A DNA stretch of 64,000 nucleotides from Zancudomyces culisetae HAW-14-8 (GCA_052426225.1 JBNJNM010000006.1:1984001-2048000); one strand, 5' to 3'; shown: positions 1 to 64,000, counted from the stretch's first letter. Notes: generated by a model from the sequence alone, not told the origin. A program made the numbers and translations.

Positions 1-730
1 TCATGTGTGTCTTGCGATGTGCTAGAACCCAGCATCACTTCGCCTACCAAATAGCTTGAGCGCAGTGGCGACTTGATCACTTCGAACAAGGCTTCCTTCG
101 CGTTTTTGACTATTTGTGCCAAGGTATCTTGGTTAAAATGCAGAAAAATATTGCCCTTCCTGCTAATATCTAATAAAACTAGTACTACCCGGGCAATCTT
201 AAAATAATAATTAGCTTTTTACCTTCTTTTGATACCCTATTGTCCGAATTTGGCAAAATTATTACTTTTTTCGCACTTTTTCCTGAGCTTTTTCCTGGAT
301 TCTATAATATTATTTTTTTAAAAAAAGGTTATAGAGGCTCAGAATTCAAAGAAAAGGAGTACATACCAGAAATTCCTCGGCGCATATAATTATCGAGTCT
401 TTTGGAGCTTCCCACTCTGTCAATTTCAAATATGGGTTGTAATAGTACAAATCGCCGCTTTCTTCGTCTACCAACTCCCACCATTCCCCATTGGGATCCT
501 TTTCCCGCCTATCCAAAAGATTCAACTTATCTCTTACTAAATATTTACCATAACGCATTTTAGAGTAAATAGAGATATCAAGAAACTTACACCAATTCAT
601 TTGTTGGCCGAGTCTGCCTACAATCGCCGTCTTCGGGGTTGATATATAATACTGAATTCGAGTGTGGATCAAATATTTCCACCCACATCTTTGTACCTTT
701 CTTTACACCGTTTTGTGTAAAACTGGCCAT
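1..730 (-). CDS. 5' part of a tandem WW-domain protein (ARHGAP39-like N-terminus; the rest of the gene lies left of the window)
   Basis: ATG at 730. Exons ~730-591, 508-367, ~303-225 and ~169-1, joined by GT-AG introns. Translation gives two WW-like motifs (WVEIFDPHSNSVLYINP; WWELVDEESGDLYYYNPYLKLTEWEAP), and the frame is open to the window edge. MyTH4/RhoGAP domains are not visible, so the family call is inference. Confidence 0.7.
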
Positions 731-1800
731 TGAAATACTATATGTTGAATTCTTGATTTTTGCGTTTGTGTTTGAATATTCACAAGTGAAAGTGGAGTGT
801 ATTAAAGCCGTAGTAAAGTATATGCTGGTATTAATTTAGATTTAAACTCCCTTTTCTCTGCTATCACCACTATATTTATTATGATTTGAGTTGGTTTCTA
901 TTGTCTATATTCTTTTGCCAATTGACCTTTTATTACTAGCGTTTTCATCACATCAAAAAAAATACACTGCAATCACAAAAATAGACACAGTAAATTATAA
1001 ATTGTGCGATTTTATGCGAAAACCAACTTGAATTCTAATATGTTTTCGGATTTTTTCAAACTCTTCTATTATATTTCCTCAACACAAATTGCGGAAATGA
1101 TGCTTCCGGCCATTTTTTCCTTTGTTTGTTTCCAAAATTACACCTCATCTCTATTTTTATAACAATAATTTTTTGGAATCTAGAGAGGCGCCATATTTTG
1201 AACACAAATGATTCACCAAGTGGCTGTAAATACTTTGCAATTATGAAAATGTTTGGTGTTTTCCTAAAGCTGGGCGGGGTGCATCCAATTTGTTGTCCAA
1301 TTACGCAAAATTCGTTTTTATTTATTTTTTTAGTTGTGATATTATGTAATATGGTTAAACAAATCAGCAGCATTCATTTATTAGTTTTCCAAATTGCAAT
1401 TGAAAATGCCTATTAGGATAAAGCGCAATACATATTAGCAAGACCAATTAGCATGTGAAATATGTATTTCAGACAATTTATTTTCTAATACAGAGAAAAC
1501 TGAGCCTTTTTTTGTTAAGAGAGTTTCAAGTATCGCTAAAGGGATGGATTTGGGCTGACAAAAAAAGCATTATTGTTGCGCTTTCAAAGGAAATGAAATA
1601 ATGAAGCATTTGAGAAGAATAAACTGCTAAGCTATTAACGCAATTATGGTGGTTGATGTAGTAAATCGCCTTTAATCAATGGTAGAACAAGCCAGGTGAT
1701 ACGGAATGAAATTTTAATATATACATATATGTATCTTTGTGTGCGAATATGTGAAACGCAAAATAAATAGCAAAAGGCATTAAAAGTAAAAGGTCACTAA

Positions 1801-1992
1801 CTCCGGTGGTCCAACTAGTTTTGTATTTCTGATGTGTTGATATCCTATCAGAGGTGGTTGTACATTTTTGGACCTCCCTAAAAAAAAAGACGCAGACTCG
1901 TCTTACACGGTATATTCCTGATTTCAGTGTGAGCAAGAAAAAAAAAGACAAAATAGGTACGAGCTTTGTGAACTTGTCCAAGTGTAACAATC
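1801..1992 (+). ncRNA. Candidate structured ncRNA (H/ACA-snoRNA-like)
   Basis: Irregular hairpin GGTCCAA/TTGGACC with inner TGTA/TACA and TCTGAT/ATCAGA stems, an A-rich hinge, a second stem CTTACAC/GTGTGAG, and a terminal ACA-NNN. Hand-folded only. Confidence 0.3.
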
Positions 1993-2188
1993 TTCCTATT
2001 AACAGCTAATGAACTGTTTAATTTTGACACAGCTAATTATACAATGAAATTGGATAAAAAAATTAAAAACTAAATAGCAGCAAATCCAAAAAATTTTGGC
2101 AAGTAATTAAAATTAAACCCCATAACTAGACTTAAATTGACAAATTCAAAATATTAGATGCTGGACCGCAATTGTGGAAACCTTACCA

Positions 2189-2370
2189 ATTAATTGCACG
2201 ATGAAGAGTGACCGCCATTAAGGCTCTGTTTTAGCAAGAGCCAGAGGAAAGTTTAGGTAGCCGGTCTGGGTTCGCTCAGCTGGTTGTTTAAGGTTTTTTC
2301 TGCGATGTTGCTTTCACCGGAGGTCCACTTTACCACCCTTGATCTGGTGTTCAAATCTGAGGCAATTAAT
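2189..2370 (+). ncRNA. Candidate long box C/D-type RNA
   Basis: Perfect 9-bp terminal stem ATTAATTGC (2189-2197)/GCAATTAAT (2362-2370) directly flanks a C-like box (ACGATGA) and a D box (CTGA 2357-2360). Internal hairpins include GGCTCT/AGAGCC and a stem capped by a TTCG tetraloop. Confidence 0.5.
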
Positions 2371-2993
2371 CAGCATATAAAAACGAAAAGAAAAGCAAGT
2401 ATGAGTGTGAAATACAGGACTAGTAGACTAATTACAGCTCAGGGAGCTATAGTGCTAGTTGAATGAGAGATTGTTGTGGCTAAAAATGTTCAACTGTTTA
2501 GTGGCCTGTCAGGTTCGATCAAAATATAGTGGGTGAGTGTAAATGTAAAAGAAAATGGATACCGCATTGAGGGTTTTGATACGCTTAGACGAGAGAATCT
2601 AAAAATATAGAAAGTTAAACAAGGATGAGTGAATAAGGTAGAGGGGAGTGTAGGGCTAGGAGTTTAATAGGCATTTCTATTTATAGAGCCAATCCAAAAC
2701 TGTTAGAATAATTGGTGCAATATGATAATTACCAAATTTTAAAGATGAGGCCCTGGTAATCTCATCAACCATGATTCGGGCTAGCGTTTAATTTAAGGGT
2801 CAAAACGGATACATGAATAAGCTCTATGCATTCGAAAATGTTTAATATTGTAATAAATAAAATTAATAAATTAAAATAAAATAATAAAGTACAATAATAA
2901 CAATGGGCAAAAAAGAGTAGAAAGGGAAAGAAAGAACAGAAAAAAAGCAAAAACTAAAAAAGCAACAAAAAGTATTGAGAATATGAAAAAAGT

Positions 2994-3066
2994 TAGAGCT
3001 ATTGGGGATCGAACCCAAGACCTTCTGCGTGTAAAGCAGACGTGATAGCCACTACACCATAGCTCT
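2994..3066 (-). tRNA. tRNA-Val(TAC)
   Basis: Exact reverse complement of the 6111-6183 copy; cloverleaf with anticodon loop TT-TAC-AC and GGTTCGATCC T-arm. Confidence 0.95.
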
Positions 3067-3069
3067 ATT

Positions 3070-3151
3070 CGTCACCTGCAGGATTCGAACCTGCGCTCCC
3101 AAAGGGAAATGGCTTAGCAGGCCACCGCGTTAACCACTCCGCCAAAGTGAC
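3070..3151 (-). tRNA. tRNA-Ser(GCT)
   Basis: Exact reverse complement of the 6026-6107 copy; long variable arm, anticodon loop CT-GCT-AA. Confidence 0.95.
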
Positions 3152-6025
3152 TTACTTTTTTTTAACTACCTAAAAACTACTTATTACATGTATATCTACT
3201 TGTGTATTTGCTATTTTGTAATGGTAATATATCTGGTGTTTACTATTGTTTCATTGGTACAAATACTGCTTATATACATATTTATTGTTGTATAGCAGCT
3301 TTTTTATGTATTGGAAGCGTTTATGCTATTTTAGTACTAATTGTGTGGGTATATATATACTCTTAGTTTCAATTTTTTGTATAGTGCTGTTACTAGATAG
3401 ACTTTGTAGAAATACATTAAATTGTGTGGTATTGTAGTGTCAAGATCGATTATAAGGGTGATAACACAGTAGATAAATAAAAGAATGAGTATATTAAATA
3501 CTTTTTATTTTTTCATTCAAATTATTGTGATTATAAAAGATTGAATTACAAATCAATTACTCTTTATTTAGCTAAAGCTCGCTGAAGTACATATGTTTAT
3601 AAATATGATTCTCACTTTGACTAGACTGTTATAACAGCCTTACATTATAGTTTTCAGTTATTTTTCAAAAAATTACTATATTTATATTTATTCAATGAAG
3701 CATTGACAGTATTTTCTTGAATAATTAAAATTATCTACTATTTACGCAATATAACTATTAACTAGTTTAAACTTCTCTAGTCTTATCTGTTTTGTAACTC
3801 TGAGATAGAGCTACAAAATAGTTCTAGTTAAACAAGTAGTATTAAGGATGAAATATGATTTTCTCACTTTAATAGAAGAATGTCGTTTAATTGTAACAGT
3901 ACTACATATTTTATAGGTAAATATTAAATTCTAGTCTCAATAAACACATATTGCTTGATGAGATAGATATTGATTAAAATTTTGGAAATCAAAAAGTATA
4001 TAAATATGCACATTGCTCACTCGAACCCAATAAACACGCCAAAGCAAATTTTCGATTATCTGCTAGTACAATGTTCTATTCTAACTCTTAACCTTTGCAC
4101 AAAATGCAATATTTTTGTTTTTTTGCACAACGGATCTATTAAATAAATTAAGAAAAAAACTACAGAGAATAAACAACCTACATAATACATATCTAGCCAA
4201 TTCATCTCCATACCACTTGAAATTTTATATCCACTGGGTAAATTTAAACAAAGATAATACTCTGGAAACCTTGATAAAGTATGTGTAGAGTTTTTATTTT
4301 TAAATTTATTATGTGTTTACAACTTTACAGCTAGAAAATACAATATTTCGATTTTGTTTCCCAAATCATCCAAATGGCCGACTTTCTGAATTAAAATTCA
4401 TTTTACTTAATCCTGGTCAAGCTCTAGCTTATTTACACAAAGGAAAATTTTTTTGTATTATAATGGGTGTTTGTGCTTCAATATTAGCCTCAAAAACTTT
4501 AATGTCTCAACTCTGAGTATCACTAATTTTTTGCAACATTAAAAGCTATTTACGCCGCTCAACTCATCGCTGAAATAATTTTGAATATCTCATGATACCT
4601 TTTCATGAAAAAGACAAAGTGGAGTTAGTTAGAAAATTAATATTACGATATCGAGGGAATACTAAGCATCGGCTATGAGGTGTTATCTCACCACTACTAC
4701 GTGTCAGACTTGAGCATAAAAGCTCTTCAGCTTGTAACACTATAGGTTATTACCAGTTACATATAAAAAAATGTAGCTATATAGGATATGTAAAAATTGC
4801 TATACATGTGTGCTATTAATGACAATGTGTACATTTTTACGACTGGTCTACGCTGGATTTATTCAACCATTTTGGTACAATTATAACAAATTATTGTTTT
4901 TTTTGTTTTGGTATGTTACCATAAAACCATATCATCTTTAAAAGTACTTTGCTAAATTATATCTATTACTAAAAATGATCTATACAACCAAATGATAGAT
5001 AATGTATCTATAATTATTACAACTATTTCTAGAGTAAATGTGGTTTACAATTAAGCTCTTTAAAATTATAGAAGGTTGATCGTGAAAATTAGTACTAGTA
5101 TAATCAATGAAGAAGTCAACACGAAAAATAGAAGATCAACTGAAATGACAAATAGTACATATAATTAATTGAAGTAGTAGTAGAGAATAAAATTATGCGA
5201 TTATTCCAATTATATGATTTTCCAGCTGAGTGTGTTTTGTTTACTTTTATAATTTAGACTTTTGGTGCTTATTTTAAAACCTATTCAAATTGGCTAAGTA
5301 TTAAGTTCTGACACTTTTTCTGTTAAAGTTGGGTATAACTTTCGTATAAACATGGTCTTTTGAACTATTATAGTAAATTCTTTGTTCAGCTTTGTTTAAA
5401 ATACTAATCAAACAAAGTGCAGTAAAATCATTTTTTTTAAAAATAATGCTAAAAAGTACCAATATAAGGTATACATTTAGCCCAGTAAATGCAATATTAC
5501 ACCAACATAAATAAAACCTCAATTAACGGTGTAACATCAATTTAGGGTAATAAACGAAATAATATTATGCAAAATCTAATAATCGGAAAAATAAATATTT
5601 AGAAGGATTAGTTATCTTAAAACGCAAAGCATCCAGGTAAATTAAATAGTTAAATATAAATATTAGTAAATAAAAAAGTAATTATTATCCACAGTTAATT
5701 TTATCTACCGAGCTATCACCCTTATAATTCATTTTGACACTACAATACCACACAATTTAATGTATTTCTACAAAGTCTATCTAGTAACAACACTATACAA
5801 AAAATTGAAACTAAGAGTATATACATGCCCACACAATTAGTACTAAAATAGCATAAACGCTTCCAATACGTAAAAAAGCTGCTATACAACAATAAATATG
5901 TATATAAGCAGTATTTGTACCAATGAAACAATAGTAAACACCAGATATATTACCATTACAAAATAGCAAATACACAAGTAGATATACATGTAATAAGTAG
6001 TTTTTAGGTAGTTAAAAAAAAGTAA

Positions 6026-6107
6026 GTCACTTTGGCGGAGTGGTTAACGCGGTGGCCTGCTAAGCCATTTCCCTTTGGGAGCGCAGGTTCGAATCCTGCA
6101 GGTGACG
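6026..6107 (+). tRNA. tRNA-Ser(GCT)
   Basis: GTCACTT...AGGTGAC acceptor stem, A box TGGCGGAGTGG, anticodon GCT, variable arm TCCC-TTT-GGGA, B box GGTTCGAATCC; 82 nt. Confidence 0.95.
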
Positions 6108-6110
6108 AAT

Positions 6111-6183
6111 AGAGCTATGGTGTAGTGGCTATCACGTCTGCTTTACACGCAGAAGGTCTTGGGTTCGATCCCCAATAGCTCTA
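6111..6183 (+). tRNA. tRNA-Val(TAC)
   Basis: AGAGCTA/TAGCTCT acceptor stem, anticodon stem TCTGC/GCAGA with TAC, GGTTCGATCC; followed by a T7 Pol III terminator at ~6186-6192. Confidence 0.95.
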
Positions 6184-6864
6184 ACTTTTTTCATATTCTC
6201 AACATTTTTTGTTACTTTTTTAGTTTTTGCTTTTTTTCTGTTCCTTTCTTTCCCTTTCTACTCTTTTTTGCCCATTGTTATTATTGTACTTTATTGTTTT
6301 ATTTTAACTTATTTAATTTATTTATTACAATATTTGGTTCGTAGTATTTTCAAACTCGACTTTATCCTTTAGATTACTATTTGACTTTGTAATACAGATC
6401 TGTATTATAGATTATTCTTGCCTCTATTATTGGAAATGTCTGTAGCTTGATGATTTTCTGCGTGATATATTACTGATGTACGTTTTCAGAAGCTCCAAAA
6501 GTGGTATACCTCAATTTTTTTCTGCCTGTATTCAGATATTAGTATTGCGGTTTGTTTTATCACTTTGTTCTACTTCATCTTGAGTGTTCCTTTTAGTTCC
6601 TCGTTTTTTGAATTACCCTAATAATGTTGGCGATCAATCTATTAATGAAATTAGCCAAGCAATTAACGCTTAATTTAAACAGCCCAATTGTATTGATTAC
6701 GTTAGCATAATTTTTGGCATTTTGTGAGTTTCAGAGTCAATTCAAATGTAGTATATTTACAGAGTTCATATATATATTTTGGTATTTTATATTTTACTTT
6801 TATCCTAGCTAATAAAACATATTATTAACATATTAACATTTCAACAGGTAAAGACGCATAGGAA

Positions 6865-9800
6865 ATGGAACAGGATAAAGAAATTGGTGAGTAATTAACA
6901 CTACATAAATATAGCGACACTCATACTTTTTCTCCTATTTGAATTCCCTGATATAAACTCGCCATAAAAATAGAATTACTGGAGGCTGTGGAATATAAAC
7001 TGGCACTTTCAAATACAGGAGATAAGCTAGAGTCTTTTTTGGAAACTTTTCTGGTTCCACTCTTGAACAAACTGAATTGCAATAATGATACAGTTCTTGA
7101 AAAGGTAGGTTTTTCATACATATTCGTAGCTAGTATGGTACTAAATATTTTAGAAATGTATACAATCAATGTATGAGGTCAAGGGATTTATAAAATAAAG
7201 ATCAATTGGCTAAATATCTAGATCATGGCTATCCTTAATCGTGTCAACAAAAGGATAAAAACGGAAATGGAACTTAGGCTTCCGATTCAAGAGTTATTTG
7301 AACTTTACGAATCACAAATCCAAAAGACTGGCGAGAATGTTAGATCGATTGATTTGGGACTGTTTTATATTCAAAAGGCCTTTGAGAGGACCCCGGATAA
7401 TGTAAGAATCTTGTTGACGCTTTGTTGAAAGGATTTAACACAACCATTAATTTCGATTTATAGGAAAAGGGATTATATCTTGAAAGATTATTGAAAGAAG
7501 TGACTTTAAAATCTATGCCACAACAAAGGATAATAAACTCTATACTCTTACAGGTAAATTTTTATGATATTTTCTATTTACAGAACTTTTAGCTGCAAAA
7601 GAAGTTTACAGGGAAATAACCATCACAATATCACTGCAATGTAGACTATACTGAGCTTTGGAACGAAAAACGAGGACCTGCTAAAAGAGATTAAGCTAAT
7701 AGATAGAAACGTTGCTCTTTACATTTCGCGTTTGCTTATGGATGTATTGTTATATTACCCTATCAAGAAACCAACTAATCCAGAACAAAAATATAGCTAC
7801 CAAAATGGGCTTTCTGCTCAGGTAGTTGGAAAATTTACAGATGATGAAAAGGCCATATGGGCTACTGATAAAACTTCCCTCTTAAGTCTGAAAAGGGGTA
7901 TCCTCAAATTTGTAATTGGGTCATCCGAGTTTACTCGATATGGGCTCGAAGATTTCAAGCTAATTTTTTTGATACTGGGGAGCTGTGATTCAAATTTCCA
8001 CGAAATAAGTACATTTTCAGACGATGCGATTAAAAGACTCAAAAAAGTAGATTACGAAAACCAAACTGTGAGTTGCAATTCATATTTGTATGCATATTCT
8101 CGTCATTTTTCACATTTATTTGATCATTTGTTTTCGGTTGTTTGTAATTCATGTGTGAACTCGTTGGATACTGAATTTTATTTATAATTTGTATATCTTG
8201 TTAAAATAGCTTTGTATGGAGCTTACAAAGTTATTTTTAGGTGGAAGCGGATCTGATGGCATGAACAGAGATCAATGTAGTCATAAAGTTAGGTTACAGG
8301 TTATAAAACATATGAACAAAAGTGTTTTTGTTTCAAAGTTGTTTCCAGTATGTACAAAAATAATCTTTGAGAGTTTATTTGGAAATACTACAAACGACTC
8401 TATTAGATTGGAGGGGATTAAATTTATGAAGCTTAGTATCATTAATTTAGATTTGGACAATTTAATTAAAACATCGCCCATCATAATGTATGGAATCAAG
8501 AAGGTATTGGGGATAGGTGGTGCAGAAGGGCAAATAAATTTAGACGAAAGCTGGAAGAGTAATGAGGTCATTAGAACGAGTATTTACGGCGTTTGGTCGA
8601 CGTTGGCAACAAGATTTCCAAGTTCATCAACCATAGAAACATTCAATATGCTTTTTTTTCTTCTGGAACACGAAAATGCAAAACTTAGGACGAGTATATA
8701 CGAGGCTATTCATTCAGTCGGGCTAGGTTTACTACAAAATACAGATAAAAGGGTGGTAGACATGACTGTAGACATCATGGAGAATAAATTCCGTGTATCC
8801 GAGCATAATTCTGTCAAGCTATGTGTGCTAAGATTGGCTACAGAGGGATTGGATTTTAGCAATATAAGGGCCAAACAGCTTTGTGTGTATGGAAGTGGAA
8901 GTGAGGATTCTTCCGTGCGATATGCGGCATTAGCAGGCCTGTCGCTGGATGTTAGCAAAGTTCTTTACAAGTTACCAGCTGTTTACCAAGATAGTTTGCT
9001 ATCGTCCAATCTTGAAGAAGATAGAAAATGGGTAAAAGCGTACAAAGAGACTTTGCCAAACGTAGTTGAGTGGGTAGAAATGGTTTTTACTGTTACCAAT
9101 TCATGGAATAATCATATCCTAAATGGTGAATCTGACGAATCCAAGGGTCACATCGGCAACTTCGCCTTAAATAGCCTTTCTCGTAAACATATGTTTGGTT
9201 TTACTATGCAGTTATTGACAGTCTGCGGACTTTGTACAATTATCGAGTCTGACTCAGAGAAAATATATTCTGTTCCTCAATGGGTGATTTCTGATGATAG
9301 TTATGGTGTCGAGGAAGCAATAAAAATTCTAAAGTCATGGGAGAGTGGGAATTTTGCTTTAAACAAGCTTTTTAGTGAGCTGAATCTTAGAAAAGCACTA
9401 TGGGTTTATCTGAACAATGTATTCAATGTCCCAGAAAACAACAAGAAGATTATCGAAAGCATTTTGATCTGTATGACGCCAAGAGCTTCTCCAAAGGATA
9501 AAGAAAAACATCCAAGGACTGTAAATAGTGGCGATGATGTTAAAGCCTCGACTATCTTACGGATATTCTCAACATTGGGTTCCAAAACCCTTGTAGGTAT
9601 TCTTCTTCAAAATTGGGAAGTATTGTATGAAATAGGTACTGCTAGTGTCGATCATCGAATATATACCAACATTGCGGCGTCTTTAGGAATTTTAAGCATG
9701 AGAAAGTGTTTAACTTGCAAAAACCCTGGAGAGTTTTGTATGAATACTGTAGAATTCAACCACTATTTGGATCTGACAAATCAACATCTCTTGCAGCTAA

Positions 9801-12800
9801 AAGATGAATATAACAAGACACAGTTTTCCACGCTATCCACCCACATTGAACACCCTGATAATCCCAAGGTTGGAACGCTGATGGACACTCATACAATTTT
9901 ATTTAAATTGATAACCATGGGATTTTTAATTTCAAGGTTGAAACTCGTATCTAACATTGAAGGATCTGTCGACAAAACATGTCAACCAATGGTCGATTCT
10001 GCTATTTCTCTGTACCAAGAACTGAGTGGTCATATTTTGAAAGGAATATACTTGGAAATGAAGTCTACTAAAAACGCAAGCAAAAGGTATACATCGGTAG
10101 TTTTTCGAGATGTTTGCCTAGGATTGTGTGAATTTGGCAAGTTTGGATGCTTAAACCTAGAATTTAAAGAACCCAATGTTCTTTTTTATCTGGTCGAAAT
10201 ACTAAAAACTGGAAAACTTGAATACAAAGATTTGAGGATGGCCTTGAAAGCACTTTCTAGCATCGCAATGGGCCTTGGAATTGGAAAAGAATGTTCGGAA
10301 TTCTCAGAACTCCATCTGGAGATTGTCAAGGTGTTCAGCGAACTGGCTGGGTCACGAAAGACCAACTTTATGAAACTAGATGTACAACTGATTGTTTCTG
10401 ATTTCATACCTCTGGTGTTTGCAATGTGGAACTCCAATCTATCAAAAGTGCAGTACGAAGGATGCTTAGAGTTTCCATTTTCCAAGCTGGCCGGTATTTT
10501 GTCCCCAGGTGTATGGGATTACCTGGTCAGTGAACAATTGCCAAAGATGGCTAAATCTCAACTCAGTACAGAGAGATTTGCAGCTGCCTGCTGGATATTT
10601 AATCTGAGTTACTACTGCCAAACATCATCGTTTATGGTCTCTAATGGGATTACTCTACACAAACTGGTTTGCGATTTGTTGGTGGATGTGGATGAAACTA
10701 CACAAAGTGTTGCTGGAAAATGTCTAAGCAATTTGTACATCCTCAATGCAAGCAAGGCAGCAAGAGACGAAATGCTGTATAATGTCATTGGTTCGCTTGG
10801 GGTCAGGAGACCTGCTGCGCCAATAGGTGGTGGATCAGGCTCAACTGGGCCTTTGTCTGAATTACGGACAGCTATAAACCCCTCCTCAAGTACCACAAGT
10901 GGTACCGATCTTAGAAGAAACTTGAATTCCAACGTCGTTGCAACGTACAGAACCATTCTTAACCTGGCCATGGATATAAAAAGTCCAGATTTGTTTTACA
11001 AGCTGGTAATCTTGGCGGGTAGCGGAATCGATACTCAAATTTCAATTGGTCCATCTTCATATGCAGCACTTTTGGTTAAATGGGCTAGAGATTCAGCACT
11101 TGAGGCAGCTACTCCACTGGTTCCAAAGCTATATATCGAGTGTTTCAACACAAACACTATGATTGCTAAAGCAATGAACATCATCTGGCAATCCTGTTTC
11201 AAGACTACAGCTCCAAATGTGGCGCTTAACCACGACTCCACGCTTATATCACCATTCTCATCTGTTGTTCTCAAACACTGGGATACCATTTTTAAAGAGT
11301 GCACGCTTGCCTTGAACTCACATGATTACAAATCTCGGTTAGCTGGGTGTAACTCGCTTTCATCAATTCTGAGCCTCACCGATAACATCAAAAGGTTTGA
11401 AAAACATCTGAATCAGTTGTGGGCGCTATTGTTTAGATTGTTGGACGATATGAACGACTCGGTAAGAGCTGAAGCACTAAAGCTCGCAAACAGTTTATCA
11501 AATACCATTCTTGCTTGGTGTGAGTCTGGCTCTTTGAATGCTGGTGAAATGGTGGAAAATGATCAGAACCCACTTAACCTGGTGGAAACGGTAGTTAACG
11601 TGGTGCTAGGGTCTGGGCTGAGCAACCCAGCTGCTGAGGTTCGCGAATTCTGTATTTCTTTTCTGGATAAACTCACAAGACTGGAGCTTTCTAAACCATT
11701 CTCTTGTGTAATTTCCATTAAACTCCTTGAAAGCTTGTCTGAAAACGAAAATTCAATAGTTAATTACTTTATTCAGAATGCAAACAACTGGAACATCTCC
11801 GTAGATCAAATCGAATATGCCAGAGTCAGCGCAACCACATCTTCGCCCTCAATGAGAATTATTCAAAGATGTTTAGACAACCTCGACCATTCGAACCTTG
11901 GCGTTTTCTGCCACGATCTTGCGAAAATAACAAAGCATTCACTAAGTCTGCCATCTAGAGTTGGTGTCGCAAAAGTTATTATGGACTTGTGTGTCAACCG
12001 CCGAGATGAAATGTACGACCATGCATTGATTTTGACTCGTGCTGTACTGGCCCAACTAACAAAGTCTACTGGTGTGGAGGTTTCAATATGGTCCAATGCA
12101 ATTGCATACACCTGCCCATTTTTGACGCTAGAAAAACTAGAGAAGCTCATGTCCAGAATCGCAACTATTTATCTCGACAACCCCAAGTCCGCTGATAAGA
12201 GGTTGGTCTCACTGAACGTTTTGTACCAAATTTCCAAACGGGATGTTGATTTATCATCAAACAATCTGGTCTTCTCACTTCTCTATGTTGCCAAGTTTGA
12301 CGAAAATACACAGATCTCCAAGCTTGCCTCGGATTGTATTGCAAATACCGCCGCTTACTTCCATGCCTCTGCAATCAAAAAACACACGTCGGATATCATC
12401 TCCAGCTTTATCGGCCCAATGTTGCATTCTGGCGACTTTTCGCAAATAAACCATGCATCTGTCGTTATTTCTGATTTGGCAAAACAATCAATATTCAATC
12501 CTAAACAACTTCAACAATCCAATGCCTCCACACATATAAACACCATCGAAAGGCAAAAATCGTTAGTTGAAACCAGAACTAGGTCGTTCACTAGCATTGA
12601 TCCTTCCGAATTTGCATTTCTTTCCCAGCTTGTGCCTCTCATACACGAGTTGCTAAATCTTTTGTCATCTCGAAGATTCTTTGATGGCAAGATTTCTGCC
12701 GTAGAAGCCCTATGCAAACTCGCAATAGTTCTGGAACCTATTTTATCCACAAACGAATACAAAGAAAGTCCCGAAAAACTCTCTGGCCTAAACCTAGAGG

Positions 12801-13531
12801 AAATCTACCACTTTATGCTTTCTCTTATTAACAGCAACAATACCAGTTCTAATGTCGTGTTTAAGAAATTTGCACTTGCTAATGCTTGTGCGCTACTCAA
12901 ATATTCTGACTCTCTGAACGCGAAATTCTCCAACGAATTTTTGTCACTACTACTATCGCTACTTACTGGTAGCTCCTTCTCCACTACCACTTCCTTGGCT
13001 GGTGATTCTAGAAACACCAGTACAGATATTGGCACTTCTTCATCCCCCAAACCTGCCGTTTTAGCTTTGCAAGCGGTATGCATTAATGGGATTTCTGAAA
13101 TACTACCTATAAACACAGCTCTCTCTACTGCGCAATATTTGGAAATCCTGGAAGCACTGTTTCCATTTTGCAAGGAAACTCCCTGGATAGTAAAGCATGC
13201 CGCCGCACAGTCTTTTCTTGACGTGTTTTACCACTATCTCTTCAACTTTACACGCATCGAGTCAACAGAGCCTAGGGTATTTCTACTGGTACATGACTTT
13301 TTGGCTCTTTCCTCTTCTGACATCAAACACTCTTCGATTAAACTAGTCGCTTTGGATTTATGCTCGATTATTCTGGAAAAACGGCCAGTGTTAAATAATA
13401 ACGCTTCTTCTTCAGCATCCGCTATTCAAAGTCTTTATGCAAAGTGCAAGGATGTATTGATAACTCTCTCTACTTCTGATCCCGATGTTCGTGTCAAGAA
13501 CGAGGCTAAACACATTTTCTCAACCATCTAG
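6865..13531 (+). CDS. ECM29: Proteasome adaptor Ecm29 (HEAT repeats), 6 exons
   Basis: Spliced N-terminus MEQDKEIELLEAVEYKLALSNTGDKLESFLETFLVPLLNKL matches the Ecm29 start. Five GT-AG introns (~6887-6973, 7104-7221, 7402-7463, 7554-7644, 8068-8209) precede the 1771-aa ORF, which has Ecm29-like motifs (LVPKLY..CF, LWALLFRLLDDMNDSVR). Confidence 0.9.
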
Positions 13532-13828
13532 TCCAATTGGTTAATTTTTTTTTACATTATCACTATTATTGTTTTTTTTATACGTATTAATCGAGATCGA
13601 GGTCTAATAACAAATTAATTAGCATGTTTCCTGGTCAAGTATCCTTTCTTTATTTAGAAGAACGGCAGATAAATAATTCTAATATGTTTGATTTTAAGAG
13701 AATTTATTTTTAAAAGTGCAAAACGATAATTAAAAGTGCGTGTACTAGAACGATACAAAGAAAAATAGAATAATACAAAAAAGACATCCAAAAGAAGAGA
13801 AAAAAATAATAAAAAACCTACAACTCTT

Positions 13829-16225
13829 TTACTGGGTTGCCATTTGTTGTGATGGCATAGTGGCCAGTGGGCAATAAAAGTCCTTTTTGTTACCCCACCA
13901 CTGTAGCTTTACACCATGCATCTGGAACGCAAAGAATATGAATATCCCAGCTATTGCAGATCCAGCCATTAGAGCAGCCGACAGAATGTAGTTGTATCTT
14001 AGCCACCACCAGTGGAACTTTTTGTATATGTAATAGTTGAATATAGTTGCAACAATAAACCACGTAGGAAATTCCACAGCTGCAGCTGGTGGCATTACTG
14101 CACACGCACCCAAGAAGATAGGAATGTGGATTTTGTCAACATAAAATGTGTTTTTTGTAACTCGTGTCAAGATCCACGTAATAAAGGGCAGAAGCCCGCC
14201 CACCACAAATCCCCAGAGAAGCGGGTTATAAATTGACTGCGAACCAAACATTTTGATAGGACCTATCAAGCCCCAAATTACAGATGCAGAGTAAAAGACA
14301 TTGGTGTTGGGACATGTCCATGGAAATGCTGTCTTTTGACAGAAATTCTTTATATTACTCATTAGAAAGCGGGTGGTTATTAGATTCACAACACCTGTTA
14401 TTGTGGAGCCGGTAATTTGCACAATGAACATTGCTCTAGGTGGAATTTTCAAGTAGTGGCCTAGCTTATAATCACCAACAAGCCATAGAGCCTGGTTTAT
14501 AGCAGTACAGCTGTATGTTTTGAACACGATGTTTGGAATTGGTTTTCCTGCAAATATCACTCCTGCCACAAACTCTGATATCACATTTACACCCAAAGAA
14601 ACATTGGTGATTGCCAATACGACTCCAAACGGAAACATCAATATTGCTGCTATGGCCACAGCCAGCAACATGCCCCACCATGGAAGACCGATGGCTTTCT
14701 TCTCGCATGCAATCATTCCCAACAATGCAGTTATCAGAAATAGCACCACATACCAAGACCATGGAACATTCTTGTACCTCTTCATCAGCTTTTCATGTAT
14801 ATCTTCTTTGCCCAATCCATTGTGTGTCGAAATTGCTCTTTGTAACTCACTCCAGTTGTGGATCAATACGTGAACTATTGCTGCTGGAATGATGGCCAAG
14901 GCAACGCCATAGTTGATGGCAAAGAAATATGTAATTCGTAGGGGACTGTAGGCATTATATGCGGCTTCATTTAATCCACTACTGTTTGGTAGTGTCACCA
15001 TTGTTTTGTTGTATTTACCACCATTTATATCAAAAAGCGCTGCTCCATAAATTGGGAATTTCTTTGCATCAAAAATGTTCATACTGTAACCCAGTGGTGC
15101 CACACTATAATCAGTTAAAGAAATACCAATGGTTATTACTGCAATTTTTGAATTACTCAGATATTTACAGCACAGGTTTAAGGTATCAAAAATAAATATT
15201 ACTAATCAGGAACACACTTACATCCAACAAAAGAACACAAATCCAACAAAGATATTTACCGCAGCCCAGTATGGAGTAGCCAGGGGACTACCCAAGTAGG
15301 AAGCAATTACGGTCCAATCAAATGTAAACGAGCCTAATCCTAGCCCTGTCATTCCACTACCCAGCTGCTGTGCCTTGATGCTATTTGGATACAAGAAGCA
15401 TAGTATGGAAATACTAGCCAGTAGCTGGAAAAAGAATCCGGGTAAAAGTTGATACAAAAATGTTCCTATCAAGACCAGCGAGAAAAAGTTGTATTTCGAC
15501 ATCAGTTTTTTTCCATTGCGGGTATCATTTTCGTTACTACCATGTAGTGCTCTCAGGACTGAACAACTGACCAAGTTATCTGGCCAAATCATCACTGCTG
15601 GTTTTACAAGAACGTTGTATAGGAGACCTGATAAACCATATCCAAGCAGCTGCGTGCTTATGAGAAACATGATTACCTCTATATATGATATCTTGATGTT
15701 GTAATAGAGCTCCTGCAACACCATAACATCAATTGCATAGGCAATTGCTGATCCCGTTCCAACGAATACGCATAGCAACCCATGCTCTTTAACTGAAAAT
15801 GGGCCTGGGTTTAATGAAAAGGAATACCTTTCCATCCCAAACGGACGAATAGTTTTGGCAGGTATCATCTTTTCCATCAGCTTTCCCGCAAGAAAGGTAA
15901 TCAGCATTATTACTGGAAATCCTATGCGAATTGGTGTTTGTCTAAAGAAGAAAAACTGATTTATGAATGATAATAGCATAGAAAATGTTGTTCCTATTGA
16001 CCAAACTCTGAATGTAAGAACACATGCGTCTACATCGTCTTTAGGGCTAACATTTGCTCGTACAACTTCATATGGTGAATCCTCTTCCTCTTCCTCAATG
16101 TTAGTGTCATAACCTTGACTGGCATTCTCAGTCTTTTCATCTAAATGTTCCTTGTCTGCTTCATTAACTGTCTTTTCATCGTCCTCCTTGGATGTGCTAC
16201 CCCTGCTGATCAGTCTTTTAAACAT
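13829..16225 (-). CDS. OPT-family oligopeptide transporter (Opt1/Isp4-like), 2 exons
   Basis: SPYEVVRANV, NPGPFSVKEH and KLGHYLKIPPR motifs; one GT-AG intron ~15220-15105 joins the 335-aa and 424-aa ORFs. Confidence 0.93.
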
Positions 16226-17719
16226 ACTATTCCAAACTTTATCCTATACGGGTTGGGGGGGTGCAATCATTTATTTAGTCTTTTTAAAAAATAAAAAAAC
16301 TAATAGGTATGCGTTAGTGTATGTGTTCCTATTGTCTATTTTTGGTGTTATTATACAAATCCAGCGTTTATATTCTTTGCATAAAAAGGAAAAAGTTCAT
16401 TACGGGTCAAGCACTTGTGTATTTATAGTAAATTAATTCATGCCTTGAACACATTCACTCTACTTTTAGGCAGTTAGACCTTTAGGTCCAGGTTACTTTT
16501 AATATGACTTTTCAGCTCTGAATAGTACAGACTCCTCGCTACGCCCTACCTGATAATCTCATGTTGATCGAATGAGATACCATAAACTGTACAAAATACC
16601 CACATTACCCTGTCATTAGGTTTATTGTGACCCAATTATTAGGTCCAGTATTTTTGTTTTATTCTAGCTTTTAATTCGTAATTTATTAGCTATATAAATC
16701 CAGAACAAAATGAAAAGTGAAAAATGAGGAAAAAAAGGTAGAATAAGGGGGGAAACCTCTAAATGCTTGGTTTCCGTTTGTAGGTGAAAGCTGCCAATTA
16801 AACAGCATTTAAACTAGTGGCTAGTGGATGGTCAAGGTGCTAAAAACACCCCCTAAAAAATATGTGTGGTAAAGGATGGGATAATTTGGGCCCAAGTTGC
16901 GCAATACATAGAAAACAAATTCTTTTTAGCACATCCATTCATTTATTAGTGTTCATATTTTTCTTGAAAAGTGACTACCCCATAAAGATATTTCTTTTTA
17001 TTCTAGAAATTTGGAATACTATTTCGATAGAAGCTTAAAAAGAAATAAATAACCACAGTCTCTCAAAACGAATTTAAAAAAAATAAAGTGCTGGAATGCG
17101 GAAAACCGACAGCACCAAGTATCTTTCTTATAGAAGGCAAAATTCCCGCAAAGCACTTTTACTTGAACGTTTTTTTATCCAAAGCTCACAAACATCGATG
17201 GATGAAAATGGTGAAAAAGCGAACATATTTGATCAGTGCCACACAATCCTTGTTGTAGTATGTGTATGTATTATAACAGCTCTAATTAGGATACACACTT
17301 TGAAAAATTTTGAGGGTATCAAGCCACTCAAATAAATAAAATGAATACCCATTTCGCATTTACCATTAAGTCGACTTTTTTTAGTTGTTATTTAGATAAA
17401 CGTAGTAGTATGATCAATATTGTTTATTGAGTGTTAACGTTAGGGGAGATGGGGGGATGTTGCGAATAATGAAGAGGGTATAAAAGTGATGATAGCGATA
17501 AAAATAACAAAGATAATAGCGCAAATATACTAACTATAAGTGTATCTATGAAAGGGGATATATAGGGGGTAAGCATACGGGGATAAGCAAATGGGATAAA
17601 TATATGGGATAAATATAGTATAATACAGTAAAAATAAAAATAGGTTTAATGAAGATAAGGGGAGGGGAGGGGTGTGGTGGATAATTTAAACGCGGAGGGA
17701 TGTAGGAGAGTATAAAGCA

Positions 17720-18595
17720 CTATCCATAGGCGTACACGCAATAGGTAATGCCGTCTTCGGGGTCCTCGTCAGTTTTACTGGTGACAGCATTGTACGGAAC
17801 TTTTATCTCATCTCGATTAGATGGACACTCGGAGTTTTGCGTATTAACCAAGGGATATCTTTGTAAAGATGAAGACTTTTTCTGTTTTGAAGACAGATGT
17901 GTTCTGTAATGCTGCATCATATTATCTTTTCTTGAAAATCTGGAATTACAACCGGAATATATGCACTTGAAGTTTTTTTCTCCTGTATGAATGCGTTGGT
18001 GCCTAGATAGATGGCCTCTATTTAGTGCAACATTGGAGAAATGAGTTAAGTTTGTTTACGTTTTAACTCTGGAAACATAAAAATACACTTTGTAGATATG
18101 TAAAATAAATTATAGGATGAAGCTCATTAGCTGCGAAACACATAAAAAAATACAAATGCACTTGATGCCTTAGACTTACCCTGTTGTAAATGCACTGTTG
18201 CAGTTTGGGTACATACATCTATACTTTCGACGTCGGCTATCTACTTGTAGCCTGTTTTCGATGATACCACCATCATTGCTAAACTTTGGGTATCGTTTAT
18301 TATTGCTCAAATCTAGGCCCAAGTAAAAATCTAGGCTCTCGTACTTTGAATGATTAATGACGGGCAACAGCTTTGGATTGGCTGAATAGCTTGAATAAGA
18401 GCTTTGCTGCGAGTCAGAAAATGAATCGGAACTACTGCTGCTATGAGATGCATTAAAAGCATAGTCCTCGTTGAGTATATTTACATATGTCCCATCGGCC
18501 TTCTTCACCACAAATGAAGGTCTGAGAGCATAACCCCTTGATGGTAAAAAATTATAAAAGACGTGTTTATCGCTTTCTAAACCGAGGGTGGTCAT
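17720..18595 (-). CDS. Two-finger C2H2 transcription factor, Nrg1/Nrg2-like, 2 exons
   Basis: Spliced [53 protein letters not shown]; intron ~18179-18018 (GTAAGT...TAG). Confidence 0.88.
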
Positions 18596-18795
18596 TTTCA
18601 GTTGATATTTTGATGCGAGTCTGTTTTAGAGTTGAGTTATTAGTACATGTATAAAACAAGGTAATTTTTAGTATGTATATGTAAGTGTGTGTGTTTGTTT
18701 GTGTATGTGTGTTTGTGAGTTTGTTTGCGTGTGTTAATATTTGATTGTAAAGAGAAAATATTATTGAGCTGAGGCGATGGTTTGACTCTGCGGGC

Positions 18796-18810
18796 TGACT
18801 CATTTATATA
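18796..18810 (-). promoter_or_regulatory. TATA box (TATATAAA) directly adjacent to a TGACTCA (Gcn4/AP-1-type) site upstream of the C2H2 factor
   Basis: TTTATATA at 18803-18810 and TGACTCA at 18796-18802, ~200 bp upstream of the ATG; a variant TGACTCT lies at 18783. Confidence 0.4.
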
Positions 18811-21800
18811 CAAAAAAAAACTAGTGACAAAAATTATTAATGCTAATAACAAGCCTTGATAGACAAACCCTTCCCTTCGCCCCTTCAGAATACCCACTTG
18901 CCCTTTATTTTAAATTGTGCGGAATATTTTTTACATCAATATTGGGCGATGGATGTGATTAGAAAAATGCACAAAAGAAAAGAAAAATATAACCATCTGC
19001 TGCAGGCTCAGTCCTTTTAGCTGTTTTTTTTTAACCCATTTGGATAAAGGTCTAATGTTAATTAACGGTATTTCAAAATTAATTAGGATACAAATTCTAA
19101 CCACTACGAAATTTGATGAAACTGGTTAGCAAGGCTGTCATAGCAGATAAAAATATTGGTGGATTTGGGCCAATTGCCTATGATAATGTGGTCTTATTTA
19201 AAAAAGGCAAATTGAAAACATTTTGCCCTAATCTCATTTGAAATTTAGAACATTTTTCCTGTTTTCTCAGGTATGAGGAAAAAGCTAGGAGAAAAAGGTA
19301 AATAAAAAATTTTTTTATCTGTTTTCCTGGCTTGAACAATCTTGAGAGCCGCCTAATTACTTTAGTATTGGTCCCGTTTTTCCTCAGCCAAACGAGTTAT
19401 GAGTAAACTATTGGTGTGTTTTCCAATTAACATTTATCATCGTTAAAATCACTGCGTTCTTTTTCAGTTTCTTTAGCAAATTTAGCATAGATCCTTTTCA
19501 AAAGGGATACGCCATAACCATAGTTGAACTATCGCTTGGGTAATTTGGTTTATCTAATTTAATTAAGAAACCTCTAAATTAGACGCTAGCTAAATAAATG
19601 TGTATCACAATCTATTTTCTTATTCTTGCTCATATGACAAATTGTACTTTTATTTTATCCTGCAATATCAAACTTTCCATGCTTTTTTTATTAAAAAATT
19701 ATCCATGTTTTTCATATGAGGTTTTCCCTTTTCAAAAATCACAAAGAGTAAGAGAGTTAGAGATGGACGAAGGGAAAGGGAAAGGGATAGGGATAGGGAT
19801 AGGGAAACTTGGATTAAAACTTTGTGTTATGACAACAACCCTATATAATGTCAAGTTGAGAGTAGCACATTGAAATTTCTAATTTATAAACAGTGTAATT
19901 GAGTACAAATCCACAACTTTTCTTTTACAGCAAAAGAAAGTTCAAAGAAATAACAAACTACATCTTCCTGTAATCGCAATTTACGCTTTTGTGTATTGTT
20001 TCATCCTGGCTCAATTTGTTATTCGGGTTTTTGTATATTTTACTTCAAATAATTACTAAAAGAAAATAAAATCCAAGAAACAAATGGTTCACGTAGCAAC
20101 CAGTCTGGTAAAAAAGTGGTGTAGTTTAACTAATGCTATAGCCTTGAATTTTAAAAGAACTACGATTTATAAACGTAGAGTCACCCTCCTCGTACTGCAA
20201 TAATTATTTTTTTCTTCAAAAAAAGCTAAACAAAAATGGAGGATCATAAATAAAAAATCACTGCTTTATTGATGTGAATTATAAAGTTTTAACTTTAAAA
20301 CCCTAATTTACGGGATTTTCGCGTAGATTTTACAAAGAGGTCAGCAAATAATGACCCGAATCAATTTCGAAGCATAATAGCATTTTTGTAACAATGTAGA
20401 ACATTCAAAAACATCGAACTTCTGGTTCACAAATAAAGAAAAAGAAAAAGAAAATATAGACGGGTCAGCTGAGACGGCAGCTTAGTTGTTCAAGATTTTT
20501 GTTAGAATTCACATATTGGATTCTAGCCAGGTCTTGGCTGGCATGTCTGAATATGGACATGGACATGAACATTAAATGGACATTAAATGAACATTAAATA
20601 AACATTGATACAGATGTGAATGTGGATACGAATAAGGACATGGGTATGGACATGGAGGTAACCCCTGCTTTATTTGCATACCAGGTGGTACACTGAGTAG
20701 AAATATTTGGAATCTTTATATCAAACTCTTGACGTTGTTATCGAACAGTGCAAGTATCCGTTATGTAAAGCAAACAGAAAAAGACCGCTTTAATTCGCCT
20801 TAACCTGTTTTGCACCCAAGTCATTGTCAAACCGATTGCTAGTGAAATTCCAAAGGCTTGACTCTACCATTCCTGTTTTATCCTCTCTCCCCAACACAGC
20901 TTTCCAATATTTTTATCACAAGGGTCATTTACCAAAACTAAAACAATTATATCGTTTGCTGGCGCTTAGTGGTTAGAAAAAAATGTGCGTGTTATCTACT
21001 GGATTGTGTCACCTGTTGCTTCCACGTTGTGGGGGGTTTTAAAAATAGAATATCACTACCTTAGAAATGTCTTGCACCATAGAAGTGACCTTGTGTGTAA
21101 TTTAGTAGCTATATACTTAGTAAACCAAACAGCTTATCGAAAACCATTAGCCAGAATCCTCAAGTGTATTATGGCTTTTTGTTTTGTTGTGGTGGTAGGA
21201 TTCGAAGTAGATATTAGTAAATGCATTAATCTAACAACCATTTAATTTATTCAAACAGGAAATATTCGTTTGAAATTAATCGATTATAAAAAGAATATCC
21301 ATTTCCCTTTATGTAACTAATGAGAAATAGCTAAAACAAAACCCAAAATCGCAATAGCCTTGCGCTAATTTGTCATATTACAAGCAAGTTCATTTTGATG
21401 CTTGCCTGTATTAATCTGATGCTTTTTAAGAGACTAGAGCTGGCGTATAGGCGAGAAAATTTTCTTATTTGTGCAAAAAACAGTATCAAATGTGGCTTCA
21501 GATGCCAATATCGAGCGTCTTTATCTGACATTTTATTTGGGAAGTCAGCGTTATACTATATTTATGTGCGCATATATACCTTGTATCGCAGCCACACAAT
21601 AACAACAACACAATGTACCATATTTATGTATATTAATTATCAATGGGTATATATTTATTTTCCTTTATTGCGATACTAAAGATTACGGTGTTCCCATAGT
21701 GAAAGTGGGTACACTATAAACAATAAATGGTAGATATCAAACAGAGCAAATCAAATGTTAGTAAACGTTAATTAGCAAATTCGTCATTTTTGTTATGTGC

Positions 21801-22992
21801 AATTAGTGAAAAATATGTGTGGTTTTTTATTAGCGGAATTTCGAAAATTCTGCTTAAAAGGGTATCGGAACATCAGATGATGGATTTCTAATATGTACTT
21901 GCAAACAACACCTAAATCGCGCTACTACAGCAAACACAATTATCTACCAATCTGGTAAATTATGTGTTATCCTCAGAATTTGTTTTGCTTTTTTTAAGGA
22001 ATAAATATAATTTCTAAATATTATATAATTCAGTTAGACAACTGGTACTCAATGTGTTGTGACAAAAACAGACCAACTAGAAAAGAAATATGTGTGTTGA
22101 TCAATACAGATACATTGCATTTTTGGGTTCGCAATATATTTGAATTTGTCCATATATATTAGCTTTTTGAATTTTGGTAGAGTTTTTTGTTGTGATTTAC
22201 CAGTTGATGCGGATTAGGCTAATAAATCTACTTGTAATCATATTGACTTGTAGAAAAAGTCTGTTTCTGTGCTTAATGGATATTATTGTCCACAACGCAT
22301 ATTCACATGTTTTATATATTAACAACATTAATATGTCTCAATGTGGGTCGTATCATCTAGAAAAGATTACAACAAAGTAGTGGTATGATTCAAATGATAT
22401 TGTGATACATACTTCTTTAGTATAGGAAGAAAAGTAATAAAAAAAATAGTACTAAAGGGAACCAATTGGAAAATAAATGCATAAAGAGGGCGAGAAGTGG
22501 TGAGAGAGCTGCGTAAACCTTGAGAAAGCAATTAATGTTTGTAGTTGCATGAGTCTCGTTACATTCTGGAACACGGTTGGGGTTTATTTATATAGCAATG
22601 TAAATTGTATTTTTATAAAAAAATGCAAACAAGTAAAACTCTAATAAGTAATGAAAGGAGTCACTGCAACACATTTCCAATCACTAGTAATTTTAGCCAT
22701 GACATATACACCAGAAACAACCTTTGTATATTTAGTAATGCGCAATGGATAGATGCAGAACATTGCAAAATTTAGTAGAAAATACAAAAGTAATAGCTGT
22801 TCAAATATAATATGTGTAATGTTGCTTTTTTTTTATTCTGCTGCTTTCTAAGCTTAACTTTCTATTTGTGTTCGTCTCAAATAAAAAAGTGTGAATAACA
22901 TTGTGCTTTTTACAGACGCTATTCAGCTGACTGTGCTTTACCCAAAAAAAATAAAATAAGGGAATTTGCTATAAATAATGGAAAAAAACGAT

Positions 22993-23060
22993 GACAAAGA
23001 CAAAGACAAAGACAAAAACAAAGGCAAAGGAAAAAGCAAAGGAAAAGAAAAAGAAAAAAG
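22993..23060. repeat. Purine-rich hexamer microsatellite (GACAAA/GGAAAA)
   Basis: GACAAA repeated, decaying into GCAAAG/GAAAA units. Confidence 0.8.
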
Positions 23061-24592
23061 ATAGAGCTAATGATACTAGCAAAAGCGCTTATCGCAATAA
23101 AATGATCGCTACAGAGAGTATAAAATCCAGGGGTAAAGTGGTACATGCTACATCCATTATGCCTACTACCTACTACCTGTTACAAAATAATCGCTTAGAA
23201 ACGGGATTTAGTCACGCTTTATAAATAGCTCAGTTATTAGGCTACAAAGAAAAACTAGTAAGCTTATGTGCGGTATCAAGGTTGTAGATCATTTACTTGA
23301 ATATTTGCAAAGAAACTAAAGACTGAAACTCCGAATCAAGTTTCCTGTGAATAGTGCTGTTTTTTTCAGACGACTTTTGGCCAAAAATAGCTGGATAAAA
23401 GAATATGACAAAAAAAAAACGCTGCTAGGGGCTATATTTTTCTTTTTGTATTTTTTTTTTGGTTAAGTGGTGTAGTGGTATCTACATGGCATCCCACGTA
23501 TGCAAAACCCGTGATGCACCCACCGCATAAATGTAGTGCTCCTCAGTCGTCATATACGATCTAAAAACACATACAACTCCAGCAGGGAAAAAGAAATTAA
23601 GCTAAAATACAAATAGACCCTTTGAGAAATCGCCCTGGATTTTGAATGTATGAGTGGGTTGGTGCCCCGTTTTACTAACCGAATCCAAAAAAAGTAAAAT
23701 AGTATAATACTATTTTTCAAATACATAAATTATCCACCCAAACAATTCATGTACAAAGATGTTGCTACCCTGATCAAGACCGGGAATAAAAAATGGGATT
23801 AGAGTAGCGTCAATGTATATGACTGGTGATAATTCCCAGTATTAATGATGTGTTATGAAATAATCCCAATTCACTTGCTATGGTTTTGTGAGAATAGAGC
23901 AAAAAAAAAAATAACGCCATATATTATTGCAAACGCCACATGATTATTCATGACGTGTATCGATGGTAAAAATAAACAAAAGCAGGTTGGCATATAGCAT
24001 ATAGGGGATGTGTGATTAAATTACGCAGACTTCCAATATTGACTCCCCAAATCACCATTTTCATTTCCAACGTCTATTATTGAAATTTCAAGAATATGTG
24101 TAATGCGCATCCATTTTGTTTTTCAATACCCTCATTTCAGTGATCTTACACAGGATGACGATATACATTTTATATTTAGAAAATAACCGAAGAGTAAACT
24201 CAATAGTGATGTGTGTTAAAGTCGGGGTGTATAACGTGGCATGTTTGCTGGTGTGAGCAAAATAGAAATTCTACTATTATTGGTGACTGGAAACACCTTC
24301 ACATATGCCATTAAATGAACTTGCGAGCAAAGTCAGACTTTTTTTATTAGTTTCCTTCAATATTATTATCCTAAATTGCAACTCCAGAAGAAAAATTAGT
24401 TGTGAAAATGGGGTGGTGGTAGTAGAAAAAAATCTGCCAGATAAGGAAAAAAGCATTTCAACATGAACTTAAAAGTTGAGTTTTAGTTATCTTTATAAAA
24501 AAAATGGTTTTAGGTGGTTATCCATGAGAATATGAACAACTCAAAATATAACAACAAAAAAACGTAAAAGAGCAATAAAATAAAAAATATTA

Positions 24593-26810
24593 TCAATCCT
24601 CGTCAGAGGAATCATAATCTGCATTCCCACCAGCACCATGTTGGGCAGATTTGGACCGCGCATCTCGCATCTGGGCGGCCAATGAGTTTTCCTCAGGCTC
24701 AGAAATATCGTCTTCGTATTCAGGCTCAGGAGGCAAAACTGATGGATTTGCGACAACAAGTTTCATGTGGTGTTGTACATTACAACCAATGTAGGAATCT
24801 GACATTACAAGAATATTAAAGTCATACGAGCCTGGCTGATGAGGAGCCTGGAACTGGGCTACAAGAATCTTCTCGGAAGTCAGATCGGTGATGTAAACAG
24901 GTGGAATTACAGTTCTATAGTTTTGCGGGTTATACAGAATAAACCACCAATTTGAAAGTTTACGAGCTGCTAGGTAAGGAGCGGTTGCTTCTGGAGCCTC
25001 TACATTAGGAGCCTTGAGTTTCTGGATATGGCCAAATATATCTTCAATTTTTTCACAATCAGTATCCGAGACAGTAGAAAGCATAGATGATATTTTGGAA
25101 ACCATAGGATCTGGCTTTGGTGAGTTCTCGGGTGGATTAATGAGTTTAAGGTCGACAATCAAAGAGACAATTGAGAGAGGTGTTATCACACGATCACCAA
25201 TAACAGTAAACAAAGTACGTGCGATGGTAAACTCGGGAACAGACATTATTGATTTCACAATTGTATCTTTGTGCTCGCCAAAGCTTGCAATGAGCTTATC
25301 ATCTCCATTTTCCAAGAGTTTTTTGGTTTGGAAAGTTCCATAAAGTCCATGGTTCTATAGAATCAATATAAATCAAATGTTTTATAGAGAATATCAGGTA
25401 TTTACAGACAAAAAAAGTCAACATAAACACAAAAAAACACAGAGAAATTCATCCAAGCAAATGTTGAATATTTAGCACATACCTTTTGTAGCTCCTGGAA
25501 TTTATCAAAGTCAATGTAGGGAATCTGGAGAAGTGGTGGAGCAAATTCATAAACACCCTGGACAAGCATTTGAATAATGTTAATGCAAACAGCTGTACAC
25601 GAAGCCCATGTCTGTGAGTTGGATATCTGGACCAAACCTCTACTAACCAAGTGAATGGATTTTTCGACAATTCGTAGTTGTTCTATACCACAAACACAAA
25701 TATTGCATTTTTATCAAACTGTTACAACAAAAAGAATAAAAAATTAAAAATTATAACACTTACGTTCAGCCAAATCTGGATAGTTTACTTCGACTCTTAA
25801 AAAGTGGCAGTGTAGCAAGACCTTAGCTTTCCATTGACTGTCAGTGTGATACTATTTTCATTTCATTTGCATGTTTTTTATTTAGTTGCTGCTATACATG
25901 TCTGGATATACAGAATATTGAAAGTTCTACTTACTTTTTCGGATTTTTTGAATGCCATGTATTCAATTCGTTGCATTGCTTCTTGTACTTTCTTTTCAAG
26001 CTCTAGAAGATTAAGCCTATCACCCTCAACAAATTCAAGTCCATCAGTATTAAATTCTTCTGCAGCACATAAAAGATCAATAAGGTTTGGTAAGCTAATT
26101 GGTTCACGAATATTTTTGAAAAAGGTGCTCATTGTTGGGTTCAGTATTTTATCTTTGGTGTATTGATTCGATCTATACCACCATCTTCCTACGTAATACG
26201 GCAAAACAAACCCAAAGAATAATCCATAAAGCATCATCACAAATGGTGATGTGTGTGCTTCAACAAGTATTCTTGGCAACGCAATTCCCATGGTTCTTGA
26301 CATTAAGCCATCTGGATTTCCATACTTTTCATAGTTTTCTCGGGAGACATCATCTGTCAATGTTTTATACGCCCTAGTGATGTCAATGTAAAAGGCCTCA
26401 GCCTTTACCTTTTCCTCATCTGTGCCTCTTATTTTATCTGGATGGTATTTCAGCGATAACTTTTTGAATGACTTTTTAATCTTTTGGAAATCAGCACCAG
26501 TCTCCAAGCCCAGAATTTCATATGGATCCCATTTTGGTCCAGTGACTACCTCTTTATTTTTCACTTGGTATGATAGAAGAGCAATTAAGATCCATCCTAT
26601 TGCCAAAAGTATATACTTGATGCCGAATCCCCCTGATTTGTCAGCAGTCTTTCGCGTTCTGAATTTCAGTGTTGTTGTTTTAGTTTTTACCTCACCAGAT
26701 ACTTTGCTTCTGAGCAAAAGTAGTGTGCTTGGCACTACTACCAATGATGCTATTGTCAAAGCAAAATAGAAAAACGTCACACCTGACTCGTCGTATGTAT
26801 AATTTGCCAT
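24593..26810 (-). CDS. SEC63: ER translocon subunit Sec63 (J-domain, Sec63/Brl domain), 4 exons
   Basis: Start MANYTYDESGVTF; three TM segments; J-domain with HPD; YGNPDG..GIALP; SDSYIG; acidic C-terminus; three GT-AG introns restore the frame. Confidence 0.95.
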
Positions 26811-28965
26811 TGCCTTGTAGTTTGCGCTTCAACACTTATTTACACTTGTTCCTTGAAAGTAAAATTCACTACCAGTAAGATGGAGTAGATGTTTACACTG
26901 AACTGATTATAACCAAAAGATGTATATACCCAACTCTAAGTTACGTCACTTGTTTTTCAAGTAGGACCTGCACAGTGCTAGAAACCTTGAGTATGTAATT
27001 TGCAAACCTCCGTCAGTTGTCCTTGAAGATTTTTGCTATTTTAGGATTGTTTGTTACAGAGTTATTATTGCACCTTTTAAGAGGAAATAAAAACGATTTT
27101 ACACCACTTAAGTATATATCCTATAAATGAATGCGCCTGTTTACTAAACTTTGCATTTTTTTTACCTTATTACCTTATTTCGGATGAGTAAGAGCAGATG
27201 AATTATTGCTTCAAGCTGTATGTGAATTTGGTATAGCGTAAAGAAATGAGTAAATAATGACAACACAGTTTTTCAGTGTAGTCTTCGTTTAATACAACTG
27301 TAGTTTAAAGAATTAATGAGACGTAATAAATAGTTATATTTTAAACTTTAGTTGGTGGTTCCAAAAAACAAAGTTTTGGTTTGTCTGTTGACTTATCCTG
27401 TATAGCAAATATAGGCCGTAATTTTGTGTTTTGAATAGCAACACAAAACCTTGCATCAGTAATTTTTAAATTTCCTCCTAACTCACTACTTTTCCAATTG
27501 TGATTTGCTGAAATTTTCAACAGCTTTGACAACAATGTAGGTAACAAAATAAAATGGATTTTTCAAAATCCGTCTTTTGCAATTTTCCTTCAATTTTCAA
27601 TTATACTGAGTGCCTTTTTTTTTGTTCAGGTCTTTACAATCAGAAAATATGCTATTTAACAGGCTTAGTAAGAAACACACCCCATTGTAAATAAACAATT
27701 GGCAGAGATCTACAGGTTCCTTTTATTTTTATACTTCTTTAACAAACGTAATAAATGCTTGAAAAAATTGAGCCAGTAACCTTAGTACAAGATTATCACC
27801 AAAAAGAGTAAAAAAACACATAATTTCGAAAAATATTCAATTCGCGGCTTGACACCATCAAATTTATTTGCCTCCATATTATAGTTGATTCATAAAAGAT
27901 GCGATATACCATCTTTTCATAATATTAAAAATAGTTCAATTTCAATTAGCTTACACAGAAAAAGAGACAAGGACTTTAACATTATCAAAATGTCTATATG
28001 CGTATGTATGTGTGGTTTCTTAGACCAGACTTGTGCCTTGTTCAGAAGAAGTAAGTAAAAACTGCAGTCAATAAAAATTAGAGGTGTAAGAATGTTTTTG
28101 TCTAGAAGCTGTTCCCAAAAATGACCCGACTGTCACTATCAGCTATAAATCATTTAATCCACAACTAATACTATTTAAACCCCAGTACCACTACCCCATT
28201 AAAGGTACCTAGAGTACTTGATATCAAAAATGAGTTTAAATGGGCCTACATATACTCCCAAGTTATTAACCCATACTTGCTCATCATTTATCACGCCTAC
28301 AGCACCCCTTTCTATCACTTTTTGCTTTCTTTTACTATAATTTAACTGCCAAAAAAAAAAAAAGATCGATGAATAAACAACGGCCAAAGAGCTTGGTGAT
28401 GATATTCACCAGGATTACATATTTTTACGTATATCGAATACATTGAGGTGTAAAGTATTCATATAACATAAACTGGTCTAGACTTACAGAGCGGAAATAA
28501 CGTATTTCTAATCACTAACTTTGTCTCTTTAGTGAGTCATGACAGAATCGATCTTAGATGAAGCTAAAGATATAGAAGGCAAATATTTGCTTTAGGAGAA
28601 CATGGTATATTTCCATGCACCTATAAAATACTCCTAAGGGAGTTTGAGCAACTCAAGCTAATCTTATCCGATTGCATAAAATGGACACGCTATTTTAAAT
28701 TAACTGCCCCTTATGTAAAGCGCAATAGTTACAACCTAGGTAATTGGTCAAGATGATTTATCTGAGCATTTGGATTCGTGATCAATGTACCTGAAAAAAA
28801 ATTAATTAAAAAAAATTTTCTTTCATACATCAACAAGAGTACCAAGTTCGGGCTCTAGGATGTTATGAACCCGGTTCTTTTTGGTTTTTACCATATAAAA
28901 AGCGACAAAACTGACCATGTAAACAAGATAACTAGATAAAGATAAAATAATAATAATAAGCAAAA

Positions 28966-30462
28966 ATGGATCTAGAACTAAAGCAAATTTCCTCTTCAAT
29001 CGCCAATCCCTTGATTTATGTCTCACTGGGTGTGTTCCTGACAATTGGGGTGATCGCGGGCTGGAAATCTAAAAAAGATTTGGACAAATTTATCAAAGCA
29101 ATATATTCCCAGCGGCTTTCTTCGCTTGCGATGAATTTTGTGGCAGTAAATCTAGGCTCTTCAATGTTTTATTCGCTGCCAGAATATGGAACCATTGCGG
29201 GGCTCATGGGTGTTTTTGTCTATGCTTTGGCGTCAGCGATACCAATATTTTTCTTTTCATATGTGGGACCACTTTTTAGAAAACATAACGCGGAAACATG
29301 GTCAATGACACTTTACCTCAACAGGAGATATGGTGTATTCATGAACACTATCTATGGACTTATTTGCGTAGTATTTATGTTCCTGTACATGGTTGGTGAG
29401 TTGACAACGATCAATGGTGCATTCGAGCTGCTCACAGATGTTAATCCACTGGTTCCTGTCATAGTTTTGGCTGCTGTGGTTACAATATACTCGTCATTTG
29501 GCGGTGTCTATGCATCTCTAATTACTGATGCGTTTCAGTCAGTTTTTGCACTAGTCCTTATAATCATGACTAGTATAACGATCGCAGTAAACATCAAGAT
29601 CCCACAAGGGGCAATCGAAAATGTTGGATTACTCAAACCTACAAAGGTGGGATGGGTCACAATTTATGTAATGATAATAGCACTACTATCATCTGCAATG
29701 TTCCATCAAGGATTTTGGCAACGCGCATTTGCATCCAAGAACAATAGAGACCTAAGAATCAGTACGTATATAGGTGGATCAATAGTATTTATTCTATTTA
29801 CATTGGTTGGAATCTTTGGACTTTTGGCAGCATGGTCGGGAACATGGTCAGCGGACTCAGATATCTTCGGATACCAATCATACTTTACACTGCTAGCAAC
29901 AATGCCAAGTTGGGTTATTGCAATTACGGTGGTTATCATAACATGTTTAGCATGTTCTGCGCTGGACACGTGTATGTGTGCAATGATAGCTTCAATTAAT
30001 GACTTGACATACCAAAAGATGAGTCTCAGAGTCATCCGCGTCCTAGTTCTTGTGATAATGATCCCAGTAGTAGTTGTGTCATTGGAACAGATCGATGTGT
30101 TAAAGATATTTTTGCTTGCAGATTTGATGTCATCAGCTACGTTTATACCCATTTTTATTGGCTTGATACATCAATTCTCATTCATCGAAGAGTTTGATGC
30201 TTGTGTTGGAGCAATTGGTGGAATCTTGAGCGTTGGAATCTTCGGAACCATATATTATGGAAACGCTAAAGACGGATGGGGGCTGCTTATGCTTCCAGAT
30301 GGATTATATATGGATGACTATAGCGTACTGGGTGCATTTTTAGCAGCTCCTATCGGATCACTGATCTTTACAGGATTGGGATTCTGTTTGCGGTCAGTCT
30401 TCTTAAGATTCTTTCCAAGAAAACAACAAGTGGAGCAGAGCTCTGAAATGCAGAAAATATAA
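28966..30462 (+). CDS. Sodium:solute symporter-family transporter (Dur3/Dur31-like)
   Basis: Intronless 498-aa polytopic membrane protein with GGVYASLITDAFQ and FHQGFWQRAFAS motifs typical of this family. Confidence 0.85.
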   Translation: MDLELKQISSSIANPLIYVSLGVFLTIGVIAGWKSKKDLDKFIKAIYSQRLSSLAMNFVAVNLGSSMFYSLPEYGTIAGLMGVFVYALASAIPIFFFSYVGPLFRKHNAETWSMTLYLNRRYGVFMNTIYGLICVVFMFLYMVGELTTINGAFELLTDVNPLVPVIVLAAVVTIYSSFGGVYASLITDAFQSVFALVLIIMTSITIAVNIKIPQGAIENVGLLKPTKVGWVTIYVMIIALLSSAMFHQGFWQRAFASKNNRDLRISTYIGGSIVFILFTLVGIFGLLAAWSGTWSADSDIFGYQSYFTLLATMPSWVIAITVVIITCLACSALDTCMCAMIASINDLTYQKMSLRVIRVLVLVIMIPVVVVSLEQIDVLKIFLLADLMSSATFIPIFIGLIHQFSFIEEFDACVGAIGGILSVGIFGTIYYGNAKDGWGLLMLPDGLYMDDYSVLGAFLAAPIGSLIFTGLGFCLRSVFLRFFPRKQQVEQSSEMQKI

Positions 30463-30685
30463 TCGAAGGCCAACTTCATTTATTTTCCCACAGATGCACA
30501 TGCTTCTTTTAGCTTTATTTATTTATTTTTAATTTTGGAATTTGTGACTGTTATAGTCTGATTAGCGATGGACGACAGGCAATCAGGGGTTACAAAATAC
30601 TTTAAATGTGGTGAGGATTAACACCAGACTTTATTATTGCTGATTCGCAAATGAAACGTGAAAAGTAAAAACAAATAAAAATACA

Positions 30686-32134
30686 TTAGTAACCCAAAAC
30701 AACACGTTCTTTACCAAAACAATCCAGCCAAATTTCGACGCTAGGGCGGTTGTATTTATATTTTATGATGTTGGCTAATAACTGGGCCTGAGATAATACG
30801 CCACCCTTTTTAATAGTATTAGCAATAGTATCGGAATTGGCACTAGCGTTGTGGTATCTAATGTCATTGAGGGTCAGGTTTTTGTACATTTCGAAAAGAG
30901 CGTTACTTTGTTGGGTAACTTCAGGGCAGACGCTTCCTCCAGCTGTGGTATAGGATATTGGAGAGTGAGATTTCTCGGTTATAGAGTGTTTAGCATGAAG
31001 TGAATTGTTAGTAGAAAGTTCGTAGTATGAAGAACAGCTGACTTCTAATACAACTTTTGGAAGGCCTGTAGTGAATTTGGTGTTTTGAGTATAGACAAAA
31101 TCAATGATTGCTAGATGTATCTCAATCCCTAGGCTATCAACATAACCAGCTCTCGCGTTGTTATGATTTTCGTTACTACTCAATTTATATGGTCGGACTG
31201 AGTTGCGGCAAGAGAGATTGGGTACTAGTGCGTGTCTATCTTCAAATTTTTTAACACTGTCAGTCACATACTCGTCGCTACCAGTGCCATCATACTCATA
31301 AGATGGCACATATGGAGGATTCGAAACAACTATATCAAAATCTGTGCGCTTTGATAGCTTATATAAATTGAACACATCGAACTGGTAAAACTTTGCATTT
31401 TCAATGTTATTCAGCCGTTTATTATAAGTAGCCAAGTTGATGGCGGCTGGGTTCAGATCCAAACCAACAACAGAGCACTTGTAGTCAAGAGGCCGGGTGG
31501 AAACAGGATGTGACAACAAGGATGAAAGGAAAGAAGAAGAGGAGGAGGATATCGTCTTGGCCAAGTTTAGAGCTATACAACCAGTACCAGTACACAAATC
31601 CAAGATTTTCAGTTCTCTTTTATGCTTTCTATTTTGCAGTTGCAGTTCTGGCTGAGATTCTTGTTTTTTCTCAATTGGGGGAGAAGTCGAAGGTGAAATC
31701 AGCTTGCTTCTGATAAGCAGGGCCAAACGTGTTGACCATTCTTCAGTTTCGGGGCGAGGGATAAGTATTGGTCTTTTTACGCGCAAAGTCAGCTCGTTAA
31801 ATGGGTGATCTTTTAGAATATATTGCAAGGGGTAATCGTGCTTAACGATTTTGTTGACGCTTGTGGTAAAAAAATCCAGCCAGGATCGCTGTCTGGAATA
31901 GATAGCTTTGTATGAGTGTACACTAGGTGTTGTGTTGTGGGCTTTCGGTTTGGAATTAACTGGCTTTGTGTGTAGTGATCCTGATGGTTCAAAGGCGTTG
32001 TGGCCACTGTGTGACTCGTCAAAAAACTCTCTTAGCCATCGATAGATTGATTTTGCATGTTTCCGACCATAGTTTTCGTATTCAGATAGTCTAGAAAGAT
32101 TGTATTGTATTAACTTTTTGTGAGGAATTCTCAT
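30686..32134 (-). CDS. HemK/PrmC release-factor glutamine methyltransferase (Mtq1-like, probably mitochondrial)
   Basis: YPLQYIL, LIPRPETEEW, ILDLCTGTGCIA, VSNPPYV and C-terminal DCFGKERVV motifs, with several low-complexity insertions. Confidence 0.9.
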   Translation of the reverse strand: MRIPHKKLIQYNLSRLSEYENYGRKHAKSIYRWLREFFDESHSGHNAFEPSGSLHTKPVNSKPKAHNTTPSVHSYKAIYSRQRSWLDFFTTSVNKIVKHDYPLQYILKDHPFNELTLRVKRPILIPRPETEEWSTRLALLIRSKLISPSTSPPIEKKQESQPELQLQNRKHKRELKILDLCTGTGCIALNLAKTISSSSSSFLSSLLSHPVSTRPLDYKCSVVGLDLNPAAINLATYNKRLNNIENAKFYQFDVFNLYKLSKRTDFDIVVSNPPYVPSYEYDGTGSDEYVTDSVKKFEDRHALVPNLSCRNSVRPYKLSSNENHNNARAGYVDSLGIEIHLAIIDFVYTQNTKFTTGLPKVVLEVSCSSYYELSTNNSLHAKHSITEKSHSPISYTTAGGSVCPEVTQQSNALFEMYKNLTLNDIRYHNASANSDTIANTIKKGGVLSQAQLLANIIKYKYNRPSVEIWLDCFGKERVVLGY

Positions 32135-32577
32135 TAATCAACAAGGCTAAATAGTTCTTGGAATTTAAAATGATAGAAGAGAGAAAAAGAAAAAAAAAGA
32201 TGAAAGTGAAAGTGGTAGTGGTAGTGGTGGTGGTAACCTTATAAAGTAGTAGAATAGTGGCGGAATTTGTACTTTCTCATTACATACTTCACTAATAAAT
32301 AGTATAATTGAGAATATTCTAACACATATGATTAAATCATCAAAAATCACATACAGTTTTATGAGCATACTAAAAAAATTTTTTTTATTCGCTCAGATTA
32401 AATTGGATTTGTACAGTTTGGCGGAATAAATTGTTAATACAGCACTGTTAGGCAAATATTCAATTGTAAACAAAAATAAATAAATTAGGAATATATCATT
32501 AAAATAAAGACGTATATTCAGTTCAGAATAGTTGAGCTAAAGAAGATATAAAAACACAAACGGTACGAGATCAAAAC

Positions 32578-33095
32578 ATGTCCGAAATATCAGGTAATAG
32601 CAGCGATAAGACTTACTCTGAGCTGGTTCAAGAGTTGACAAGGGCAACACTGGAATTATTAAGAAAAGGTGTTGTAGCTTCTGAACAGCCAAAGGAAGAG
32701 GCTGAAGTTATACTAGCGCAGGAGAAACAAAGGTATCAAGAGGTTAGGAATAAGTTGTTGGAAAAGATTGATAGTGATACACATGGTGGTGAGAATGGAT
32801 TGGAAGATGTTGACATGATGCAAGTCGATGAAAATCAAGAAAAGTACTCAGAGCTGAAAAAGGCAAGTTCTTTGAGGAATACGTATATATTAATTAAGAA
32901 ACATATCTGACTAGACAAAAAAAATAAGAAAGGCTGATATTTGAGTATTAAAAATATAAAAAATAAAAAATGAATGTGTGTTATTATTATTGTTATAAAT
33001 AGGTTGCTATTGAAGAAAGCAAAAAACTAAACCAAGCCATAGAGGAGTGTAAAAGACTGCAACATTGCATCAAAATAATAAAATCAACAATCTGA
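32578..33095 (+). CDS. Small coiled-coil protein of unknown function (~125 aa), 2 exons with a GC-AG intron
   Basis: Exon 1 32578-32862 (95 codons), donor AG/GCAAGT, acceptor TAG at 33002, exon 2 33003-33095 in frame (VAIEESKKLNQAIEECKRLQHCIKIIKSTI*). Confidence 0.7.
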
Positions 33096-36000
33096 AGAAA
33101 TAAAGTCAATAATAAATGAAGCAGTTGATAGGGGGGAAGGTTTGGGATAAATTTCGGTGAGACAGGCGTCAATTTGACGTTGATTGTCAAAGACCTGGTC
33201 AAGGATGGAGTTGGCGTAGTTAACAACATCGATTGCAAGGGTTTGTAGAGTGGAGGCGAGATCCAATAGTCCGAATTGGATCAGGACTGAGTTGAATTGT
33301 TTTACATCGCGAGCAACAAAGGCAGCAAATTTCTGGGAGATTTGAGAGGCAATGCTTTTAACAAGATAAGCCTCTTCGTAGATGGTTCCCTTTCTTCCCC
33401 GGTCCTTTTTCTTGAGTTCGCGACGTCTCTGTTTGGCAGTCATTGTGGATAAGGCAGATGTGCTTGTAGAGGCAGTGAACTTGGTGTAGGTAGTGAACTG
33501 AGAGGAAGCAGCAGTAGACATGGAATCATCGATATCAACAGCCAAGGGGTCGGACGCGTTTTGATTTTGGAAGGCATTTGGAGGGAATGTCAGGGAGATG
33601 AAGTGAGAAAGAGGTAGACTGCGGAGCTCAGAGAGTCTTGTGTATTTTTGTTTGAGTTGATCCAGGGATTCAGTGATGTCGTCTACAAGTGCACGGTAGG
33701 AGTCGGTCAGCGATGGATATATTTTCGAGTGAATGAGATCGGGGCGAGAGCGGACGGAGCAGACACGGACGGCCTCAGACCAGTTGAAGCCTTTGATTAG
33801 ATAGTCGATTCCCAGCTCCAATTCGGCGGATGTGCAGTATTCAAAGAGTATTTTGGCAGAGATGAGACTGTTTTCAGACTTTTTCGAATTATCTGAGGCG
33901 TACAGAGAAGCTGCAAGAGATTTGGCGAGCTCAGAAAGCTGCGATTGATTGGAGAATGACTTTGCAAGAATGAGAGCCTCGCACCAGCAGTTGGAGAGCT
34001 TGTAGGCAAGAATAGCATTTTGTAGGTCGTTTCCAGCGGTGTAGTAGATGGCACTGTTGTAGTAATCCTTTTTTGATTCAAACAAGTAGTTGGCGTATTG
34101 GAGGCAGAGAATAGGGTGGTATTTAGTGTTGGATTTGAAGAGAGATAAAGCAATCTTGTAAAAGTGGTGAAGTGCTAGATAGTCTGTTAGTTGTTTCCAA
34201 ACTGTATTCTCGTTATCATTGTCATTATTACTTTGACTGTTGGCTATAGAAGCAACACACCATTTAGATAGATTCGATGTGGCGGATTTATAGTCGGCCA
34301 GGTAATCGTCAATCAAAAAGTGTCTGTAGTCAAGATCTTTAGTGTTGTTCCATTTCGACAATAAACTCAAATATTCACGAGGGTCATGTTGGCTCTTTTG
34401 TGCCACCAACAATGCCATTTCCAAGTCGTAGTTTTTCAAACATGCTTTGTATATCGAGTCAAAGCTGGTGAGGTACAACATGTAATCAATAGAATCTGAT
34501 ATCACATCCCTGTCTGCCTCAAAAGCGGCTGATGTCGTAGTGTTCTTGAGGAATGTAATTGCGTTGATGATGTTGCTGGAACTGTCCACGTGGTCAATCA
34601 AAAAGGTTGTAAGGATAGGGTTGATGTATTTGTGGTTGTTGAAGCTCGTCAATCCATCTCTAGCCAGCTGACATAGTCGGTGTCTGGTATTGTCATCAAT
34701 ACTTTTTACGTTGAAGCTGGTCACCAACAGATTTAGGTTTTCGATACTATAGCCAATCTGGCCAATAATCTCTTTAATTGACGACTCAAACAACGCCAAA
34801 TCACTAGTAAAGATTTCAAACCCAATACGATTTCGCTTACACTCGTCAAATGCTGTGCGGAACTGATGGCTAGTCAAATACTGCTTAATGTTGCTGATTA
34901 CCAGAACATGTGGTCGAATTGTCTCCAAGTTTCCTCTACTGACGTTCTGCAACACTACTGCGTTTCTTGTTGGGCTAGCCATTATTATTTCGCAGTTTTT
35001 TTCGATCTTTCTACTGGTAACAGCTGTTTTAAGATGACTTGGCTTGTTATCATCAGTTCCATTATTGATGTTATTGGTGTTATTAGTGTTATTTATATTA
35101 TTGACGTTTTCCAGACTTCCAATTTCATTTTCACCTGTAACACCAGCAAATGACATTGGAATAAACGCTATAGTGTTGATCTCATTGTTGGCGCTAGTAA
35201 CAAGCAAATATTCTCTATGAACAAAAAACGACGTGCAACTGCTCGCAATTACTTTTTCCTCATAGCCTATATACTGGTACAATTTGCCAATATGATCCAA
35301 CACTAAAACTATCACTCCCTCATCTCCCATTTCAACCACCTCGAGTTTGCTAATTTTGCTGCCTCTCTTTCCCTGTACGATTCTGTCAACAACTCCACTC
35401 CTATCATACTCAAAGTTGATTTGATACACATCTGTATGAATAGTTGAAAAGTACATTTTGCTTTCGTTCCTGCTTGTTATGCTCCTATGCAGTAAAACCA
35501 GCGGTTCCTCAACTGCACCTATTGACTCGATATCCTCAACTGTCGTCTTCTCCCCGTCGATCGTAATTCGTGTCAATGTGTTCCTGTTTATATTTCGTGT
35601 AGAATCATACTGATTTCCCAACAAGTATATGGCTTTCCCAGCCCCTTCAACAGATGCAAACGTTAGCTGTCTAATAAATCCTTCATGTTCGCCCATTTCA
35701 AGACTACAGATACGTTGAGGCTTTTGTTGCAGTAGCTTTGCTCTTTGTTGATACTTTTCTCCCTCATGGCACTCGTTGAAGATACTGTATACATCAACTC
35801 TATATTTGCCGTTACCATCAGTTAACAACACTCCAATTTCACTCGTGTTTTCGTTAGTAAGAACATCAACACTCCTAATGCTTTCTTGAGGCTGCAATTC
35901 TATCGTAAATAACCCTCTTGGTGGTGGAACATTGGCTATCTCGAACGGTGTAATCAATGCTTTGTTTCCATCAATCACTGCCACTGCAGAAACATTGCTT

Positions 36001-37244
36001 TCTACCAACTCCTTTGTCCCATTTACCTGCAGTATTATGTTTAGTTGACTGTATTTTCTTTCTCTTCCATCATCCACAATCATATGAATCAGGCCGTTAT
36101 CCTGACTATCCTCATCAAACTGAAAGCTTGTGATTTTGCCCCCAACTTCCTGTTCGCCAAATTCCTGTTTCAAATACCAATGGTAGTTACCTCTAACCCA
36201 TACCATTATCACATCTTGTACCTCTCCATTTCCCTTTACACTTTCACATATTGTAGCCAATATGTTCGACTGATTGCTCCAGTATATTCCTTTCACTTTT
36301 TTTACCCGTTTTGGCAAATCAAACTCATAATGTCGGAGTCCATTTCTCTCGTAAAATATTACTCTATATACATGCCCCAGTTTCTCGGTAGCAGCTATTA
36401 TTGCCCCGTTGGGTCTCCATGCCACCTCCCCTTCCAAACACTCAATTTGTTCCCCAATCGACTCTAATATCCCCTCTCTTCTATATATTCTTAATTTTCT
36501 GCCTTCTTTACCACAAACACTAACCGCAAACACGCTTCCGTCTCCTCTCCATGTTATCTTTGGCTTCCCAGTGTCGTTCTCAGATATTCGGCTATATACT
36601 TTTGTTTCTCTTTTAGCCGCTTCTTTACCTTCTTTACCATGAAACTGAGTTTCCTTTTTGCCCCATCCAACACTAACAAATCTATTTTCTCCCTCCTCGC
36701 CCTCTACTTCTGCTTCACCACCTTCTTGCCCCTCTTCTCCTCCACCAACAAGTCGCTTCTCTCCCTCATACTCCACGTCGAATTCTGAATTCAACACCAA
36801 CATCTTATCCTCTCCTGTCACTATCACCAACACTTCTTGATCTGGGCTCCATTCACACGCCTTGATCCCCTTTTCAAACTTTCCCAAAAACTCAGTATCC
36901 CTTCTGATTGTTCCCATTCTAAATATCTCTCCCCCTTCGTATCCTACAAATACACATTCTTGCTCCATCAGATACTTGAACCCCACTATTTCCTCCTTTG
37001 CGCTGGATATTGGCATTTCTCCAATCTTCTCCACAGCTTCGATCCGACCATCCGCAGCCACATTAAATCTCACCAAATATTCAATTTCCTCGCCATTCTC
37101 TTCGCCTTTGGCAATGGTATACCCTTGCTTGTTTTCAATATCAACTGTTAGAACATTTTTCAAGCCATTCGTGCCATTTTGCACCACATGCTTGACGCTC
37201 TCTATCAAATATTGTTGTTGCCGGGCGACAATTAGGTTCTTCAT
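33084..37244 (-). CDS. ELP1: Elongator complex subunit 1 (Iki3)
   Basis: VGWGKKETQFHG, ISWRGDG-type motif (ITWRGDG), FYERNGLRH, NYHWYLKQ, RGNLETIRP, AQKSQHDPREY and basic tail RGRKGTIYEE; 1386 aa, intronless. Confidence 0.97.
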   Translation of the reverse strand: MKNLIVARQQQYLIESVKHVVQNGTNGLKNVLTVDIENKQGYTIAKGEENGEEIEYLVRFNVAADGRIEAVEKIGEMPISSAKEEIVGFKYLMEQECVFVGYEGGEIFRMGTIRRDTEFLGKFEKGIKACEWSPDQEVLVIVTGEDKMLVLNSEFDVEYEGEKRLVGGGEEGQEGGEAEVEGEEGENRFVSVGWGKKETQFHGKEGKEAAKRETKVYSRISENDTGKPKITWRGDGSVFAVSVCGKEGRKLRIYRREGILESIGEQIECLEGEVAWRPNGAIIAATEKLGHVYRVIFYERNGLRHYEFDLPKRVKKVKGIYWSNQSNILATICESVKGNGEVQDVIMVWVRGNYHWYLKQEFGEQEVGGKITSFQFDEDSQDNGLIHMIVDDGRERKYSQLNIILQVNGTKELVESNVSAVAVIDGNKALITPFEIANVPPPRGLFTIELQPQESIRSVDVLTNENTSEIGVLLTDGNGKYRVDVYSIFNECHEGEKYQQRAKLLQQKPQRICSLEMGEHEGFIRQLTFASVEGAGKAIYLLGNQYDSTRNINRNTLTRITIDGEKTTVEDIESIGAVEEPLVLLHRSITSRNESKMYFSTIHTDVYQINFEYDRSGVVDRIVQGKRGSKISKLEVVEMGDEGVIVLVLDHIGKLYQYIGYEEKVIASSCTSFFVHREYLLVTSANNEINTIAFIPMSFAGVTGENEIGSLENVNNINNTNNTNNINNGTDDNKPSHLKTAVTSRKIEKNCEIIMASPTRNAVVLQNVSRGNLETIRPHVLVISNIKQYLTSHQFRTAFDECKRNRIGFEIFTSDLALFESSIKEIIGQIGYSIENLNLLVTSFNVKSIDDNTRHRLCQLARDGLTSFNNHKYINPILTTFLIDHVDSSSNIINAITFLKNTTTSAAFEADRDVISDSIDYMLYLTSFDSIYKACLKNYDLEMALLVAQKSQHDPREYLSLLSKWNNTKDLDYRHFLIDDYLADYKSATSNLSKWCVASIANSQSNNDNDNENTVWKQLTDYLALHHFYKIALSLFKSNTKYHPILCLQYANYLFESKKDYYNSAIYYTAGNDLQNAILAYKLSNCWCEALILAKSFSNQSQLSELAKSLAASLYASDNSKKSENSLISAKILFEYCTSAELELGIDYLIKGFNWSEAVRVCSVRSRPDLIHSKIYPSLTDSYRALVDDITESLDQLKQKYTRLSELRSLPLSHFISLTFPPNAFQNQNASDPLAVDIDDSMSTAASSQFTTYTKFTASTSTSALSTMTAKQRRRELKKKDRGRKGTIYEEAYLVKSIASQISQKFAAFVARDVKQFNSVLIQFGLLDLASTLQTLAIDVVNYANSILDQVFDNQRQIDACLTEIYPKPSPLSTASFIIDFISSDC

Positions 37245-38022
37245 TGTGCACTTCCTTTATACTTTCTTTTTTTTGCTAGTACTATCCTTTTACTCGATAT
37301 AAATTATTGTCTTTTTCTTGTCATCATTTGGCCTTACAACACCCTTTCCTTAACTACCCAAATAAATTATCTGAGCAAACACTCGTAGAATTTTTCGTAT
37401 TACTAACAAACCAAAAAAATAAATAATAGCAATAAAAAAAATCTCGATTCTAATTACACTGGAGAAATCGAAAAGTAGCAGGAAAAAAAAATTTTACCCA
37501 ACCAAAAGGAGAAAAAAAATTTTTTTTTGAGGCGAATTTTCGAAAATGTGCTTTTTGGTTTAGGCGTATTCCTGAGCCAATTTGAAATACTTGAGCATTC
37601 AAACAAGATCTAATCTCGTCTGTTTTCAGTAGAAATGACATAGAGGAGAGAGGCACCCACTCAATCAAGATACAAAGTACATGTTTCTTTTTTCTTATAG
37701 ATACAACAATTCGGCCAGCTATACTTATTTTACAATATCTTTGCATAATTTATTACTTGTAATAGTTAGCTTTCTACAATCGGAGGTAACACTACAGAAA
37801 AAAAAACAACATAAAACATAGTTTAGATGTTATGTTTCACCTAGTACCTGCAAAACAAGATAAAACAAAAAAAAAACGGGATAGAAATTGTATAGATATG
37901 AAATGGTTGCATAAACATTATACGGTATGGTTATTTTGACGTTTTTGAGATATTTTGCTGCTCCTATGCAACAACACTGTTTTCGCACTTTATATTTCAA
38001 AGAAAAAAAAAGCGTTACAAGT

Positions 38023-38560
38023 TTACTTTCTTCCTCGTCCTCCTCTGGGACCCTGTTGGGCCATCTGGGATTCTCTCCTTGTAGCATCCTGCAACAAGGC
38101 AGTATCTACCTCTTGGTGTGGTATATGTACGTATCTAACCACTGAGCCTCTTATAAAGCAATTTTTAACAAATAACTACAGTTTGTAGAAAAACAAGGAC
38201 GCAATGTTAGATTTAGCACATTTGTATACTTTTTTGATCTTACTTACCATATGCGGATATTTTTCAACGTTCTTGACTTTAATGTCGTTAAGACGCAAAT
38301 TGAGAAATTGATCTACCGAAGTCAAAGTTCCTTCAATCGACATATCGTTCTTTAAATCGATGGTCACCTCTTTACCGACTAGGGTTTTGAAAAACGAATA
38401 GAACAACTATTATTTTGTACCGTGTATCCAGATTCCGATTTTTAATATATCGCATACAATCTTAAATGCAAAGACAAAATCCTACAGGATATGGTTTGTC
38501 CACTCGTGGATATAAATCCACCACGCCATCTGTTATGAAACACGTATTTATGCTTACCAT
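38023..38560 (-). CDS. LSM2: U6 snRNA-associated Sm-like protein Lsm2, 3 exons
   Basis: ATG-only exon 1 (38560-38558), then LFYSFFKTLVGKEVTIDLKND...DQFLN...KYPHM, then LFVKNCFIRGSVVRYV...LLQDATRRE; ends in an RGG-like tail (PRGGRGRK). Confidence 0.95.
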
Positions 38561-39524
38561 TGTTTCGTATTTAAACCCAGATTACTACAGAATTCGTAAG
38601 ACAAGTTCGCACCTAAATAGCTTCTAGTTTCTTTTCCTTTTCTACCTTTCGTTTCACACCTTACTTTTCTGCTATTTTCAGCCTTTGATTTTGCGCTATA
38701 TCAAATATTTACACTAAAGATATTCTAAACAATAAGGAGCGGCTTTGAAATACTGTAATTAAATCTGTCCTGAAATTGAAGGCCAATATCACCTATATAA
38801 GCAAAAGAATATTTGTTTTCTTTTAATTGGTAAAAACTCCCCAAAAACGCCTGTTATTATTTTTTTATTTTGCTTTTATTTTTATTATTTTTTAGCAATT
38901 GTTTATTATGAAGACTTTCCAAATTAACACAGGTAAAAACAAACAAGAGCCTGATACAAAACAAATATTCCACATACAAACGTACCTTGGATAGACGTAA
39001 GGACATGCTCTAGCTTTATACAGGCTGAGCGTACTGATGCAATAATATGAATACTATTGCCTTGATAGAATAATATTTGGTGCGCAAAAAACATGCCTGG
39101 TGTGCAAATACATTAATGCATAGGTGTATATTTCACAAAAAAATGGAAGGATGACTCCCTTTTTTTTTTGAAAGGTATATAGCACTAAGCGTCGCTTTGA
39201 CAGAATTTTGTGCTTGTTTCTTCTGTTATCCCCCCCCTTTTTTTCCATTCCCTAGCACGCAATGCTCTAGGAGTTGATAGCAAGATATCTGGCCAACTCG
39301 CAACACTAATAATCAAAATAGTTTGTTCACCAATTTTTGGGCATTGCCCCCCCTTCAAGCATTTTTTTTATCTATCTGGCTGAAATCGCAAATTAGGGCC
39401 TCCAGAAAAAAAAAATTACGAAAATAGTAAACAGCTTATTGAGATTATTTTTGTTACAAAGCTTTCAAAAACTTTTAAAATCACTCATAAATTATCTTTA
39501 ATAACAGAGTGTATAGTTACAAAT

Positions 39525-39926
39525 ATGGAAAACGAACCAAAGCTTTTTGCAACTCGAGGCTCGGTAAACATTTCCGAGAGAGAAGGTAACCTACATATTC
39601 AAATTCACTTTGATCCCCTTGTTTTTTTTTATTATTTTGAAAAACAACCAAATCTCCCTTTAGAACAGAGAACAATCTTTAACTAATGGTCATTTTAACT
39701 GTTTAATATAGAAATCCTAAATAATCGTGCAAACATTATTCGAGAACAATGGATAAAACTAATGGAGACCAGAATTCTTAGAGAAAAATTGGAAGAATGC
39801 TACTTAAGAGAAGGTGTAAATCACCAGGAGAACTGCAGAGTGCTGAGTTTGCGCTATCTCGACCAATTTCCCAAGACCCGTGTTACAGGCTGGCGAAAGA
39901 TTGACGATCCCTTTGAGAAAAAATAA
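39525..39926 (+). CDS. NDUFB10: Complex I subunit NDUFB10 (PDSW/12-kDa type), 2 exons; absent from the ORF track
   Basis: Intron 39586-39711; translation includes IREQWIKLMETRILREKLEECYLREGVNHQENC, the family signature. Confidence 0.9.
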
Positions 39927-40430
39927 AAGATCCAGTGCCTGAACCCGTATGCTATTATAGTTCATGATTTAAATTCTTATCTCCATTCAAGAGCTTTATT
40001 AATTTTTTCCGCTTTTTTCCAACACACGTTTGGAAAGGGTATCATTACCAAGCTTTTACAATAAGAGTAAACTATCTAAATTTTTGATATACTGTCTGGG
40101 AAGAACTCCGTCCCTTAATTCGCATTTGTCTCGCAATTTTTTGTTGTTTTTTTGGCTTATCAATTTAGCGCGAATATATGGCGCTTTACAAGAAAAAAAA
40201 GGGGATAATTTGGTTAATAGAAATGGAGAGGGAGAGGGAGAGGGAGAGGGAGTATATTAAGGACAAGCTACTTCTGGCATTCGTTGAGTGAGAAAATAAA
40301 GATCATGGTTTTATTAAACATTTGGATAGTAACAATGTGGATAATAAGAAAATCTAGGTCTTGGTATCAATTTAACTAAAATTACCATTGGAAATATTAC
40401 ATGCAGATATAAAGAACAAGCTAACAAAAG

Positions 40431-42719
40431 TCATTTTGTTTTGACATTCGACTTGAGCTTGTCAAACAGTGGCTCGACAATTCTATTTTCGACAAATCTT
40501 CTAGTCGATTCCGAAATACTGTTCCAGATACTGCTATTTCTCCAATAAGAGTAATCACCACACTCTTTCAAAACCGTTAGACAATAAATTTCAACCTCTG
40601 GCAGCTTTGAAAGATGTATTGCGTCCAGTATTAGTAGCGCTGATGAGAGATTTACCAACTTATACAGTGCCAAAGAAACAGCTGCAGTTAGCTCAGGAAA
40701 ATCAAATTCTTTTCCCAAAAATAACAACCGACTCAAAGCTGCAACAGCACGCTTGAGGTTCACGGTGTCATCATTGGGTTCGCTGGCAGGGATTAATGTG
40801 GGAGAATACAAGGAGGAGATATCCAAAGAACCAGTATATGTAAATTCAGTCAATGTTTTTACCACGTCGCTATTTTCCGGAACCTGAAGGTAGATCATAT
40901 CTTTAACATATCTAGCCTGTGGCGTACTGGTTCCCTGGGCGTTTGTTCGAGTCAGGTTTAATACTGACAAACTATGCGTTGTTAGCCCAATTGAAGATTT
41001 ATTTTTTGTGTTTTGTACAAATTTCCTAACCATAGATGAGTTTCTGGCAAGCGAAGTATCGATATTCCATCTTTTACACATAGTAGGACACCTTAGATTC
41101 AAGTAAGAGGAGTTTACTGATATCAGCTTGCCATCTACAGTCTCCAGCACCATATCGCTAAAGTGTTGCGTAGAAAGTGCAAGCATGCCCAGTTCTTGTG
41201 CTAGCTCCTGTGCAGAAATACTATTTTCTATACCTTCCTGAACCAAATCTGCTTCAACGCTAGGTTCAATAGTTCGGGAAGTCAATGGCAAACATATTTT
41301 CCCAAAAAACATATCCACCCTACCACTGCTGGCGCGTGCAAGACCAATAGACCTCATATCCAACATCATAACATCCGAATAGCTATTTTTGCGCATTTTG
41401 TAATCTTCACTCAAGCTACTTTTACTATTTCCAAATATTAAATAGCTCTGGTTCAATTCAGACAATGCCGTTTGGCTCCAGCTATGATCTCGCCACTCTG
41501 ACTCTGACAAAAACTCAAACCATGAATTGGCCTGAATGTTGTATGCCCAGATACTGAACATTGCCTTGTCTTCACTATTTATGTGTGTTCCTGAAAGCAT
41601 TATGGTGTTTTTGTCTCTCATATGTATGCTGGGAAACCGGAGCCCAGGTGGCCTCTGTTTACTAACAGGCAGAGGGATGCTTTTGATGTTATATCCAGTT
41701 TTGCTATCTATGCTGAATAAACTGTGTTTTATTTCCTCAAAATTATAATTAGTAAACAGAAATGCTCCACCTCCTGGAGAACTCACTAGTGCTGATCGGT
41801 ATGTAAATACTTCTTGGTCAGTGATCCCTTTAAATACCCATTCTTTTTCATTGAAATCGTACACGTTATATTCTCGTATATATTCGTCAGAAAGCCCCTG
41901 ACCGCCAATGATTAATAGTTGTCTATCATTGAGCATACAAGCCAAGTGTGCATACCGTGCTGAAGGTAACACGTCGTTGGTCTTTGATTTTTTACTTCTG
42001 GCTACACTTTTTAATCCAAGGTTCGGGTATATGTGGCTGTCTCGTTTGTTTCCAAAGGTTAATGCACCAACACCAGTACCATTATCTGGATCACACTCAA
42101 TCTCTTTTGGGTTGATCCACATCATTTTTTCCGTATCAAAAGCCAAAAGCTCGTTATAAAACCGCTTTTTCAACGTTTTATTCTCCTTGATAGCAACTCT
42201 ATTCAGGCCAGATTGCTTAATTCGGGGCTGAAAAATAGAATTGGCTTCACTAAGATCAAGCTCGTCCTCTCCCTCGTCGGAATATACGTAGCTTACAGTT
42301 TGTTCAAACCCCAATCCTCCACAAACTATCAGATAATGTCTAAACGCAGTTGTAGTGTGAAAGAATCGTGGTTTGTAAACCGCTCCCACAACATTTTCCA
42401 TTTTGTCTACGCAAAAATCTACCGAACGGTTCCGAGAAAGCATATCGTCCAAATTTTGTCCCTTTTTGCTTACTTTACACCACGAATTATTAGCTACATC
42501 ATAAATATAGATATCCCCAGATATTTCATTCTTTCCTGGTACCTTTCCTCCAATAAGATAGACCTTGCCTTCCAAATAAGTCAGTGAGCTTCCTGTGAGT
42601 GGGGGTGGAATGTCGCCTTTACAACCCTTTATTTCTAGACAGTCTCTGGTGTATTTTGGTTTGAATCGCACATCTTTGCCCTCCCTTACATCTTGAATAT
42701 GATCTTCCCAAGTAAACAT
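40431..42719 (-). CDS. Kelch-repeat/BTB protein (Ral2/Mds3-like)
   Basis: N-terminal Kelch repeats (PPPLTGSS, YLIGG, PRFFHT, SARYAH, PPGLRFP) and a C-terminal BTB-like region (FSDMVLETVDG...EFTYTGSL). A possible 11-nt upstream exon (43251-43241) splices in frame. Confidence 0.85.
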   Translation of the reverse strand: MFTWEDHIQDVREGKDVRFKPKYTRDCLEIKGCKGDIPPPLTGSSLTYLEGKVYLIGGKVPGKNEISGDIYIYDVANNSWCKVSKKGQNLDDMLSRNRSVDFCVDKMENVVGAVYKPRFFHTTTAFRHYLIVCGGLGFEQTVSYVYSDEGEDELDLSEANSIFQPRIKQSGLNRVAIKENKTLKKRFYNELLAFDTEKMMWINPKEIECDPDNGTGVGALTFGNKRDSHIYPNLGLKSVARSKKSKTNDVLPSARYAHLACMLNDRQLLIIGGQGLSDEYIREYNVYDFNEKEWVFKGITDQEVFTYRSALVSSPGGGAFLFTNYNFEEIKHSLFSIDSKTGYNIKSIPLPVSKQRPPGLRFPSIHMRDKNTIMLSGTHINSEDKAMFSIWAYNIQANSWFEFLSESEWRDHSWSQTALSELNQSYLIFGNSKSSLSEDYKMRKNSYSDVMMLDMRSIGLARASSGRVDMFFGKICLPLTSRTIEPSVEADLVQEGIENSISAQELAQELGMLALSTQHFSDMVLETVDGKLISVNSSYLNLRCPTMCKRWNIDTSLARNSSMVRKFVQNTKNKSSIGLTTHSLSVLNLTRTNAQGTSTPQARYVKDMIYLQVPENSDVVKTLTEFTYTGSLDISSLYSPTLIPASEPNDDTVNLKRAVAALSRLLFLGKEFDFPELTAAVSLALYKLVNLSSALLILDAIHLSKLPEVEIYCLTVLKECGDYSYWRNSSIWNSISESTRRFVENRIVEPLFDKLKSNVKTK

Positions 42720-43400
42720 TGTAATACACCTGCAAGTATTATACTCCGATACAAATTCGAGAACGTTCTATTTACTGCTATTAAATTCGTTATATTTCTC
42801 TTAGCTAGGGTTTTTTCAAGTCGATTTCTTTGGTGATTCAGAATTTGTATATTCTTTATATTCTGAAATAAAGCATTTAGTCCTTTAAAATGCTCTAGTT
42901 TACGGCAGCAAAGGGCGTAATATTTCCGGATTATGTGTTTTCAATCAATTTTGTAGCCCATCGAAATCAGGTTATTTTTGTGCGATGAGAATTGGGTCCA
43001 TTTTCTAGATTTAGACGAATAGTTGAACATTAATGTGACAAACGATCGTCCAATGATAAGAGCGGTAAAATGAATATATAAAGAGTTTGATGCGGCATCA
43101 AGTAACAGGTCTTGAATACTAAATCGCGATTCGTTGCGGAAAACAGATGAAAACATAAAAAGACCATTCCTTTGCTATACGCCACTTTTTAGTAGCGCTT
43201 TCTCTATAGCCATAAATGTAATATGGGTTAACCTACTCACACATCCATCATGGTTCTTTGGGGTTCGCTAGGACATGTAAACACACTGTGCTTTTCAGTA
43301 ACAAACGTTTGCTATTACATCTTTAACTTCTGCCCCACCATTGTTTCCAAAATATTTCTGAGTATATAAGTAGAACGGGGTTCATTAATTTATTTTTTCC

Positions 43401-43442
43401 ACAACTATTCAACAACTATTCAACAACTATTCAACAACTATT
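43401..43442. repeat. 11-bp tandem repeat (ACAACTATTCA) x3.8
   Basis: Directly visible perfect tandem copies. Confidence 0.95.
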
Positions 43443-43863
43443 ACACATACTGTAGCACCTTTGTAACACAAAACAGGTGTTTTGATGTGGATATTGCTTT
43501 TTTTCAAGATTTTCATAACCTTATTGATACATTTATTGTGTTTTTTTCTATGAAAGCTACAAGTGGATTAGCCGCTTTTCCACTTTTCTTTATTTTATGT
43601 GGCTTTTGAAGCATTGAACTATATTAGAAGTTCATTATTTTTCCAAAAAATGGCAAGCTAAGTTCACTCTTTTTTTCTAATGCTAAAAACATCAGCTGAG
43701 GAGTGGCAAATGGTGCAATCCAAATGCGGTACAACAGCTAGCTTGTGTCAGCTGTGGACATTTGTTGCCAGTTCCCATTGTTATTTTTGATACATTATTT
43801 ATTAAGAATATACGAAATATACAATATTAATATATTTAAACATTGGTGGTGGTCCATATATAG

Positions 43864-44779
43864 CTATAGTTCTGAGAAGAAGCGTTTTTCAACTGTTTTG
43901 GCGTCAAAGTTATTCTGGTCGGGCAATAGTAACTGAGGTTTGACATGATTTCCCGTTATTTTACCATGTTGATAAACCAATATTATGGGTAGCACATCTG
44001 GGTCAGAAAAATCACACTCTTCCGCATCCACTTGCAGAAACCGGTGCTGTTTGTGTCTGGTTGCAATTTCACTGAGAATCCCAACAAATTTTTGAGAAGC
44101 CTCATGTTTCTCCATTGCCAAAAGCACAACAACATAACTGTCAGTGCAGCTACATTGATCAACAATTTCATTGTACTCAAAGGGTGTCACCTTTTTCAAA
44201 ATACCATATCCCTTGGAACTACCCAGTCTATCGATTTCCTCCCGCCTCTTCCTTTTGTACTCTTCAAAGAAGGAATCATCGCATAATTCGTCCTCTAAAT
44301 CATTATCTGAATCTTCGGCATCGCTATTGCTGTTATCAATTTTACGTCCAACATTTAAGCTATGTTTCTTGTTTTCTGGTAAAATCGTAGATTCAGGCGT
44401 GCTTGCGGAAGCCGCAGTATGCATATTATTAATATATTCACGTCGCTCCGCTGCCTTCAGCGTTTCCATTTTTCTGGCCAATATTCTGCTGTAGTGATAG
44501 TCAGCCAATACTCCCTTGGGGCCCGTTTTAGGACCCTCTTTACGCTCGATTTCCGTATAAATTACCTAACACCCATGAAATCCATGTTATTTCAGACTTG
44601 GGGGGGGGGAGAGAGGGAGATAGGTTCGAAAAAAAGTAAAATAATTATGAATACAAAGTGTATAACACATTCATAGTGTGTGTTGAGTGATTACTTACAT
44701 CTTGGGCAGATAACACACCAGTCTCTTGCTGGTCTGGATTTTCTCTGCTTTGCTCTTGAATAGTATTTTCTACGGTCAT
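43864..44779 (-). CDS. Phosducin-like protein (thioredoxin-fold C-terminus), at least 2 exons
   Basis: Intron ~44698-44566; spliced product has KTGPKGVLADY, acidic D..FFEEYKRKRREE, and DVLPIILVYQHG. The true start may lie further upstream. Confidence 0.88.
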
Positions 44780-45373
44780 TTCTATATCTGCCTCAGCTGG
44801 GATGTATGATTCGAAGTATAATGTAAATTCTCTTGAAACCTTGGTGGGAAATGATTGAATTACTTGGATATGTGAATTTATAGTCTTGTTGTGCTAGCTA
44901 GTGTATGTTGTGTTGTGAAGCCTAAAATATACTTTTTTCAGAACTGATAAACCATTGCCATTTGCGATTTTAATTTACTTTATTTTTGCCACTATTTGAC
45001 TGGAAAAACAATGTATGCTGTTTTTGTACATCTGGTCTTTTTTGACCTATAAATCAAGAGTATTACTTTTAGGAAATTGTTCAATTAACCAATCCTGGTT
45101 ATTTATCAACCTGGGTTTTTAATATTTTACGAGGCAAAGCTTATTGCGAATAAGGTGATCTTTTTATGAATAATATCCGCAATTAAACTAAATAAGTCTA
45201 CTTGTATGATAGCGTATTTCAAGGATATTTATTTTTTGGGTCACTGTAAAAACAGTGCTGGAGTTTGAACAATATTACAAACAAAAATAACAATAATAAA
45301 CAATAGCTGGTATGTGTTTCATCTCGAACAATCATTCCAACTGAGGAACCCTCGCAAAGACAAATGATCCACT

Positions 45374-46048
45374 TTACTCAAAATTGTCTACGGGTTCAAA
45401 GTTTTCCATCTGGGGTGGCATTGGCTCTTGTTCGGGCACAACTGAGTTTGATACTGCAAGCATTTGGGTTCTTGCCACTGCTGATGAAATTGCTCCCTCA
45501 GCAGATGGTGCTCTTGATAGTACCGTTGGTTTTGTTTTCCCGTCACCTGTACTTGTTTTTCCGTTTCTGGATCTTCTGGATCTTCTGAATCTTCTAAATC
45601 TTCTAAATCTTCTGCGTCTCTTATGTTTTTTACACCTCTTACCCTCTTTGTCTTTGTCTTTGTCTTTTTCATCTTTTTCATCCTTATCTTTTTCGTCCTT
45701 GGCATCTTTTTCGTCCTTGGCATCTTTTTCACTTTTTCTACATTTTCTGTGCCTTCTACGCCTCCTACTTACACCTCTCTTACCCCTCCTACGCTTTATT
45801 TTTTGTGTACTTGTTTCTGTGTTAGCCGAAACTGTCTGTGACATCTCCGCCAATGTGTTTGTGGTGATTTCGTTCAGTTCATTTGCCACTATATTCATTT
45901 CGCTCTGTGCGCACAGCCCTGAGCCGTCACATTCATGCATCTCCTCAAACTCAAAGTCATCAAGAGCTTGATATATACCATTGTCATAGTTGGCTGCGAC
46001 TATCGAAAAAATACTCAATGAGGAAAATGCTAGAACATCCAAACGCAT
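45374..46048 (-). CDS. Putative secreted, lineage-specific protein with Arg/Lys-rich blocks and KDEK repeats
   Basis: ATG, hydrophobic signal-peptide-like N-terminus (LAFSSLSIFSIVAA), 224-aa open frame, and internal in-frame 18-nt and 9-nt DNA repeats. Confidence 0.7.
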   Translation of the reverse strand: MRLDVLAFSSLSIFSIVAANYDNGIYQALDDFEFEEMHECDGSGLCAQSEMNIVANELNEITTNTLAEMSQTVSANTETSTQKIKRRRGKRGVSRRRRRHRKCRKSEKDAKDEKDAKDEKDKDEKDEKDKDKDKEGKRCKKHKRRRRFRRFRRFRRSRRSRNGKTSTGDGKTKPTVLSRAPSAEGAISSAVARTQMLAVSNSVVPEQEPMPPQMENFEPVDNFE

Positions 46049-47870
46049 CTTTAGTCTCAGTTTGCCTCTTTTTATTTATATTATTTGTATATTATACCAA
46101 CCCAAAGATGTGTTTTAGCTAAATACGGAGGAGCAATTATGAATTGTAGTAACAGGATTAGAGATATTGTGGCCTATTTATATAAATACTATTATTTCCA
46201 GAAAACTGAAATACATGGGTTGAAACTTGTTCTTACTCCTCAACGATACACTCCAGATAGCTTGACCGCTAACTACTATAGTTATGTTCATACCTATTTT
46301 TGCTACCCCAAATCTTTTATAAAGCTCCAACCGCAATAACTTGGTGTTATGTCATCAGACAAGCATCCAGGCCACCTGGAGTTTTTATTTTGCTTCATTT
46401 GAAACTAATTGAATCACACCCGATTTTTCAAAAAGGCGGAGGCAGGGCCAGAATGTTTATCCGAAGATCTAGGGTTGTGTGTGACGGAGTATAAATTTTC
46501 CATCCCCCACATCGTACCACCGAGCAAACGAATTACTGCCAATTCCCTCCTGAGACTGTAAAATGATATTAAAAAGTTCAACAAACCGCCCTGCTCTCTA
46601 TAAATACATTTTTGAGTGTCGATGTTTTTAGATTGAATGCTAGCTTCTTAGACTAGACCAAAAAAAAATAAAATGTATCTAATGTACTGAGTGGAACCGG
46701 ATAAAATGGAGAATATATCCTTTCTGTGCTTATGAGTATTTATGCGACATTAACACCGATAGTGGTAAACATGATATGGTACTAGGTTCACAAAACAACT
46801 TTTAACTAATGAGTATGCTGTAGAGACAAGTGGAGTCGGTTTGATGCAGGATACCCGTGTTAGCGAAGCTGTAGCAAAAAAAATGAAGCTCCAATGCGTA
46901 GTCGCAAGTTTAATTACGGTACTTTTAATCTTTGAACAATTTTTTATGACTGAAAAGTAAAACAAAAATGAAATATTTCTGGGTTTACTCTCGAGAAGCT
47001 CGGGGGAGGGGGGAGGCTAGAGAAGTATCCTTAAAATGGGAGGTGGAAAACTTGAAAAAGGATACGCGCCCGGTGGCCATATATCCTTTCAACAACACAA
47101 CTAAAATACACATTCGTGGACTGTGATTATCATTATTTTATTTTTGGGGGGATAGAACTATATGTGCAGAGTCTAGCAAAGTCAATATTTAAAGTACTGT
47201 AAACATATAGACGTACCTTATCTCTTTTTACGGCAGCTCGTTATACATGAGTGTTGTTTTTAATTGTCACCACCCCCATTCCCCCCTCTTTTCCTCTCTA
47301 GTAAGCTGTTATTGACAGTAAATTACAAACTACGTAGAATATATACACTGAGGGTTTGACATATTAATGGTACAATGATACCTATATATGTATTTTCGAA
47401 TGCTTTATAAAACCGGCTTCTGAACAGTTCCAGGTAATAGTACTGGTATGGCTGCCTACAAGGCTAGTGTTTTCTAAAACAGCACTGGGTGTTTTGATTG
47501 AGTACCACAGAATAACAATTCTTCAAAAATCAAATAAATATCGTGAAGGCTAGTTATGGTATTTCCACCGAATATCTAAAAGAGCACTACTATTTATATT
47601 ATATTCACACTAATTAATTCAAACTCAAAAACCAAACTTTCCTACTGAAAACGCAAATACAAAGAAAATAATATAGGCGAGGAACTGTAGAGATAAGATG
47701 TGGATATTTTACAGAAACTAGAAACGAGTTTGAATTGCCAACAAGTTCTGTAGTAAAAACTAGAAAATCATAAAGAATATTGAAGCACAGTTTTAAACTT
47801 TCTTACATCAACAACAAAAACGCAAAAGAACTAACCGATATATTTATCCCAACACACAAGTGAAAAATCC

Positions 47871-49880
47871 ATGAACAAAGCTAGGGATGAACCATATAAT
47901 GGCGATGTTGGCAAAGCACCGGAAAATTTTCCACAGCACAACTCGGGTAAAACGACTGAACTTGGGAAAGCGCTAAATAAAATGAAAGTGACCGAACAGA
48001 ACGAATCTAAAAGTGTGAGTCCCACCAGATTTGAAATCCCCAATGACTTTTCGCAACTTGGAAAAGACAAAAAGGGTGAATATTTAAACAAACATAAAAA
48101 TGAACGGGGATTTTTAAATGTCAAACTAGCAGAAATTGCAGAAAAAGACAGGAGAAAAGAAGAGAACAGGCAAGAAACTGAGGATGTGCGAGTTGGAAAA
48201 GTAAATTTACTTACACAAGAATTGCTAGTAGAGATATTTTCCTACTTTACACCTACAGAACTGAGAACAGCTAGTATAATAAACCACGCATGGAAAGATG
48301 CCGCGGCACGACATTTATGGAAGAGAATGGTTTTTCCCTTAGACAAAAGGCAATTGGGTGCAATGCGTGGCATACTGACCACATATGGAAGGTATATTCG
48401 AAAGGCATTGATTGTTCCGCCAATAGAGATCCTTACAGCGAGCACGCTCTCCACGGGAGGACATAGCATCCCAGTAGTGGGATCTTCAGCGGAAGAAAAG
48501 AGTACATGGTCAATTCCTAGACCGCTTTCAAGATCTGGCTCTGCTTCAAGTATGTCGTGTTTGCTACATCAATCACCACGGTTATCATTTACTAATCAAA
48601 CTGGCAGCCATCGGATTGACTCAAGGGGGAGCGAGCAGCACTTATCGGATATTACCGAAAATAATTTGGATGGCTACTTGCTTGGAAATGATGAACTTGA
48701 CATTGGGCTGGATATAAATGCAACTAAAGGGTGCAAACCAGACTTTACTGTCTCAGAACACTCAAGCTATGCGTCAACTTCGGGAATTTCCATACTTGAA
48801 TCTAACCTGCACAATTTTAGCGATGCAAATTGCAGTGCTATTGACTCCGATGCATCTTCGATCATTACTGACGTAGGCTCTATCGTTAGACCAACAACAC
48901 CACCAAACGTTCCATTTTTTACAGAGAATTATAATCGTGAACATAACGGAGGAGTTCTCGGTAGAGGAAGAGCATCATTACCCACCGTATCGCAACTGGG
49001 AATAGGAACCCCTGTTCCAGGAACACCTGGGGTTGGAAATATGCTTGAGGGTGACTATGACCCACCATTTAATGGCTCTGACGCACCGACTCGTGCATCT
49101 TCACTTGGTGGTTATCCGAGGTCAACCGGAAGTCAGTTTTCGCTGATTCGATCTGTATCCAGTGGCACCGTTCGAAGACTACAGCAATTTATGGAGAGCT
49201 ATTGCCCACTGATTAATGATTTGACGGTGTTAAACCCCAATGGAATCACCAACCATGGTCGTAGGATAGAGCTGCTGAAATTGCTTTTTGATACATACCC
49301 AAACTTAACTCGTTTGAACTTGACTGATTTTATAATGTGGGATGTGGAGGCCATGAAGCTCGTTTCAACTTGTTTGCCAAACTTGCAGTCTCTTAACGTT
49401 ACCAATCGTGTCGAACTTAGAGACGAGGATTTGGTTCCTGTCATTCAGAACTGTGTTCATCTGGAGAGCCTCAAAATACGGGCTACAAATATCTCTGATA
49501 AGACTATTGCTGCTCTAGAGAAACATACTTCTCCCAGACTTAGGCTTTTGGATATTGGTGGTTGTGCGGTTAGTTCCACAGCTATGGCTAGCCTACTGAA
49601 AAAAACACCCAAACTCCGTGAGCTTAGGGCGTGGAGTTGTTTAAGGCTTAATGACGAGTTTCTGATACATCTAGACCCGCAATTTTTGCCAAACCTGTCA
49701 ATTCTAGATTTAAAGGACGTTGGCTACTTTTCTGAAGATGTCGTCTCTGCGGTTTTTGCGCTTCAAAGCTGGCCTAACCTAAAGTATCTCAGAATCCGCG
49801 CTAAATGTGGTCTGTCTTCGTTTTCTGGTCTCCCCAAAGCTGCCACTGTAAAACTAAACTCCGACTACAAAATGGAGTAA
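47871..49880 (+). CDS. F-box/leucine-rich-repeat protein
   Basis: F-box LLTQELLVEIFSYF...INHAWKDAAARHLW, a long Ser/Pro-rich linker, and C-terminal cysteine-containing LRRs (PNLTRLNL, PNLQSLNV, PKLRELRAWSC). Confidence 0.88.
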   Translation: MNKARDEPYNGDVGKAPENFPQHNSGKTTELGKALNKMKVTEQNESKSVSPTRFEIPNDFSQLGKDKKGEYLNKHKNERGFLNVKLAEIAEKDRRKEENRQETEDVRVGKVNLLTQELLVEIFSYFTPTELRTASIINHAWKDAAARHLWKRMVFPLDKRQLGAMRGILTTYGRYIRKALIVPPIEILTASTLSTGGHSIPVVGSSAEEKSTWSIPRPLSRSGSASSMSCLLHQSPRLSFTNQTGSHRIDSRGSEQHLSDITENNLDGYLLGNDELDIGLDINATKGCKPDFTVSEHSSYASTSGISILESNLHNFSDANCSAIDSDASSIITDVGSIVRPTTPPNVPFFTENYNREHNGGVLGRGRASLPTVSQLGIGTPVPGTPGVGNMLEGDYDPPFNGSDAPTRASSLGGYPRSTGSQFSLIRSVSSGTVRRLQQFMESYCPLINDLTVLNPNGITNHGRRIELLKLLFDTYPNLTRLNLTDFIMWDVEAMKLVSTCLPNLQSLNVTNRVELRDEDLVPVIQNCVHLESLKIRATNISDKTIAALEKHTSPRLRLLDIGGCAVSSTAMASLLKKTPKLRELRAWSCLRLNDEFLIHLDPQFLPNLSILDLKDVGYFSEDVVSAVFALQSWPNLKYLRIRAKCGLSSFSGLPKAATVKLNSDYKME

Positions 49881-50378
49881 TATTATTATTTTATGTTTAA
49901 TATATTCTTTTTTTTCAAAAAAAAAAAGTGTTGGCTCGGCTATTGCCACTATTTTTTTGTAAAGTGATGTTTCCATTACATTTACCATATAATCTGTATT
50001 TATTGCACCATACATCAATGCACCAAATAATTTAACAAAGTATATAAACGGATGAAATTCAAGAAGACGTTGCACCCGCGTCTACTTTAATTTACCATTA
50101 TACACACATGATCTCACTGGGTATTTATCGATTGCCACTCATTTTCTTCATTTCTTGGTTTTATTGGTGGCATTTTTGGTTAAAAAACTATTTATATGTT
50201 TTAAACATTAATATGTTGCTTCATTCTCTTCAAACAAATAAAAATATAAAGGCAACACTGCAATATAACTTTAAACAGCATTGTAATATAAAAACAATAT
50301 TCTTTAACTTTAATCCCACTTTTTTCCCTTATTCTGACAATACTTTAACGCTGTAGGCTCGCCTGTCCTAAATACGCG

Positions 50379-51788
50379 ATGGAGGAACTTTCAAACGCTA
50401 AATCAAATTTTGACGATGGGAAAAGTGCAAATATAGTAGATTCGATTGAGGATTTCGAAAGTTTTGACGATTTTGGCGACTTTGAGGATTTTCAACAATT
50501 TGAACCTGCCGTACCTCCTGTAGAACAAAGTGTGCCTTCCTCTCACGAGCAAGCAAACGAGAATGATGTTTTGAAAAGATTGGATTACATTTTGGTAAAA
50601 TATACTTTTGCTTTTTTTTAGGTTTTTGCTCAAAACCATATAGATAATCTCAACCTGAATATTTGCGAGTGCATTCTCCCCGTTCCTCAGATTTATCACA
50701 AGAACAATCATCATATTGATAATCTTATTACAACTTTGAAATAGGATCCAATTGTTCGAAACTCAAACATGAGTCATATAGAGTATGGTGAAGCTTTGTC
50801 TAGGTGTCTAGAATTGATTTTTCCAAAAGAAAGGTATACAGAAGCAGCAAGTTTCAATGCAAGGTAAACCTTGAGTACATCACAACAGTAACTGTGAACA
50901 GGATATTTTCCTCTTTTTTTTGGGAAAGATTTTTTAAAAAGACTATTTGAGTATTCTTTCTCTTGATATCTATCGGTTAACCTTGTTGATAAAACATGTT
51001 AAATTTCTAGTGCGAAGGGCTCTTCAATAAACCAACCAGAATTCGGCACTGCTAGCAAAGACAATGGTTTTGAAACAACAAGCTTTGAACTTCCGAAATT
51101 TGCTCCTGGGAACGAAATTCCGAATGAAAGTGATATACATTCTCTCCTTCTCTTTAATCTAGGTATAGAAAAGTACATACCTGTAAGTTTACCCCTATCT
51201 CTCTTTGTGATAATGTTTGCTCGCTATTTACGAAAATCTTGGAATTTTCGCTTTCGTATTCTTTTTACAGTGACTACTAGATATCAAATATCTGACGAAG
51301 CTCACCCTGTTCTTACATTCGTTAAATAGGATAAGATTGATTCCTTTAATGAAAAGTCGGACGAATATGGTGGATCGGCAGACACATTAGAGGCTGTTGG
51401 TAATGATGATAGCACTCCTGGATGCAATGACCATAAAAATAAGAACGATGGTGGTAAAGGACGCAATTTAGTTTCAGATTCTGATGCAAACCACCTCAAG
51501 TACACAAAAGAAGGCGCATCATCTCTTGCCAGATCTGGAGACAAGGCTTCTGAAAAGCCATCATTACTAAGCATCCAAGATATTCAGAATTTTGTCTCAA
51601 AGCCGGACTTTGATCCTATTAATGACGGGAAAACACTGGATTTAGCCCTTTTCTCTATAAAAAAGTATATCAAACGAGCTGAAACAGAGCAGAAATTACT
51701 AAGTGAAGAGTCTGAAGCGTATAACCAAGTAATCCAGGGCATAATTGAGCAGGCATCTCGGCTTAAAGTTGTAGAATCGAAGAAATAG
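50379..51788 (+). CDS. Acidic DFGDF-motif protein with C-terminal coiled coil (putative AP-1/GGA accessory factor), 4 exons
   Basis: N-terminal FESFDDFGDFEDF; exons ~50379-50594, 50745-50863, 51011-51182 and 51330-51788 join in frame via GT-AG introns. Confidence 0.72.
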
Positions 51789-52844
51789 ATATTTTCTGTT
51801 TATTTATTTAATTTTGCTTTTTTCTTTTTTACAGACTCATCTCGGGCTAAGCTACCACAGGGGTAATAGACGGAGGTATTTGCCAGCGTCAACATTCAAC
51901 CATACAGGGAAGAATGTTCTACCACATATCTCCTTAAATGCACTAGCATATTTGCGTTGTTGTGTGTTTCACTGGTAAAGAAAAAAAAAGGCATCAACAC
52001 CCGAGTCTAAAATTTTACTTCCTAAATAGTTTAACATGGAGGACTTGCGCTGTATTCGAGTTTTAAATTGATTCGTAAAGGGCATAATTAGTCCAAACTA
52101 ACACCAACTTCGCACAACGTGCCAGCTCCTCTGTACAACAGAACCAAACATTATACAAAAGCGTAACAGGATACTACTTTGCCACAGTTTTTCTACTGGT
52201 CCGGTCTAAACACGACTCAGATCAGGTATTTGTTTTAAAGAAAGCGAATAAAGTGCTAGATTCCTATTTCACTAGTTGTAGTCCTAGATAGTGTTCGTGG
52301 TTGGTGTAATCTCAGCGTGCATCTTTATTATATTATGTTTTGTTTTGTTTTCGCTTACAAACTTGTGAACTAAAAAACCTAAATGGACAACTCGACCTAC
52401 CTAAGGTCGGATAAAATCTACAATTTGGGAGTCTAAAGCCGCGAAAACTGAACTTGTCCGCATGTTAAATAAACATTTCTGGTATTTATTTTTTTATTTT
52501 TTCCCTTTTTTTCTGGTTACAATGCGAAGTAGGCCAACTCTTCAGGTTATCCAACGTCCAACCGGTTTTAGCGTTCCTTTTTCTCTACTCAAAAAAAAAC
52601 AGAATAACTAGCAGGGGTACCCACCGTTCTGGTCTGCGTTTACTGGATATAACCCAAGTATGGTCACTTTTATAATAATTAGATGCTCTACTGGTCTAGT
52701 ATCAGAAATATATAACGGCATTCTTAGTCTTTCCCCTTGAAATTTTGTCAAACTCGGGTTCTGGATATTTACTTTGTTCTACTTTTTCTGTGGTTTATAT
52801 ACTATTCCGATTCATTTTTCTTTTTATACCAAGAGCTCTGCAGA

Positions 52845-54959
52845 ATGGAAAACATTAATCAGCAAAATAAACTGGTAGATAGATGCCATCCGAATTACTC
52901 AAGTATTCCAACTATTAACATAAAAAGCACAAAAACAAAAGAAAAAAAAGTAATAAAGTTGATATCAGTGTCAAGTACTGCTGGTACAATATCAAAACAC
53001 TCTGCCACCGAACAAACTGAATACCAAAGTCTTGTGGATTTTGGGGTAAACCCTGAAGCGACGGAAAACGCCACAGAAACACCAATCCCATGGGCAAAGC
53101 TAATTGTAATAATCCTTGTCAGAATCTCAGATCCCATCAGTATATTTATTATTCTTCCTTTTGTATATAAGGTACTGAAATGCTTGTGTACACAACTCAC
53201 CATTACTATTAATTTATTGAAGTTGGGTAAAAATACAACATAAAAATGCCTTTTGATAATTAAAATTTAACTAGCTCGTCCAGGCTTCAGGTGTAACGGA
53301 TAAGGATGAGAATTTCGGATGGTACACAGGTATATTAATTGCGTCATTTCCTTTAGCCCAGTCCATTACAGGTAAAACGGTTAGCATCTTTAATACGCTC
53401 TCTTGAGAGCATTAGATTGTATCAACAAAAATCTTAGCATAAGTTTGAATAAATAGTAATCCCATGGGGAAAGTTATCAGACACAATTGGAAGAAGACCG
53501 GTAATGATTTATGGGCTGCTCGGAAACGTTGTAACAATGTTGATGTTCGGGTTTTGCAAAAACTATTATTTGGCATTGATGGTTAGGACCTTATCAGGAT
53601 TGCTGAATGGAAACATTACGGCGGTCAAATCGGTAATTGGTGACATTAGCGACCAGAGCAATAGAGCAAAGCTTTTTTCGATTTTACCTCTTGGGTACAC
53701 TGCAGGAGCAATAATTGGACCTCTTCTTGGTGGTTCTTTTTACGACCCAGCATCTCAGTATCCAGCAGTTTTTAAAGGGTTTTGGTTGTTTCAGGTGCAC
53801 CCACACCTGTTGCCTTGCCTTGTTTCTTCGTTAGTATCACTGTTTGGCACAATTCTGGGGTTTTATAAACTTGAGGAAACTTTAAAAAAAATTTTTGTAA
53901 ATGAAACGGCATTTTATCAACAGGAAGCTTCTACAGAAACAAGCACAAACAAAAGTAAGTATTCAGGTATATTCATTACTAATACAATTGAAATTTCTGG
54001 CGGAACTAGGTTTTGAAATAGTTTTTTAGGCAACTAGATGAGTGTACAATTATAGAAACAAACGGTAAAGATCGGCATCAGAATGATGGACAACCCAATG
54101 ATATGGAATGTTCGGAGCTCGCTAACAAGGGAGACGGTTCTACTCGGGTATCACCAGTAATGAAAATACTCCTGGCTTCCAGTGCCACCATGACACTGGC
54201 CTCGTCTATGCATGAAGGGCTATTTACGATCTGGTCAGCAGCCGATCTTTCTCATGGTGGACTGGGGTTTTCACCACTAAAAATATGTCATGCTAATGCT
54301 ATAGCGGGTATTATGGCACTCGTTATACAGATAATTATATACCCGAAATTTAATAAGCACTATGGTAGTCTCAAGTGTTATAAATATGGAGCCCTACTTA
54401 ATATGCCAGGGTGTGTATTATTGCCATTCCTGAACATTTATGCCCAAAAGTATTTGGACCCACTTAACAGAAACGCACTTGTTTACAGATCTGCATTCGA
54501 CAACGAACCAACTCTTGCAAAATTCATGCTATGGTTTGTTTTGGCTGCAGTCCTAGCATTTAGGGTATCTGGAAGTATATTTTGCTACACCAGTATTTAC
54601 ATTATGGTAAGCAATACACAAAAAATTATTATAAATTGTGCTAGCATACATATTTACGAGCTCTACCCAACTCTCCGAATTTAAATACTTGAATCGCTAT
54701 GATATAGATCACTAATACTACAAAGAAATCATCAGATCTGGGATATACTAACGGCGTGCATCAGTTTTTCTCTTCATTAACCAGAGTAATAGGCCCAGTT
54801 TTGGGAGGATGGGTGTGGGATGTAAGCCATTATTCAAAACTGCCATATCCATTTAATACATCCGTAGCATGGAACCTGGTTGGCCTGTTTAATTTTATTA
54901 CATACGTGAAGAGCCTTAGTCTTCCTGAGAGTGTTAACAGATCTATAATCAAAAATTGA
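52845..54959 (+). CDS. MFS transporter (ZIFL/YCR023C-like), 5 exons
   Basis: WGKLSDTIGRRPV motif A, GLLNGN, IGPLLGG; four GT-AG introns link the ORF fragments. Confidence 0.9.
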
Positions 54960-55256
54960 ATAGCAACTATCTCCACTTTACAAATCGTTATTAGATAGTT
55001 GCACTGGACTTTTCTAGTTTTGTTTAGGTTTGAAATTACATAAAAGCCTAATTGGTTTCGTTGATCTGAAAATGAAAAGATGATAATAAACACCAATCAG
55101 AAAAATGCGCGAAAAAAAGTAGCTTGAAGTTGGTTTCAATTTTAGCTCTCTGGAATATCAAATACAAGCTTTTTCAGTTTAGTTCAGTAAATTCGGGATC
55201 CAAAGGTCGGAATTCCAGCGCAACTGGACGAAAGAATGTATATAAAATAAAATTCA

Positions 55257-56718
55257 ATGAACGAGAACAACAATAGTAAACACGAGCAAAGCAGCTTGGT
55301 TTTGTACAAATACTCCAATCCATATATTGATAACCGTACTTTGGATTGCCGGACCTTTATACTTGGATCGAATCAAGGTAAAATACATTTCTTTTTTTTT
55401 GTATGGTGTATACAGTTATGAGGATAAATACGAATTTATACACGTATTATCATACTTGGTTGCCGCGTCAAAGTTGGTTAACTGTTATTTTATTTCTTTC
55501 ATATATTGGTAATACCTTGCACAAAATTTTTTAAAAAATAAATAACAATAGTAACAATACACCAGGAAGTGCAACGTGAAAGGGATTTGCATAGAAACAC
55601 AGGAACAATAATCTGGGATGCGGTATTTACTATTTATTGTTTCTATTTATTGGTATATTTTCTCCCAAGCATATACAGCAATTAATTCAAACTACTCCTT
55701 CCACCCCCTCACCAAAAAAAGGCTGTTGTACTAAAATTAAAGTGACTGTGGCGATAGAGTGTAATCCTAAGCGAGTTTATTCAAGCATACCTTGAATTGA
55801 CCGGAAAATCATGTCTAGAGCTAGGATCGGGATGTGGCTTGGTGTCAATAGCTGCGTGGTTGAAAGGTTAGCAGCTGCATTTTATATATTTTTTTTCATT
55901 TATCCTGATTGTTTGGGCATGTTTTATTGTGATGAATGCTTATATTGTGTCCTATATGCATTTCTTATCGAATAAATGTTGCTAACTGCAAACACGTGCG
56001 AATAGGCGGAGAGGTGGTTGCGACTGACTTGGAGCAACACCTGGATCTGTTGAAAGGAAACATTTGCGCAAATGCGCATTTACAATGTTCTGAGAAGGAA
56101 AATCGGGGCTCAATAAAGGCATTGGGGTTGGAGTGGTAAGTCTTAAATGGTAGAAGATAATGTTGTATTAAAAAAAGAGACCTTGAGTACTAAATTTTCA
56201 AATGCATATATGTTGTGTTACAAACTTGGGTTGGTTGGATAATATATGTATTTTTTTTATCAACGTTGATTACTGGTTATGGGAAAGTTATACAAAACAA
56301 CGGACAATGAATATAATAGGGGTCAAGAAAACAAAGTGCTTGACAGGTGCGGAATTGATTATATCTTTGGATCTGAAATTATATACCTTAAAGAGGTTCA
56401 CGAGTGCTTGCTGGATACTCTGGAGTGTTTCAGCACGAAAAACACACTTATTTATCTTTCATATTATCCAAGAGGATTGGGCGAAGATGAATTTATAGAA
56501 AAAGCAAGGTTGAGGGGATTTCTTATCCACCAAGTAAGTACATAGAAAATAAATGTATAAATAGATTCATGTATTCATTCTTTTTGCTGGGATTGAGACT
56601 AATAATTAGTTTTGACTTTGTGTACTTGCTGAAAAAACACATATAGATTCCAGAAAAAGTTATACGCGAGGAATTCAGGGGAAGAGGATACCGGATTCTT
56701 AAGATGAGAAAATTTTAG
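55257..56718 (+). CDS. METTL21/Methyltransf_16-family protein lysine methyltransferase, 6 exons
   Basis: Spliced motifs TGTIIWDASVIL, CLELGSGCGLV, VVATD, LEWG and IFGSEIIY; all five introns are GT-AG. Confidence 0.88.
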
Positions 56719-58014
56719 AACTCTCATCTATGATTATGTCTGTTCATATATGCTAGACCCTTGGTATTTTTGAATTATTGTGCCACACTCGAAAATGAAA
56801 GAATATACGTGTGTATTATCGTTTTGTCAAAGCATTGAGACCCATAGAAACAAATATTGTACCACATACAAGCTAAAGTTTACTAATTAGTTTTATGATA
56901 CCGTAAATTATTAGTTATAATGCCGGTCTTGGCATTAATTAGATGTGTGTTGACTCAGCAGGACATATTTGTGTTTGTTTATCTGTGTGCAAAGAAAAAC
57001 GTGTTTTGAAGGCAAATTTGTAGAGAATTATTTTAAGGAACTACGGATTTTGCTGAGCATAAAGTTAGTAAAGTAGATCAATTCCAGGTACATAGACAAA
57101 GAAAACGACAAACTAATCGTATGAAACACATAAAAGCAAAACTAAACCCGAGTCGTGGGAACATAGACATGACTTGGAAGATGATTATTTAAAGTATTAT
57201 TACTGTATTATTATTTTTAACTTTTTGAACTGAGATTTTGTTGGTAGTATTGAAAAAATTAGGCAAAAATGGCAGAATATTGAGTAAATAAGAAGTACTT
57301 GGTTTTAATCATGAATTGAAATGGAGGTGGTGGTGTAATAGGACTTGGGGCTTGAGGATTGGGAATGGGGAGTTATGTAGGAGAAGAAATAAAAACGCAT
57401 ATATCAAAGTGATTTGATAAGACTGTTCTTGGTGTATATCTGGTTTTGTAACTGCATAGTGCCAAAGTGTTTCATGATGACTTTTATAGCTAAATATTTC
57501 GAAATTGCAGTGAAAATGAGCGAGTTGGTGTAAACCTAATGGGATTCTTTGCCGCAAAGAAAAAAGCAGGTAAAAAAACCAAGTCGGACTGGGAAAGTCA
57601 ATATCAAAAGCCAAGCATGAAATCTATTCGTTTTCTTTGAGGAGAGTTTATAATTTGCTATTTTTTACCCACTCTTGTTTAGCCGCCTATATTTTCATCA
57701 AATTAGTTTAATCACAAAATTTGCAATAATAAAGGCGAAACAAATAGTGGAGATTGAAAATAGGAGAAACAGTAAAGCTAAAAAAAAAGCAAACAAATAC
57801 CAAATTTGCTGATTGCCGATTGGTTTTTATGAGTGCTTTTGAAAACTTGGTTAGATTTTGGGGGGTTCTATTAATTTCCACCTTTTTAGTCTTTTCTAAA
57901 AGGAAGACAAGAAAACGCAAATACGAAAATATATTTCAAAAGAACAAAAAAACGGACATTTATATTATCAAGGAGCAACATTAGATTAGCAGGAGTAAAT
58001 AAAGGAAATTCATA

Positions 58015-60121
58015 ATGTCACTTGAGGTACAGAGATTAGCAAAAAGAAATCCAACGCTCAAGCCGTGGGATATAGAGGAAATTATCAAGAAGTTTAGGTA
58101 GGTGAAACATATATTTAATACAAGGGCAGCTTTGTGTTTTATTGTTGACTCTAAATTATTAGTTCTTATATTATGAAGAGTGGGGATGGAGGAGAAATAG
58201 GAGGAGAAGAGAGGGAGCAAATCGTAAAGGTTTAGATTTCTACATAGGAGTATAAATACTAACAAGGACCAAATAATATGTATAAAAAAATAGCGAATTT
58301 GATTTAGACAATAACGGAGGTCTGGATCAGAGAAACCTAGTAAGAGCATTTGACAATATCGATCCAGGACACTCGTATGATGAAATTCGAGGTGCACTAA
58401 AAGATATAGAAGTGAGCAGGCCAGGAGTAGTCGAATTGGATGAATTTGTGGAGTTAGTAGCAAAAGTCAAAGGAGGAAACAAGGGAAGAAGCGTGGAGCC
58501 ACAGGGTGGGATAGGAGTGATCCCACAAGGGAGGGGAGGAGTAGCAAAGAGGACAATTATTACGTCGAAACAGAATGAGAGCTCAGCACACACAATTAAT
58601 GAGGATGAAAAAGAAGAATTTACCAACCATATCAATTTTGCACTAGCAGGAGATTCAGATATAGGATACCGTTTACCGATTGAGCCAAAGACAATGCAAT
58701 TGTTTGATGAGTGTCGGGATGGACTTATTCTTTCAAAACTGATAAACTATTCAGCTCCAGATACAATTGATGAACGTGTACTCAATCGCAAAAAGAAACT
58801 ATCACCGTTCCAGATAACAGAAAACAACAACGTAGTGGTAAACTCAGCCAAGGCTATCGGCTGTAGCGTGGTCAATATTGGATCCGAGGATATTGCGGAG
58901 GGTCGAGAGCATCTTATACTGGGATTGATATGGCAGATCATTAAAATAGGGCTGTTTTCGAATATTGATATTAAGCTCCACCCAGAGCTCTACCGGTTGT
59001 TGGAGGAGGACGAGACTTTGGAAAGCTTTTTAAAACTTCCAGCAGACGCAATACTGTTGAGATGGTTCAATTACCACTTGAAGGCAGCAGGGTGGCATCG
59101 TAGAGTGTCCAATTTCAGTACGGATATTAAGGATAGTGAAAACTATATCGTGTTACTTAACCAGTTGAGGCCAGATGTGTGTAAAACATCTGCGATGAGT
59201 ATTGGGGATTTGACACAGAGGGCAGAGGCGATGTTGGAGGGAGCGGATGCGATTGGATGTCGACGATATGTGTCGGCAAAGACAGTGGTTAATGGGAACC
59301 CCAAGTTGAATTTGGCGTTTGTTGCGGTATTGTTCAATACATACCCGTGCTTGGAAGCACTTGAGGAAGGAGGTGAGCATGCAGAGCTGGATGAGTATCT
59401 GTTTAAGGATATGTATGATCGTGAATCGAGAGCATTCAGTTTGTGGCTAAACAGTTTGAACGTCGATCCGTTTGTCAACTACTTGTTTGAGGATGTAAAG
59501 GATGGAAGAATATTGCTTCAGGCGTTTGAGAAGGTGTATCCAAACTCAATCCAACAGCGACGAGTAAATAAAGGCGATAACATTTCACGGTTTAAACAGA
59601 TAGAAAACACGAACTATCTTGTGGAGCTGGGGAAGGCACACCGATTTTCACTGGTGGGAATCCAGGGTGCGGATATAACCGATGGTGTACCACTGCTGAT
59701 TCTGGCGTATGTGTGGCAGTTGATGCGGGCAAACATCATACAGACACTTTCATCATTGTCTCATGGCGGCGGTCGCGAGATGACAGATGTGGATTTGGTT
59801 AACTGGGCGAACAGCACAGCAGGCAAGCATGTGCCTCGGTTTTCGCCAAACCCGATTCGGTCGTTTAGCGATTCACAGCTGAAGACGGGACGGTTCCTGC
59901 TGGATGTGTTGGACGGAATGAAGCCTGGAATAGTGGATCCAGCACTGGTTACAATGGGCGTAACAGATGAGGACATCAAGCTGAATTCAAAGTATGCGAT
60001 TTCGATTGCTCGTAAGCTGGGCGCAACTATATTCTTGTTACCTGATGATATTGCGGAGGTTAAGCCCAAGATGATACTGACATTTGTTGGGTCGTTGATG
60101 GCAGTAGCTCTTAAGAACTAA
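58015..60121 (+). CDS. SAC6: Fimbrin (EF-hands plus four CH domains), 2 exons
   Basis: Exon 1 58015-58097, exon 2 from 58294; DGLILSKLIN, HLILGLIWQII, LLRWFNYHL and YAISIARKLGA motifs. Confidence 0.97.
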
Positions 60122-61005
60122 GGTTGATGAGGCACCTTTTTAACTTTTATTTATATGACTACTTGTGCTTTTGTTTTTGTTTTTGTTTTTGTTTTTTTAC
60201 AATTATTATGAGTATTTGATTACATGTCTGCAGTTAATGTGTGCTTTTTTATGACCAAGGTAATAAAATAATGAGGGTGAACCAAACCTCTTCCATGAAC
60301 AGCGGGTGTGTGTGCGTGTGTGAAAATAAAAACTGATTAACCAAAGTTGAGAGTTTTGTCCATGTTGGGTTTGGTTGTATTTAAATTACGCTAAAATAGA
60401 GTGATTTCAAAACTTTTGAGTTTGAATTTGGGTAGACCAATTATAAGATAAAGAGTATAAAATTGTAGACTACATTTGAAATAAAAAAAATACACAATTA
60501 GCGGAAAATGCCATGATAATAGAATGAAAAATAAGAAGAAAAAATAACTTGTAAATCATGAATGGGAGGAAAAAAAAAGCAAAACAAATGGGATGTTAAA
60601 CAAGGAAAAATTAACTGGGATTATTTGCCAGCAATTATATTAATTTGGTTTACATGCATTCTTGGGATATATTTCACAGGCTAATTCCACTTTGAATATA
60701 AAAAAGCCCAAATTATATATTGAAATCGAATGTGTAGGTAAAGAATAGAAAGCATAGTCAAACTCGGAAATAGGAATAACTTTATAAAAAAAAGGAGTAA
60801 ATAGAAAAGAGAAAAGTGAAAGGAAAAGAGGGGAGGTATTAGAGGAGAAAATCGAACATTTCAATTTCCAACAAGAACGACAAGAGCATAGAAAGGAAGC
60901 ATAACCTAACTCGGGGCTTTATATATCCAGCTCTTTGAAATATATTATATATATATAATTAAATTCAAGACAAACCAAAATAAAAATAAAAATAAAAAAT
61001 CATAA

Positions 61006-64000
61006 ATGTATTTGAGGTTACGAGGTAATTTACTATACCATAACAACAATCTTTCCAAAAAAAAAAAAAAGAAATTTAGACAATACTGGAGCATTTTTAT
61101 AACAACTAAGAGTAAATATGAATAAATGTAGATTTGATAAGAGCGGTTAGATGTGCTCGAACAGCAGCTGATGAGCGCTCGGTGATACAGAAAGAACTTG
61201 CATACGTCAGAACATCGTTGAAGGAGACGAATTCGCAAGATGTGCGGTTCACCAACATCCAAAAGCTGCTGTATATATATTTGCTGGGGTACCCGGTGCA
61301 GTTTGGACAGTTGGAGTGTCTGAAGTTGGTGGCCAGCAGCCGATATTCTGACAAGCGAGTGGGATATCTTGGAGTGATGATGTTGATGGACGAAAAGAAC
61401 GAGATTATTACCCTGTTGACAAATTGTGTGAAAAAGTAAGTAGGTTTAATAATTATCACGAAATAGCAAAAAGAATAAATAAATAAAAAGAAGAGAAGCC
61501 AGAATAATAATAACTGGTATTGGAAATAATAGCGATTTGCAGAGTACAGACGACTATATAGTTGCACTTGCACTGTGTACACTGTCGGTTCTGGGGACCG
61601 AGGAAATAGCGCGAGACTTGATAGATGATGTGTTGAGACTGATCGGATCGTCGCGGTCGTTTATTCGCAAGAAAGCGGTGCTTACGGGACTCCGATTGGT
61701 GCACCGAGTGCCAGAAAGTCGCGAATTGTTTTTGAACCGGGCACGACAGTTGTTGGGAGACAAGAGCCATGGGGTGCAGCTGGGAATAACAGCGATAGTG
61801 GTTGAGATCTTGCAGCAGGAGCCAGAGCATTTAGAAAAGGTGCGCAAGTTGGTGCCGATAATAGTGCGGCAGTTGCGGGGGTTGTTGGGAGCAGGAGCGG
61901 TTGAGTACGATGTTGGCGGACTCAACGATCCGTTTTTGCAGGTAGGATTGTTGCGGCTATTGAGGGTGCTTGGGACAAATTCGGAACGAGTTGCAGAGGA
62001 AATCAACGATGTATTGACGCAGGTTCTGACGCAAACAGAAGAGAGTAAAAATGTAGGAACGGCGGTGTTGTACGAATGCGTGCGAGTGGTTCTGGCAGTG
62101 CCATCGGAAAAGTCACTGCGAGTGCTGGCAATCAATTTGTTGGGCAAGTTTTTGGAGCATCGAGAGAACAATGTGCGGTATGTGGCGCTAACGATGTTGC
62201 AGCAGGCAGTTGCAACAGAAGCAACAGCCGTACAGAGAGTGCAAGCGACGGTTGTGCAGTGTTTGCAGGACGACGATGTGAGTATTCGACGATTGGCGTT
62301 GGATTTGACGTTTGCACTGATTGGTAGAAACAATGTGCAAAAGCTGACAGCCAAGCTGATAGCAATGCTGCCTACGGTTGATGCTGAACTACGAGCAGGA
62401 ATGACTCACAAGTTATTTGCTGTAGCAGCGGTATTTGCGCCCTCGCCAAAATGGGCGCTGGAGACAATGTTGCAAACGCTGTATCTAGCAGGCACAGATG
62501 TCATGGATGAGGACATGTTCCGGCTTATCAACGATGTAGCTAGCAGGGATAGCAGCGATGGATCGCAGGCATATGCAGCGCGCGTAGGATATGCCGGGTT
62601 GGTGCGAAGACTTGATGTGCTGGGAGGTAGCCGTGGGCTTAGCGGCGACGACAAATTTGTATTGGCAGCAACGTGGCTGTTGGGAGAGTATGGCGATTTA
62701 GTATCAGAGTCGGCAGGGACATCGTTCTTGGCGGCAGATGATGTAAACGCGTTTATGTTGGGATCGGTTGAACCTCTGATGCTGGAAACGCCACAAATTG
62801 CACAGATCGTTGAAGTGTTACAGCAGATTGGCAACGGACCAGCACCAGCATCGTCCCTGGCGCTTACTTCGCTAGCCAAGTTGCAAGGTCGTGGGCTGGG
62901 AGCCGCATCAGTGCGTGGGCAAATAGTAGACACGTTTGTTGTCCACACCAAGGATTTCAACGTCGAAAACCAAACACGGGCGCTGCAGTACCGGTCTATG
63001 CTTGACAACCATGGTGAAAATGATGTGGTGCAGCGGGTGGTTGAGCGTATGCCGCCGCCCAAAGCACAGATGCCAAAACTGACTGCGAACATTTTGAATC
63101 CAGTGCTGGGCACGTTGGGGTCGATTGCTGATGCCCAGCATGTTGGTGTGGACGGCGAGTTGTCGCCTCTGTCTTCTGAAGAAAGCAGTCGCACCCACAG
63201 GGATAAGCACACGTCTGTAGTTGATGATTTGCTGGGGCTGATGACCACCACTGCGCCCATATCTTCTTCCGCTTCCCAGCCCCAAAATCCTCTTGCCGAT
63301 TTGTTGTCTGATTTGTCATCACTCAATGTCAATGCTACTCAATCTGCCCACGTCTCATCTTCAATACAACCAACAACAACAACAACAACAACAAAATCAC
63401 CATTAACAACAACAAATGCTGTTCATCGTGACTTGTTTTCACTCGCCTCACACCAACCAACAACAACAACAACAGCTCAATCTCCTCTTCCAATCTCTTC
63501 TCCAAACCCACACTCTGCCCCAACCACCTCTACCATATCCAACAACAACATCTTTGGCCTTGGAAACACTGCTTCTGCCAATAACATTGCTGACACTCTC
63601 GCTGCTTCTCATGATGACCCGATCCCTGTAAACAAGCGGTATTCGATTTATTCCAAAAACCATCTCACTGTCCATATGCTGCCCTCAAAACAATCTCCAT
63701 CAGATACTTCCATCGACATTCTTGTAACTTTTGCTCTTGATTCCAATTCCACTACCACTACCACTACAAAAATCTCAAATTTGGTATTCCAGGCTGCCGT
63801 GCCCAAATCCCAAAAACTACAAATGTTTCCTCCATCCGCCAATGCACTAGACTCGTCATCTCCATCCTCAGTTGTTACCCAGGCCATCAAGATTGCAAAC
63901 CCTTCCCGTGTACCTATCAGGCTGCGCCTTCGCCTGTCGTTTGACTTGGAAACGGTTTCTATGGATGGTAACAGCGAGAGTCGTCGTGTTGTTGATACAT
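61006..64000 (+). CDS. APL4: AP-1 complex gamma adaptin (3' end beyond window), 3 exons
   Basis: [46 protein letters not shown]; Thr/Ser-rich hinge; ear motif [13 protein letters not shown]. Exons 61006-61024, 61132-61435 and 61533 to the window end, where the frame is still open. Confidence 0.95.

What the first reader, a model, noticed from the sequence alone, without database searches (positions are those of the whole stretch)
2844..6334. tRNA-bearing inverted repeats flanking a 2.2-kb AT-rich gene-free core: candidate compact regional centromere
Seen: ~630-bp arms (2844-3477 and 5700-6334) are near-identical inverted copies. Each holds a tRNA-Ser/tRNA-Val dimer transcribed outward, plus ~330 bp of non-tRNA sequence on the inner side, so this is more than tRNA gene duplication. 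The 2222-bp core is very AT-rich and lacks any credible gene or transposase. Known: an inverted repeat-core-inverted repeat layout marks centromeres in S. pombe (imr repeats contain tRNA genes acting as barriers), Candida tropicalis and Komagataella. Inference: this could be a miniature centromere of that type in a lineage where centromeres may be uncharacterised. Alternatives are an invertible segment or a tRNA-carrying foldback element.
Basis: partly seen in the sequence, partly recalled or inferred. Interest (0 to 1): 0.8.

Follow-up and report, generated by a model that had tools for sequence, protein, structure and literature searches.

The report
Flipped DNA segment between tRNA repeats
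In a mosquito-gut fungus, two mirror-image copies of a tRNA gene pair exchange DNA and have flipped the 2.2-kb spacer between them, so the strain's two copies point opposite ways; centromeres of some yeasts do this too, but nothing found here shows that this one is a centromere.

Summary
The repeat is real: 634-bp arms, 17 substitutions apart, each with an outward tRNA-Ser(GCT)/Val(TAC) pair, around a 2,222-bp core of 26% GC. The genome is Zancudomyces culisetae HAW-14-8. New here: contig C12 holds a 99.2%-identical second copy in which the core is inverted relative to the flanks. The arms share chromosome-specific variants, and one C12 outer arm was overwritten by the other arm (polarised with strain COL-18-3), so arm-to-arm recombination converts and flips the segment. 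Three LTR families inserted 4-8 nt upstream of tRNA-Ser in these arms. The core holds one old LINE 3' fragment of a dispersed family. It is not a foldback transposon: no dispersed copies, no target-site duplication. The centromere reading keeps some support (flip as in Komagataella, core divergence 3x flanks, local AT minimum). Against it: arms are 3-8x shorter than known ones, no sister locus was found among about 130 tRNA positions, divergence peaks near the tRNAs, and larger symmetric islands exist elsewhere. Verdict: recombining tRNA-pair inverted duplication about 0.72, centromere about 0.17. No reads or ChIP data were available. The scan noted tRNA-targeting stacks and other centromere candidates before, on other DNA.

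The parts
2844..3477 (-). Left arm of the inverted repeat (634 bp)
2844..2991 (-). Outer part of left arm: T-rich 3' trailer of the tRNA pair, with T runs that fit a Pol III terminator (inference)
   Evidence: sequence
2992..3067 (-). tRNA-Val(TAC)
3070..3151 (-). tRNA-Ser(GCT), first gene of the outward-pointing pair
3156..3163 (-). A-run insertion site just upstream of tRNA-Ser; empty here; on C12 it carries a 5.2-kb Ty3/gypsy element (4-bp duplication AAAA) and a truncated LTR of a second family
3152..3477 (-). Inner part of left arm, non-tRNA, unique to this locus; its innermost 130 bp travel with the core
3478..5699 (.). Core, 2,222 bp, 26% GC, no gene found; inverted relative to the flanks in the C12 copy; 1.9% diverged from the C12 core
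4110..4238 (-). Old 5'-truncated 3' end of an L1-like LINE with poly(A) remnant, about 70% identical to longer copies; family has at least 77 dispersed matches
5700..6334 (+). Right arm of the inverted repeat (635 bp)
6014..6021 (+). A-run insertion site upstream of tRNA-Ser; empty here; holds an LTR of a third family in strain COL-18-3
6026..6107 (+). tRNA-Ser(GCT)
6110..6185 (+). tRNA-Val(TAC)
1..730 (-). Flank: 5' exons of a WW-MyTH4-RhoGAP gene, probable start codon about 2.1 kb from the left arm
6864..13531 (+). Flank: ECM29, probable start codon about 0.5 kb from the right arm

Best explanation
A local inverted duplication of a tRNA-Ser/tRNA-Val gene pair with its flanks, kept alike by recombination between the two arms of one chromosome. 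Repair of a break in one arm copies from the other arm (gene conversion); when it ends in a crossover, the spacer flips. Shown from sequence: the flip, the conversion, and repeated LTR-retrotransposon insertion a few bases upstream of tRNA-Ser. Inferred: breaks start at or near the tRNA genes and their insertion site; conversion from an empty arm can remove or repair insertions; the core is unselected spacer that has drifted to AT and collected debris. Because each arm carries whole tRNA genes that read outward, the flip leaves the tRNA genes and the flanking genes in place, so it is probably neutral and not a switch.
For: Core is + on C12 869536-871757 while both flanks are -. Nine arm sites up to position 5827 follow the core; six sites are shared by both arms of one chromosome and differ between chromosomes. 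The ECM29-side outer arm of C12 carries the other arm's alleles at six sites where C6 and strain COL-18-3 agree: non-reciprocal transfer. An extra 184-bp arm copy on C12 is joined to a truncated LTR at an 11-bp microhomology and is one mismatch from the opposite arm, two from its own (weak). Three LTR families sit at the same A-run; two of the four other tRNA-Ser(GCT) genes fetched have a known LTR family right upstream and the other two a CA end at a similar place. C6-C12 divergence is 2.5-3.1% in the inner arms, 1.6-2.5% in the outer core quarters and 1.1% in the middle half (41 events in 1,748 bp against 12 in 1,110 bp, p=0.016), i.e. highest towards the tRNAs. No sister structure found.
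Against: Whole-core divergence (43/2,219) is 3.1x non-coding flanks (p=2e-8) and 2.3x four-fold sites (p=0.01); this needs an added assumption (error-prone repair, or older coalescence of the two orientations). The core is the AT minimum and lies in the longest ORF-free gap (6.2 kb, next 6.0 kb) of 94 kb. Nothing explains why 326 bp of non-tRNA arm is retained except conversion reach. No reads were available to confirm the flip.
Confidence: 0.72

Rival explanations
1. A compact inverted-repeat regional centromere: the kinetochore sits on the AT-rich core, the tRNA genes act as boundaries, and the flip and conversion are the by-products seen at Komagataella, S. pombe and Candida albicans centromeres.
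For: Arm-core-arm layout with outward tRNAs. Core orientation polymorphism is described for K. phaffii and S. pombe (PMC5010909) and C. albicans CEN4/CEN5 (PMC12047244). Threefold faster evolution is described for Saccharomyces centromeres (PMC3155921) and matches. Local AT minimum and longest ORF-free gap in 94 kb.
Against: Arms of 0.63 kb against 2.0-2.7 kb (K. phaffii) and 2-5 kb (C. tropicalis). No related arm or core elsewhere and no second short divergent same-tRNA pair among about 130 listed tRNA or T-arm positions (incomplete, read by eye). Larger symmetric islands exist: C9 (arms at least 5.4 kb around 35 kb) and C21 (30 kb). Divergence is lowest in the middle of the core. A Pre-SET protein is encoded, which suggests H3K9 methylation, yet ECM29 starts about 0.5 kb away, leaving little room for pericentric heterochromatin (inference). 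Unchecked scan notes place two other candidates on the same contig (s1-659618, s1-639642).
Confidence: 0.17
2. The repeat is real but the opposite orientation on C12 is an assembly error at the arms.
For: K. phaffii centromere orientations were wrong in early assemblies (PMC5010909). This assembly was post-processed with FinisherSC, and C6 joins segments that pair with C10 and C12, which could be a mis-join. No read check was possible.
Against: HiFi assembly from a >20-kb library at 48x; arms are 634 bp and differ at 16-17 sites; the allele pattern is a structured, non-reciprocal mosaic polarised by an independent strain.
Confidence: 0.06
3. A programmed, regulated flip-flop switch like the mating-type inversions of Komagataella and Ogataea.
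For: Both orientations occur in one strain.
Against: No gene in the core. The two orientations differ by 1.9%, three times the flanks, so flipping is rare and old, not frequent. The tRNA pairs separate the core from both flanking genes.
Confidence: 0.03
4. A non-autonomous foldback or composite DNA transposon whose terminal repeats captured tRNA genes.
For: Long terminal inverted repeats around a non-coding middle.
Against: Only the C6 and C12 allelic copies exist; the outer flanks show no direct duplication; same position in strain COL-18-3 on the side that was assembled; no transposase.
Confidence: 0.02

Closest known systems
Komagataella phaffii centromeres (PMC5010909)
   Same: Unique inverted repeat around a unique non-coding middle; middle polymorphic in orientation through recombination in the arms; arms homogenised.
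   Different: K. phaffii arms are 2.0-2.7 kb with 0-1 differences, one per chromosome, not AT-rich, Cse4-bound; the paper does not mention tRNA genes. Here arms are 0.63 kb with 17 differences, built round tRNA genes; no sister loci found; binding untested.
Schizosaccharomyces pombe cnt/imr centromeres
   Same: Inverted arms with tRNA genes (own knowledge) round a central core; orientation polymorphism (PMC5010909).
   Different: The S. pombe central domain is about 15 kb and is flanked by otr heterochromatic repeats; here 3.5 kb in all, no outer repeats, a gene about 0.5 kb away.
Candida tropicalis centromeres (PMC4741521) and C. albicans CEN4/CEN5 (PMC12047244)
   Same: 2-5 kb core with inverted repeats; heterozygous core inversions and solo LTRs in C. 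albicans.
   Different: C. tropicalis arms are 2-5 kb and similar between all chromosomes; no such cross-similarity here.
tRNA-gene-targeting Ty3/gypsy elements (Ty3 of S. cerevisiae; Tj1 of S. japonicus, PMC4600332)
   Same: The C12 element is a single-ORF gag-protease-RT-RNase H-integrase element with identical 324-bp LTRs inserted 4-8 nt before the mature tRNA 5' end; Tj1 inserts 5-11 bp upstream.
   Different: 4-bp target duplication here against 5 bp for Tj1; an early-diverging fungus; the targeting protein was not tested.
Mucor circinelloides mosaic centromeres (bioRxiv 10.1101/706580)
   Same: Nearest characterised early-diverging fungus; AT-rich core; LINE1-like elements with RVT and zf-RVT domains.
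   Different: Mucor cores lie in 15-75 kb gene-free regions with centromere-restricted Grem-LINE1 and a shared 41-bp motif. Here the gap is 6.2 kb and the LINE family is dispersed over at least 13 contigs.

Membership tests
Inverted-repeat regional centromere (K. phaffii / C. tropicalis / S. pombe type) | CENP-A or kinetochore proteins bind the core | not testable with these tools
   No ChIP data; no paper on Zancudomyces centromeres found.
Inverted-repeat regional centromere | Near-identical inverted arms around a non-repetitive core | tested here: met
Inverted-repeat regional centromere | Arms of 2 kb or more, as in all described cases | tested here: not met
   0.63 kb; no older decayed extension inward or outward, z at most 1.2
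Inverted-repeat regional centromere | Exactly one such locus per chromosome, on every chromosome | tested here: inconclusive
   No sister locus in partial tables; a whole-genome self-alignment was not possible; sisters without tRNA genes would be missed.
Inverted-repeat regional centromere | Transcription coldspot, largest gene-free region of the chromosome | tested here: inconclusive
   Longest ORF-free gap in 94 kb only, 6.2 against 6.0 kb; no RNA reads.
Inverted-repeat regional centromere | Core orientation polymorphism (common, not diagnostic) | tested here: met
Inverted-repeat regional centromere | Inter-centromere clustering in Hi-C | not testable with these tools
   No Hi-C data.
Inverted repeat under concerted evolution with recombinational inversion | Arms of one chromosome share derived variants (conversion) | tested here: met
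   six chromosome-specific sites in both arms; outer-arm overwrite polarised by COL-18-3
Inverted repeat under concerted evolution with recombinational inversion | Spacer in both orientations with the exchange point inside the arms | tested here: met
   alleles follow the core up to 5827 and follow the flank beyond 6334; assembly level only
Foldback / MITE-like DNA transposon | Dispersed copies | tested here: not met
Foldback / MITE-like DNA transposon | Target-site duplication outside the terminal repeats | tested here: not met
Mating-type flip-flop inversion | Mating-type or other genes inside the invertible part | tested here: not met
tRNA-targeting Ty3/gypsy element (C12 insertion, not in the window) | Two LTRs, primer site, purine tract, gag-pol domain order, target duplication, position just upstream of a Pol III gene | tested here: met

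The most novel reading that the evidence does not exclude
A 3.5-kb tRNA-bounded inverted-repeat centromere in a Zoopagomycota fungus: smaller than any described centromere of this type, a further independent origin of the layout, heterozygous for core orientation and under attack by tRNA-targeting retrotransposons.
Probability: 0.17. Interest if true: 0.78.

Novelty: new member of a known kind. Interest (0 to 1): 0.38.

Why it matters
As it stands: a clean natural record of recombination between short tRNA-bearing inverted repeats in an early-diverging fungus, with inversion, conversion and three independent retrotransposon hits at one site, readable from two haplotypes and a second strain. 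That is known biology in a little-studied lineage. If kinetochore binding were shown, it would be the first mapped centromere I could find for Zoopagomycota (none found) and a cheap handle for building stable vectors in a mosquito-gut symbiont. The locus is easy to test: unique core, four-primer orientation PCR, one ChIP-qPCR amplicon.

Tried and rejected
To be careful I sent no more letters of that stretch to search tools; later work on it used local scripts, one alignment and one sequence print, and searches used flanking proteins, other loci, family models and a generic T-arm pattern that does not match these tRNAs. No relative of another species was obtained, so conservation is untested. 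Shared centromere motif: the only core match elsewhere (C13) turned out to be a LINE 3' end. Hidden gene in the core: the exon-like peptide at 4134-4238 is that LINE relic. Older, longer palindrome: none. Direct repeat at 3601-3920 noted by the scan: score 31 against a shuffle maximum of 33, not significant. Chromodomain map as a centromere marker: 150 hits spread over all large contigs, uninformative. CpG depletion in the core: none beyond other intergenic DNA. Inner arm as a solo LTR: no match to any fetched LTR or elsewhere in the genome.

Full report
Observation. They differ at 17 substitutions and one 1-bp indel, none inside the tRNA genes. Each holds tRNA-Ser(GCT) followed after 2 nt by tRNA-Val(TAC) in ARAGORN's coordinates, read outward. 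The core has GC 0.263 against 0.367 for the window, no ORF above 73 aa and no Rfam match. No other inverted pair in the window exceeds 40 nt.

Organism. The right flank is ECM29, 99% identical to the Zancudomyces culisetae protein. The assembly matches the HiFi assembly of strain HAW-14-8: its published N50 of 2,524,970 equals the length of contig C12 (PMC12611240). The left flank is a WW-MyTH4-RhoGAP gene. That paper does not discuss centromeres in the parts I read, and I found no paper that maps them in this lineage.

A second copy with the core flipped. Arm and core have one other full match, on C12. C12 is colinear with C6 on the reverse strand on both sides, 99.1% over 19 kb and 99.2% over 20.6 kb, but the core matches on the forward strand. 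So the core is inverted between the two copies. The copies are allele-like: in ECM29 they differ at 14 of 5,313 sites, fewer than either differs from strain COL-18-3 (26 and 20). Gene tables show that C6 pairs with C12 only over its right 1 Mb, and with C10 at 1.54-1.74 Mb. This fits retained haplotypes of a translocation heterozygote, or a mis-join; I could not tell which.

How the arms recombine. In a four-arm alignment, nine sites up to 5827 follow the core, and the sequence beyond 6334 follows the flank, so the exchange lies inside the arms. Six sites are shared by both arms of one chromosome but differ between chromosomes, five of them at 5873-6014: conversion after the haplotypes split. 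In the outer arm, C6 and COL-18-3 agree on the ECM29 side, while C12 carries the opposite arm's alleles at six sites. So C12 is the derived state, and the flip probably came with a long non-reciprocal tract. This pattern is what homologous repair with crossover leaves and is hard to get from an assembler error in HiFi data, but I could not check reads.

An insertion hot spot. On C12 one arm carries a 5.2-kb Ty3/gypsy element with identical 324-bp LTRs, a 1,501-aa polyprotein and a 4-bp duplication of the A-run 4-8 nt before tRNA-Ser. Inward of it lies a truncated LTR of a second family (at least 40 copies), joined at an 11-bp microhomology to an extra 184-bp arm copy. In COL-18-3 the other arm carries a third LTR family at the same A-run. 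Other tRNA-Ser(GCT) genes show the same kind of insertion. This is the Ty3/Tj1 type of targeting (PMC4600332), which the scan had already noted on other DNA of this genome (s1-639019, s1-639023). Both arms in the window are empty; removal by conversion from an empty arm is a possible reason, not shown.

The core. Its only outside match is a 130-bp LINE 3' end with a poly(A) remnant at 4110-4238, about 70% identical to longer RVT/zf-RVT copies; the family has at least 77 matches spread over the genome. It is not a centromere motif. No older palindrome and no significant direct repeat remain. The core is the AT-richest 2.2 kb in 94 kb of C6, but a transposon nest on C12 is as AT-rich. The two cores differ at 43 of 2,219 sites, 3.1x non-coding flanks and 2.3x four-fold sites. 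The excess is larger in the inner arms and outer core than in the middle half, which is not significantly above the flanks (p=0.08). A centromeric mutation excess would be expected on the bound core (inference from PMC3155921 and PMC5010909); repair tracts starting near the tRNAs would give the gradient seen. The gradient is modest (p=0.016), and the excess remains partly unexplained.

Centromere or not. For: layout, flip, fast core, AT minimum. All four are reported for real centromeres, but the first two follow from any close inverted repeat. Against: arms 3-8 times shorter than described ones; no sister among about 130 tRNA or T-arm positions, read by eye from incomplete tables; much larger symmetric, LTR-bearing islands on C9 and C21; a Pre-SET protein that suggests H3K9 methylation (identity as Clr4 not tested) with a gene 0.5 kb from the arm; Mucor centromeres lie in 15-75 kb gene-free regions. 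Unchecked scan notes describe 4-10 kb AT-eroded blocks on several contigs and two other candidates on C6; I could not fetch them and use them only as leads. The defining feature was not testable, so I do not file this as a centromere.

Verdict. It works like the arms of a Komagataella centromere in one respect, recombination that homogenises the arms and flips the middle; membership in that family is unproven and on balance unlikely (about 0.17). Best reading (about 0.72): a tRNA-pair inverted duplication under concerted evolution with a neutral inversion polymorphism. New member of a known kind; interest 0.38. Spliced gene models were not joined.

Noticed in passing
G000 C6 1.54-2.92 Mb, C10 1.28-1.47 Mb, C12 0-0.95 Mb: C6 is a mosaic: its right 1 Mb pairs with C12 and its 1.54-1.74 Mb part pairs with C10, both reversed; the switch to C12 lies near C6 1.905-1.930 Mb, where an LTR and a chromodomain hit sit next to a tRNA gene. 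Translocation heterozygote or mis-join; it would account for part of the duplicated BUSCOs of the published assembly.
   Followed up: partly
G000 C9 531,968-577,353: Large symmetric structure seen from coordinates only: LTR pair and two pairs of T-arm motifs all mirror about one axis; arms at least 5.4 kb around about 35 kb with chromodomain hits nearby. A better-scaled centromere candidate than the present locus.
   Followed up: no
G000 C21 2,949,540-2,979,917: Inverted pair of identical-scoring tRNA dimers 30 kb apart.
   Followed up: no
L053 and L055 (C21 3,110,214 and 3,182,011): Inverted duplicate, 99.3% over at least 1.6 kb, containing a cation-transporting ATPase 3' end and a LINE fragment, 72 kb apart.
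   Followed up: no
window 2189-2370 (+): Structured stretch with terminal stem and box C/D-like words; folds better than shuffles (z = -3.3); no Rfam match at E up to 1. Possible unannotated snoRNA-like RNA; also noted as s1-647743.
   Followed up: partly
L022 4085-4829 (C12 872,082-872,829): LTR lacking its last 20 or so bases, joined at an 11-bp microhomology to a 184-bp duplicate of the inner arm: a template-switch scar.
   Followed up: yes
L029 5241-5399 and L030 5587-5744: Two more tRNA-Ser/tRNA-Val pairs; the C12 one has Val(CAC) instead of Val(TAC); their flanks are unrelated to the arms.
   Followed up: partly
G000 C6 1,177,719 and 1,191,400: Inverted pair of chromodomain hits with the same score and frame length, 14 kb apart.
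   Followed up: no
G000 C6 1,655,297 / C10 1,351,530: 586-aa frame with a Pre-SET domain, a possible Clr4/Suv39 homologue.
   Followed up: no
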